Source: Paraphysomonas bandaiensis
Taxonomy: Eukaryota; Protista; Chrysophyceae
Reading direction: 5' to 3'
Assembly: GCA_965644295.1 (NCBI GenBank)
Contig: CBFFRP010000485.1
Span: forward strand, 1 to 63,058
Length of the DNA: 63,058 nucleotides
In this document: piece after piece, positions 1 to 63,058 of the stretch
Numbering within the stretch: position 1 is the stretch's first letter
Layout of the letters: each line of letters starts with the position of its first letter
Notes under the pieces: model-generated
What the model was told of the DNA's origin: nothing
Database searches by the model: none
The model's input: only the letters and a program-made list of their open reading frames with translations
Translations under genes and position numbers: made by a program

Positions 1-1050
1 TAATATTCTTAGCATACTCAGATTGATCTAACATATACCAATTTTCTCCTCTGGTTATCCTGATGTTCAGAAATCGCTTACACACTCCCAGATCATGCAT
101 CTCGAATGTTTCACAGAACCTACGCTTTACGCTTTCCAAGTAAGTCAGATCAGCGGATGCAATTATGATATCATCAACATATATCAATAATAAATGCAGT
201 TTTCCGTTACTCCATCGCATATACAAACACGTATCCAAAATACACGGAGTAAAATGCAATGATTTAATAAACTTGTCAATATGTTTATTCCACTGTCGCG
301 GTGAAGATCGCAGTCCATACAATGCCTTGATTAGTTGAAAACACCATCCAGCTAGTAATTCCTCATCTGGTGGAGGTGCCATATACACGTCATCCTCCAG
401 ATCTGCATAGCAAAATGCGGATGATACATCTAATTGATGCACATGCATCTGTAACATAAACGCAATCGCTAACACTAGTCTAATGGTTATACCCTTAACC
501 ACTGGAGCGAAAGTGGACGGCTCCTCCTCCTTCTTCTCTTGGAGATTTCCTAATGCCACTAGCCGAGCCTTGTACTTTACTATATTCCCTAGTATGTCTC
601 GCTTCACCGTATGCACATATTTCGCTCTAACTAATTTCACTCCGCTTGGAATTTTCACGATCTTCAAGACACGTCTTTTCAGCAATGATGTCTTCTCCAC
701 CATTCGAGCTTTTCTCCATTGTTGATACTGTGGAGATCTCTCTGCCTCGGCATATGAATTTGGTATCTTGATATCTTCTGTCTCTGCATGGTTAAGATCA
801 ATATTATGCGCATCCGGTACTTCCACCATATTAATCTCTCCTAAAACTGACGCGTTTGCCAGTCTCCGCTGCAGCCGTTTGCGTCGGACCCGACCATCAC
901 CATCTAGTTCAATCGGTCGACGAGGTATATAAGAACCCGTACCTTGCTCATCCTGAGCACGCACATCGTGCGTTGTGGGAGGAGCCCCGCTCACAACCCC
1001 AGACTCATAGTCTTCAGAGGTCTGCAACCTAGGATACAGTCCATATTCTA
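1..1050 (-). mobile_element. Ty1/copia LTR retrotransposon pol (reverse transcriptase) fragment, runs off the left window edge
   Basis: Manual minus-strand translation is open and contains copia RT motifs KYKARLVALG, TFAPVV, HQLDVSSAF, LIKALYGLRSSPRQWN, LLIYVDD, EMHDLG and LDQSEY. Confidence 0.93.
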
Positions 1051-1299
1051 ATACGCCTGTCTTTTCGACGGCAGAGTAAAAAAATTATAGCTGCATTCTC
1101 ACCCAGATGACGCTCGGCGATCGAGTGCCTTGTCATGCGTTCGTCAAACTATGTACGAACGTCGTGGAGACCTGATGTTCTATTGGCACACATTGTAATA
1201 TTTTCAAGTCCCATAATCTCACCAGATTGGCATGCTCCAATTTACTTGGAATTAGACCAAACACGTTGGAACCAACCCGCATGATTGCAATTGGTCATA

Positions 1300-1477
1300 T
1301 TTATTCGTTTACATAAGTAACACTTACATTATTCTCTCTTCTACTATACAATCATAGGGCTATGAGCGGGCAGAACAATATCTGCTGGCTGACTATATAT
1401 ATTCCCTAAGAACTCTCCGGTTCTTATCCCCTAGCCAGAACACCACGAAACGGTGCGAGTCCTACTTTGTTTAGGGC
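1300..1477 (-). mobile_element. Degenerate 5'-end fragment of the unclassified TSD-flanked element family (see 41078-42292)
   Basis: ggctatgagcgggcagaacaatatctgc...ccagaacaccacgaaacggtgcgagtcctactttgtttagggc matches about 42163-42292 and ends at the same GGGC terminus. Confidence 0.8.
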
Positions 1478-2511
1478 TATACGTTGATATCATATTCAAC
1501 CAATTGTAATTTATCAAAATAATAATTACTCAGCGATTCAGGGGGGAAATATGCCCGAGTCTTCATCATCATCCTGCACATATAAAAGAAGCATCTTTTG
1601 AACAACTTTGGCGTCGGTCCATCTTTCAAAAACAGCAAAGTAGCACTCTTTGTTGCTCGTCGATCCCCACAGCAAATAGTATAAACCGTCTCTCAGTTTT
1701 AGATTAAACACTCAAATTGATGGTAATCAAAATATTCAAATTAGTTGACAATTAATTGAAGTAGGTTGTAGACAGTTGCAATTACAGTTATTATTGCTGT
1801 CTCAATTTCAATTTCAATCTCAATAATTTACAATTAATTGTTACGCACTCCTGGCGATTAGTAATGTATTTTATTACCGACATAAGTTGTAGACTCAGCT
1901 GGCTCCACAAGTAAGGGGCGTTAAAATGTTTGGCCTCTGGGTGTTGTGTCCTGTAGCGCGAAATATTCACTCGACATTAGAGTGAAATTGGGCAATACTT
2001 CTACTTACTAGGCCGTAGCTCTCATACTGTAGTATAGATGTATACAATAGACTATTTGACTATTTCAATTTTCCAAGTCAATGTATTGCAATAGTATTGT
2101 AGGGCCGGTTTATAAACTCCATCAATACTATTGATGGAACGCTATCTAACTGTAGGATTGCAATATATTTTTCCCTATCCCTGATATATAATATGTACAG
2201 CATTTGTAACATCACATTGAAAAAACGAAGGCCTTCGGTTGTAATTGGAAACTCTCGAAGAGATAGCCCCAATTGCAATTGGGGTTGGGGTTAAAAGAGC
2301 TTGTCTCTCCTTCCCTTCGTTTTTTCATTGCTTCTGACATCAGCAAATTATTTATTATTGGGACTCTACAATCGCTTCTCGGAAAACTATTTCTTACACA
2401 AATCTAACTATCTCTTTTCTGCAAGACGCGATTCTATGAGAAATCTTACAGGTTATCAAAAATTATGGGAGCGGTTATAACCATTATCTGCATCCACGCT
2501 AATTCATACCC

Positions 2512-3365
2512 TTAACAGCAGCCATCTTTGGATGATCCTTTAGTCTCTCCTCTGGCAGCACCCTGTGATCCCAATTGTTGCCCGGTTACTTGTGAGTTAA
2601 TCACTCCTGTTCGTGCTGTCCCACCCACAGCAACTGCACTGCCTAATTTTTGCACTATCTGCGGAATACAAAAAAAGGATTATTTCACAACGGCAAAAGC
2701 AAACAGCATCTCAGTACTTGTTCAGATATTTTTTTAAATATTTCATCCACGCCGTAGTTATCTTTCGCGCTGGTCTCATAAAGAGAAGCGTCGACTCGCC
2801 TTGCGAAGTTTTCTGCCCTAGTCCTTGACACAACCCGCTCAGACTCTAGATCTGACTTGGTGCACGCAATTGCCAGAATAATCTGTTCGGCAGGAACCTA
2901 TATCACAAAAAAGTTAATTGGCATGCAACAAAATCGGGTAGAGTAACATTTTGCTTCAATTCTTCCACCCAGTCTTTCATTTTAGTGAAGGAATCTTCAT
3001 TAGTTATGTCAAAACACACAATCGCAGCCGATGCATTCCTGTAGTACATCTGCAAACAACGTAAAAAAAAATGCATACAACTCTCAAAGTACCGGTGCCA
3101 TTGCTCTAAAACGTTCCTGACCAGCTGTGTCCCATAACTGCATTTTGCATATAGAACCATCTGGAAGAGTAACCTTCTTTGTTAAAAAGAACGCCCCGAT
3201 AGTACTCTGCTGCTTCGGGGCAAAGTAACCCTACAGCCCCGCAAAGGTCATGAGTTTTACATATAGCATGCACAGTACCTCAATAAAACGAAGAACTAAA
3301 CATGTTTTACCGACGCCCTTGTCTCCTAGCACAACCACTTTAAACTCGTACTGATTCTTATTCAT
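2512..3365 (-). CDS. Rab GTPase, Rab5/Rab22-like subfamily (5 exons), C-terminal CC prenylation site
   Basis: Spliced translation [21 protein letters not shown]...STIGAFF...[18 protein letters not shown]...CTKSDL...ETSAK...DGCC*; four short GT-AG introns. Confidence 0.93.
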
Positions 3366-4689
3366 TCTCAAGAGTGGAAACAGTTACACCTCACAGTATT
3401 TATACAATCAGCATATCGTTAACTTTTATGAAAAGCACATAAGGATAGGTCTAAACAAGAGCGTAATGTAGCAGTAGATCCACTCCCAGATTATGATTGA
3501 AGGAGTAACTCAGTCACTGCACTCCACTGTGTCTCAGAGAATATGTACAGACAGCAGTCGCATGGAATACCATACTAGGATATACCGTCGTTTCCAATCC
3601 CCTTACCAGCGGTGGAATACAGTGTATTTTTCAGTGTATCACTAACACAGGAGCAGGGCACCTCGCTCGATTTTACCTAGCAAAAGTATCTTTAGTCTTT
3701 AGCTATGCATGTTTCAACCTCTTCGAGTCATCGAGATCTCTTATTATAGAAGGTATCTTATTGTCTTTTTGATGTTTTAAACTTTAAAGGGATTAAGGTT
3801 CCGGGTGAGTTGTCATACGAGAAACATCTATCTAATAATTTGAATCCGCTCTGGTTGTACTGGAGGTAACTTGCATCAAATTAATCTCTTGGATGGTTTC
3901 TCACTTGATTATGAAAGACCTATGATAAGAAAAATACACTTAGGCTCCAAAACTACTGAGATATGAGTGTGAATACATTGGAAGGTGTGGTCAAGAAGAG
4001 TATGTATTTTTGCTTTATTTAAAAGAAAATAGTGCTTCCTAGGAAGCCCTTAACGACGGTTCGTAATAAAGAAGATTTTTCATCCCAGTATTGTGGTATC
4101 ACGTTTTGGAAAGTCGTATGTATGTGATTGACTATTTATGTGCATGCTCAAGATGTCGGCAGTAACGTCGAATAGAGAATACCATAAAGCATAAAGCCAT
4201 AAAGGTGTAACCATTTATCAACCTTACGGGAACACACCGTGCACCATTGCGCCAAAATTTCCAGCTTGTGATCGAGTAGTTAAAAGTTTAAATAGTTTTT
4301 ATGACTTGTGGTACAATCATAATTCCATCAAATAGTGTATTCCGAGAATAACCTAGCTCCATTCCAAATAAAACAATCTGATTTAGTAAATCGTTATTCG
4401 TTATTATCGTTTTACCGCCGCGACAATATATATGTTAATGCCAAATTGAAATTTAGCGATGACATATTATTACCACATGCTCTACGAATGTTCGATTCGA
4501 TTTCCCAAGCTTTCTAGTATATAGTAAAAGGAAGCACTTGTCGCGCACTTGCTTCTGCGTTACTTATATATTTCGGTCAAACAGCGATTGTCACTTTACT
4601 TCTTTCTTAAAATGGTAAGATAGCAGATATGTCAAAATACATACCTCACCTATACTAGATAAAATTCAGAGTGCACCTCGGCAGGTACG

Positions 4690-5536
4690 TCACCCATAAC
4701 AGCGAATTCCAGAGGTATCACCCTTTCGCGCACACTGACCACCCTTTTCAAGATATCTCTGATGATATTCCTCGGCAGGGTACCACTCCTTTGCAGGTAA
4801 TATTTCAGTCACTATTGGGTCTGAGTACTTCTCCTGCTCTTTATCTCGTGATTCAATGGCCTCCTTCTTCTGCTCCTCGGAGTGATAATAGATGCCTGAT
4901 CGATACTGGGTGCCCACATCGTTACCTTGACGATTTACAGTTGTGGGGTCCATACGATCCCATAGGATCGTCAGTAGTTCAGAGTAGCTTACAACTTCTG
5001 GATTAAATTCAATTTTGATAGCTTCAGTGTGTCCTGTTTGCCCTGAGCATACTTCTTCATAAGTCTGTGAAAAAATTAACTGAGGAAGCAGGCTAATATC
5101 ATGTCAGTACTAACGGGGTTAGGTTTGTGGCCTTGGGTGTATCCAACCTTGAATTCACACCATTATTACATAGTTTATTGCTTAATTCTAATACCTCAGT
5201 GTGATCGACGCCTGGTACTCTCTGAAAGGCTAGCTGAACACCCCAGAAGCACCCTTAAGAATCGAAATACAAGTCATAATTATTCATTCAACAAACAGTC
5301 TATCGTCAAACCTGCAGCAAAAGTGGCTGTTGATTTGAGAGATGACGAATGCTCCAATTTAGCCGATTCCTTTGTGAGTACTCCTATGGCTTCTGGCCCA
5401 AAGGACTTGGCATGAGCAGTTCCCTACAATAGAATAAATACTACACCAACGTCAATCTAAGATGAACATATACCATTATAGTGCGGCAACACAGGACTGT
5501 AATAAACGGAACACAGCGAGAGGAATATCTAGTCAT
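4690..5536 (-). CDS. msrA: Peptide methionine sulfoxide reductase A, multi-exon, N-terminal extension; start uncertain
   Basis: Spliced TFAAG|[57 protein letters not shown]. Confidence 0.95.
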
Positions 5537-5598
5537 ATAGTGCTGGATTCTCTCCTTCAGAAGATATTAATTTTGATAGAGGAGTAGAACGAACAAAA

Positions 5599-6340
5599 CA
5601 TACATACATACATACATACATACATACATACATACATACATACATACATACATACATACATACATACATACATACATACATACATACATACATACATACA
5701 TACATACATACATACATACATACATACATACATACATACATACATACATACATACATACATACATACATACATACATACATACATACATACATACATACA
5801 TACATACATACATAGATGTACATACATACATACATACATACATACATACATACATACATACATACATACATACATACATACATACATACATACATACATA
5901 CATACATACATACATACGTACATACATAGATGTACATACATACATACATACATACATACATACATACATACATACATACATACATACATACATACATACA
6001 TACATACATACATACATACATACATACATACACACATACATACATACATACATACATACATACATACATACATACATACATACATACATACATACATACA
6101 TACATACATACATACATACATACATACATACATACATACATACATACATACATACATACATACATACATACATACATACATACATACATACATACATACA
6201 TACATACATACATACATACATACATACATACATACATACATACATACATACATACATACATACATACATACATACATACATACATACATACATACATACA
6301 TACATACATACATACATACATACATACACACATACATACA
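5599..6340. repeat. (CATA)n microsatellite array of about 740 bp with rare variant cassettes
   Basis: Direct reading; variants CATAGATGTA near 5811 and CGTACATACATAGATGTA near 5917; the overlapping MYVC/HTYI ORFs are artefacts of the repeat. Confidence 0.98.
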
Positions 6341-6482
6341 GCAGCATACAGAATCGTTATGATGATATTATGTCTATAGAGGATAAGGCATGATAAGGTT
6401 TCTATTCTTCGAGTATAAGTGTCATCGTAAATAACTATCCGTATCGATGTGTTTTGTGTATATTTGTTAATTGGTTTATCAT

Positions 6483-7922
6483 ATGGCTGAAGAAGAGCTC
6501 TATGATATTATATTAAAAGTCCCATCTAACGGGATTCACAGTCCATGGAACCTGCATGCATTCCGGTCGCTGATAGTGTTTCTGCCGACCAAGTGCACAA
6601 TGTGTGAACGCACAGTGTATCCGCTTACCAGAGCAGCGGTGTGCGTCCGTTGTGGGTGCTATGTTCACCGGACCTGTACGAGAAAGGATGCCCATATCTG
6701 CGAGAAATTTTTGTTAGGGCCAGGACAGGCGGGGTCAGGTGTTCCAGTGTGGGGAGTGGCGGGGTCGTTGGTTGATAATAGTTCAACAGCAAAGGTGAAG
6801 CGCAATAGCACAACTAAACAGGTTATACAGGTGGCCCCGAAGGTGATAAACGCCCGATCGCCATTGTTAGACCGGCTCGGGCTGCAGTCCTTGCTTGATG
6901 GAGCACCCATTCCTCCCCCTGGGTCAGAGGGATGTATATGGCGACAGGCACTACGGCTTATATCATCTGATTACAGGATATCACGGATTGCGTCTATTCC
7001 TCCACATCATCATGCGGTACAAAAGATCACGTACGCGCTGCTGCGGGATGCACAGTCCTTCCCAGGACGCGTTTCTGCTGAACTTAGAGAGTTATACATG
7101 ACGCTTTCCTTCGGCGTCGACAAGGATTTTCTACTCCATGCCAGAGAACTGCTTGACAATGTGGCCTGCGCTGTGTTGGCTATTCTTCCGCAAGATATCT
7201 ACTCTGATAGTGAAAGGTTGAAGGCAGTGGTGACCACTGTAGACTGGAAAGTGCTACGACATAATGATGGAAGCATGTACGACAAGGTGTGGGGTGCGGC
7301 GCAGCGGCTGGGGGCACGTATGGACAGTGCTCTACTCTCCCGCCTGCAGCACCAACAGTCCTGTGATGTGGATCTGGAAGCTACACCACGTTTCTCAGAC
7401 ATCCAGCAGCGCCTTGGACGTGTTCCATGCGAATACACAGTAATGGATAAGCTCAAGCGGGTTGTACAGGCGCTTAAGTATGTTGCTGCCTCAGCCTCTA
7501 CTTGTAGCCACGATGACCCCGGAGAAGCCCCTGAAGGGGCATCGCTGGAACAAACAATGCAGGATCTAAATGTCGATGCCGACTCACTCATGCAGCGCTT
7601 TTGTGATATAATCGCCCAACAAACCCTTAAATTTGAATTCTACTGGCATGCTGAGTGTATTTATATAGAATTTATGTGTAGGGAGAGTAGCTGGCTTTTG
7701 GGGGCGGAAGGGTATGCACTTGTAACTCTTCAGCAAGCACTTAGAAGCCTTTGCCCTACTGCTGCCATAATGTCTGCTGCACAGAATGACGTTGAGTTGA
7801 AGATTGTAAGTCCAGCTCCTTCTGTTCATGCACCTTCGGATGATGGACACAGCGAGACTGCCTCAGTGTCATCTACCCATCATACTCCATCGATAGATCT
7901 CCCCGTAATTGCTACCGAATGA
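6483..7922 (+). CDS. C1 (PKC-like Zn finger) plus VPS9-domain protein, putative Rab5-family GEF
   Basis: N-terminal H-x12-CxxC-x12-CxxC-x4-HxxC-x7-C pattern; C-terminal VPS9-like motifs DKLKRV, DADSLM, IYIEF and GAEGYALVTLQQAL. Confidence 0.8.
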   Translation: MAEEELYDIILKVPSNGIHSPWNLHAFRSLIVFLPTKCTMCERTVYPLTRAAVCVRCGCYVHRTCTRKDAHICEKFLLGPGQAGSGVPVWGVAGSLVDNSSTAKVKRNSTTKQVIQVAPKVINARSPLLDRLGLQSLLDGAPIPPPGSEGCIWRQALRLISSDYRISRIASIPPHHHAVQKITYALLRDAQSFPGRVSAELRELYMTLSFGVDKDFLLHARELLDNVACAVLAILPQDIYSDSERLKAVVTTVDWKVLRHNDGSMYDKVWGAAQRLGARMDSALLSRLQHQQSCDVDLEATPRFSDIQQRLGRVPCEYTVMDKLKRVVQALKYVAASASTCSHDDPGEAPEGASLEQTMQDLNVDADSLMQRFCDIIAQQTLKFEFYWHAECIYIEFMCRESSWLLGAEGYALVTLQQALRSLCPTAAIMSAAQNDVELKIVSPAPSVHAPSDDGHSETASVSSTHHTPSIDLPVIATE

Positions 7923-10023
7923 ATTACTTAATTGTCACAAGTTTTGTGTGTTGCAATATATATCTACGACTTTCTGTTTGACTACGTACGTCGAATCAGT
8001 GTATATATAATACGTATTAATTTGAATTCATAGTTCCTGGGATTAATGAATTTACATTTGTCGATCGGACTATAAACTAAATATGTAGTAGGTAGTAGGG
8101 CGTGAATAGTGTATATGCATATATGCTACAACTAAATATTGTTGGAAATTGCTCATTCTTAACTAGATCTCAGAGAGAAATTAGTCTTTAGACTAGATAG
8201 ACTAATTAATATCGATTACACGAAATGTGATAAACAACACAATCTCATTTTGCTCCACGCATAATTTCCTACATATGTGATCCTCTCGTTACTAAACATA
8301 TCTTGAAAGATCAAGCTATTCAGTTTCTCAATATCATCACAGCATTTGTACATCACCATATTTCACTGTATTCTTGTACATTATCTTCAAGTGTCACACT
8401 GAATATACTAGAATATAATCCATATTTTAATGAATATATCATGATATCATGTATATCGCTGCACATAAAAAGGATTAAGGATTAAACACATTGTTGTGTC
8501 GGATTGATAATCTAGTATTTGAAAATTCATCTTTTCAGTGTATTCACCTAGCCGACCTAGCCACTAGCCATCAATGAATGAATTCAGATATTGAATTACT
8601 ATTCAATAATTTGACTAGTAAGATTAGGTAATTTAAACATTTTGATTAGGTTGAATTATATTTACTACCACATTATATATTGTACAATCGATTTTGGTAT
8701 GCTGTATGTTATAAAGCTGGTATATTTTTCTCTGATACGTGAAAGTTTTTACAATCATTTCATGGTTCTTAGATACTTATTCACAATTATCTATCCCGAA
8801 AGCATCCCACAGTCAAGGTTACTATAATGATTTTTTTCAGATACATTACGTAGCTAAGATTTCAAACTAACATCTGAAGATGATTCTTCATATGGCTCTT
8901 TAAGCTTTAAGCAATTCGAAGTATATCAGATATTCATCGTGAGATCAATACTCTATATTTCTTGAGATACTACGATGTGTTATTCTCCCATTATTGATAC
9001 AGAAACAAGGAGTTAAATTAACATTTTGAAACTCTCACCGTTGGTATGGATCAGATACTCAAACTGTACTTCATTCATGGCATTTTCTCACTTGCTGTAT
9101 AGAGTCACGGTAGGTGCAATTGAATTTAGTCGAATCTTTCAAAAGCTAGTATGATATGTTGGCTTGTATCAGGGATAAACAACAAGTGAATGAGTGGATT
9201 CTAATTCATGGTTGCTAATTCTATTATTGCAGATTGGGCACTTTGTGCTACTGGCATATATGTCACTAAAGCAGTAAGAAAAGGGGAAAGGGAGGTCTAA
9301 TATGCGCTATCTCATCATAATAAATTGATTATTAACATATGCAACGAGAAATAGATCATTAATCTACTGTAAGAAATAAAACACACAATTGGCGGTAATA
9401 CTCCATAATTTCCAACATGAATATGTTATACTTAATATTCGCAGCCGTGAATAACTGAGTCACTGTAAATCACGATACAGACTGTCAAGGTTGGTATTGC
9501 AAGACCACAACACTCTCCTCAGTGTCTACAGTTCTTGTAGAGGTGATGGACCTTACTCCCAAATACGTGTCAGCATATTTTACTTGATGTACCTTTACAC
9601 TCTGTCAGCGCAGGGATGTTCTCTATATCTTCTGAACTACAGCTCCGTCCTCATGTAGATTTTAGAGAGCTTACACGGACCATATATGGAAATAGCGTTA
9701 GCCACAGTTTACTTTGCGTTAATATGCTCCAGTGTAGGTGTTCAGAGTAGGCAGGTCAGTCCAATGCCAGTGGTAGATGTGGTGACAGTTGTGTCAGCAC
9801 AGGCTGTATCTTGTAGGTATACGCGGAGTGTACAGTATACAAGTTGTGCAGGAGTGTGGCTGTACTTCGCTGTATTACCAGCAGAGGTCATGAGCATGTA
9901 GATATGTGTGTATATATACTCTGTATATGCATGTACTGCACATGGACTCTGGCCTCTGGCCATTGCTGGAGAGTCGTCTGTGCGTCCGCGTGTTGGTGAT
10001 TCTCTTAAACTCCAGCTGTCACA

Positions 10024-11493
<1,470 letters not shown>

Positions 11494-11925
11494 TTAAGCA
11501 GGTTAGCATATATCATACATTAGTTTTAGTATGTGGATCTTTGGCTTTCTAATATATAGTATATAGGTTGCGTATTTCTAATACCTATTCAGAATTTGTT
11601 TAATTCGACCTGTCGTCAAATCGTAGTATGTAATATGTCGTTCTGCTACGTTATATCGATACGCCCTCACCCACCACAGCAAAACAGTCCTATTAGCAAA
11701 AAGGAAGGTCAAGAACCATAACTAGTCATTGACCAAGAATCAATGATGCTTCAATAGTTCATATTGTGATATATAAGAAAGTTGTCAATGAATCCAGCAA
11801 GGATGAGTATGTTGACTTCGTAGTTTATATAAACATGCATTCAAAAAGAAAAGGAGTATTCACAAGTGTAGCAAATTGTATGTTCAACGCAAGATGGCCT
11901 AAACTAGCTAGAAAGCGCATGAGCT

Positions 11926-14900
11926 TCAAAAGATATCTCCTACACCACCCGACTCCCCTGCATTTACCAACTGAGACAAAATAGAAATTGCACACCCTTC
12001 ACCAATTGAGACTACAGAGTCTTTCAAAGCGTCAGCAGCAGAAACACGCTTCTTTCGAGAAATAGGAACTGATTTTAGGTCAGTGGTTGAATACAGAGAC
12101 TTGCCGTTACTATCAATACCGCCAGATGCGACTTTGACTTCATCGCTGCTGTCGTTATCGTACTTCTCTCTGAGTTTCAATAGAATGCTTCCTTTCTGCA
12201 ACAACATATGCACGTCACCCGAAAAGATTTCGGCTTTGATATCTGAGTTCTTAAAACTTACCTCATACTGCAGAAGATTCTCGATTCCAAATAGTTCGCC
12301 GGCAACCTCTCCTTGTATTCCCTCGAATCTGCCATCATGATCTTCTCCGTCCTCCTGACCAGAATTACTCACACGCACCGCTGTCCGCTGCAAGGCTTGC
12401 TTGTATAATTGTCGCATGTATATGAGCTCCTCTACAGTGCCCTGTGCAACCAGCCTGTACACAGACACACGCCGAGTCTGGCCAAACCTATATGCTCTAT
12501 CTTGTGCCTGCATATCCAGGGCTGAAGACAAATTAGGGCCACAAAATTTAAATATTCCCGCACCTGGGTTCCAATTGCAATCGAATATAACAACTTTGCT
12601 TGCAGAAGTTAAGTTCAGTCCTAGCCCCCCAGCCTTAGTGCTATAACAAATGAGTTACGAGACTGCCGTTCATGGACGCAGCACTAAACCTCAGCGCATT
12701 ACCTGATAAGAAAGAGTAAAATACTTTTATCTGTATTGAATCTATCTACAAGGTGCTGTCTAGATGACGATGAAGTGGATCCATCCAGGCGGCTGTTTCA
12801 AATCTCAATTAAAAGCGTCGTTTATTCATAGGTGGAAGTCAGAAAACGCACATAATTGTTCAACATATAATACCTATACCGCCAGCCTCGACTCTGCACA
12901 TAACTCTCAATAAGCGATAGCATCTTCGTACTGTGGGAGAAAACTAATGTCTGCAGCCCATATAATAAATTACATAAAATAGAGGAAGCATGTTGTGCCC
13001 TTACCTTTTCTAGTTTCAGGCTGAACGTGGTAAGGAGTTTGTCAAGGATTTTCATTTTCCCACTTCGTGCTATGCAACTTGCATCTAGTAGTTGCGATGA
13101 TTTGACAGGTCCTCCAATTTCGTGCAACAGATCAGGTGGTAAAGCCTTCACAGCAAAGTCGTACGTTGGTGTACTCTTCCCATCTGACACACTATATGCG
13201 TGTTCCTGGAGAAGGGCAGGATGAGAAGCCACCTTTGACAGCTTTGTAATAGCAGGAAGAATGATACAAGATGGACAGTGAGAGCATGGTTCATCGTCTG
13301 CATGGTTTTGACGCCATATAACAGCCCTACATATCCCAAATGACAACACCCAGACAGTATATGTACTCTATGAACACAACCTTGGGTCTATTCCAGGCAC
13401 CCCAGCATCTCGCAGCAGAGGAACCTGGTACTCTTCACAGCAGTCCCTCCGTTTTACTCCTTTGCCACAGGGGCATAAGGAGAGATACCGTCGAGCATTG
13501 TCGACATCTGGAAGCGACAAAATATGTTGATATAGCTTTCCCTACATGTCGTTACATCACACACCAACACGAAAGCAACAAGTTAATCATACTTGAATTG
13601 AAGAAAGTTCACAAAAGACCACGATATCATCCTTGCCTAGAAGCTGACCTGAAAGTACATCTGTCTTCATTCTCTGCAACAAGTATCGCTTGAGTAGCCT
13701 GCACATAACGACTCAACAGTGTCGACAAGTCTGTGCATGGTACATACTTCTTCAGCTCAAGCTGCCTGCGAATACCAGTAGATATCGCATCTGGATGAGC
13801 CGATCTCTGCTTGGCACGTTTTATAGGTTTCACAAAGTGTGATTTAAAAGAACCCTTATCCTGTGTACAAGTCTAAGGCCGGGTGGTTGCATGATTTCAT
13901 TGTACAATACATGAAATCTTCCCAGTGTAACAATGTTCAGTAGGGCCCAAAGCTCTTCCAGATCATTTTGCACAAGGGTGCCAGACAGTATTATTCTACA
14001 TTTGGCCTTGCTGAGACTGCACAAATGTCACCATTCAGCAACACTACTGTGGTAGCATACATTTATACCTGAACGCGGCCCGATATCTTTTTCCTGTGTC
14101 CGATTTTAGAATATGGCCTTCGTCCCAAGTAATTACAGACCATGAAATCTAGATACCAATCAACTCGAATATACAATTCTGCATTCTGTAATACCTTGGC
14201 AAGCTCGGCTGCATACATGGTCATCTTATCATAGGATCCAAGTACTATGTCCAAACTGCCTGCTTGCCCATGTCAATAAATTACAAAAATATAGCCACAT
14301 ATATACAAGTGATTGCATACATATAATTTATTTAGATATATACATCTATCTACATTAGAAAGTATACAGGAAATAGGGTATGAAATACCTTTCAGAGCAT
14401 CTGCCAATACTTTGTCACACTCCCCTTTAGCGTTACTACCAAGTACTCCAACTTCAAAATATCCCCACGTCCGAAGCTCACGCTGCCAATTTTCTACCAC
14501 ACTGGCAGGTGTAACAATCAAACAAGGAGGTTCGAATTCGCTCATCCCATCTCTCCGCCTTTTGATGTTCCGGGTGCAGTCGTCCGCACTCATCCCAGTC
14601 TTGCCAAACACAGCCAGCAGAAGAACAGCTATCTACCACAAAATTCATAGCAATTACCACACTTGCATTAACTCCTTCTAAGATATACCTGCACTGTCTT
14701 TCCTGTGTACAAAAAAAAAGTCAAACTAATAGAAATAGCACCATGTAGCTCTCACCTAGACCCATGTCGTCCCTACAATGACAGTGAAACCAATACAAAA
14801 ACAATCGAAAAATGGGCTTACCCAAGGATGCATCCTTCTCCTGAAGCGTACTTACTCCACATCCACTTTACACCATCGACCTGGTAGTCCTTGAGGTAAC

Positions 14901-15708
14901 GCGCTGCACTCCCCGGAACTTGTCCGGGAGTGCAACCACCGTCACTCTTAGTGGACAAGGAGAGAATTAGTGGGGCATTAAGACGAACTGGATCAACTAA
15001 CAGCATTGGACGCATCGATCCAACTTCCAAAGATTGCTGTTCTATAGCTGATGCAGGTCTGTGAACCTTACGGGGGTTCCTTGTCGCAACCTGCCTTGAA
15101 GAGGATTGAACCCTGAAATGAGGAAGTCTTCCACCGCTAGCCGTGGGTGGGTCTACGATGTGAGGTGTAAGAGGCAAGTCAGCTGCTGAGTCCATCCATG
15201 TGTCGGTGTCATCATGAGCACCAGAATTCTTGCTGTCTTTTTTGGGGGGGGGCATCGAAACAATAGAGGGAGATTCGTAACACAATGAATTCTTCATAGA
15301 AGTAGGAGTCGTGACCCCAGAGTCGTCGAGTGGTTCAAAGAGCAGATCACCAATGGTCATAGTGCTCGATCTCCCAAGGTGTATACCGGAATCAGGTGTT
15401 AAAGATGGATCATCATCTTTGTCGCATCCAGAGCGTTCACGGAAAGGTAGTGGTGAACTCTCTGCATCACTATCTTCATCAGATGAATCATAAAATGTTG
15501 TTTTTCTCTTTCTCTTATGAGGTAGAGGAGGTTCACTGCCACTGTCTCTGATAACTCTTTCAATATTCGACCCCATAACAGGTTCATTATGGCAATACAT
15601 GGCATCATATATGGACTTTACTGGTGGGTTGGAGTCACTCCTCTCCTTGTAGCCACCATCAGCCCCACTGCTGTCCTCCTCATCCGATGAGTTGATAAAC
15701 GCGTACAT
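11926..15708 (-). CDS. ERCC6L2: SNF2-family helicase, ERCC6L2/Rad26L-like, many exons
   Basis: Spliced motifs LKDYQVDGVKW, ILGDDMGLGKT, NWQRELRTWGYF, WDEGH, LSGTLVQN, SGKM, RLDGST, TKAGGLGLNLT, QAQDRAYRFGQ and FEGIQG..GELFGIENL. The orthology call is from recalled motifs, not a search. Confidence 0.85.
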
Positions 15709-16278
15709 CACCAGCTGTACTCTACCACATAATGATGATGTAGCCTATATAGCCCCAAGTCCGCATAACGTCGTGGGAGTGTAATCGTTCTTGTTGCAGA
15801 TAGTTCTCCTGTGACTGTCTGTCGTCGCGGTTCGGTTCCTGTGATTTCTTTTCGCCGACCACATCGTGGGTGCTGTACTTTTATTATGGGTTTTCGCTGG
15901 CCACTCGCGAAATAACGCGATTTCGTTGGGTCCGCGAAGGGAAATCGCGATATTGTAGATTTATAGCGAAAAAGCGCAATTTCTATGGAATAAACACCGA
16001 TTTCACAATGACTAACTATAACCAATCATATCAACGAAACGTATTATGATTAGTTATTGTTGTGCGGATTCTTCACATCTTCATCCATTTGTGATGTCGC
16101 ATACCACGCACACTCTCCACAGCATATATATGCCTATATATGTGATGAAACGCATCGTAACTGCACTCTAATTACTACAATTCGTGTTCGCTAAGGCTGC
16201 GTTGTTCAGACCGTGAATGAATAAATAGGTGGAGAGGGCCTGGCCTAACTGGTGTTCATCTGCGCTGTTGTCCGGCGC

Positions 16279-17673
16279 ATGTCTTCTCTGCTGCACCTCA
16301 GTGTCGCTCATGTGTTACTGCTGTTGCAGTTACTGTCGCTCTCCACCGCATTCTTGAACAAACCCTATAAAATAAACAAGCTTCTGTACGATGATGAGAG
16401 CATTGTGCTCTTTGACAGCGAAGAGAAGGTGCAGGCGATCTCTGCTGATCCCCGATTTAACGACTTTATGTTCTTGATTTGGGTTATACGTGATTATGGT
16501 CGACCTGATAATATATTCATGACGACGTTTGAGAGACTTCTTGAGTTTACTCGTGGCTCAAACTGTATTCATGCTGTTATCGAGATTTCCAATAATGACT
16601 ACAGCTCGATTTTAGAGAGCGTGGTGCGGAAGATTCCGGACAATTCAGTTTTTACATTAAACGGAAACGCGATGCAGTATGACATATGTAATCTTGCTCA
16701 CATGCGAAAAATGCATGGCTTCAAACCGCCAGTAGTGTTCCACTTAAACCAGGGCATTGGCTCCTACTCACCACCAGTGGTGTCGGGTATGCATCCCAAC
16801 GGTACCCATTGCTATAACAGCGAATTCCGCGAGGTGTACAGTCAGTACACTTACGTATTCCGCAGTTTCTACTACGCCGAATGGTATGGACTCTCTCACT
16901 ACGTACCAATCGGTCCGGCATTCGCCCGGCATACCAGGTATCATGTGCAGAGAGAAGGTATCCTGTCAGCAGATGAACGCGATTACTGGTGCCTGTTTTC
17001 GGGCCGCACGAAGTACATATATGAGACCCGGCACCAAGTTCAGCGTCTAGATATGATCGAGGCGATGGAACAGCAGCAGTATTCGTTAGAAGGAAATAGT
17101 AACAGAACATGTCGTACTTCAACGGGGGAGCAGAATGAGTTTACACATACTATGGACCATGAAGAGTATATACGAACGATGGGGCGAACAGTTTTCGCCC
17201 CGTGCCCCGCTGGAAATAACCCCGAGACATTTAGACACTATGAGGTGTAATAAGTCTGTGTGTTAGTTGGTACAAAGTTGATTATTCGTCGAATACATAG
17301 GCAATGGCCTTGGGCGCGGTTCCACTGATAGTCAGAGTACCATTCCCCGAGGAAGATTTTATGCAAGGTATATTTGGGAGTTCCGTCTCTTTACTGTGCA
17401 TTTATTTTGTTCGCTTAATATGTACAGCTTGGATTGGATATCCTGGGCCCGTGTTTGAATCTTGGAAAGAAGCTCTACTCTTTGTGTCCAGTGTTTCGAT
17501 CAGGTATGTCTTGAATATTTCTGTCCTTTATACTTATTGTAGTTCTCCACAGTGAAGTAAAGGAGATCCAACGGGATGTGATATCATGGTATTATATGTA
17601 TATGGCTGCGCATAGGGAGAACATCACCAACACACTACTATCTCTGGTGGGGAGAGTTGTAGTGACAGACTGA
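16279..17673 (+). CDS. Secreted/Golgi glycosyltransferase with an exostosin (GT47)/RXYLT1-like C-terminal domain
   Basis: Signal peptide; WCLFSG; spliced FAPCPAGNNPETFRHYE|AMALGAVP; last exon ends TGA at 17673. Confidence 0.75.
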
Positions 17674-18870
17674 TCGCACTGTATGTGTAAATGCGTACAG
17701 CAGACGTATATGATATATGTGTTCAAACACATGTACTTAAAGCCGATATGGACGTGAATGAGAGAAGACCGAATTAACTGTTGATGACAACAAGAGGAAG
17801 TGAATCGTCAAGCTATTAAGTGAGAAACTGTCTTGAGAGCAAGAGAACGTAAAGCTGTATGTGATTCACAACTTCCTCAGCGCTATATTGCGTGATTTGA
17901 AACAGTCGTGGCGTCAAAAATCTTAACTCTACTATGAGTTTATATCTGGCGAATGTTTTGTTGTTGATAAATCAGTCACCGCTTATCCTGTCGACATTTC
18001 CTACTGTCATGGGATTTCGTTTGGAGTCATAGAGTCCTGGTATTTGTGACTTGGCGATAGTTCTATTCATCCCGATACCATTTCTATGATTATTACAATA
18101 AAACAACATATTGATATAGGCCTAGTAGGATGTTATAGTCCGCACCATAACAATAACACTTTACTACATCTCCGCATTCCATTACTGCATCTCTGTTTAT
18201 TATGAGGAGGGGTACGAAATATATTGCAATATCAGTATTGGTTTACTCATACTAGAGTGCAATAAATGACAGCATATCAAATATAATATTTATTACTAAG
18301 CGTGAATTTTTTCAATCAGTAGTAGAAAGAACAAGGATGCAGTATTAGCCTAACTATTAGTCTATATTCCTATATTCCAAATTATTAATTGATGAAATCA
18401 TAATTTGAGCAGAGCAACATCAGAAGCAAGCTTTTATTACACCAAGCTCATTTTCAAATGAACATCTTTGTTAGATAATTATCAGAATTTTTTTATATTC
18501 AAGTAAAGCTTCTTATATGCTCATTAGTTATTATATGGTACATATTGACTATTGGTCATCTTCACAATTAAGATCGTTAAAAGAAGTTATTGTAATCAAA
18601 CTAGATAGGCTCTTTTTTATTGCATACACTATTGCGTGCGTTGTCATGTAAAACATGTATGTCAACAACATGAAAATTTATATCGTTCATATCAACCATT
18701 TGCTCAACTTCCGTATCTTGAATCGTCATGATACAATACTTCATTTTCACAATTATAGCTATATATAATAGTATCTTTGACTAATACAGTACTATCTTAG
18801 AGAACCATACGTATTCCAACAGTACAAACATGCTCGAATAAAGTTATCGAAGCCTCTACAGACACAAATC

Positions 18871-19251
18871 CCCCCTCAGCAAAGTAGGACCCGCCCCTTC
18901 TCGTGGTGTTCTGGGGGATAAGTATCGGGAAACTATTCGATAAGATATCTTCGGGAAACTAACGTGAGCCGCAAACACACCACACTAGATAACGTTCTGC
19001 CCACTCATAGTCAAATATTTGTGTGATACAAGGGAGACTAATACATTGAATGATGTCTTACTATTTCAACAGGAGTTTAGAGAGCGAAAGGGGTTGCACG
19101 TTGGTGCTTGCGGTGACACACAAGCAGCTTTCGTAGCGCTAAATAGTAGGATATATATTATCGAGATAAGAACTAGTTGGTTAAATTGTTTTGCTACATT
19201 AGTTCTGACTCTTAGACGCCTATTGCTAATAATAAGACATTCACTGCTATT
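18871..19251 (+). mobile_element. Internally deleted (381 bp) copy of the unclassified element family with a 10-bp TSD
   Basis: GACACAAATC at 18861-18870 and 19252-19261; keeps the family 5' motif (CCCTCAGCAAAGTAGGAC...) and the 3' motif (...TATTGCTAATAATAAGACATTCA). Confidence 0.8.
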
Positions 19252-20045
19252 GACACAAATCAAGTGTGTATGCATGGGTTTATCTCTTTGTATTAAGAAA
19301 AAAATCTTCAATATGGTAGTGTCGGTTTTCTGATGTCCTAAGATTGTGGGATTCGGTGGCTATGGGATGAAGGAGACCGTGGAACTGCACTGGACTTGTG
19401 GCCACACGAGAACCTATTCCCATTATTTAATTATAGCAAAAAAGCGGATATAATATGATGTATGGAATACACAATGCCTGCATTCATACATATAACGGGA
19501 ATGAGTATTACACTCCCATGCTACTAATCGAATAGTTTGTTTAATGACTAACACCAAACCTAGCCATTCTAGCCATATTGTAAACTGAATTTTTTTTATG
19601 ACTAGGAATATCCTCCATTATGACTATAGGTCTAAAATATAGTTCCCGTATTAGTCATTCTCCAACAATTCACGCGTGTTACACAGAATTTACAAAATTA
19701 CAATTACACAACAGTAAAATTCAGATTTTGAAGCAAGCAGCGTGAAATAGCGTCAACTTTTTTTATTTCTTTACACTCACAGAATCTGCTGGCTTTAATA
19801 TTGTAATTATTGAAGAATTTATTTTGACACATTTCGGATCGTATGCCAGTATCGGATATCGAAAGCCACCTGATAGGTACTGTTCAAAACAATAATAATT
19901 CTGTCGTATGCCCCAACGCATGCTTCTAAGTCCAACCTAGCTGTTTTCATGTTCTCTCATTTTTGCAAAAGCCCAACATGTGCTATACTTCTTATTAATT
20001 TGATATAACATACATCATCATGTATGTATGTATGTCGAAGATAGA

Positions 20046-20522
20046 ATATTGAAAGTCTTTTTATTTAGCAATAGAGGCGTTAAAAACTCGTGCCAATATA
20101 GTGGCTAGTTGAATGCTAGACATACTAGTTAGACCTCTACCCATAACTAATCAGCACAAATTCTATTATCCTACTATTTAGCGCTACAGAAGCTGCTTGT
20201 GCGTCGCCGCAAGCACCAAGGTGCGACCACTTTCGTTCTTGATGTTGTTTGTGATTTTCGCCCTGCTCGTGAGTCTTAGTACTCACTGGCGCGTGTTGTC
20301 CGGAGGTCTCCCCTTGGGATAAGGTTCCACCACTGCAGGCTCTGATGCACAGGGTTATGCATTAAGGTCCTAAGTGTTCCGAGCACTAGATGTGCGTGTT
20401 GTGGTGGTTTGTGGCTTAGTCGCCGTGCACCGTTTGAGCGTCGCGCATAGGTGTAGTTGCCGGAGACGGCGTCGCTGTCTAGGGCCTGATGATGTCATGC
20501 GGTCCGGTGCTGTGGTCCTAAG
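20046..20522 (-). mobile_element. 5'-truncated relative of the same family with a 13-bp TSD
   Basis: TGTCGAAGATAGA at 20033-20045 and 20523-20535; 20170-20240 is the reverse complement of 19080-19150; the minus-strand 3' end reads AAGACTTTCAATAT. Confidence 0.78.
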
Positions 20523-21198
20523 TGTCGAAGATAGATGTATATCAGTTCTGGATGATCTACGCGCGTTCAGCTACAGATATAGTTTGCTGCAAAGTTTCAA
20601 TATTCTTGTTGTTGGGCCATGCTTCTTAGATTCCAGTTTTCGTAGCTAGCCCTGCAATTTACTGGCTAGATGTTATGCTGATTTAAATATTTAGCAGTCT
20701 ACTCTAGACTGTACTTGGTAATGTGGTAATGCATCAATAATATTCACCAGCTATAAATTATTGCAATAACAATACTTTAAAAAATAGTAGACAAATGTAA
20801 TCTAAGCTGGATTATTTTTTTAGAATGGAGGGTTAAAGTCCGAGTCTTAAAATTCTGCAAATTCCAATGTAAAATTGTAGCGCATCCCCATGATGTACAT
20901 ATGCCCACAAGTTCATTAAAATTAATTAAAATTGCTGAGTTGTTTAGTCGTATTGCCAATATATTATTAGCATTGCAATGGTAAATGAAAACCATTGGAG
21001 TCATAAAATACTGAGAACATACTCCAAATGGAACTAGGAAAAAACACATAAAGGAACATCAAGTTTCAAGAAATGGCTAGGTTCTTTCATTTCAACACAG
21101 TAACGATTACAGTAAAATACCGACGAATAAACCGCAGAAACACACAACAGAGGTGAAAAACACCCCACAAAGTCATCCAAATGTAAGGTAGAAACAGC

Positions 21199-22444
21199 TT
21201 ATAGTAGCGCTTGCTGTATGTATGCGCACTTAAATGGTCGTCTTCCACCATCTTTAGGTCGATTGAAAGTTACCGCAGTATCGCCATTCACCCACAAAAC
21301 ATCATCATCGTCAGTTAACTCTACACTTGGACGAGACAAGGCAACAACAGGAGAGGCAGGTAGTTGTTTGATACACTCCTGAGTCGGCAAAATAGGTGTG
21401 GCGGGCGCAATCAAGATTGGGGCAGCTGACTGAGGTCTAGGTGTCGTATCTGGTAGACTACATTCCTGTACAGTATGCTTGCATCGTGTTGCCTTTTCCT
21501 TCCGAGACTTTCGCACCTGTACCTTGCGACTGCGTTCAGCCTCTTCTGCTTCCTCCCGTGCACGAACAATCTTCTCATATTCTGCATGTCTCTGTCGACG
21601 CTCCTGTAGGTCTTGCTCTTGTTCACGTCTCAACCTTTCTCGTTCAAAATATTCCTTCACACATTCGGGGGCAGCACGCGGAGGTCTCGCCTACGTTAAT
21701 ATATAAGTCAATATATGGATTACACAAACTTACAAGTCGCACCGCAGGCGTTTTCAACTTGTGCTTTGGCATCTGTTCAGCTTTAAGACAGCTAATGTAC
21801 CGCTCGTACTGTTGCAAGTAAGGGGCATTTTGATTATACTTTTGTCTTGGGGGGCGGTACTGTATGGATACAGGAGGCTGGTATACATGCTGTTTCTGTT
21901 TCGTGTTGTGCTTTCCAACTGAAGCAATTCGCTGTCGTTGTGGCGTAGATGATTTTATTGGACTCTGGGGTAAAGTAGACAGTACAACTTCGGGAATTTC
22001 AGCCGGGGCAGTCATCCACCCACCAGTTCTATCTCCAGAATTTATGGTCCTTTTACTCTCACTGGAAGACAGAGGCCCAGTGACACCACGAATCTTATAT
22101 TCTCGTGCCCCACTGGCGTGAATATTGTATCGTATAGTGCGTTCGAGGTTATCAATCACCTCAGGAGAAAAATCGGATTGCTTGGACATGAAATCATCAA
22201 CATGAAGTACAATCCATTTTTCATTCCCTCTACATATAATAGTCAGTAAAACTCGTTTCCTCTCTCGGGAATATGATGCGACCTGGCTAACGCCCCTAAT
22301 TTAGTGGTTAACTTTTGAATCAAAATCCTCCGCAGGTGGACATTCCTTGTCTACGTATACACGCTTACAACTAACACACTCAGACTCTCGAGATGATGTT
22401 ACCGTCATTTCATCTGGTGAGGCATCATATCTATTAGAAGACAT
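21199..22444 (-). CDS. Hypothetical low-complexity/coiled-coil protein (spliced)
   Basis: ORFs 21644-22189 and 21199-21660 are joined in frame by a GT-AG intron (...AVRL|ARPPRAAPECVKEYF...); 5' exons are uncertain. Confidence 0.55.
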
Positions 22445-22878
22445 AGTGCGCTCCTGAGTATTATTAATTCTAAATGGCTCGTTCAGTAGATAATATCCCC
22501 TATGTACCCTCTTGCATTGTGTTCAGTCGTCACTTTAATAAAATACAAAAGAAGTTAGAGCTAATTGTTATCCTTCTCGTCATTCTGTAGCGTCAAGCAA
22601 GATGATCGAGATCGAATCATCTGGAGTCTGGAGTACAGCTTACAGTTACATTGCTATACTCTCTGTACTCCGTACTGCAGCATATACGGTATGTAGACAT
22701 ATATCCCGTATATGGGACATACTTTTCTCCACGCCACAAACTGAAAAGTCGTTTCAAGATTCGCATCACATTTGTGGAGTTGAAAAAAAGGTCACTCACA
22801 GTAAGAGAAACTAATAGTTAAGAGAACCATTGCTGAGCATTGTCTCCTATTTGTCAATAGTCAGGTCACGGATTAATC

Positions 22879-23399
22879 ATGGTAAGCCCGATGTAGCGCC
22901 GTCGTCATTTCTTTTTATGTTTTTATTTTAACAGAGTCTCCAAATGACTTCTGAGTTTCAGCACATCTTGCGTGTGCTGAACACAAACATTGACGGAAAG
23001 CGCAAGGTCATGTTCGCCATCACCAAAATCACCGGTATTGGCAAGCGCTTCGCTAACCTTATTTGCAAGAAGGCTGAGATCGATATCACTCGTCGTGCTG
23101 GCTCTCTTACCAACGAAGAGATTGAGAAGCTTGTTGCTATTATTTCGAACCCCAAGCAGTTCAAGGTCCCTTCCTGGTTCGTCAACAGACAGAAGGATAG
23201 AGTTACCGGAAAGACCACTCAAGTTGTTGTGAACGGTCTTATTGGTAAAGTTCGTGAGGATCTTGAGCGTTTGAAGAAGGTGAGAGCTCACCGTGGTATT
23301 CGCCACTACTGGGGTGTCAGAGTCCGTGGTCAGCACACCAAGACTACCGGTCGTAAAGGTAGAACTGTTGGTATGCCTGGTGGTGCCAACCCCAAATAA
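22879..23399 (+). CDS. RPS18: 40S ribosomal protein S18 (uS13)
   Basis: ATG, then intron 22882-22934, then [21 protein letters not shown]...[21 protein letters not shown]. Confidence 0.98.
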
Positions 23400-24559
23400 A
23401 CATGTGTGACTTATTGACAAATGTGGGATCAGCAGTAAATAAGATATATTCGCCAACCTGCGTATGCTTTTGTACTTCTGTATTATGGTGAAAAGCTGTC
23501 CTAATTAGTTATATGTTACATACATATGTATCCTCTATACAAAGTAGATAATAGTACGACGTTGTTGAGGACACAAAGCAGAAGTAAACAGGCTAGGGAA
23601 AAGTGCATTGCGATAGATGATAGTATTGTAAGCTAGCTTACCGTCAAAAATATAGCCATACTCTCTCTTCTAACTTTTTCAACAATATAATTGCCATACA
23701 TGAGTATCATTAAAGTACTCACTGCTTAGCTACTCACAATTTTACTCATCCTCTGAGTATCACCACTTAATAAAGATATACATGCAGGTGGTCACAAGCA
23801 GCATCCTATTAAGTATTAAATGTATGAGGAGTTATAAAAATTAAAAATACTATATTCTACTATATACTGTGTCACACAAAGAACGGATTAACATTTATTG
23901 TAAATGGGTGTGAATATTATATACAAGTAGCAGTCACTACACTTTATTTACGTCCCAAGGATATGTTTTCAGACCATCCTCCATATTTTCAGCAAGTTTC
24001 ATGCAATTTTCCAGGCTTTGCTATTACCCCAAAATTTTATAAACTAATGCAGCACTGTCAGACAAGGCGAGGCTAATAATACAACTGCCCCATATTGACA
24101 GCGTAGCTAATTACTGCGTGCGGCCCTCTAGTGGGTGCTGCTGAGTGCTGCGATTGCTCGCCTCTACCTATGTACACATTGCTTAGTTCAGCAGTTCCCC
24201 ACTCCGGGTTCTCATTGCATATTCAGCACTGAATACCATGTGATAATGATGTAGCTAGTTGGGTTCAGTAGGTAGCTATCACATGATGTATGGGACTTAA
24301 ATCATGTATTAGTTAGGTACCCACCCGACCCCCACCTGGATCTACCTAAGTACGCGCTCAGAATGGGGCAACAACTGTGTGTGCTACGACGCCCATGTTG
24401 GGGTGAAGAAGAATTTCCTTCCGGATAAGATATATGAACGGTCCATCATTACAAGGACATATTTCCAATAAAAATTTCCAAAGATAGTCAGCAAAGCTTG
24501 AACCTGTTGAATCGTCAGAAGAAGGGATGCCGAAGAAGATGAATTCTCTAATATTTTCA

Positions 24560-25030
24560 ATTGAAGAAAGAGAAGGAAGCATATTTCTGATATAGTCGGT
24601 CCAGGCCTACAATAGGCATCATCTATAGAATATTTGAAATATACCTGGACCGCTGCATTATCTTTGCCGGCTCTGAAGATGAGCTGAATGCAAATCTCCC
24701 TGTTGTGCTGGAGCGGTTTTTGAAATTTCGGTTAACAGTGAACCCAAAGAAGTGTGTCTGCGGAGTTCGAGAAGCGGAGGAAGCGAGTCGTGCGATCAAT
24801 GAACACGATACTCGTTCACACGACCGAATGGAATAGTATCTTCACATTCCACGGCCCGGGACTCAGAAACAATAGAGAGTTTCATCAGAGTGACAAACTT
24901 TCTGTGGGAATATACCGCTATTGCAAAGCCGTTGTATGCTTTGTTGGAAAAATAGGATTTGTTTCAAGAAAGGCGCAATGGTCGGACGAGAAACAATTCA
25001 AAGGAGAATTTTGTGAGTTTTCATGAATGC
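24560..25030 (+). mobile_element. Degenerate Ty3/gypsy reverse transcriptase relic
   Basis: Plus frame reads IFEIYLDRCIIFAGSEDELNANLPVVLERFLKFRLTVNPKKC (YxDD mutated to YLDR); surrounding frames are broken. Confidence 0.7.
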
Positions 25031-25771
25031 CCTTCACATACAGTGTACATGGTACATGCGCAGTATGTATATACGATGAATAGACAAATTATATTCCTCT
25101 AAAATACTGCTGTTTGATGATGAACAAAACCCACTTCCCAAAGCGGCAGATCAAACTATGTACTGTAACTGGAGACTCTCCAGTTCATTTGTGTTTTCAC
25201 GAGAAATGTGATCTCCATGGACTCACTTCTATTCTTCGTTCCTCAACACATATCGGCATCCTTTGTATATTTTTGTTCCAAGATGCCTCTAATATTGAGA
25301 CAACAATTATCTATATTCCAGCCGTAGTTATACTGTAGTTGTGTAGAGTAATTTTGATTCAATTTGTTTCCGAAAAATATGATGCATACGCAAAAAGTAC
25401 GTCCAACGATCGTAGCTACGACTGCTGCTCCAAAAAAGTGGTGGGCTTACAAAAAAAGCCTCAGTTTCTTTTTGTAGATTAGATTCGACGTAAAAAAAGA
25501 ACTCCACTGCTAGTGACTTGGCGAGAATGTTTTATAACGGGACGGGACGGACGAAGAGCACTTCCTGCTGTTTATAGTATGTACAGTGTATGTGATGTGA
25601 TGTGATGTATATCTCTGTACATCTACTTTAAACTATAGTAAATAACATTCGACATGTACTTCAATTGGATCTTATAGAGTACCTAGGCCAGAGACAATTA
25701 TGGCCCACTTTTGATGGTGTCACTGCACGCAACGACTTGGATACAATAGATGGCGTAAATAGTTCAAAGAG

Positions 25772-28700
25772 ATGGATACAAACGATGTTATTTCACGCTT
25801 AACGAGTATTCAAAACAAGCTCTACGGTGATAAGAAACTCGACGATATCTTCGATATCAGTTTTGTATATTCTCAGTTGGAGCGGTTTTGTAATGATGTT
25901 GACACCGCTGTTCTTGTTCAAGGGCTGAATATATTCCATGACAGCGTTATTCTCATGAAAGATTGCAAGAGTGAAGTATTTGATTCTCAGATGGCTCTCA
26001 TTATTCGGTCGGTTGTAAGGTGCTTAGATGTCACTAGAGATGAAGTATCTAGTATGGCGGAGGCGCTGCTCTTAGACATTAGTGACAACGCTAACTTTGC
26101 ACCGCTTTTGAAGAACGAGATCAGAAGATCTAGATCGAATGAAACTCATACACTGACAACACTGGCGTCATATGATAGAATAATGTACAACATTGACCCC
26201 TCCCTAGAAACCCCAAGGAGTACTCTGGGGGAAAACTTCAATAGCAACTTGAGCCGAATCAATTTAGCTTCGGATTGTCAATCTTTGGAGGCTGGAGGGG
26301 CTGTTGGATCCGGCCTGTTGGACATTAGTTTTCTTCCCCAATCGACAACAGAGCAGTGGCTACTCGCTAGAAGTCCTGAAGAGGTGATGACTCTTTAAAG
26401 TGTTTACAGTGATAGTTCTGTTTGTTGTAATGTGATGGATATAGGTGTCAACGATCCTTGACGAAGTGTGCCAATTGTACTTATCCTTGCAGCCTGCAAG
26501 ACGTACCCGTTGTGCTAGCGACGTACCTAAACTCCTGAAACAGACGATATACAGTATGAAACTCGACCAATTAGCTGTGACAATGAACGGCTTGCGGCTA
26601 TTAGAAACCCTTGTAGAGGAGCACGCAAATGAATTTATTCCAGATTTAGGTGCCATCTTTCCACGCATTCAGGTGAGACGGTTCGGCAGTCTGATATACC
26701 TTAAATTATGTGTGATACACTTTGTTAGAACACGACTGTGTATGAAATGCGATTTGTAGTTTGGTAGTGTGTATGTGACGCTTGTATTCAGAGATATATG
26801 GATGACCCAAGAGTGGCTGTTCGTCATCATGCCCTTCGACTTGGTGGTGCCCTTGTCGTACGTGTTCCATTTTCTACAACAGGCCGATTTGTGTTCGCTT
26901 CAATAGAGTACAAACCATCCCATCCAGAAATTTCTCTTCGTTGTGCATCTCTGGCTCTTTTATGCGTGCAGCCTTCTCTCTCTACCGTTAACCCTCTAAT
27001 ATCGCGGATCGTCCTTATCGCTGGGGAGTACTTAGGTGCACCCAGCGTAGTGGCATCTGACGCGAAGCCCACTATGCCTAGCACCTCTGTTCAGGAAGCC
27101 GCAAAAGACTTGGTGGCTATTGCTCTTATGATTTTATGCTTTTCAGGAAGCCAAGAGGCCGGGGATGGATCTGGAATCGAAGAACTCTTGCCGAGAAAGT
27201 TATGCAGCATTGTAGGCATTCCCCCAACCTATTCTGTTAGCGAACAGATATGTCAGCGTGCATTACAATCTAGTTTCCCTTCACTAGAGAGTGACTCTAA
27301 TACAGCTTCGCTGGCTGCACTGGCAATGGAGAGTTCTTTGAAGGAGGATACTTGTCCATCCTCCCGTCGTGGTAGTATAGCGATAAATTCAACACTTTCA
27401 GAGGACCGAGGCAGAAGTGTTGTAGGAAAATTGTCCTCTGCGTCGGATCGTGATGATGGGACAGAGCGCCATCATGAATCGGACTCAATTATGCCCTCTC
27501 TGTCACAAGATAGATCTGAATTTCACCACGATAAGAGGCGTGGTGAGGTGCCGTCGGGGATGTCGATACAGATACCCTCTTCTCCTGTTGTCCATCCGCG
27601 CCTTCCAACCACTAGTGAGAACGATGCTACCACGGAAGATTATGGAGTGCCTTTTGACAGCTATAGACCGTCGTGGACTCCTAGTGATTCTGAAGCAGGT
27701 GGATTTTCCTCTCTGGCTTCTCCTTGGGGATGTACTAGGAATCGTGTCGAAAATGATGAGAACAATGAGCTGGATAAGAGCAAGCTGCGTTCTATTAAGA
27801 GAGGGGGGCGAAAACCTGGTTCCAGATTGCGTGCACGCACAGCAGACGAAACATCACAGTCGGACGAGTGGGGTGCTGGAACTCTTCAGAATGTCCCAGC
27901 TACTGCTTTTGGTCGTATAGGTGGAAACTCTGAGGGCGATATGCCGTCGGAGGAATTGAAGACTCCAGTCCGCGCTTCGAATCCTGATCCGACCGTGGGA
28001 TCTAAAACTCCGATTGAGATTGGCCTATATACAAATGATGGGAAGAGAGAGCACAGACTTGAAGGAAGGACCCGTGCTCTGTTGCCGCCGAGGTCTATGG
28101 CCACACATGCTAATCGTAAGTCAAAACACACTCTGGATAGTAATAACCCTGGACCTGATTCTTATATGTCCTTACGAGTGGGTGGTAATGACAGTGATAG
28201 TGATACAATGTTAAGCGCAGACGAGGGTGATCGGGATCTGCGAAGGAGGCAGTCTATCGTTCCCCCCAGTCTCTCTCACACTAAATTGGGGATTGGCATG
28301 GACAAAGAAGAAATGAAAGATGAGATGGTTGTTGGGAAGGCCTATAATCTAGATCAAAACGACTTGGATAATTCTGAGATGGAATTTGGTACATCGGACA
28401 CGAAGGTGCATAATGCGAGGTCACAATTGCCAAAGCGAAAGAGTAAAATGCCCCACAGTGGATCAAGTATAAACCGTGGGAATGGCTTTGAAATTTGTGG
28501 TTCCTCTGTATTCAACACTAGTGCAGATACTACTGAAGGAGAGAGCACTCCTCCGATAGCCCCAGTACCTCCTCGTCGTACTCGTCCCCCAGTCCGAAAG
28601 GAGGTCAACATAAACTGTGATGAAGAATCGATTTCTTCTCAGAAAAATTCTGTTGATAATACAACGAAGTCTGAAGATACAGGGATAGTAGCAACGCAGG

Positions 28701-30701
28701 AGACATTCGACTATCTAACAACAGATCAACTGGTACCGTGTGAGAAGCCGAAGCGAGAGATTAACAAAGTAGTCAGTGGCCTCGCGAAACACGAATGGCC
28801 AGATATATTTCATACCCTAAATACTGCTAGACAGCTGGCAGCTTTTCATGGGAACGATTTACAGGCGAGTGGTCAGCTTCACACTATAGTGTTGGGAATC
28901 ATTAAGCAAGTTGAAAATTTGCGGTCTGCGGCGGCGAAGAATGCTATTCTTGCTCTCGGAGACCTCTTCCTTGGACTAAAAACAGGAATGGATGCAGAGG
29001 TATCAGCAGCTGCTGCAATGCTCATTAAGGTATGTTGTTATCCATAAAAACTTGTGTCGTGGATATGCTAAACATTATTATATCTAGAGAATCGCTGATA
29101 GCAGTGTGTTTATAAGTGAAAGTGTTGATGGCACATTAACCACCATGATAAAAAATGTTAGCCCTTCGAGATCTCTCGCGGCACTACTTCCCGGAATCGA
29201 AAATCGAAACAGTGCTATACGTGGACAAGTTGTCCGCATGCTGGTGATTTTATTTGAGAATAGGTGGTGCTTATTATCGCTTGCATTTTATGAGTGTGTC
29301 ATATAAAATACCAGGACAATGGAACTGAACAATCCTAAAGACTTGGAGGCACTGTTCGCGAAGTTGCCCAAGATGCTCGGAGATACCTCACCAGAGTCTA
29401 GATCATTTGGGAGAGAGCTTGTGCGTCTACTTTTGACTTCCCGATTGGCAAACAGAAAGCACATGGAAGAACTTCTGTCAGAGGAAATTGTTACAAAGTC
29501 GATGAGGCAATCAGGTGACTACATCACCAGTCGCTTCCTGTCCCAAACGCGGTCTCCAGGGGGTAATCGCAGTTGTAGTCCTGCGAGTCGATACGCCTCG
29601 CCGAATAAAACTAAACGAGGTGCCCACCAACTTCATAATGGAATGGGAGGTTCGCTTTCGACTACAAGAGTGGTTCCACACGAACGAGAAGGGTCGGATT
29701 GTGATAAACCGGCTGAAGAGCTTGTTGTGTCAGGTATGAGTCCAAGGGCGGGTTCTAACAGTGTCGGTGGGGTAGCATCGCAAGGCCGGCATGAAAGAGG
29801 CAGGAACGGTGAGGTTCAAGGCAGAACACTAACTAAACTGCAGCAGGAAAGTTATCCTGAAATAGTGGCCTTGTCGGGAATATTTATTGGCCTGTCTAGC
29901 AAGAACTGGAGTGAAAGGCGAGACAGCCTGTCGACACTGTGTGACTCCATGCTACGAAATCAAGAGCTGTTTTCTAAAGCAGGGCAGCTGCAAAAGTGTA
30001 TGGAGCGCATGCTTGAGCGTTTTGAGGATGGTTCTGTTAAGGTAAAATTTCAAAGCTGAGCTTTCCAAGTGTTTCTTTGTAAGTGTCCTGCAGGTCGTGT
30101 TGCATGCTGTATCCTGTGTTCGACGAGCACATAACCAGTGTCCCGACATTCTCCCAAAAATGCTATTGACAAGCTTACCTGCAATCTTAAATGTGGAATC
30201 ATCTGCAAACAAGTACGCAGCCCCCGTGATATATCATTTGTATAAAATATATTTAGGCAAATTGCGAAGGAGGGAGGGGCTCTTTTAATGGCATTACTTT
30301 CGGTTGCACCAAGTACGGCTGTAGCTCAGCAGCTAGTTGGAATTGCTCTTCACGACAAAGATCGCATCAGAGCCGCTGCCTTTCGGGCTATGTCCAGCTA
30401 TGTGTACATCCTAGTGGAACGAGAAAAACGTAATGAAGCTCCAAGTGGGACTGTAGCTCTGACAATGAAACGGTTGTGCCATCATGATATGCTGTTCGCA
30501 TAGATAACAAACTAATTGATTTTTTACAGGACTTTTTTTCCGGTTGTGTGTCAGATGTTGTGTTCAAATAGCTCGAAGCCTGAAATTAAATCCTCTGCTG
30601 CAGATACTCTACGTGCAATTCAAAATAACTCGAATGAATATATAGGTGACTGGGCAGAATCATCAGTACATAGAGAAGAGTTGATGCGGCTGTTATCATA
30701 A
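25772..30701 (+). CDS. TOG/CLASP_N HEAT-repeat microtubule regulator, TOGARAM/crescerin (FAM179)-like, multi-exon
   Basis: HEAT segments (DDPRVAVRHHA; EWPDIF..LNTARQLA..VENLRSAAAKNAI..FISE; SKNWSERRDSL..RFEDGSVKV) separated by long disordered linkers; ORFs linked by about 50-nt introns. Confidence 0.8.
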
Positions 30702-31199
30702 CATTTACATTCAAACCTTGTATAGCTGTAAATTTGCATTCGTGTACTACGTGCTGTCCATATCACACTTAAATTTTACTTGACTTTCTTGTGTATTGCG
30801 TGTAATAGAATTATACTTCCTGTCAAGCAATGAGCTGCCAAATGGCGGATGTATACAGCAATAAAATATGGTGTTTTTCTTGTTACACCTATAACAGGGT
30901 TAGTGGGGTGATTTTTCTTTCCGCTCAGTGCGATTTCGTATCATTGATCTTATATAGAATTTTGCCTAAAGAAAGCAGTTAAATAATGTAGTTTAAGGTT
31001 TCTAATTTATTATCCCTTTGTGAAGTATACAGCAGTTAAAGACGGCATATTAAGAAATCAATATAACTGTGCTAAATAGATTATAGCTAAACTAAAATAT
31101 AGTGTCGACGGTTTGTGTAGCACCCTATGTCTAGCATTCAACTAGCCACTACATTGGTGCAGGTTTTTAACGCCGGCCTATTGCTAAATAATAAGACTT

Positions 31200-31394
31200 T
31201 CAGTGTATATGGTGTAACACCCTCCTATTGGTGTCAGCATCATCTAATACCATAGCGAGTTCAATATCTCTGACGCGCTGCTCATCAACACACGATATCG
31301 ACTGTTGTTCTTCAATAATCATTGCTCTGATCCTTCTCAGTGCTAAATGAAACAAACTAGAGTCATGAACCTCCATTTTAGGTTCTCCCTCCAT
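31200..31394 (-). other. Short ORF (64 aa) in an AT-rich relic, homologous to 56496-56690
   Basis: Protein similarity and upstream DNA similarity to the 56.5-56.76 kb segment. Confidence 0.5.
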
Positions 31395-31778
31395 AGTAAT
31401 AATAGATAAATAACAATGAATATGTCTACAACTACAATACTATCTACAAGCAACTTCCAGAGTACAGAAATTGCATAATCAATATATACATATGATTTCC
31501 AGGCCAGAGGAAGGCCTACAGGAATGACCTTCATCCATATGCATTACTACTAATAGCTCAGCCTGATCACAACTGATTCATCATCAATGTATAAGGGAAG
31601 ATACATTCAGTATTCTCATTGTAGTTGAAGCCTTGTATACATACTTCCAAGTACAGTTTAATAAACAATAAGTACATAATGAAATACATAAAGTACAACT
31701 GTATTATCTGGCAATACACGTCTATCAGCGTGGATATCAAACCCGGAATTCTCCAGTAAATTTCTCCAGCCTTAAACA

Positions 31779-31813
<35 letters not shown>

Positions 31814-32641
31814 TCAATCTGTATCTTCATCATTATGCTTCATTATTGAAAATCCTGTCTTTCTTTGTCTTTTGAATAGATATATATAAGTATCAATGAT
31901 AAGCATGAATAGTCATAGTCATAATATATCCTATATCTTACTCTGAAATATTCAACCTATGTTGCACATATAGTATGTACAAACTTAAGCATATACAATA
32001 GAGAGCTCACATAGTATAAAATAACCAGATAGCTGGTTATAACATTGGAAATTATTGATAGATCAAGTCAATCAGGCAGAAATACTCAATTGATGAATAT
32101 TGTAGAGAATTAGATAAACAATAGTCAAATTGTTTAGTCTAGAGCATTCATTTGGATGTTAGTTAGTGATAAACTACCGAATACTTACTTATAAATACGG
32201 ATAAATTTTCCCTATAATTAGATGTGATATGTGTGTGTTCTAAAAGTTTATTTTCTCAAGAAATTGAAAGAGTGGAGAGAATCTAAGCAGATGTCCAGAT
32301 AACCCATTTTAAATGACACATTTTGTACTGCCTGAAAATTAATCGATAATTTTATCGCATATTTTCCTGCAACTGTCCCTAGAATACATTGGTTGAACCA
32401 ATATGTAATTCAGTTTATAATTCGTTGTACTATAAAATGCCATGAATAGTGAAACATCACTATGTTCTATGACAACTGCATTCAGAGTACAGGTAGTATT
32501 TATTTATCATTCTGTGTATTTAACCGGGGATTCTTAGGTATCAGTAATCAGGTAAACAGAGGCATATGATGCCTTCATAACAAATTCGATAAGCATTATT
32601 GAATAAGGTTAGAATTAACAACGAGCAACTAAACTAGAACA

Positions 32642-32839
32642 TCAGAAAAAAGGATTCAGAAGTTCCAACAGGCTTGGTGTTGGGTGCGTATAGTACACTG
32701 AAAAATAAAGCATAGCAGGAATAATTCCGTAACGAACCGTTGGGACAAAGAGAGCAAGAGATTTCTTGGTAAATTTAGAAAGAGCCTTCGAAAACCCACT
32801 CTTTCTGGCTTTCCTCCTAACAACAGTACCTTCTGGCAT
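32642..32839 (-). CDS. TOM7: Mitochondrial import receptor subunit TOM7
   Basis: 65 aa; basic N-terminus, RYGIIPAMLYF transmembrane motif and PTPSLLELLNPF tail typical of Tom7. Confidence 0.8.
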   Translation of the reverse strand: MPEGTVVRRKARKSGFSKALSKFTKKSLALFVPTVRYGIIPAMLYFSVYYTHPTPSLLELLNPFF

Positions 32840-33209
32840 ATTAGAATATATATAATGGCGAACGTGACCACTCGAATATACTCCCAATAAAGCCTTTCAA
32901 GAATTTCACAACACTCGACTGATCTCTGCTGACCACAAATATAGCTCACTGCTGCTCGTGCTGTCTTACTGCAAGTGTATTATATGGTACAGCAGTAAAA
33001 TATACGGCGGTATACAGGGTATATAAATATTATACGGTGGTATACAGCAGCAAGTCGTGCATAAATATCACATAATTTTCTGCCATGAAGTGATGCTGCT
33101 GGAAGCGTCTGTGATCACTCCACATACAGATACTGCGAATAGTACTCTGCGGCTTGCACGCATGTATTACATTCACATCCCCTGTCCTGTCCTGTCCTGC
33201 CACTTCTCG

Positions 33210-36200
33210 ATGCTGATATAACAACCCTGCATACCTCGGGCCATCTTCCGTCATCTGTTGTACACGCTGCATGTACTTGTGTATGTATCCAGGGCGGATA
33301 TCATATACGTCGATAGTCAGTCTAATGCCACGGCAGATTCTTGTGGACCCACAGTACTCATGGCGTGCTCCACCATCGAGTCTGGCTCAGGAACACGGGT
33401 GACACCATCCAGCTGCAGCCGGGTTTATATTCGGGACCAGGAAATGAAAACCTGGTAACTGTAAACTCTACTATCGAAGACACTCGACTCATTGGAAATG
33501 GATTACCTGAAGATATTGTAATTCAGTGCTCTCGTGAAAACCGTTTTTTGACTGACCAACATTATTTCCTTGGACACATCAGTAATGTTCTAATACGGAA
33601 CTGTTCTGCGCTGGATACAACACTCAGAGTATTTGGCGATGGAGGTGCAGTGATATTTGGCGGTAGCACTACACAAGTTGTGGTTAATAATACTATATTT
33701 GTGGACAATATGGCTCGCAACGGTGGTGCGGTTTTTATTGATGAAGGATCACTTCTAATATCACGGTGTTCGTTTCGTCACAATGAGGCTGTCCTCTGGG
33801 GTGGTGCACTAGCGTCGCTTTATAGTGGTATAACCATCATAGGTAGTGTATTTGAGGGAAACCGCGCGCATGGAAACCTTGACGATGAGCACGCCGTTGA
33901 CTTCGACATGGACGAGGCAGGAAAAGGGGGTGCCATTCATCTGAATGGTGGGTCGAGGTTGACATTGCTTCGCAGTACATTGAACCGCAATTATGCTCAG
34001 CTGACCGGGGGATCTGTAAACCTTAATCTGGTGGCGGGAGCTACCATAATAAAATGTACTTTTGAGGACAACATGGTGTTCGGCGGTGATATAATATGCA
34101 CCTCGGATCCAATATGTGAGGTGAGAGGCGGTGCTGTTTATATCAAAGACATTGCGCTCGATATGCGTAACTCTACATTCTCTGGTAATATCGCTGTTAC
34201 CAAGGACATAAGTCAGGCATGTGAATTGTACGCTTATTTGTGCTTTTTTGAAGTTGTGCTCGTGTAGTTTGCAGAGGGCGGTGCCATCATATTCACTTCG
34301 GACTCATTCATTAACGATCGCATTCAGTCAGACCTCAGTAACTGTACTTTTTTTTAACAATTCCGCCAGGTGTGTCGGAGACAATAACGCAGGGGGGTAC
34401 GGGGGGGCAATTTTCAGTGACGGGATTCCAATATACATAACAAAGTCGAGATTTGAGGCCAACAGCTTACAGTCTGATGGGCTATTTACTGAGTTCTCAT
34501 CAATTGGAGGTGCTGGATATTACGACATCTGCAGTGGGCGAAATTGTTGACTCTCATTTTACTAGGAATGTTGCCCAGGGTGGGAAAGCTGGTGCGGTGT
34601 ACCTCATTGAGTCTTCTCGTGTAACGATGAAAAACTGCACTTTCTTGGGGAACTCGGCTATTTCCTCATACGTGTTTATGACGCAGGGAGGGGCAGTTGG
34701 AATAGGACACTCATCCTATGCCGTTGTGGAGTGGTGCAGGTTTGTAGACAACTATGCCCAGCCTGAACCAGGAGTATATCCGAAGACATATAGTGGATCC
34801 GGTGGTGCCATATTTGCTATGTCGTCAGGAGGAAACGTAACACATTCGTTCTTCGTATCCAACACTGCCCTGTCTGGTCAGTTTGACTCAGGGGCCTGGG
34901 GGGGAGCTGTGGGACTTGAAAATGCATTGGAGTTTACGATCACAGACTCTATCTTTATGCTAAATTTCGCTCATGAGTTTTACGGTACTGATACCTACTC
35001 AAGTAGGGTTCTGGGGGAGCTGCGGCGGTAACATTCTCCTCTATAACGTTTCAGCGATGCCTTTTCCAGGACAATTGGGTATCTGCTGGAGGATCTCAGT
35101 ACAGTGTTGGTGGCGGAGTGGCAGTTTTTTACCAGTATGCTTCTGATACGGACTAGCCTTCTCTCTACGGAGTGGTATTTTCCGACTGTCAACATAATGT
35201 TGCAGGCGGGGAAGTATGCACGTCGTCAACTGTGTACCGCGCAGGGCAGGGTGGGGGAATAGGGGCTTCATTCCGGGGTTTATTGATCAACGACACCGAT
35301 TTTCATGACAATATGGCAATGACAGATTCAAGGGGGCTTGTATTTTCATTCGGCGGTGCGATAGTATACTCACAGGGTTCACGTATTGAATGCAACGGGT
35401 GCAAGTTTAGAAAGAATATTGCCTGGAACGGCCTCGGGGATGATATTTGCTCAGGGTATGAGGATGTGCAAGATGCGGGAGAAATGAATCTCCTTCTTAA
35501 TGATCCCCTATTAGATGCTGCAAGTAATATGGAAGCATTTAGAATATATGAGCGTTTTACACTTGTCGCTCAATCTGTATGTGATCACAAAGATTTTTCG
35601 TTGAGTGGTTATCCTGCAATTGCCCTGACGCTGGTTGAGACCATTTGCGCATTGGATGGTGGACATATCGCTCCCTATTCATGGAACACTGCTGTTGATG
35701 AGCATGTAATGTACTTGTGGCCAAAATTTAACCGCATATCCCGTTTCTCGGAAACCGACGCTTTGGCGGTAACAAGCACTGGCCTCAGACAACTTCAGAT
35801 CGAAACAAGAAGCCGAGTATACCCCTCCATACTAACAACGTCTGGAAATGGATATATATATCGACCAGTATTCAACAATACGTATGAAATATGCGCTGGT
35901 GATCTCGTGACGGTCCTGGTACATGCTACAGATAGTTCTGAGACCAGCAGTGTAGCTGAACTACTCGCAGAAGTTCTACTCTTGTTATCATAGGTAACAT
36001 AAGTACTTCTGACTTGGTTTTGGTGGGAATCACAGCCAATGTAACAATCGTTGATCAATCCTCAACAGATCTGTATTTATTCAGTCCTTAGTGATGGTAA
36101 ACAGTATACTTTATTTGTCTAATAATATGACAGTTCTAGATTCCAGTGCTCTGATGGGAGCTATGGTAAGTTCATACGTCCTTCCAAGTATATCGAATTG

Positions 36201-39200
36201 GACGTTTGAAAACTTCATGCCTTTTATGAATTTTTATGGCACAGTAAGTACTGGATTTACTGATCACGGTATTTTGAATGAGGACTCGTACATTATACAA
36301 CTGCTTGCAAATACTGTCTACAATTCGAGAACAGTATTTGAGCGCTGCACTCTCCAAGTGTACGGTGAACTGTACCTCTCTGCCAAACCCTCCGGCAACG
36401 TAACTGCACCATGCTCGGTTGCATTACGAGATAATGCTACGGTTGTAGTTGCAAACGAGGGTCGCATGCATGTCAACTCTCCTGCGACTATAATGTCCGA
36501 GAGCCCGAATTATGTTGCTGTGATAAACTTTGGGGTGATTAAACTATCTCAAGAGGAAGCTTCATATCTGAATCCGCTTCTCATTGACGGAATCTTGGTG
36601 CAGAGGAACCCAGGCGTCTTTTCGTTTTCTATATCTAACGACGATTACGATTCTTCAGTTTTGACGACAACGACAAATGCCACTCTGCTAGGAACTATAA
36701 ATGTGAGTACAGTCAGTTATACAAAATTTATTCCATCTAGCGATTCGAACACTCCGACGGAGTGGAATGCGCTTCAATTCACGTACAATGGGTTTCTTTC
36801 GTCGCAGCTTCCAGCTTACATTTTTCCAGAAGGGATAGATTTCGACACGGCCATTTCACAGAGTTTCTCTGAACCGCCGAACTCGTTGCATGTGCACCAT
36901 TTCGATGCCCATACTGACTTGTCTACTGTACGCTTCGCGGTTGCGGCAGATATGAAGCGTGGCGGACGCACTCCGATTGAATCAAACCACTACATACAGA
37001 CATTTACAACGTCCAAAATGTCATGTGAAGCTCGATTTGACGAATATATATAACTGGTAACACAGGTAGTGACACGGACTATATGTGCTGGATATATGCC
37101 TCAAGAACAACTCGTGCGGGTACTGTGGCCTAAACCAGGGGGGTTGTATTAATATAGACCACTTGTACAAGAAGAAGGACGGCAACTGCTGCCCACGAGG
37201 TTGCAATGACCGCGGCGTCTGTCACGGCAGCAACGACCATACGAAATAGGAGTGTCATTGCGACTTTCTTTATTCTGGCACAACCTGTTCTGAACTTAGC
37301 GTGTTCGCTAATTTGCTCATTTCAGCCGGAGTGTTTATAGTTTGCCATTTTTCTCATCACGTTGCGGTATTACTTTTACTATCGGCAGCAAAGGGATAAG
37401 GTACTACAAGATTTAAGAGATGGACTTCTCACAGGTAGCGTTGACACTTCCACGGACGGGGAAAACCGGTCCTATCTACAGGCAATTCAGCAAGACCTTA
37501 TTCTGCGCGATGTGTTTGTCAACTATGATGAGATTGTTTTCGAAGGAAAGATAGGTGAAGGCAGCTTCGGGGAAGTGTTTAAGGCTGCTTTCAGAGGTGC
37601 CCAGGTGACTGTGAAGCAGATGAGAGCGCCGGTATTTATGCAATTGACAGAGAATGATATTGAAGAATTCAGAACAGAGGCGTATGTGATGAGCAGGTAT
37701 CACTATTTTTACGAGTTACTATTTTTGATTGATTTTGTATAGACTACGTCATCTCAACATTGTTCTCATGGGAGTGTCTATTGTTGTATTCGAAATACTA
37801 GCTCCTCCCCCAGGATTTGATGACGCAATATTTGCTGTACAAGAAACAGTGGTGGATAGTAGGCGTAATACAAGCGTTTCACGGGACAACAATAAGAAGA
37901 AAAACACAAACGTTTTCCGCTCAGTGTGTATTATTACAGAGTACCTGGATCAGGGGGCGCTGGCAGATATTTTGTACAGAAGCAACAAAGTGGCAGATGA
38001 AATCTGGACGTATGAGCTGGTCCTAACATGTGCTTTACAGGCAGCGCGAGGTATGCTCTACCTTCACAGTCATCAGCCCCCTATTTGTCATAAAGGGACC
38101 TCAAAATTATCTAACCTTGTCGTTGATGACCACTGGTTATGGAATATATACACGCACTTACATGTTGTTATTTAGTCATTCTTGTGTGCTCGATACTAGG
38201 TTGTAAAAGTTACTGACTTTGGAATGTCAAGAATAGTACCAATGAAAACACAAAACATTGAGAAGGGTATTGAAATGTCTGATGTTGAACTAAATGCTGC
38301 AGAAGAAGTCCCTTCTACTCCTGAAAGATTACAATTAGAAGCGTTAAGCTCAACGGCACCTTTATCGTCGAAGAAGACAGTAAGATTCGGTGATAATTCG
38401 AATGTATTATGTGAGCGAGAGAGCATTATTTCCCTGCAGGATGGGGCAGAACGAAGCTCTCTGTCGAATTTGAACACAGTGGTATGTGTTTCTAGTATAC
38501 AGTTCTTTGCCCTTCAACCACATTTATATGTAGATGACAAGTAATCTCGGGACCACAGCGTGGTGTGCTCCGGAGTTGCTAACGACAGAAAACAAAACAC
38601 GCTACTCCGTGAAAGTCGATGTATATAGTTTCGGTATAGTGCTGTGGGAATTGTGGGAGAGGAAGCGTCCCTATGAAGAGCTATATTCCCGCTTCGATAT
38701 TATCGACGCTGTGAGAGAAGGACGCCGACCTCCCATCAGCAGTACCTGCCCTCCTGCCTTCAGGTTTCTAATCCAGCGCTGCTGGCACGAACAACCCGCG
38801 CGTAGACCAACATTTGCGTACATCGTTCGTTACATCAAGGATGAGCTGGCTCATATCACGAGGCAGAGAATGTCATCAGCGTCCACCACCGGTTCGTCGC
38901 ACACGTTTTCTCCACTGCACCAATTTCTATTGAACAATCGGAGGTCGGTTAGCTCTAAAAGTGTCCGCGAATATTCTAAAAGTCCAGCGAGGTCAGCACC
39001 TTCAACCGAAGAAGCTCTCAGCACTAAACTCTTCCAAGATGCTCCTGCTGGTGCGGCAGAAGACATCAAAACAGGGGCCAAGAGTCGTTGGGCTGGATCC
39101 TTGTCACCAATTCCCAACCGAGCTACTTCGAGGAAGTCAAAAGATTTCTGAGCGAGGCGGCAATCATACCATGTCGAGTACTAGCAACAGTGAAGGCAGT

Positions 39201-39450
39201 GAAAGTGCAGCAAGTTGAGAACATTGTGGAGAGTGGAGGAGGTATCAACGCCGGCGCCACAACATCACATTTACTCCCGCCATCTCACCCTGCTATATCC
39301 GAACTTCCCTCACAGGAATGTTTGGAAGAGTTGAAGGAATGTCCACGGGAATATAATAAATTTTTTGTTGAGATTCCAACACAGCCCCACTGCAGTTCGA
39401 GTACCAATAGCACACCTATCACGGGAAGGGGTAGTGGTGTATAAATACGT
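33210..39450 (+). pseudogene. Receptor-like TKL kinase pseudogene: Pmp-type GGA(I/V)/FxxN beta-helix ectodomain, Cys-rich/EGF domain, TM, kinase
   Basis: Repeated GGAV/GGAI..F..N motifs; C-x3-C..RGVC..CHC..YSGTTC; kinase GEGSFG, VTVK, TDFG, GTTAWCAPE, DVYSFG. Many frame changes not explained by introns, in-frame TAG at 37247-37249, and a scrambled HRDLK. Confidence 0.85.
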
Positions 39451-39915
39451 ATCAGATGCAGAGGAAAAGATTGAGCATGATTCATTCCCTAAAATCAACA
39501 GCGAAGAGCACTCCTTTGAAACACCCAGTATATGAGGCCGACCTCTTCTCCCTTATCTTCGTTGCGTATCATCTTTTACCTCCTCTGCAGATAGATTATT
39601 GATGCCACTGAGGTTCAAGACGAGCATCATTCTCCGGAGGAAACCGTATCTGTAATATAACATGATGTAAAGGAAATCATATTATTATTGAATATACTAC
39701 AATCTGGGCGTTTATACGAATATTGATATGTTGATATGAGGCCACAGATCATTCGAAGTATTTGTGTGCTAAATTGGCATTTAAAGCATGTAAACTAAAC
39801 CATATAAATTATAATTACATTTTAAAATGACATGATATTATATATATACTTTAGAGATCTACCTTATCACTCTTAAATGTAAGTTTGGTCACATCAAAGA
39901 ATACGCAGTGTTCTT

Positions 39916-42334
39916 TTGTTAAAAATCTAATTATTAAGAAGCGCAAGCTTGTGCGTTGCCGCGACCAACCTAACAACTCGCGCGACACTAAGCATAACAG
40001 GACTCTAATCTAGTTACTATTGCATGCACCGACAAGTACTCAACTATACGACACGACTTAGTTAGCTACGAGTTGCGTGTTTAAGCCGGATCATACGCTC
40101 CTGCCCAATCTACTTGTCCTAACACAAACAACTTGCGGTCGGCGGTCGGTGTCTTCAGCATATGTCTCCTGTATATGCGGCAGATCTTTAGGGCCCTCTT
40201 CAAGGTGGTGTTCACAGCAGCAGGTAGTCTGGAGGGGAGAGTAGAGTAGCTCTAGCGCCGGGTCCTCCCACAGTCACGAAGCGGTCTCACTGGTGCAATT
40301 TTTCACGCTGACGCATGAAACATATGTCTACCAAAATCTGTTACAAATTCAAGCTGACTCCAATGTCTCCCCTCTATTATGTGCACTCGTTTAGCACAGG
40401 CATCCACCTTGCACTCTTCTCCCGAGTGGCTTACGCTAGTAGGAAACCGCGCACCTTCTCCGCTCGAATAAAAACCTACTAAAGTAAGAAATAACATAAA
40501 AGCACACACAAATGTACCTGACACTGCTTGGAGAACAGTGCCAGAGCCTTGATATAATCTCAAGGACCTGGGTCAGGAGAAACCAAGACTAGGCAGTAGG
40601 CGTGTGAGAAGGCACGACAGATCTAATCACATCATTGCCATAATAGTATGCATCTATATATGAGAAAAGTTTGACGCATTACCTCGGTCATTGGCCACAC
40701 AGATACCGAATAATGTGAACTCATACTCAACACCAATCACTCAAAGCAAACGCAGTGAGCAAGCAGAATGTTGATATACCTGACATCTGCTGACTTCAGG
40801 TTTCTTGAGTTCTTAAGGTGAACTCATCCCGGATGCTTAATTTCAGCAGGCAGCCCAATACCCCGGTTACCCTTAAGGTGAGCCCATTCCAGGATGCCTG
40901 TTTATTCGTCAGGGCCCAAAGAAATATACACAAGTGACACTTATTAGTTTCCCTCTTGTACCACACAAGCAGTAGGCTACGAGTGGGCAGAACAATATCT
41001 GCTGACTATATAATATGCGGCTCACGTCAGTTTCTCGGAGAAATATCTCCGGTACTTATCCCCCAGATCACCACGAATATTGAAAATCTGATTATTAAGA
41101 AGCGCAAGCTTGTGCGTTGCCGCGACCAACCTAACAACTCGCGCGACACTATGCATAACATGACTCTCATCTAGTTACTATTGCATGCACCGACAAGTGC
41201 TCAACTATACAACACGATTTAGTTAGCTACATGGGCATACGACGAGTTGCGTGTTTAAGCCGGATCATACGCTCCTGCCCAATCTACTTGTCCTAACACA
41301 AACAACTTGCGGTCGGTGTCTTCGGCATATGTCTCCTGTATATGCGGCAGATCTTTAGGGCCCTCTTCAAGGTGGTGTTCACAGCAGCAGGTAGTCTGGA
41401 AGGGAGAATAAAGTAGCTCCTATAGCGCCGGGTCCTCCCACGGTCACGAAGCGGTCTCACTGGTGCAATTTTGCACACTACTGACGCATGAAACAGACAT
41501 CTACCAAAATCTGTTACAAATTCAAGCTGACTCCAATGTCTTCCCTCTATTGTGTGCACTCGTCCAGCACATGCATCCACCTTGCACTCTTCTCCCGAGT
41601 GACTTACACTAGTAGGAAACCGTGCACCTTCCCCGCTCGGATGAAAACCTACTAAAAGCAAGAATAACATAAAAGCACCACAAATGTACCTGACACTGCT
41701 TGGAGAACAGTGCCAGAGCCTTGATATAATCTCAATGACCTGGGTCAGGAGAAACCAAGACTAGGCAGTAGACGTGTGAGAAGGCACGACAGGTCTAATC
41801 ACATCATTGCCATTGCCATGCATCCATGAGGAAAGTTTGACGCATTACCTCGGTCATTGGCCACACAGATACCGAATAATGTGAACTCATACTCAGCATC
41901 AATCACTCAAAGCAAACGCAGGGAGCAAGCAGAATGTTGATATACCTGACATCTGCTGACTTCAGGTGTTTTGAGTTCTTAAGGTGAACATCCCGGATGC
42001 TTAACTTCAGCAGGCAGCCCAATACCCCGGTTACCCTTCTGGTGGGCCCTGTCCCGGATGCCCTTGAGGTGGGCCCATTCCCGGATGCCTGTTTATTCGT
42101 CAGGGCCCAAAGACGTCTACACAAGTGACACTTATTAGTGTCCCTTGTACCACACAAGCAGTAGGCTATGAGTGGGCAGAACAATATCTGCTGACTATGT
42201 TTGCGGCTCACGTTAGTTTCCCAGAGAGAATCTCTCCGGTACTTATCCCCCAGAACACCACGAAAAGGTGCGAGTCCGACTTTGTTGAGGGCCAGATCAC
42301 CACGAAAAGGTGTGAGTCCGACTTTGTTGAGGGC
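39916..42334 (-). mobile_element. Two nested copies of about 1.2 kb of an unclassified non-autonomous element: copy B (41078-42292) inserted into the 5' end of copy A (39916-41077 plus 42293-42334)
   Basis: The two copies align along their length; copy B is flanked by CAGATCACCACGAA (41064-41077, 42293-42306); copy A is flanked by AGTGTTCTT (39907-39915, 42335-42343). Confidence 0.88.
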
Positions 42335-44146
42335 AGTGTTCTTATAAATTACGATTGCTATATACTGTATATTTTTTCCTTGAATTGAGGCGTGCTAGGG
42401 ATGTTGAGTTTTGCTTATTTGTTGAGTTTTACTATATGGAAGAAAGCTTTACTTTAAAAGAGTTATAAGTTATTTAAAAACATATTATATTATTATGACC
42501 TTTTCTTGGGAGTGTCTATCTATTATTGTAAATATTGGTTGGTAGAAGTGACAATTTCAATACAGTAAATAAATGCCAAAGACTCAATGGCTGTTATAAA
42601 TGATAATCGCAATATTAATTGAGAGCGTGTTGTACTTCAAGCTCAGTTTTACTTACTTCTAACGTGCAATGTCAAAATATTATAAGGAACTATAATAATA
42701 TATATTAAGAACCCTCAACAACGTTTTCGTAGTCTTAAATATAGTGGGGTATATAGGAGTTAAGATAAATTAGTAGTTCTGATTCTTTAACGCCTATATT
42801 ATTGCTAATAGTAAGACATTCAGTACAAGATTATCAACTGCTTAGCTAACTAGTCATAATTTACTCATCGCGTCATGATTGAATAAGCTACGCATACATC
42901 CAGCCACAACAAGTGTCACACCTAATATAAGTGTTAAGTGCATAAGGAATTATACATTATTAGCGTAACACTGAGAAAAGCCTGAAGTCAGCAAATGTCA
43001 GGTATATAGCAACATTCTGCGTACATACAGCGTTTGCTTATCAGAGTTAAGCACCAGTTAGTTTAATTGTATTGCTACATTAGTTATTAGTTCTGAATTT
43101 TACACGTCTATTGCTAATAATAAGACATTTACTACTTTGAGATAGGCCTCGATATGATGAGCATGATGTGCTCCACTATAAAGAAGTACAGACTACATGA
43201 TGACTTCTGCACCTGCCTGTAATCATGTGGTATTATATCAATTTTTCTTTTTATATTGTTGAGATGACCCACATTATATGATATCAACTACACCACATGA
43301 CCCGACTGAATGCTATATTGATTCACTACACTCCCATCAACAAATCATTTACAATGTTAGATAGTCACGATCTCATACAGCTACTACATTTCAGTTTATA
43401 ATATAGATTTTTCACAGAATTCATAGAACTACTGCATATGTCACTGACAACTATAAACCTAAAAACTGAAACCACAGCGCATGATTAATAATCTTTGAGC
43501 AAACCTCAATATCGATACCTTTAAGAATAGAATTATATAAAATTAATGACATATATATTAATTTTACTTTAAATGCGGTGAGGAAGTGTATCCACGTTGC
43601 AAAAAATACAAATAATTAATAGCTATTGATCCAAAGGAGATTCGTTTTTCTTCCCTTCGCAAAAGCTCTCCTCTTTTCACTGACATGGTTCAGTCTAAAA
43701 ATTAACCCTAATCGAATTTATACGTATATAGCACAGTACTATTCAATCACACATTACACACTAGATCTGTAAAAACCAAATCGCAGTATAATTGGAACTC
43801 TGAATAGTAGCCATGTAATATCCATACATCCAACACCGTTATATTAGCCGACTATAGTGCTGCCTCATCTACTCAATCCTTACTGGGCCCCACTAATGCA
43901 CCATTTTCTCGCCATTTTCTCGCCATTTTCTCACACTGTGGATAGAAGAGATCCAGAACGAGCCGTTGGCAGAGACAGTGGCGGCACAACTGTTGCTTTG
44001 TCCTGTGAGGAAGTTAAGGCGGGGCTGCGAATGGCCCCATCGCCGACTAACATTGGTGCTACATGTACAGGAATGGAAACGATGGTCAAAGATAGGGGAT
44101 CAAGAGAAACAATCTGGCATTGAAGTTCCTCCTCCTCTGCATGATA

Positions 44147-44182
44147 CTCTAACCCTAACCCTAACTCTAACTCTAACCCTAA
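44147..44182. repeat. Interstitial telomere-like repeat (CCCTAA/CTCTAA)x6
   Basis: ctctaa ccctaa ccctaa ctctaa ctctaa ccctaa. Confidence 0.85.
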
Positions 44183-44780
44183 TACTTTTAATGTCCTCGA
44201 CATGTCGTCCATGGAAAGAAGAGCCGTGTGCGCAGGCCACCATAGATTCTGTAAGAACTACAATATAACTCCCGGCTCCTGTGGCAACTCGGCATGCCAT
44301 TCAGGAATACGACTGGAAAGAGGGAGAATTGAGGAGTCTGCGGGTATGATGATTTGCAGGGGTACACTACTGCAAATATTAGTTACAAACATCGCATGTA
44401 CGAGGGTGTGTCGACCTCTTACACTCCTGCTGAGGCCCTCGTAACTTGGGCACCTGTTAATCCAATGACACCACGTCATCGCAGCCACACAGCAACACTC
44501 TACGTGTCCCGGGAACAGTTCGTGCCCTCTTTCATATAGACGATTAAACCTGAAACATTAAACCTGATCGAAATGCTCTCTAGAGTATCGCCGTCTGACT
44601 GTATATACATTCGGATGACAGACATAACCTGCAGGCATCATCCAATACGCAGAACACTAGAAAGAAAATACAACCGTCATTATCACTCACTACCTTCGAA
44701 ATCGATCGGCTATATGAATTATTGCACATGTAGCCAATCCAACCACCTACTCTCTGCTCTCAATCACCATATCCTGTACA

Positions 44781-45677
44781 ACATACACACATACATACAT
44801 ACATACATACATACATACATACATACATACATACATACATACATACATACATACATACATACATACATACATACATACATACATACATACATACATACAT
44901 ACATACATACATACATACGTACATACATAGATGTACATACATACATACATACATACATACATACATACATACATGCATACATACATAGATGTACATACAT
45001 ACATACATACATACATACATACATACATACATACATACATACATACATACATACATACATACATACATACATACATACGTACATACATAGATGTACATAC
45101 ATACATACATACATACATACATACATACATACATACATACATGCATACATACATACATACATACATACATACATACGTACATACATAGATGTACATACAT
45201 ACATACATACATACATACATACATACATACATACATGCATACATACATAGATGTACATACATACATACATACATACATACATACATACATACATACATAC
45301 ATACATACATACATACATACGTACATACATAGATGTACATACATACATACATACATACATACATACATACATACATACATACATACATACATACATACAT
45401 ACATACATACATACATACATACATACATACATACGTACATACATAGATGTACATACATACATACATACATACATACATACATGCATACATACATAGATGT
45501 ACATACATACATACATACATACATACATACATACATACATACATACATACATACATACATACATACATACATACATACATACATACATACATACATACGT
45601 ACATACATAGATGTACATACATACATACATACATACATACATACATACATACATACATACATACATACATACATACA

Positions 45678-45708
<31 letters not shown>

Positions 45709-45740
45709 GCATACATACATACATACACACATACATACAT
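44781..45740. repeat. (CATA)n array of about 960 bp with higher-order variant cassettes
   Basis: Recurrent CGTACATACATAGATGTA and CATGCATACATACATAGATGTA interruptions. Confidence 0.98.
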
Positions 45741-45996
45741 GCATGTGCAACTGCCGCATCATATGAGTATGTGCACTGCACTTAAACAACAGCGCCCCCC
45801 TCCACTCTATCGTATTATTTGTGACAGGGGTCTCACTTAAACTTTGTATGAGTATTTCGTGAAACAGCAGTCGCGATATAGTTTGTGTCGCTGTGTTCCT
45901 GCTACTGTGTCTGTATGTTGCAGTGTGTTGTCGAGTGACTGGTATTCTCATATCACTGTATTCACTGATCTCATAGAAACACTACGTAGCTAAACC

Positions 45997-48900
45997 ATGG
46001 ATCTGGACCGTTTTCGAAAGAAAATGACTACGTCTGATTCTGAAGCCAAGGGCATAATCGGCTCCATACCGGCACTGAGGGATATGTTTGTTAATTTTCC
46101 GGATTATACGGGAGACTTGTTCGGAGACCAGGACAACACTAATGGGATTTTATACTTATCGCGTTTGAATGCTGATGATCATAGACCAGCAAAGAAAGTT
46201 GACACTGGAACAGACGGTGAGATTGACCCGACATTAATTGTTGACAAAGAAGAAACCAAATCCTCCAGCTCCGTCAAGATGACAACATCAACACGGGACA
46301 AGAAAAGACGCTTCGCGATGTCTCTCTCCACTCTCGCTATGAAACCACATAAGAGGCATGTTCTTGTCGAGGAGGGAGCTGTGTCATCATTGATAGATTT
46401 ATCGCAGTTAAGCGACATACCTATTAGAAGGTGACGGCACCAATAAATTTGCTCTGCTGTATAATTGCATGTATGTAGGTGTTGTGCAGCTGCATTTTCA
46501 TCCTTGGCCTCGGAACCATCAATTCGACAGCGGATGATAGAGAATGGAGCATTTGCTGCTATTATAGCTCTCTCTGCTACGTCAAGTAGATCTGTAAAGG
46601 GAGCATGCTGTGCGGCTCTCTGCAATCTGTGTTGTGAAAATGGATACGAGTACAGAGCAGTGAAAGAAGGGGCACCGTACGCCCTGGTTCAGATTGCTGC
46701 GATATGTCCCGAGAACACAATTACTTGTTTGCAGACTCTGCTAAACATATCATGTGTGCAAGACAAGTTTGCTCGTGTGGAAGAGGTTACTGATGCCCTC
46801 CTTCATTTTTTCTCGTTGAAACTTGAGGAGGAAGAACAGATTTTAATCATGTCTGCATTCTGTAATCTGTCAGCGATGCGTAACAACCAGCTCAGATTAG
46901 TGGAGGATGGGATGTTGCGAGTTATTGAGCGAGCTAGCAAAAGTCCATCAGTTACTCTGCGGTCAATATCGAGTCAGATACTTCGCAACCTTACGACTGA
47001 TGCACGTACTAGAAGTAAGTTAATGGATCAATTTGTTCTGATGACATTAGTAAATATGGCCCGGGACGAGATTGATGCCGTGAAGCTGTCATGCGTGCAT
47101 GCTTTCTACAATCTTTCCAAAGATAATGCCTGTCGAGAGAAAATTGTAAGTGGAAATGCAGTTGGCGTAATCATCCGCATGAGCATGGAGAAAATGAGTG
47201 ATGTCGACATGGGTAGAACCGCATCAAAAACTCTTCGTATTCTCTGTGGGGACAAGGTGCTGGCTCACAAACTTGTTGGGGACGGGATTGTGAAGGCACT
47301 CATGTCTCTTATCAAAACTGACGACGGTACCATTAGACAGTATTGTGCTGAGTCGATATGTTCTTTGTTCCAAAATGAGTCCGTATTGAGTCGTTTGATT
47401 GAGCAGGGTGCTGTAAATGTCCTAGTATCTCTTTCACAAAATGATATGGATGTAATCACTGGCGAGTGGTGTGCTTTTGCTCTTTTTCAGCTTTCTACTA
47501 ATGATCTTTGTCCTGTGTACCTGCTTGCCAATGGGATATTACCATGCTTGATAAAACTCTGCAAATCTCCCAGTGAGCGCTCAAAAAAATTTTGTGGAGC
47601 AGCTCTGTGGAGCATAACTATTAAGAAGACAGTAGATGTTTCGAGCGCCATACCTATTCTGGTGCACATGCTGCGGCATGAAACAAATCAATCCATCAAG
47701 GTGGACTGTGCATCTGCATTGTATAATTTGGCTGATAGTGATTCAAACTGTGACCAAATGCTTTCTGCTGGGGCTCTTATTCCAGTAGTGAAATTGACAC
47801 AGGCGGATTATCTCCAGACGAAGATCAAATGTGCTGCAATTCTCTCCAGATTGTCATGTCACGACAAGTATTATAAAGAGTTCGCATCTGATGACGTGTT
47901 AAAAGTACTGCTGGAGTTGAGTTGCTTGGAGCACGCTTTGACGCAACGTCGTGTTGTGATTGCTGTTTCGAATTTGTCTCAATTCGCAGAGTTAAGAATG
48001 ATGCTATTGAACCTCAAAGCAACGACGTACATAATTTCTTTAGCCTCAAAGCCCGATGAGCATATCAGAAGAGGTTGTGCAGCTATTATATGTAACATGT
48101 CATACGAGGAGGGAAGCGAACAAGCAATGTTACGAGATGGGGTTGTGCAAACTCTGTTAATCACAGCCCTAGTTACTTCTGACCAGCTTCAAACGAAGCT
48201 TATATGTGCAAAAGCGTTGGTAAATTTAATGTATGATTCAACTTCTTATGCTACTATGGTAAAAGACGGTGTTATATGGGGCCTTGGAAACTTAACGCTT
48301 CTCGACAACACAGATATATTGAATATGTGTGCAAAGGCTCTGTGTAACTTGTCTTGTCAGTATGCGCGCCAGATGTTGAGCTCGTCTTCAACTGTAAATG
48401 CTATCATGAAGCTTCTCAAACAGGAGGGGAACATTGAATTACAACGCTACAGTGGAAGGATTTTAACTAATATTCTCATGCAAACAACCGATGCTGACGA
48501 GGATTTTCGACGCGAGGCTGTCAATAACATGCTCGTAATGTCGAGCTGTAAGGACAAAGAAGTCAGTGAAATGTGTATATTTTGCCTCTGTCTGGCCTCC
48601 CAATCAGAGTCGTGTCGTGCAAACATTGTGTCATCTGGGATACTCCGATTAATTGATGTCAGCTCTATTTTTAATGACCCTTCCGTTAGTTACGCATACT
48701 TAACTATGTTTGGGAACATTGCTAACAATCCACTCATGCGTACCCAAGTTCTTGATGATCAGTCTGTCAGCAGATTCATGACTATCTGCAACTCGCACGA
48801 CCCTAACTTAGATCTGGCAGTTATTAATGCACTCTATTGTCTGTCTTGTGCCAGTGAAAATATTGTAAAATTGGTAATGCAGAATTCGTTGCGAATAGTT

Positions 48901-50516
48901 GAGACGATATGGGGAACGTCGTACGAAAAGAGTTCTGACCTTATCCATATCCTTATTGCTCTCATGTTCAACTTGACCACAGAAGTTAGTACACAAGGTC
49001 TGCTAGTTTCTCAGGGAATTGTCCGTCTATTTACAGAATTGTGGGAGGTAGCAAAGGAACACAAAGATACACTGCTGTTATCTGTTACTGCTATTTGCCA
49101 TCTGGCTTGCGGAAATGTCAACACCGCACATATGGTTCGAGATGGCTGTACTGAAATATTGTGTTTTTTGTCACAGCATAAAGATGACCCGAAATATTCG
49201 CACTACCACTTCAGTCACGATTTAGTTGAAAGGTGCTCGGCTGCCTTCAGAAACTTGTGTATATCAATTCCCAACCAAGACACCATGGTGAAAGTTGGTG
49301 CGATAGACACGATAGTGAAATTAATAACGTTAAATGGAGAGTCTCTTGATGATGCCGAATTTGCAATGACACGTAAAAATTGCGCATCTGCCTTACGATC
49401 TATGACGTACAACATTGCTATTCGCCAGCAGCTAGTGCAAAGTGGGGCGATCTTAATTATATTGCAGGATCTAACCAGGAATTTTGAGGGCGATGAGCTA
49501 AAGATAGATATTGATTTACTGTGCGAGTTAGAAGCTGAGAGCTGGTGCAATGGCTCACGAGGTCAACAGAAAGAAGCTCGCGCAGCGTGGATAGAGCCCG
49601 CTTCTTTATACACGAATCTCTTGGGTGGAACATCCAATGTCAACCTCAATGTTGATAAAGTTAGTGTGGACCAGAGGAAGTTTTTGGTAAAAGTATATTT
49701 GCAAGAGCCACCGATTGAAACTGTAGGGGCATTGAAAGCTCTTGAAGATGGATTTCACAACTTAGACTCATTTGTCGATGATGAAGTGAGTACTACTATT
49801 CCAATGGTATATGAGAAACAGGAGTGCCATTTCAGCAGTGACCCAAAGAGAGCATCGGCTATTCGTAGAATAACTCTTACGAGCCCAAAGGTACAGGGAT
49901 TAAGACGATTGTTTACATGTCAGTGATGTATTGCAGGCTGAAAACATTGTCTATGATGAAGAGGATGAATCAGACGATGACACCACTGTCCACGAACGTC
50001 GAGCTGAGGCATCAGCACAGTCAACAGAAGAAATTAGATCAACTCTTGCGTCGTGTAGTCGTGAGAGCGAACATGGAAACGTAGCTGAGGAAACTACTAG
50101 TACTTACGGTTCGTAATAGATGTGATGTATATTTTTCTCATGCACATTCCACAGCAGAGAAGTCAACAGTGGTGAGGTTTTTGGACGAGGTCGAGAGTGA
50201 AGGAAGTTTGAGTATCACAGATGGAGGCCGACTGCCATCACTGGCTAAAGACTTGTCAAAGTTTAGAAAAGATTCAAGTGACCATACTGGCGATTCATTT
50301 CAGTCGGGACCTTCATCTCGTAGTGAGTCCTTCGAACATGCTGACCTTGTTGGTACCTTTCCGGTTGTTAAAAAGAAAAAGCCAAAGTTAAGGAAAGCTG
50401 GTTCCAATGAGTTCAAAGGACTGGTCGCCCTGATTAACCACTCGAAGAAAAACAAGGGGGGTAATAATAGCGTTGATGGAGTCCTGAAACGGTGGACTGT
50501 TATATCGAAATATTAG
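45997..50516 (+). CDS. Large armadillo-repeat protein (Vac8-like repeats), 4 exons
   Basis: A 1153-aa open exon of repeating GA(I/V)..L..L / CA.AL.NLS units; GT-AG introns near 46431-46478, 49891-49936 and about 50109-50155. Confidence 0.88.
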
Positions 50517-50769
50517 TAATGTTCCTATGTTTGTTTTCTGCTAGTTACTTGTAAAGCGTGCTCACAGCATACGCATACTATGGTGCTGAACTGTATGAAA
50601 TTCGCTTATGTTCTTGTATCCGTATCAAAGAATCGTATATATCTAATGAATGTGTACAATAGTTATAGTCTGACACCAATCTTCTACTATTAAGTACTAA
50701 GCACATTAAAATACTGCAATTTTGGTTCCAGTTTAGTCGATAAACAATCAAAAGTTTTGTGTAATTTGC

Positions 50770-51257
50770 GATAGTCAATTATAATTGCAATTATTACTTG
50801 CTGTCCGAATTTCAATTATTGTAATTACTTATTACCAAAATTCACTAGCAGCCTATATAGCTACCTCAACTGTCTTCATAATAATATTAATGGTAGTCCG
50901 GTTACCGGCAATTATAATGGCATTAATGACAAATGTCCCGGCGATTATAATACCATTACCATTAACGGTTACCAGGCCCTGCTTCGACGTATGATATACA
51001 AGAACATGAATGAGTTTACGGAATTGTGATTCCTAATATAGTGTTTCACCAATCTTCAATTTTTGTCCTAAAAATTGGATTTTCGCAAATAAAATATCTT
51101 TTTAAACAACTTTTCAGGGTAAAAAGGTGATATATTTCGATCGATTAATATTAATTGAAGCTAGCTGGAGTCACAATTATAATTGCAATTATGATTTGAT
51201 GTCCCAATTTCAATAATTGACAATTAATTGAAATCAATTAATTGCTACGCAGCCCTG
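50770..51257. repeat. AT-rich degenerate repeat ends terminating in GCCCTG (possible hAT-like MITE ends); related sequence at about 1740-1853
   Basis: AATTGCAATT / CAATTAATTG motifs shared; ends caattaattgctacgcagccctg (51257) versus caattaattgttacgcactcctg (1853). Confidence 0.4.
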
Positions 51258-51430
51258 CACAGTAGGCTATTCCTATTGATGACATTGGATATATTATTAT
51301 GATTAGGACTTTCAAGGACGATGACCAGACAAGCAAATGGTTTATATTCATACTATAAGTGTCATATGTAAACAAGAGCAATAAACACCGGTTATTGATA
51401 CATTGCCGTAGTTTTACATAGACAATTACT

Positions 51431-52289
51431 TTAAGAAATTAGCACAGGACCTGCTCTAGATATGCGCTCAATATCAGACTCGAGTTGCTTCAGCTGAGCT
51501 TCCATCTGCTCCTTACGCCGCAGTTGGCCAAGTGTGTCCAGTCGGACAAGGTGGGTGATCTTCTGATACTTCGTATTAACCTCATTCCATTTAAGTTTTA
51601 ATTGATATATAAGTTCCTCTCTTTCTTCCTCAGAGAGTTCTTCATATTTATCAGGCTCCTGGGCAGTAGTGCCCATTTGCTCGTTTATGTACTGATCAAT
51701 CATCTCATTCTCTCTGCGCACTTCTTCTTTAACATGGGTCAAGTACTCTGGAACTTTGCCGTAATCTTCTTTTTCTAGATAATTTAACTCAGGTTGTACT
51801 GTATTCTTCGGCACTGCATGCAACAGGGTATCAAACACATACTTATTTCGAAATAGACTTACCCATCAGAATAGCTTCGACAGCATTCGCCGTGATATAG
51901 TTCTTGTTACTGTTAATTCCCATTACTGGTCTTTCGGATTTGCTTGGAATGGCCGGTTTTTTAGGACCTTCACACTTTCTTTCGCCCGAACTAGAAAGCG
52001 AATTACTTCCAGCTCTCTGTAAGCGTTTCGTCGTAGACTTGTGTGGTGCCAGAGACTTATGAGGGCCGAATAATGCACCTTCACGCTTATCTACAACCCC
52101 AGCTCCAGGCAGTCTTGTCGAACCAAAGCAACCTGCATTAAAATTAAAAAACATTACAGATTAGCGAAAATTCACACCGAATGTAGATCCTGTCAAATTA
52201 GATGCTGGGTCGTGCTGAGAGCGATGCATAGGAGGCTTTGGAGGCTCCACATACTCTCTTGGAACAAGATTGTAAATAGATTCGCTCAT
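51431..52289 (-). CDS. ENKUR: Enkurin (calmodulin-binding ciliary microtubule inner protein), 3 exons
   Basis: MSESIYNLVP...KNYITANAVEAI...YLEKEDYGKVPEYL...LSEEEREELIYQLKLKW...RRKEQMEAQLKQLESDI. Confidence 0.9.
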
Positions 52290-52647
52290 TCTTGACTGTT
52301 GAAGCCTTGTGAGTTCTTACTGCTCTGATATGTGTGTATAAACGGCCACAGGACAACTCTAGACAATGCCTCTTCAGTGTGTTGTAATTGAACTCCTTTC
52401 CAATCAAACGAACGTTTTACAATAAATACTGCAGCTTTCAGTTACATATCATATAAGAATCTTGAAGCGCCGTTTTCAGTTTGTGGTTTTATTGGAGTAA
52501 TTTTTTTTTGAGGAGTGGACTACTGGCTGTACAAACACAAAACCATTTCATGTGAGGTGCACAGCAATAGAAGTCACTGCCGAGCTCTTCTATAGCATAT
52601 AACTATCAAGTTGAAAAGTTGTCAGGCTGCTCTCGATTGTGAATTCA

Positions 52648-53147
52648 ATGCTTCTTTCACGAAATATTGTAAAATCTGTGTTCAAGAATGCTGAGTTTGT
52701 GTTACCTCGGGTGCAGTATTTTCACTCCACTGCCCCAAAGTTTGGAATTGAAGAGTTTTATGACCAGAATGTGAAGGACAATGAAACGCTTATCACTGGA
52801 AGAGAGTGGACGGTACCTGATCTTAGACGAAAGGTTCATTTTGCAATTTATAATTCACTCTGCCAACTGATAATTATGTTTAGAGCTATGATGACTTGCA
52901 CAAGCTGTGGTACGTATTGTACAAGGAAAGAAATTTACTATTGACCATGAGAGAAGCCATTCGTCGAGCACAACGACCTATTACCAGTGCAGAGGAGTCT
53001 AGATATATAAAGGTCAAGAGATCCATGGCTGGCATTAAAATTGTTATCAAAGAGAGAAAAAAGATTGAAATGAAAATTGACCCCCCACCTGAAGGGTATA
53101 ATAAAACTCCAGGTCGTCGCACAAGAATATTTCCTCTTTCTGAATAG
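52648..53147 (+). CDS. MRPL47: Mitochondrial ribosomal protein L47 (uL29m), 2 exons
   Basis: GIEEF..TGREWTVPDLRRK|SYDDLHKLWYVLYKERNLLLT..KVKRSMAGIK. Confidence 0.93.
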
Positions 53148-53711
53148 GCGAGACATGTGCTGATTATCTTGACTGTTGAGTTAGTATGGTATGGCGTTGT
53201 AAATTCAAAACATATTTACGGTAAATGAAATTGGCTGTCATCTAGTAGCTCTGTGAATGCATTTAAAGGTCATAACGAATGCTTTTACCAAAGAGACACT
53301 GTAGCGATTAACTGAAGTACAAATCCTACACAATCATAGTACTGTAGATATTAATTGTGTCCACGGAAATGACATATCCATAGGAGTGTTATTAAAGGAA
53401 TTATGATTACCTAGTAACTAGTCGTTGTGATTAATGTGGAGAATATGTCTTTTGTCCACAACATATCACAAAGAAATTAAAACACCAGAACAATACTATA
53501 TTCTACATTCCAGATTAATTGATTAATAAGATCCAATATTCACATAAGGTTCAATACTTGGCAATTGCAATCTACCTGTGATAGATCAGCACACGGCTAT
53601 TTGCAATCCCACCATTTCGGCAGCTACAGCGAACACGTATGCAAGGAACAAAATAGTGAACACACATTCTAGTAAATATCTTTTAAAAATTGTACTAGTA
53701 CGTTGCCATAT

Positions 53712-54383
53712 TTACATACGGTCTTCCTCAGAGAGTTTATTTACAGTGGGTTCGCTCCCGCTGTGTCTCCTCTTTTCCTTGGATCCTTGCATAGGTGAGT
53801 TCCCCACCGTTCCTAGTTTCCCCGCAAGTTTCGTAACAGCACCCCATCCACCAGATACAGCCTTAATTGCTGTTTTAGATGATGCCCCAACAATATCAGA
53901 CAAGTTGTTCACGGCTGAATTAAAGGCCTGCTGAGGGTTGGTGTGAACGCCAGATGGTGGCACGGGAAACTCTGTAATTATATGTGTCAATTGTTCCAGA
54001 AATGCTGCGTTTTCTTCTTCTGATACTATGCAGTCACTATATGATTTGTAAGAGGGCATTCGCATGGACATTCGCCGAGCAACGGGGGATGTAGCCGGTG
54101 GTGATGGAACCTTACTGGTAGGAGGGGAATCCATGCCGTTGTCGTCCTTGCCGTCTCTCGTTCCCGAACTCTCCATTGAAGCATCTGAATCACTGTTGTA
54201 ACCTTCGATTTCATTTCCTACATTTCCCTGTGCAGCCATGTCTCCTAAAGAATTCGAACCAGTGTCGAGTTGTAGTCGTGTGAAATCTTCTAAAGCGTCG
54301 TGGTTAATCATTTTGACAAGCTCATCAGAGGAGTTAACCTCAGATGGGCCGTCTACAGATATTCTCTCTGGCACGAAAGACAT
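53712..54383 (-). CDS. Hypothetical acidic/disordered protein
   Basis: 223-aa ATG ORF with coding-like composition, divergent from the TauE gene; no recognised domain. Confidence 0.6.
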   Translation of the reverse strand: MSFVPERISVDGPSEVNSSDELVKMINHDALEDFTRLQLDTGSNSLGDMAAQGNVGNEIEGYNSDSDASMESSGTRDGKDDNGMDSPPTSKVPSPPATSPVARRMSMRMPSYKSYSDCIVSEEENAAFLEQLTHIITEFPVPPSGVHTNPQQAFNSAVNNLSDIVGASSKTAIKAVSGGWGAVTKLAGKLGTVGNSPMQGSKEKRRHSGSEPTVNKLSEEDRM

Positions 54384-54798
54384 GACGAATATATTTTGTT
54401 TACTGATGTATCATTGCAGGTTTCGATTTTGCAGCGGAAGGTTAAGTGAGGTGTTGGAACTGGCAGTATATGTATGCGGTATGGAGTGGTGAGATCCGCT
54501 ATCATATGTGCTACTTTTGTGTGTTTCGCAGAAGTATAACAAACCCTACCGTGCCTGTACTACAAAATCTGTATACGGCGGTATACTGCTGTACGTGCAA
54601 CACGCATATGTTGGTTATGAGTGTGTGCTCTAAAATATGCACCTACAGTGTGTATGTATGCAAGTTGGTGGCTGATACAATCACTAAAAACCAAGAAGAC
54701 AAGCGTAGCATACTAATAGCTGCTATCAGTTGATCCGAAGTAGCGGCAAAGGTTTTATTGAGTTCGGCTTTCCAACTCTTGGTCCATTGTGTGTATCA

Positions 54799-56277
54799 AT
54801 GAAGCTCAGCGAAATGTCTGTGATTAAGAGTGTGCTGCTAGCGGCCTCTCTTGTGCTTGCCATTATTGCAATATCTGCATCTTATCCTACTGTGATAGAG
54901 GATAGTTCGGTGAGACGATGGCTGGAAGAATTTCAGCACCACAAGGACTTGTTTCCACTGGACAGCAATGACATTATCGGGACCATTTTGTGTGTCATCG
55001 GTTTGATGATTGCCGCATCCGGTGGAATCGGTGGTGGTGGAATTCTTGTTCCGTTGTTGATATTGATATTCGGATTTTCTCCTAAAATGGCTATACCGTT
55101 ATCAAACTTTACTATATTGGGAAGCTCGCTTACTAACTTGACTCTCAACTTGAGCAAACGACACCCTGATGTTGATCGACCTTTAGTGGACTGGGACTTA
55201 ATTATGATAATGGAGCCACTTACTGCCGCTGGCGCTGTTTGTGGAACTTTTTTGGCTAAGACTCTCCCGGACTGGGCTCTTACACTCTCTCTTGTTGTTG
55301 TTCTGGCGTTAACGTCTCACCGCACTCTCAAGAAGGGAATTAGCCAGTACAAGAAGGAGGCAGAGGAGTTTCGTGAAGCTAAACGTAGCGCGCTCGCAGT
55401 CGCAGCGGAGGAAGACGAGGAGGCAGACCAAAGTACTGGACTTCTGAGCGATGAATCTACAGCAGTTGTGAGTACCACAAGTTCTGCTGATCCTTCCAAG
55501 CTAGAGATAGAGCAGGGCGAGAGCAGCTCAGAGGCTCATCAACAAATGACCGCAGAGCAACGCGAGCTTGAAGCACTTATCGAAACTGAGCGCCACACAC
55601 CAATGGATAAAATGTACATTCTGATCGTTATGTTTGCTGTACTCATTGTATTAAACCTAGTCAAAGGTGGTGGCAAGTCATTCCCAAGCCCAATCGGCAT
55701 TGAGTGCGGCTCTTTCAGCTACTGGATGGTCACGCTGTCCATATTTGTGTGGGTTTTTGGCATAGCACTTTACATGCGACAAGAGCTCATCAAGAAGTGG
55801 AGGCAAAAGAAGCGCCTTCGATACAAGTACGCCCCTGGAGATGTCGAGTGGAACGAGCGGAACACTCTTATATATCCTGCGCTTTGTGTATTCGCTGGAT
55901 TTTGCGCGGGAATGTTCGGTATCGGTGGGGGTGTGGTTAAGGGGCCTCTTATGTTAGAGATGGGCGTTCACCCTATGGTTGCATCCGGCACAGTGGCTGT
56001 TATGATTTTTATGACGGCGATTGCGGCTACTACTAGTTTTATTGCATTTGGAACTCTGACTTACGACTATGCATACTACTTGTTCGTGTTTGGTCTTGGA
56101 GCCACTGCTATCGGTCAGTTTGGTGTAGGATATTTAGTGAAAAAGTACAAGAGGGTTTCTTTAATATCCCTTTCGATTGGGGCAGTTGTTGCGTTGTCAA
56201 CTGTGTTGATGGGACTTCAAAGCGTATTGAGCTTGCTATCAGGGAATGAAGAGGAGTCGAACAAGCTGTGCACGTAA
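54799..56277 (+). CDS. Sulfite exporter TauE/SafE (TSUP) family membrane protein
   Basis: ASGGIGGGGILVP, RHP..RPLVDWD..MEP, AGMFGIGGGVVKGPLMLEMGVHP; multiple transmembrane helices. Confidence 0.92.
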   Translation: MKLSEMSVIKSVLLAASLVLAIIAISASYPTVIEDSSVRRWLEEFQHHKDLFPLDSNDIIGTILCVIGLMIAASGGIGGGGILVPLLILIFGFSPKMAIPLSNFTILGSSLTNLTLNLSKRHPDVDRPLVDWDLIMIMEPLTAAGAVCGTFLAKTLPDWALTLSLVVVLALTSHRTLKKGISQYKKEAEEFREAKRSALAVAAEEDEEADQSTGLLSDESTAVVSTTSSADPSKLEIEQGESSSEAHQQMTAEQRELEALIETERHTPMDKMYILIVMFAVLIVLNLVKGGGKSFPSPIGIECGSFSYWMVTLSIFVWVFGIALYMRQELIKKWRQKKRLRYKYAPGDVEWNERNTLIYPALCVFAGFCAGMFGIGGGVVKGPLMLEMGVHPMVASGTVAVMIFMTAIAATTSFIAFGTLTYDYAYYLFVFGLGATAIGQFGVGYLVKKYKRVSLISLSIGAVVALSTVLMGLQSVLSLLSGNEEESNKLCT

Positions 56278-56495
56278 TACGAGGGCTTAACTACTACAGG
56301 CTGCATCCGATCAATTCAATGTTGTAGTGTAGAAAGAGTTGCGAAGTATGACATCTTAACTAGCAGGTTATAGCAATATTCTGGTCTATTGAGTGATAAC
56401 GTGACAGTTCTCCTAATAGTAAGTCCGTTTGTGACAGACGTATAGTTATGCGCTAATAACGAATAATGTGACTTCTACTACAGTATACAATATAA

Positions 56496-56690
56496 TCAAT
56501 TATAGATGTGAGACACCAAGGTCTCTGCATCAGTCTCATTCAATCCAAAAGCCAAGTCTATATTCCGGATCTGTTCTTCACTGGCATTAGCAATGGAAGG
56601 ATCCAACCCTCCAAGCATAAGCCTGAGGGTCGTTCTCACTGACTCGAATATAGTAGACTCTTGTGCGCTATCAAGAGTCTCCTCTTCCAT
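56496..56690 (-). other. Short ORF (64 aa) homologous to 31200-31394
   Basis: ESTIF..LRLML..SIANASEEQIRNIDLAFGLNETD versus DSSLF..IRAMI..SISCVDEQRVRDIELAMVLDDAD. Confidence 0.5.
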
Positions 56691-56768
56691 AATGATAACA
56701 ATATAAATGAACAACAATGAATATAATTATGTATGTCTACAACCTCAGTGCTATCTACAAGCTATCGA

Positions 56769-56787
56769 TTAGGGTTAGGGTTAGGGT
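56769..56787 (+). repeat. (TTAGGG)3 telomere-like tract abutting the copia LTR
   Basis: ttagggttagggttagggt immediately followed by TGTTGAG. Confidence 0.85.
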
Positions 56788-57391
56788 TGTTGAGTTTTGC
56801 TGTTTGTGAGCAATTAAAAGCTGTAGTTTCCAAGATATTAGAATTATATCCGTTACTCAAAGAATACAGTAGTAGCTAGCTGTAGTATGAGAACCAATAA
56901 TATGATAGCCATTGTAGTGATAAAACTGAAATATACTGACTGTACAAGATAGTGACGATGTAAGATCGTACTAGAAATGGTTGGTGTAGTAGAGATAGAA
57001 AGAGTTGGTGAACGTCAATGAATGAAGTATGGTATCTCTTGTTAACAATTGACATTTCACTGAAGTTAACTTTGCTCTACGCGTAAGCCTTAACCTTGCT
57101 GTTGAACACAATGCACTTTCAAGTAAGAAATTATGATTATTATTCTGAACACTTCACTACATATTCGTGTAACATATGTTGAAACATCTGTTCTTATAGC
57201 AACATCTGTTTATCATATGTTCATCAGTCAGTTCTATATCTTGTATAGTCACACATCAGTAACTGAATTTAATTCCTCCTTTGTAACTATAATCACCCGT
57301 TACACCTATGAGTTGACTTTACCTATAATTGCACACTGTTAACTCACTTCAATTGCACAATATATATCACATCATATTGCAGAACTCAACA
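56788..57391 (-). mobile_element. 3' LTR (604 bp) of a copia element
   Basis: Inverted termini TGTTGAGTTTTGC...GCAGAACTCAACA; minus-strand polypurine tract GAGTGGGAG immediately upstream (57392-57400). Confidence 0.85.
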
Positions 57392-57535
57392 CTCCCACTC
57401 AATTGGATGTAGTTAACCATTCTAAAATTTGTGAAGAACATTGCTATCGGATACGCAACCACCGAACCTCATAGGACACTGGTGGACGTATGACTCCGCT
57501 GGTATAGCTAGCTCCCACCATTCATTCACCTCTAT

Positions 57536-58015
57536 CTAGTTACGACGAACTCTCTTTACCTTGGGTACCTCTGCGATAATTTGTGCAGTAGTCTTAAATT
57601 TTTCCCCAAGATTTCGCTCCCTCTGTTCAATGAATATTGGACCACTCAAAGCCTTGGTATATATATCAGCCATCTGTTGTCGACTGCTCACATGAATTAA
57701 TTTCGCTGTATTAAACTGTTCGGGATCCACATGCTCTCTAATCATATGATACTTAATCTCAATATGTTTCGATCGTTGATGTTGCACTGGATTTTCCGAT
57801 ATATCCTGAGCACTTTGACTATCCAGGAATAATGGTGTGGGCTCGTCAATTTTCAATCCTACTTCACCAGTCACCCCCCGAGACCATATCATTTCCTGTA
57901 ATCCATTATATAAGCATTGATACTCTGCTTGCATAGTCGATGTAGCTACAGTAGACTGAAGTTTGGAACCCCACGATAGTGGTCCACCAGCTCCAAACAT
58001 AACATAACCTGAAAA
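57536..58015 (-). mobile_element. Ty1/copia RNase H domain (pol C-terminus), interrupted at about 58015
   Basis: SGYVMF..PLSWGSKLQSTVATSTMQAEY..DSQSA..NPVQHQRSKHIEIKYHMIRE..QMADIYTKAL. Confidence 0.93.
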
Positions 58016-58050
58016 CAGAGGGGCAATGTATTCATAAAGAAGAGGGTCCT

Positions 58051-58230
58051 TGTACTCACATGCACTACACTGTATATACATATCAACAGAGGGTCCCCAG
58101 AGAGAAAAATACGGTACTCGTTCTACTCATTACGGACGCTTGTACTCACATGTACTGCACTGTATATACATATCAACAGAGGGTCCCCAGAGAGAAAAAT
58201 ACAGTACTCGTTCTACTCATTACGGACGCT
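58051..58230. repeat. Two tandem 90-bp units
   Basis: tgtactcacatg...cattacggacgct at 58051-58140 and 58141-58230, with 3 substitutions. Confidence 0.95.
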
Positions 58231-58400
58231 ACAGATCGTACAAGGACAGAATCCCTTGTTACCTTTTCGTACAGTCTACACTTCACGACTACAGGTGGTT
58301 AAAAGGCAGGTTCTCTTTGCAGTTGCTACTACGGAACTCGTTAGTAAGAGGAAATTATGATTCTATATTACATTTCTACATAAAACTCAAAATAACATAC

Positions 58401-61188
58401 AGTACTCATCCCTTGCTTGACCCTAATGACCCAGAGGATGCTGTAATGTATTCTTCCGTGAGCTTCTTGACATCACCCAGTAGGCTACCGAGGCCTCCCT
58501 CCTGGACAACCCCTACCTACTACCTACTACCAGTCAGGAGAGCCCCAGTACTCATCCCTTGCTTGACCCTAATGACCCAGAGGATGCTGTAATGTATTCT
58601 TCCGTGAGCTTCTTGACATCACCCAGTAGGCTACCGAGGCCTCCCTCCTGGACAACCCCTACCTACTACCTACTACCAGTCAGGAGAGCCCCAGTACTCA
58701 TCCCTTGCTTGACCCTAATGACCCAGAGGATGCTGTAATGTATTCTTCCGTGAGCTTCTTGACATCACCCAGTAGGCTACCGAGGCCTCCCTCCTGGACA
58801 ACCCCTACCTACTACCTACTACCAGTCAGGAGAGCCCCAGTACTCATCCCTTGCTTGACCCTAATGACCCAGAGGATGCTGTAATGTATTCTTCCGTGAG
58901 CTTCTTGACATCACCCAGTAGGCTACCGAGGCCTCCCTCCTGGACAACCCCTACCTACTACCTACTACCAGTCAGGAGAGCCCCAGTACTCATCCCTTGC
59001 TTGACCCTAATGACCCAGAGGATGCTGTAATGTATTCTTCCGTGAGCTTCTTGACATCACCCAGTAGGCTACCGAGGCCTCCCTCCTGGACAACCCCTAC
59101 CTACTACCTACTACCAGTCAGGAGAGCCCCAGTACTCATCCCTTGCTTGACCCTAATGACCCAGAGGATGCTGTAATGTATTCTTCCGTGAGCTTCTTGA
59201 CATCACCCAGTAGGCTACCGAGGCCTCCCTCCTGGACAACCCCTACCTACTACCTACTACCAGTCAGGAGAGCCCCAGTACTCATCCCTTGCTTGACCCT
59301 AATGACCCAGAGGATGCTGTAATGTATTCTTCCGTGAGCTTCTTGACATCACCCAGTAGGCTACCGAGGCCTCCCTCCTGGACAACCCCTACCTACTACC
59401 TACTACCAGTCAGGAGAGCCCCAGTACTCATCCCTTGCTTGACCCTAATGACCCAGAGGATGCTGTAATGTATTCTTCCGTGAGCTTCTTGACATCACCC
59501 AGTAGGCTACCGAGGCCTCCCTCCTGGACAACCCCTACCTACTACCTACTACCAGTCAGGAGAGCCCCAGTACTCATCCCTTGCTTGACCCTAATGACCC
59601 AGAGGATGCTGTAATGTATTCTTCCGTGAGCTTCTTGACATCACCCAGTAGGCTACCGAGGCCTCCCTCCTGGACAACCCCTACCTACTACCTACTACCA
59701 GTCAGGAGAGCCCCAGTACTCATCCCTTGCTTGACCCTAATGACCCAGAGGATGCTGTAATGTATTCTTCCGTGAGCTTCTTGACATCACCCAGTAGGCT
59801 ACCGAGGCCTCCCTCCTGGACAACCCCTACCTACTACCTACTACCAGTCAGGAGAGCCCCAGTACTCATCCCTTGCTTGACCCTAATGACCCAGAGGATG
59901 CTGTAATGTATTCTTCCGTGAGCTTCTTGACATCACCCAGTAGGCTACCGAGGCCTCCCTCCTGGACAACCCCTACCTACTACCTACTACCAGTCAGGAG
60001 AGCCCCAGTACTCATCCCTTGCTTGACCCTAATGACCCAGAGGATGCTGTAATGTATTCTTCCGTGAGCTTCTTGACATCACCCAGTAGGCTACCGAGGC
60101 CTCCCTCCTGGACAACCCCTACCTACTACCTACTACCAGTCAGGAGAGCCCCAGTACTCATCCCTTGCTTGACCCTAATGACCCAGAGGATGCTGTAATG
60201 TATTCTTCCGTGAGCTTCTTGACATCACCCAGTAGGCTACCGAGGCCTCCCTCCTGGACAACCCCTACCTACTACCTACTACCAGTCAGGAGAGCCCCAG
60301 TACTCATCCCTTGCTTGACCCTAATGACCCAGAGGATGCTGTAATGTATTCTTCCGTGAGCTTCTTGACATCACCCAGTAGGCTACCGAGGCCTCCCTCC
60401 TGGACAACCCCTACCTACTACCTACTACCAGTCAGGAGAGCCCCAGTACTCATCCCTTGCTTGACCCTAATGACCCAGAGGATGCTGTAATGTATTCTTC
60501 CGTGAGCTTCTTGACATCACCCAGTAGGCTACCGAGGCCTCCCTCCTGGACAACCCCTACCTACTACCTACTACCAGTCAGGAGAGCCCCAGTACTCATC
60601 CCTTGCTTGACCCTAATGACCCAGAGGATGCTGTAATGTATTCTTCCGTGAGCTTCTTGACATCACCCAGTAGGCTACCGAGGCCTCCCTCCTGGACAAC
60701 CCCTACCTACTACCTACTACCAGTCAGGAGAGCCCCAGTACTCATCCCTTGCTTGACCCTAATGACCCAGAGGATGCTGTAATGTATTCTTCCGTGAGCT
60801 TCTTGACATCACCCAGTAGGCTACCGAGGCCTCCCTCCTGGACAACCCCTACCTACTACCTACTACCAGTCAGGAGAGCCCCAGTACTCATCCCTTGCTT
60901 GACCCTAATGACCCAGAGGATGCTGTAATGTATTCTTCCGTGAGCTTCTTGACATCACCCAGTAGGCTACCGAGGCCTCCCTCCTGGACAACCCCTACCT
61001 ACTACCTACTACCAGTCAGGAGAGCCCCAGTACTCATCCCTTGCTTGACCCTAATGACCCAGAGGATGCTGTAATGTATTCTTCCGTGAGCTTCTTGACA
61101 TCACCCAGTAGGCTACCGAGGCCTCCCTCCTGGACAACCCCTACCTACTACCTACTACCAGTCAGGAGAGCCCCAGTACTCATCCCTT
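58401..61188. repeat. Tandem array: 19 x 146-bp units plus a 14-bp partial unit, no differences seen by eye
   Basis: AGTACTCATCCCTT recurs at 58401, 58547, 58693 ... 61175. Confidence 0.97.
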
Positions 61189-61393
61189 AAGCAAACTTTT
61201 TTCAAACTTGGGAAAAATTTCTAAATTTGGGACTTTTTAAAAAATTCATCATGAAAACCTCATGTTTATTGATGATATAATTTAGACAGAGGTAATGTTA
61301 TAGAAGTAAGTGTTACTAAGTGTATGATATAGATATACTATATAGATATATGATATATGTATTATTATTATATAATATGAATACTCTTCTCTA

Positions 61394-63058
61394 CTAATAA
61401 CTATAATTTTCAATTCTCTTCCTGTTACGTTTACCAATGAGTACAGGCGCAGCTCCAACCGCTCCTGTGTCTACCCAATCCGTATTTGGAACAACTTCGA
61501 TATCCCACCTACCTGATGTATTCGTTTTCTTCTTTCCGGAGGGTTTTATTGCAGGTTTCAACTCTTTCTGCCTTATACCTCTGATAATTTCACCATCTAT
61601 AAATTCTATATCATACCTACCATCTTTATATCCAATAACACTACCATTGAAATTATATATATTTCTAATCTTCTCACCAACAGCATATAGTTGCAAATCA
61701 TCACTACTACAACTACTATCACTGGAATCAGATTCATATCTTTCTGAAGCCTGAGTTTTATCGACAACAACGCTATCCCTTGAGCTGCTGTAATTATCAA
61801 CACAATCTTCCTCATCACTGATATCTGAAAGCTGAATAGTCTTGTGTCGCTTCCTTAAATTTTTAATCCTCCTTCCCTTATTTTTTCGCCGACTTATCAT
61901 ACTACTCGCGGTTTCAAATTGGTTATCCACCTCTGCGGACGACATAGAATCCGTTTCTGGTCTACAACGTCTAGTGTTACAAGTCGTTCGAAGCCTTCTT
62001 GCATGATGATGGCTTGCAGATTGACTGGTACTACTACACAAACAAAATAGATAAGGAAGGTTATTTTTTATCAAAAAGTTATTTGAATCTCACCATTGCA
62101 TGATGTTGTCATCTTCGCTACTACTTTCACAATCAACGGAGGCATCCGACAATACCACTCCACCACCATTATTGCTGGATATCGATTGTGCACGCGTAGA
62201 TACGTCTGCAATATCGCGAAGCAAAACTACACCTTGATTTCCCACTCCATCAGGTGGCGAATCTATTTCACCAAACGCAATCCATCCACCATCTAACTTT
62301 CGTTCAAATGACTTGTCAGGGGGTTATCAGGATAAAATTCTCCTCCTCGCTTGTTCTTCCAGTATATACGATGTCCTCCATTTCTTATAGAAACTACTTG
62401 ACCCTGGCGAGTGAATGATGAAGACATGTCGTTCGGAATACTTCTTCCGAGAACAAATTTAAATTTTCCAACCTCATCAGGAGAGAGTTTCTTTCTTCTC
62501 TTCCACTTTCTGAAAATATTTACTTGTGCAGGTAGTGCACTTCTCTCCACTACATCACCGTTGATAGTGCACCTCTCAACCCTAGCAAAGTTCTCACTGT
62601 GGTAATCATCCCGTTTAAAACCCCAGCGTGACCATTTGACACAGTCCGTTGTCCTCATCCTCGTTAAGTCACTACAGATATTGCGACCATCATTCGGTAA
62701 ATGAACTTCAGTCTGATCGATTGGCTCACCGGAGAACAGAATATCTCCTAATGGAATATTAAGAGGGTGTTGCTGAACGTACTCTTCAACGGTATCTACG
62801 GCAGGTGCTTCATCTCTTGCCCATGCATTCCACTCATCGAGGGCTGCTGAATGCTTTTGATGAAAATCAGTCCGTACTTTTATCATTACATTATCAAGGA
62901 CCTCTCGAGATCCTTCAGAAAAAGAATAAGGTGATGGTAATTCGAACGGTAAGGAATCAAGAATTCGCATTCCATCTACCATGATTCCTCTCCTGACATC
63001 GCGCATAGGGTAATCGAAAACATCCACGACTTTCGCGTAAATTCCACAGCGCTTAGTG
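61394..63058 (-). CDS. 3' part of an unknown gene with a C-terminal Tudor-like module; one apparent frameshift; start lies beyond the window edge
   Basis: ORF 62293-63027 continues after a C5 run (about 62319-62323) in another frame (DKSFERKLDGGWIAFG...), then a GT-AG intron at about 62094-62035, then ...YAVGEKIRNIYNFNGSVIGYKDGRYDIEFIDGEIIRGIRQKELK...GKRNRKR. Confidence 0.55.

Follow-up and report, generated by a model that had tools for sequence, protein, structure and literature searches.

Two nested copies of a non-coding 1.2-kb element with a LINE-type 3' tail and a possible ribozyme head in Paraphysomonas bandaiensis

The window analysed here is a stretch of 63,058 nucleotides of P. bandaiensis DNA, and the part of it that the first-pass annotation had flagged is made up of a 1.2-kb element in two copies, one nested in the other; the element is non-coding, was recently active and is unable to move alone. 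The older copy A (39916-42333 overall, minus strand) is split by copy B, which lies inside it. The 3' portion of copy A, from element base 28 to the end, occupies 39916-41077 on the minus strand and finishes in ...TAATAATTAGATTTTTAACAA; its first 27 bases (CCCTCAACAAAGTCGGACTCACACCTT), read from the sequence, lie at 42307-42333, likewise on the minus strand. Read directly, the flanking duplication (TSD) of copy A is CAGTGTTCTT, at 39906-39915 on the left and 42334-42343 on the right. A duplication of 9 bp (11 with GC) had been proposed at this site; the duplication is real, and its length is 10 bp because the element start is taken at CCCTC, as in all other copies.

Copy B (41078-42291, minus strand) is a full-length element running from CCCTCAACAAAG... 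to ...TAATAATCAGATTTTCAA plus TA, and its TSD, put at 14-15 bp before, is an exact 15-bp repeat, CCAGATCACCACGAA (left 41063-41077, right 42292-42306). The left TSD is copy A sequence that was duplicated on insertion of B, which went in after base 42 of copy A; the self-nesting seen at first reading is thus borne out. Copy A is 89.3% identical to copy B (BLAST of B bases 29-1213 against 41077-39919). We searched the assembly for a second copy of the left flank of A and B, which would represent an empty allelic site, and found the flank to be single-copy. The shared start reported as GCCCT(C/A)... is correct as CCCT(C/A)AACAAAGT, the leading G being part of the flank or TSD, and the shared end AATAA.AGA.TTTCA is real.

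Four insertions in the window had been described as having exact flanking duplications of different lengths, and all four do: 10 bp for A, 15 bp for B, 10 bp for 18871-19251 and 13 bp for 20046-20522. They do not, as had been assumed, belong to one family, since the 1.2-kb element is represented by A and B alone. The insertion at 18871-19251 (plus strand) is an old, internally deleted SINE of a family of about 500 bp, consisting of head bases 1-158 and tail pieces, with the TSD GACACAAATC at 18861-18870 and 19252-19261. The one at 20046-20522 (minus strand) is the dead, 5'-truncated 3' end of a C25-type LINE, 477 bp comprising the ORF end and the 3' UTR tail, with the TSD TGTCGAAGATAGA at 20033-20045 and 20523-20535; its bases 115-476 are 76.5% identical to the last 358 nt of the C25 LINE (tblastx E-value 1e-30). 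The autonomous partner had been placed outside the window, and none is indeed found within it, but this dead LINE 3' end is of the partner type.

Among the further fragments listed at first reading, those at 1306-1477 and 31125-31203 are SINE or LINE pieces: the former (minus strand) is a decayed head fragment (bases 1-179, 74% identity) belonging to the ~500-bp SINE, and the latter (plus strand) is a 5'-truncated SINE/LINE tail stub of about 80 bp whose flanks resemble a 12-bp TSD with one mismatch. The 477-bp LINE end and this 80-bp stub, both with TSDs, are signs of target-primed reverse transcription in the same window. The region 42705-43135 is a composite of SINE tail pieces and does hold a 57-nt piece of the 1.2-kb body, whereas 23715-23835 proved unrelated, with no similarity to the 1.2-kb element, the ~500-bp SINE or the LINE ends.

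The genome contains about 110 copies of the 1.2-kb element, and the 30 best are 97.6-99.1% identical to copy B over bases 1-1213. Marker 34-mers were counted 89 times at base 421, 109 times at base 901 and 107 times in the tail; the first two counts indicate that 5'-truncated copies are a minority, and such copies start at bases 32, 95, 96 and 885. When TSDs were tabulated genome-wide, exact duplications of variable length (11-15 bp, mode 13) were present in 26 of 29 near-full copies, a frequency far above chance expectation. Most TSDs have T or TA first; they abut a fixed first base, C1 (CCCTCAAC...), and an extra base at the 5' junction is absent from 26/29 copies.

The longest sense ORFs of the element are 125 and 102 aa, and its ORFs gave no Pfam match at E<=1. 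ARAGORN found no tRNA in it. Rfam searches at E<=10, of 2.6 kb and then of 131 nt, returned noise only, with no tRNA, 7SL or 5S head and no HDV, CPEB3, drz or hammerhead match. In agreement with the first reading, the element has no poly(A), and no TIRs or LTR-type ends were found in it, nor were inverted repeats or terminal direct repeats; several T4 runs lie in its interior. Pattern scans of metagenomes for relatives yielded a single chance match, in a GC-rich, bacterial-looking contig.

The element is built from three parts. The head, a 321-nt module (41971-42291 in copy B, minus strand), recurs nearly unchanged in the ~500-bp SINE-like family, and 1078 occurrences of a 34-nt head pattern were counted in the genome. 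The body of about 800 nt is confined to the 1.2-kb family; to trace its origin, three LINE 3' regions and 30 RT loci were searched (blastn, tblastn and tblastx), and the matches were confined to the head, to the hairpin core and to the terminal box. The compact LINE-type 3' tail (41078-41127, minus strand), which we aligned with three LINE 3' ends and with SINE tails, comprises a GNRA hairpin core, GCGGCAACGCACAAGC, and the terminal box, TAATAATCAGATTTTCAA(TA).

Elsewhere in the genome lie LINEs in which one open frame, of up to 3731 aa, encodes both an APE endonuclease and an RT, the nearest solved structure to the RT being L1 ORF2p. Three LINE lineages end in TAATAATCAGA(C/T).TT(C), and this box is preceded by a hairpin, GC(G/A)GC(G/A)A(C/U)GCACAAGC, in which the closing pair covaries (G-C vs A-U). 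Both motifs are present at the very 3' end of the 1.2-kb element: its terminal box, TAATAATCAGAYTTTC, is also found at the 3' ends of the three giant APE+RT LINE lineages, and 15 of 16 bases are identical to the C426 LINE end. Sharing is limited to these two short motifs, the terminal box and the GNRA hairpin core; upstream of them no match to the tail was found among the three LINE 3' ends sampled. Judged from the alignment, the tail of the element is a shortened LINE tail, and its structured, LINE-type nature explains why poly(A) is missing. A junction with the C25 LINE at first looked like a donor LINE carrying the last 329 nt of the element in its 3' UTR; it is in fact a complete LINE tail followed by a 5'-truncated 1.2-kb copy. 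A search of about 1.5 kb upstream of LINE ORF starts (C644, C433 and C440, representing two lineages) found no head.

The variable TSDs, the 5'-truncated minority, the lack of coding capacity and the terminal box and hairpin of APE+RT LINEs at the 3' end together sustain the core of the first-pass annotation, namely that this is an abundant, non-autonomous retroelement family spread by target-primed reverse transcription.

The start of the head may fit an HDV-like double pseudoknot with its predicted cut at the first base of the element. The candidate ribozyme covers element bases 1-95 (42197-42291 in copy B, minus strand), and cleavage would fall just before base 1. In the model, P1 pairs bases 1-6 with 40-45 (6 bp), P2 14-22 with 81-88 (8 bp), P3 23-25 with 33-35 (3 bp) and P4 53-60 with 64-71 (8 bp), and J4/2 contains CUAA at 76-79; all of these helices can be drawn, and P1, P3 and P4 are present in the unconstrained fold. 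Two P4 variants occur among young TSD-bearing copies, both of which keep a stem of 7-8 bp. The model departs from the canonical fold in that base 1 is a C paired to G where the canonical pair is G.U, in that J3/1, the link between P3 and P1, has 4 nt, and in that P1.1 has at most one pair. A double-pseudoknot descriptor, written after we had seen the sequence, was satisfied at base 1 by 40 sequences in a set of 100,000 dinucleotide shuffles; with the same post hoc descriptor set to the observed helix lengths, a single one in 100,000 satisfied it. The descriptor is satisfied at about 1 in 1000 positions of the window.

Covariation among 39 genomic heads did not exceed that of shuffles: 93.2% of the model positions were paired against 92.8% in shuffles (a level reached by 32/500), and 4 double changes were seen where 1.8 were expected (reached by 40/500). 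The likely reason is that the heads are mostly decayed copies of one master sequence.

We consider it likely that the 1.2-kb elements form a non-coding, non-autonomous family of non-LTR retroposons, about 110 copies strong and recently active, which is copied by the endonuclease and RT of a giant APE-type LINE. Our confidence in this explanation as a whole gives more weight to its core claim, LINE dependence, than to the ribozyme step: that the family moves by LINE-dependent, target-primed retroposition is highly probable, and ribozyme processing, as modelled, has about an even chance of being what makes the 5' end. The lack of a Pol III head and the several internal T-runs point to transcription by Pol II, which would either run on from adjacent genes or begin in the head. 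The LINE protein would then recognise the GNRA hairpin at the 3' end together with the terminal box TAATAATCAGAYTTTC, nick a T-rich target and use the nick to prime reverse transcription, in many cases with a T/A overlap or filler of 0-4 bases; a second nick 11-15 bp away would give rise to the TSD.

The same LINE-dependent retroposon could owe its 5' end to an internal Pol II promoter with its transcription start at base 1, the HDV-like fold being fortuitous or inactive. Pr77 of L1Tc and the internal promoters of jockey and I elements are models for such an arrangement. We regard this as possible, and give it limited credence. It would account for the precise 5' ends and for the strong conservation of the head across families with different bodies, and it agrees with the lack of an Rfam match or covariation signal for a ribozyme; moreover, the same 77 nt of L1Tc serve as both promoter and ribozyme (PMC3383444). 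It does not account for the position of the fold, as the post hoc descriptor puts the full double pseudoknot exactly at base 1, a placement obtained in about 4 in 10,000 shuffles. Capped templates often leave one extra 5' base, and the 26 of 29 copies that lack it fit an uncapped end instead.

It is unlikely that the element is a short, internally deleted derivative, similar to SIDE or NARTc, of an autonomous LINE outside our sample that has the same head, body and tail. The design does resemble NARTc/RIME and the R2 SIDEs (PMC3414825, PMC4035085), such a parent would supply an origin for the body, and the LINE sample consists of four 5' regions and three 3' ends. However, none of the best 40 matches to the element in the genome is longer than 1213 bp. 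The body and tail markers counted above are also alike in number, and translated searches of the body against three LINE C-terminal regions gave no similarity. Nor is the head present within about 1.5 kb upstream of the ORF starts in the two LINE lineages inspected, and around some 19 LINE copies (contigs up to C199) no same-strand exact head lies upstream, except in one separate 1.2-kb copy. The likeness to RIME, NARTc and SIDE seen at first reading therefore holds for the design, with its possible ribozyme head and LINE tail, and fails for the origin, since the element is no deletion derivative of the sampled LINEs.

A non-autonomous relative of Penelope-like elements, the kinship first suggested by the missing poly(A), would also show variable TSD lengths, but we found no support for it: terminal direct repeats or pseudo-LTRs and hammerhead matches are absent and the 3' end matches those of APE-type LINEs instead, which makes it very improbable. 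For a DNA transposon, MITE, Helitron or solo LTR nothing speaks beyond the status of dispersed repeat, and we give such origins practically no credence, given TSDs that vary from 11 to 15 bp, the absence of TIRs and LTR-type ends, and a 3' end common to LINEs. The PLE, Helitron, MITE and solo-LTR readings were dropped on TSD lengths and end structure.

For the favoured explanation, a LINE-dependent retroposon, the 1.2-kb family reveals the head as a movable module, present in families whose bodies differ, and indicates that trans-mobilisation may need no more than a very short 3' signal, the hairpin and the box; it would thereby offer a minimal template for the little-known giant LINEs. Should the head indeed cleave, the genome would hold more than 1000 non-autonomous retroposons with a ribozyme-made 5' end, with the ribozyme apparently absent from the LINE partners, and a protist lineage distant from both trypanosomes and animals would have a way of building a SINE-like parasite that needs no Pol III promoter. 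We speculate, tentatively, that the 321-nt head is a portable 5'-processing cassette (a ribozyme, perhaps a promoter too) that is not owned by the LINEs themselves, and that template switching has probably linked it to two or more 3' parts unrelated to each other, one of them a LINE tail of 185 nt and another a body of 890 nt that ends in a minimal tail. If that were true, one GNRA hairpin and a terminal box of about 17 nt would be enough for template acceptance by a giant-LINE RT, and ribozyme-headed SINEs would form a separate class, with a self-cutting RNA in place of the Pol III promoter. On a practical level, some 110 near-identical copies of a young, active family will be a source of error when this genome is assembled and annotated.

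The design of the 1.2-kb family is known, its form unusual. The NARTc, RIME and SIDER elements of trypanosomes end in poly(A). They are non-autonomous elements, partnered in trypanosomatids by the L1Tc/ingi LINEs (PMC3185411, PMC4035085, PMC3383444). Like them, the 1.2-kb family is a dispersed, non-coding passenger of APE-type LINEs, with a fixed 5' end at the expected cut site of an HDV-like ribozyme whose P1 starts with C-G, a ribozyme that in our case is a prediction. The single-pair P1.1 and 3-bp P3 described for L1TcRz resemble the fold proposed for the head, a comparison made on the described fold. Unlike the 1.2-kb family, the trypanosome elements share the head with their LINE; the LINE 5' regions examined here are without it. 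The family further differs from NARTc/RIME in having no poly(A), in its tail of hairpin plus terminal box, and in its body, which does not derive from the LINEs sampled.

R2 uses a restriction-like endonuclease. It inserts only into 28S rDNA, and the SIDEs of Drosophila are internal deletions of it (PMC3414825). A 5' ribozyme (a candidate in our case), a LINE-type 3' end and trans-mobilisation (which we infer) are common to these R2 SIDEs and the 1.2-kb family (PMC3414825). In contrast to the SIDEs, the 1.2-kb family is dispersed, has TSDs of 11-15 bp and would ride on APE-type LINEs.

Canonical SINEs, too, are non-coding composites of head, body and tail with a LINE-shared 3' tail and TSDs, as is the 1.2-kb element, and where their tail is LINE-derived it is recognised by a stringent-type LINE RT. 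Unlike them, the 1.2-kb element lacks a Pol III head of tRNA, 7SL or 5S type, contains internal T-runs and is far longer. The closest comparison comes from the same genome: the ~500-bp SINE has the same first 321 nt, the same terminal box and the same TSD range; in it the final ~185 nt of a C25-type LINE follow the head directly, whereas in the 1.2-kb family a unique body of about 800 nt comes next and the tail is compact, without the ~110-nt spacer. The 1.2-kb family numbers about 110 copies, the SINE about 1000. The 1.2-kb family is thus the long sibling of this ~500-bp SINE.

Direct reading of 39700-43300 shows that the locus at 39906-42343 contains two nested copies of one non-coding 1.2-kb element, both on the minus strand. 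Copy B occupies 41078-42291, starting with CCCTCAACAAAGTCGG and ending with TAATAATCAGATTTTCAA plus TA, and is flanked by a 15-bp TSD, CCAGATCACCACGAA, at 41063-41077 and 42292-42306; copy A occupies 39916-41077 plus 42307-42333, and its TSD, CAGTGTTCTT, lies at 39906-39915 and 42334-42343. Because the 15-bp stretch duplicated around B is itself part of copy A, B inserted after base 42 of A (bases are numbered from C1 of B); the two copies are 89% identical. The element has neither inverted nor direct terminal repeats, its sole internal repeat being a 27-nt doublet, and it has no tRNA-like part; an Rfam search gave no match, and its ORFs (125 aa or less) gave no hit in Pfam.

Searching the assembly (62.5 Mb, 669 contigs) with copy B listed 40 scored matches, 36 of them essentially full-length, while a few of the listed copies begin at base 32, 95 or 96. 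The 30 copies fetched are 97.6-99.1% identical to B, and exact TSDs of 11-15 bp flank 26 of the 29 distinct near-full copies (11, 12, 13, 14 and 15 bp in 3, 5, 7, 6 and 5 copies, respectively). Every exact TSD directly adjoins the initial C of CCCTC, so that the leading G, counted as the element start in the first-pass annotation, belongs to the flank. At the 3' end, ...TTCAA and the TSD are separated by 0-4 bases, usually T, TA or TT, and T or TA is also the usual start of the TSDs themselves, a pattern suggestive of microhomology at the priming site or of the addition of a few bases there. When 34-nt markers were counted with up to 3 mismatches allowed, base 421 gave 89, base 901 gave 109 and the tail gave 107; the family therefore has ~110 copies, mostly full-length, and its body (~800 nt) is absent from anything more abundant. 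Three full-length copies at C421:68997-73370, 1.4-1.8 kb apart, have identical flanks in a 'tatactagac' repeat context and look like one insertion multiplied by tandem segmental duplication, not like three independent ones. At C123:495635-497585 a copy and a LINE RT match lie on opposite strands, with 5 bp between the copy and the end of the match; the copy seems to have inserted into a LINE.

Many retroelements were found in the genome with the RVT_1 profile, and in one group the RT matches (~830-880 nt) lie within open frames of 2000-3731 aa; in the same frames, ~2 kb upstream of the RT, the Exo_endo_phos profile locates an APE-type endonuclease, e.g. on contigs C644, C426, C440, C433, C352 and C132. 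For the RT of the LINE copy on C25, the closest solved structure is LINE-1 ORF2p (E-value ~1e-8). Very long LINE frames, of up to 3731 aa, occur at C644:2112-13310 and on other contigs, and Pfam gave no match in the ~770 aa after the RT or, in the C426 copy, in the N-terminal 566 aa.

In all three LINE 3' ends read (C644, C426, C25), the stop codon is followed by a hairpin with a GNRA loop, GGTGCTTGC(G/A)GC(G/A)A(C/T)GCACAAGCAG, whose loop is closed by a covarying pair (G-C in one lineage, A-U in another), then by a ~100-nt spacer and a terminal box, TAATAATCAGA(C/T).TT(C). The tail of a ~500-bp SINE-like family of the same genome is that of the C25-type LINE, with a ~90% match across conserved blocks. 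In the 1.2-kb element, GCGGCAACGCACAAGC agrees with the hairpin core of the LINEs in 15 of 16 positions, and only four bases after it TAATAATCAGATTTTC agrees with the C426 LINE end, again in 15 of 16, so that hairpin core and terminal box both lie at the 3' terminus; an older subfamily carries the C25 variant, TAATAATCAGACATTCAA. The rest of the element has no further resemblance to the sampled LINE parts. Judged from these matches, the element would borrow the recognition signal of the LINE RT, following the usual passenger logic. The missing poly(A), earlier taken as a hint of Penelope-like elements, would be accounted for by this borrowed signal, and no such elements are needed.

Two further loci combine LINE tails with other sequence. 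At C426 ~359440-360135, a ~115-bp tandem-repeat array runs straight into a second complete C426-type LINE tail and abuts a truncated head-bearing element in opposite orientation; tandem repeats and LINE tail together may constitute a further non-autonomous passenger. At C25:47300-50500 and C25:58290-59850, a C25-type LINE with its own full tail is followed directly by bases 885-1213 of the 1.2-kb element, and the 3' flank of this fragment, an old SINE head fragment, is the same as that of a full-length 1.2-kb copy 11 kb away; template switching may have created a chimera here, or the region may have been duplicated or rearranged locally.

The 5' module, or head, is more widespread: a 34-nt head pattern occurs 1078 times in the genome, ten times more often than the tail. 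Among ten exact-head loci sampled, seven have only bases 1 to ~321 in common with the 1.2-kb element, one has bases 2-76 only, in one the match continues as far as base 898, and the tenth is a complete 1.2-kb element. A different ~185-nt tail, ending ...TTGCTAATAATAAGACTTTCAA, giving elements of ~430-510 bp, was recorded in the six sampled copies with a locatable end, a set that includes the full-length 1.2-kb copy. The 1.2-kb family is therefore the long sibling of the ~500-bp SINE-like family, whose head module it carries. The family might instead be a NARTc-like deletion derivative of a LINE. Sampling of the LINEs, although limited, argues against this: the 1.5-1.7 kb that precede the ORF starts in the C644, C433 and C440 LINEs contain nothing head-like (the C352 LINE is a 5'-truncated copy), and no exact head lies upstream, in the same orientation, of any of ~19 LINE copies on contigs numbered up to C199, save for that of one separate 1.2-kb copy. 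Neither the 5' end nor the body is common with the LINEs sampled, which sets the family apart from LINE deletion derivatives.

The additional repeats that the first-pass annotation had gathered into one family are of several kinds. At 18871-19251 lies an old, internally deleted ~500-bp SINE (10-bp TSD), while 20046-20522 (13-bp TSD) is a 5'-truncated C25-type LINE insertion, since it matches the last 358 nt of that LINE including the ORF end. A head fragment lies at 1306-1477 and, at 31125-31203, a tail stub of ~80 bp whose 12-bp TSD is near-perfect; 23715-23835 matched nothing. The composite at 42705-43135, around which no clear TSD was found, combines 57 nt from the body of the 1.2-kb element with two SINE-tail-like pieces; it begins CCCTCAACAA, apparently a head without bases 11-25, and may be a further modular relative. 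No LINE RT was found in the window, in agreement with the earlier proposal that the autonomous partner lies outside it. Host genes are those for a tyrosyl-tRNA synthetase, an ARM-repeat protein and a TauE-type exporter; the synthetase, an ordinary host gene, spans two ORFs (10024-11493), probably split by an intron. The ORF at 33341-34267 gave a weak match (E 3e-9, over the Pfam cut-off) to PMP-type repeats of Chlamydia.

We conclude that the 1.2-kb elements form a real and young family of non-autonomous TPRT retroposons, which, from its common 3' hairpin and terminal box, would act like a SINE/SIDE riding APE-type LINEs. Canonical SINEs have a Pol III head, whereas this family does not and thus falls outside them; because of this, its precise 5' start calls for explanation.

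The unconstrained fold of bases 1-94 contains helices resembling those of an HDV-like double pseudoknot, namely P1 (1-6/40-45), a P3-like helix (22-25/33-36) and P4 (53-60/64-71), and leaves 9-21 and 78-94 unpaired; between these stretches P2 is possible (14-16 and 18-22 with 81-88, one bulge). CUAA at 76-79 is in the place of the catalytic C of HDV-like ribozymes, and the predicted cut site is the bond before C1, exactly the first base defined by the TSDs. A loose descriptor, composed after the fold had been seen, is matched at ~1 in 1000 window positions; of 100,000 dinucleotide-shuffled versions of the head, 40 match it, and 1 does so at the observed helix lengths. Two P4 variants in young TSD-bearing copies (GGAGAGATTCTCTCTGG, GGAGATATTTCTCCGG) both keep a 7-8-bp stem. 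Against a ribozyme, Rfam ribozyme models gave no match to the head, and covariation in 39 distinct genomic heads, mostly decayed copies of one master sequence, was not above that in shuffles.

We regard an HDV-like ribozyme as a plausible but unproven reading of the head, and give ribozyme processing of the 5' end about an even chance. Also against it, the model has a C-G first pair in P1 rather than G.U, as in the trypanosome L1Tc group, which is reported to differ in this from HDV and R2 (PMC4035085). A further point against it is that J3/1 is 4 nt and P1.1 one pair at best, the single pair being reported for L1TcRz as well (PMC3185411). The main rival is an internal Pol II promoter with transcription beginning at base 1, which would itself set the 5' end. 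In L1Tc, promoter and ribozyme are not mutually exclusive (PMC3383444), and by analogy the two readings of the head would be compatible here as well.
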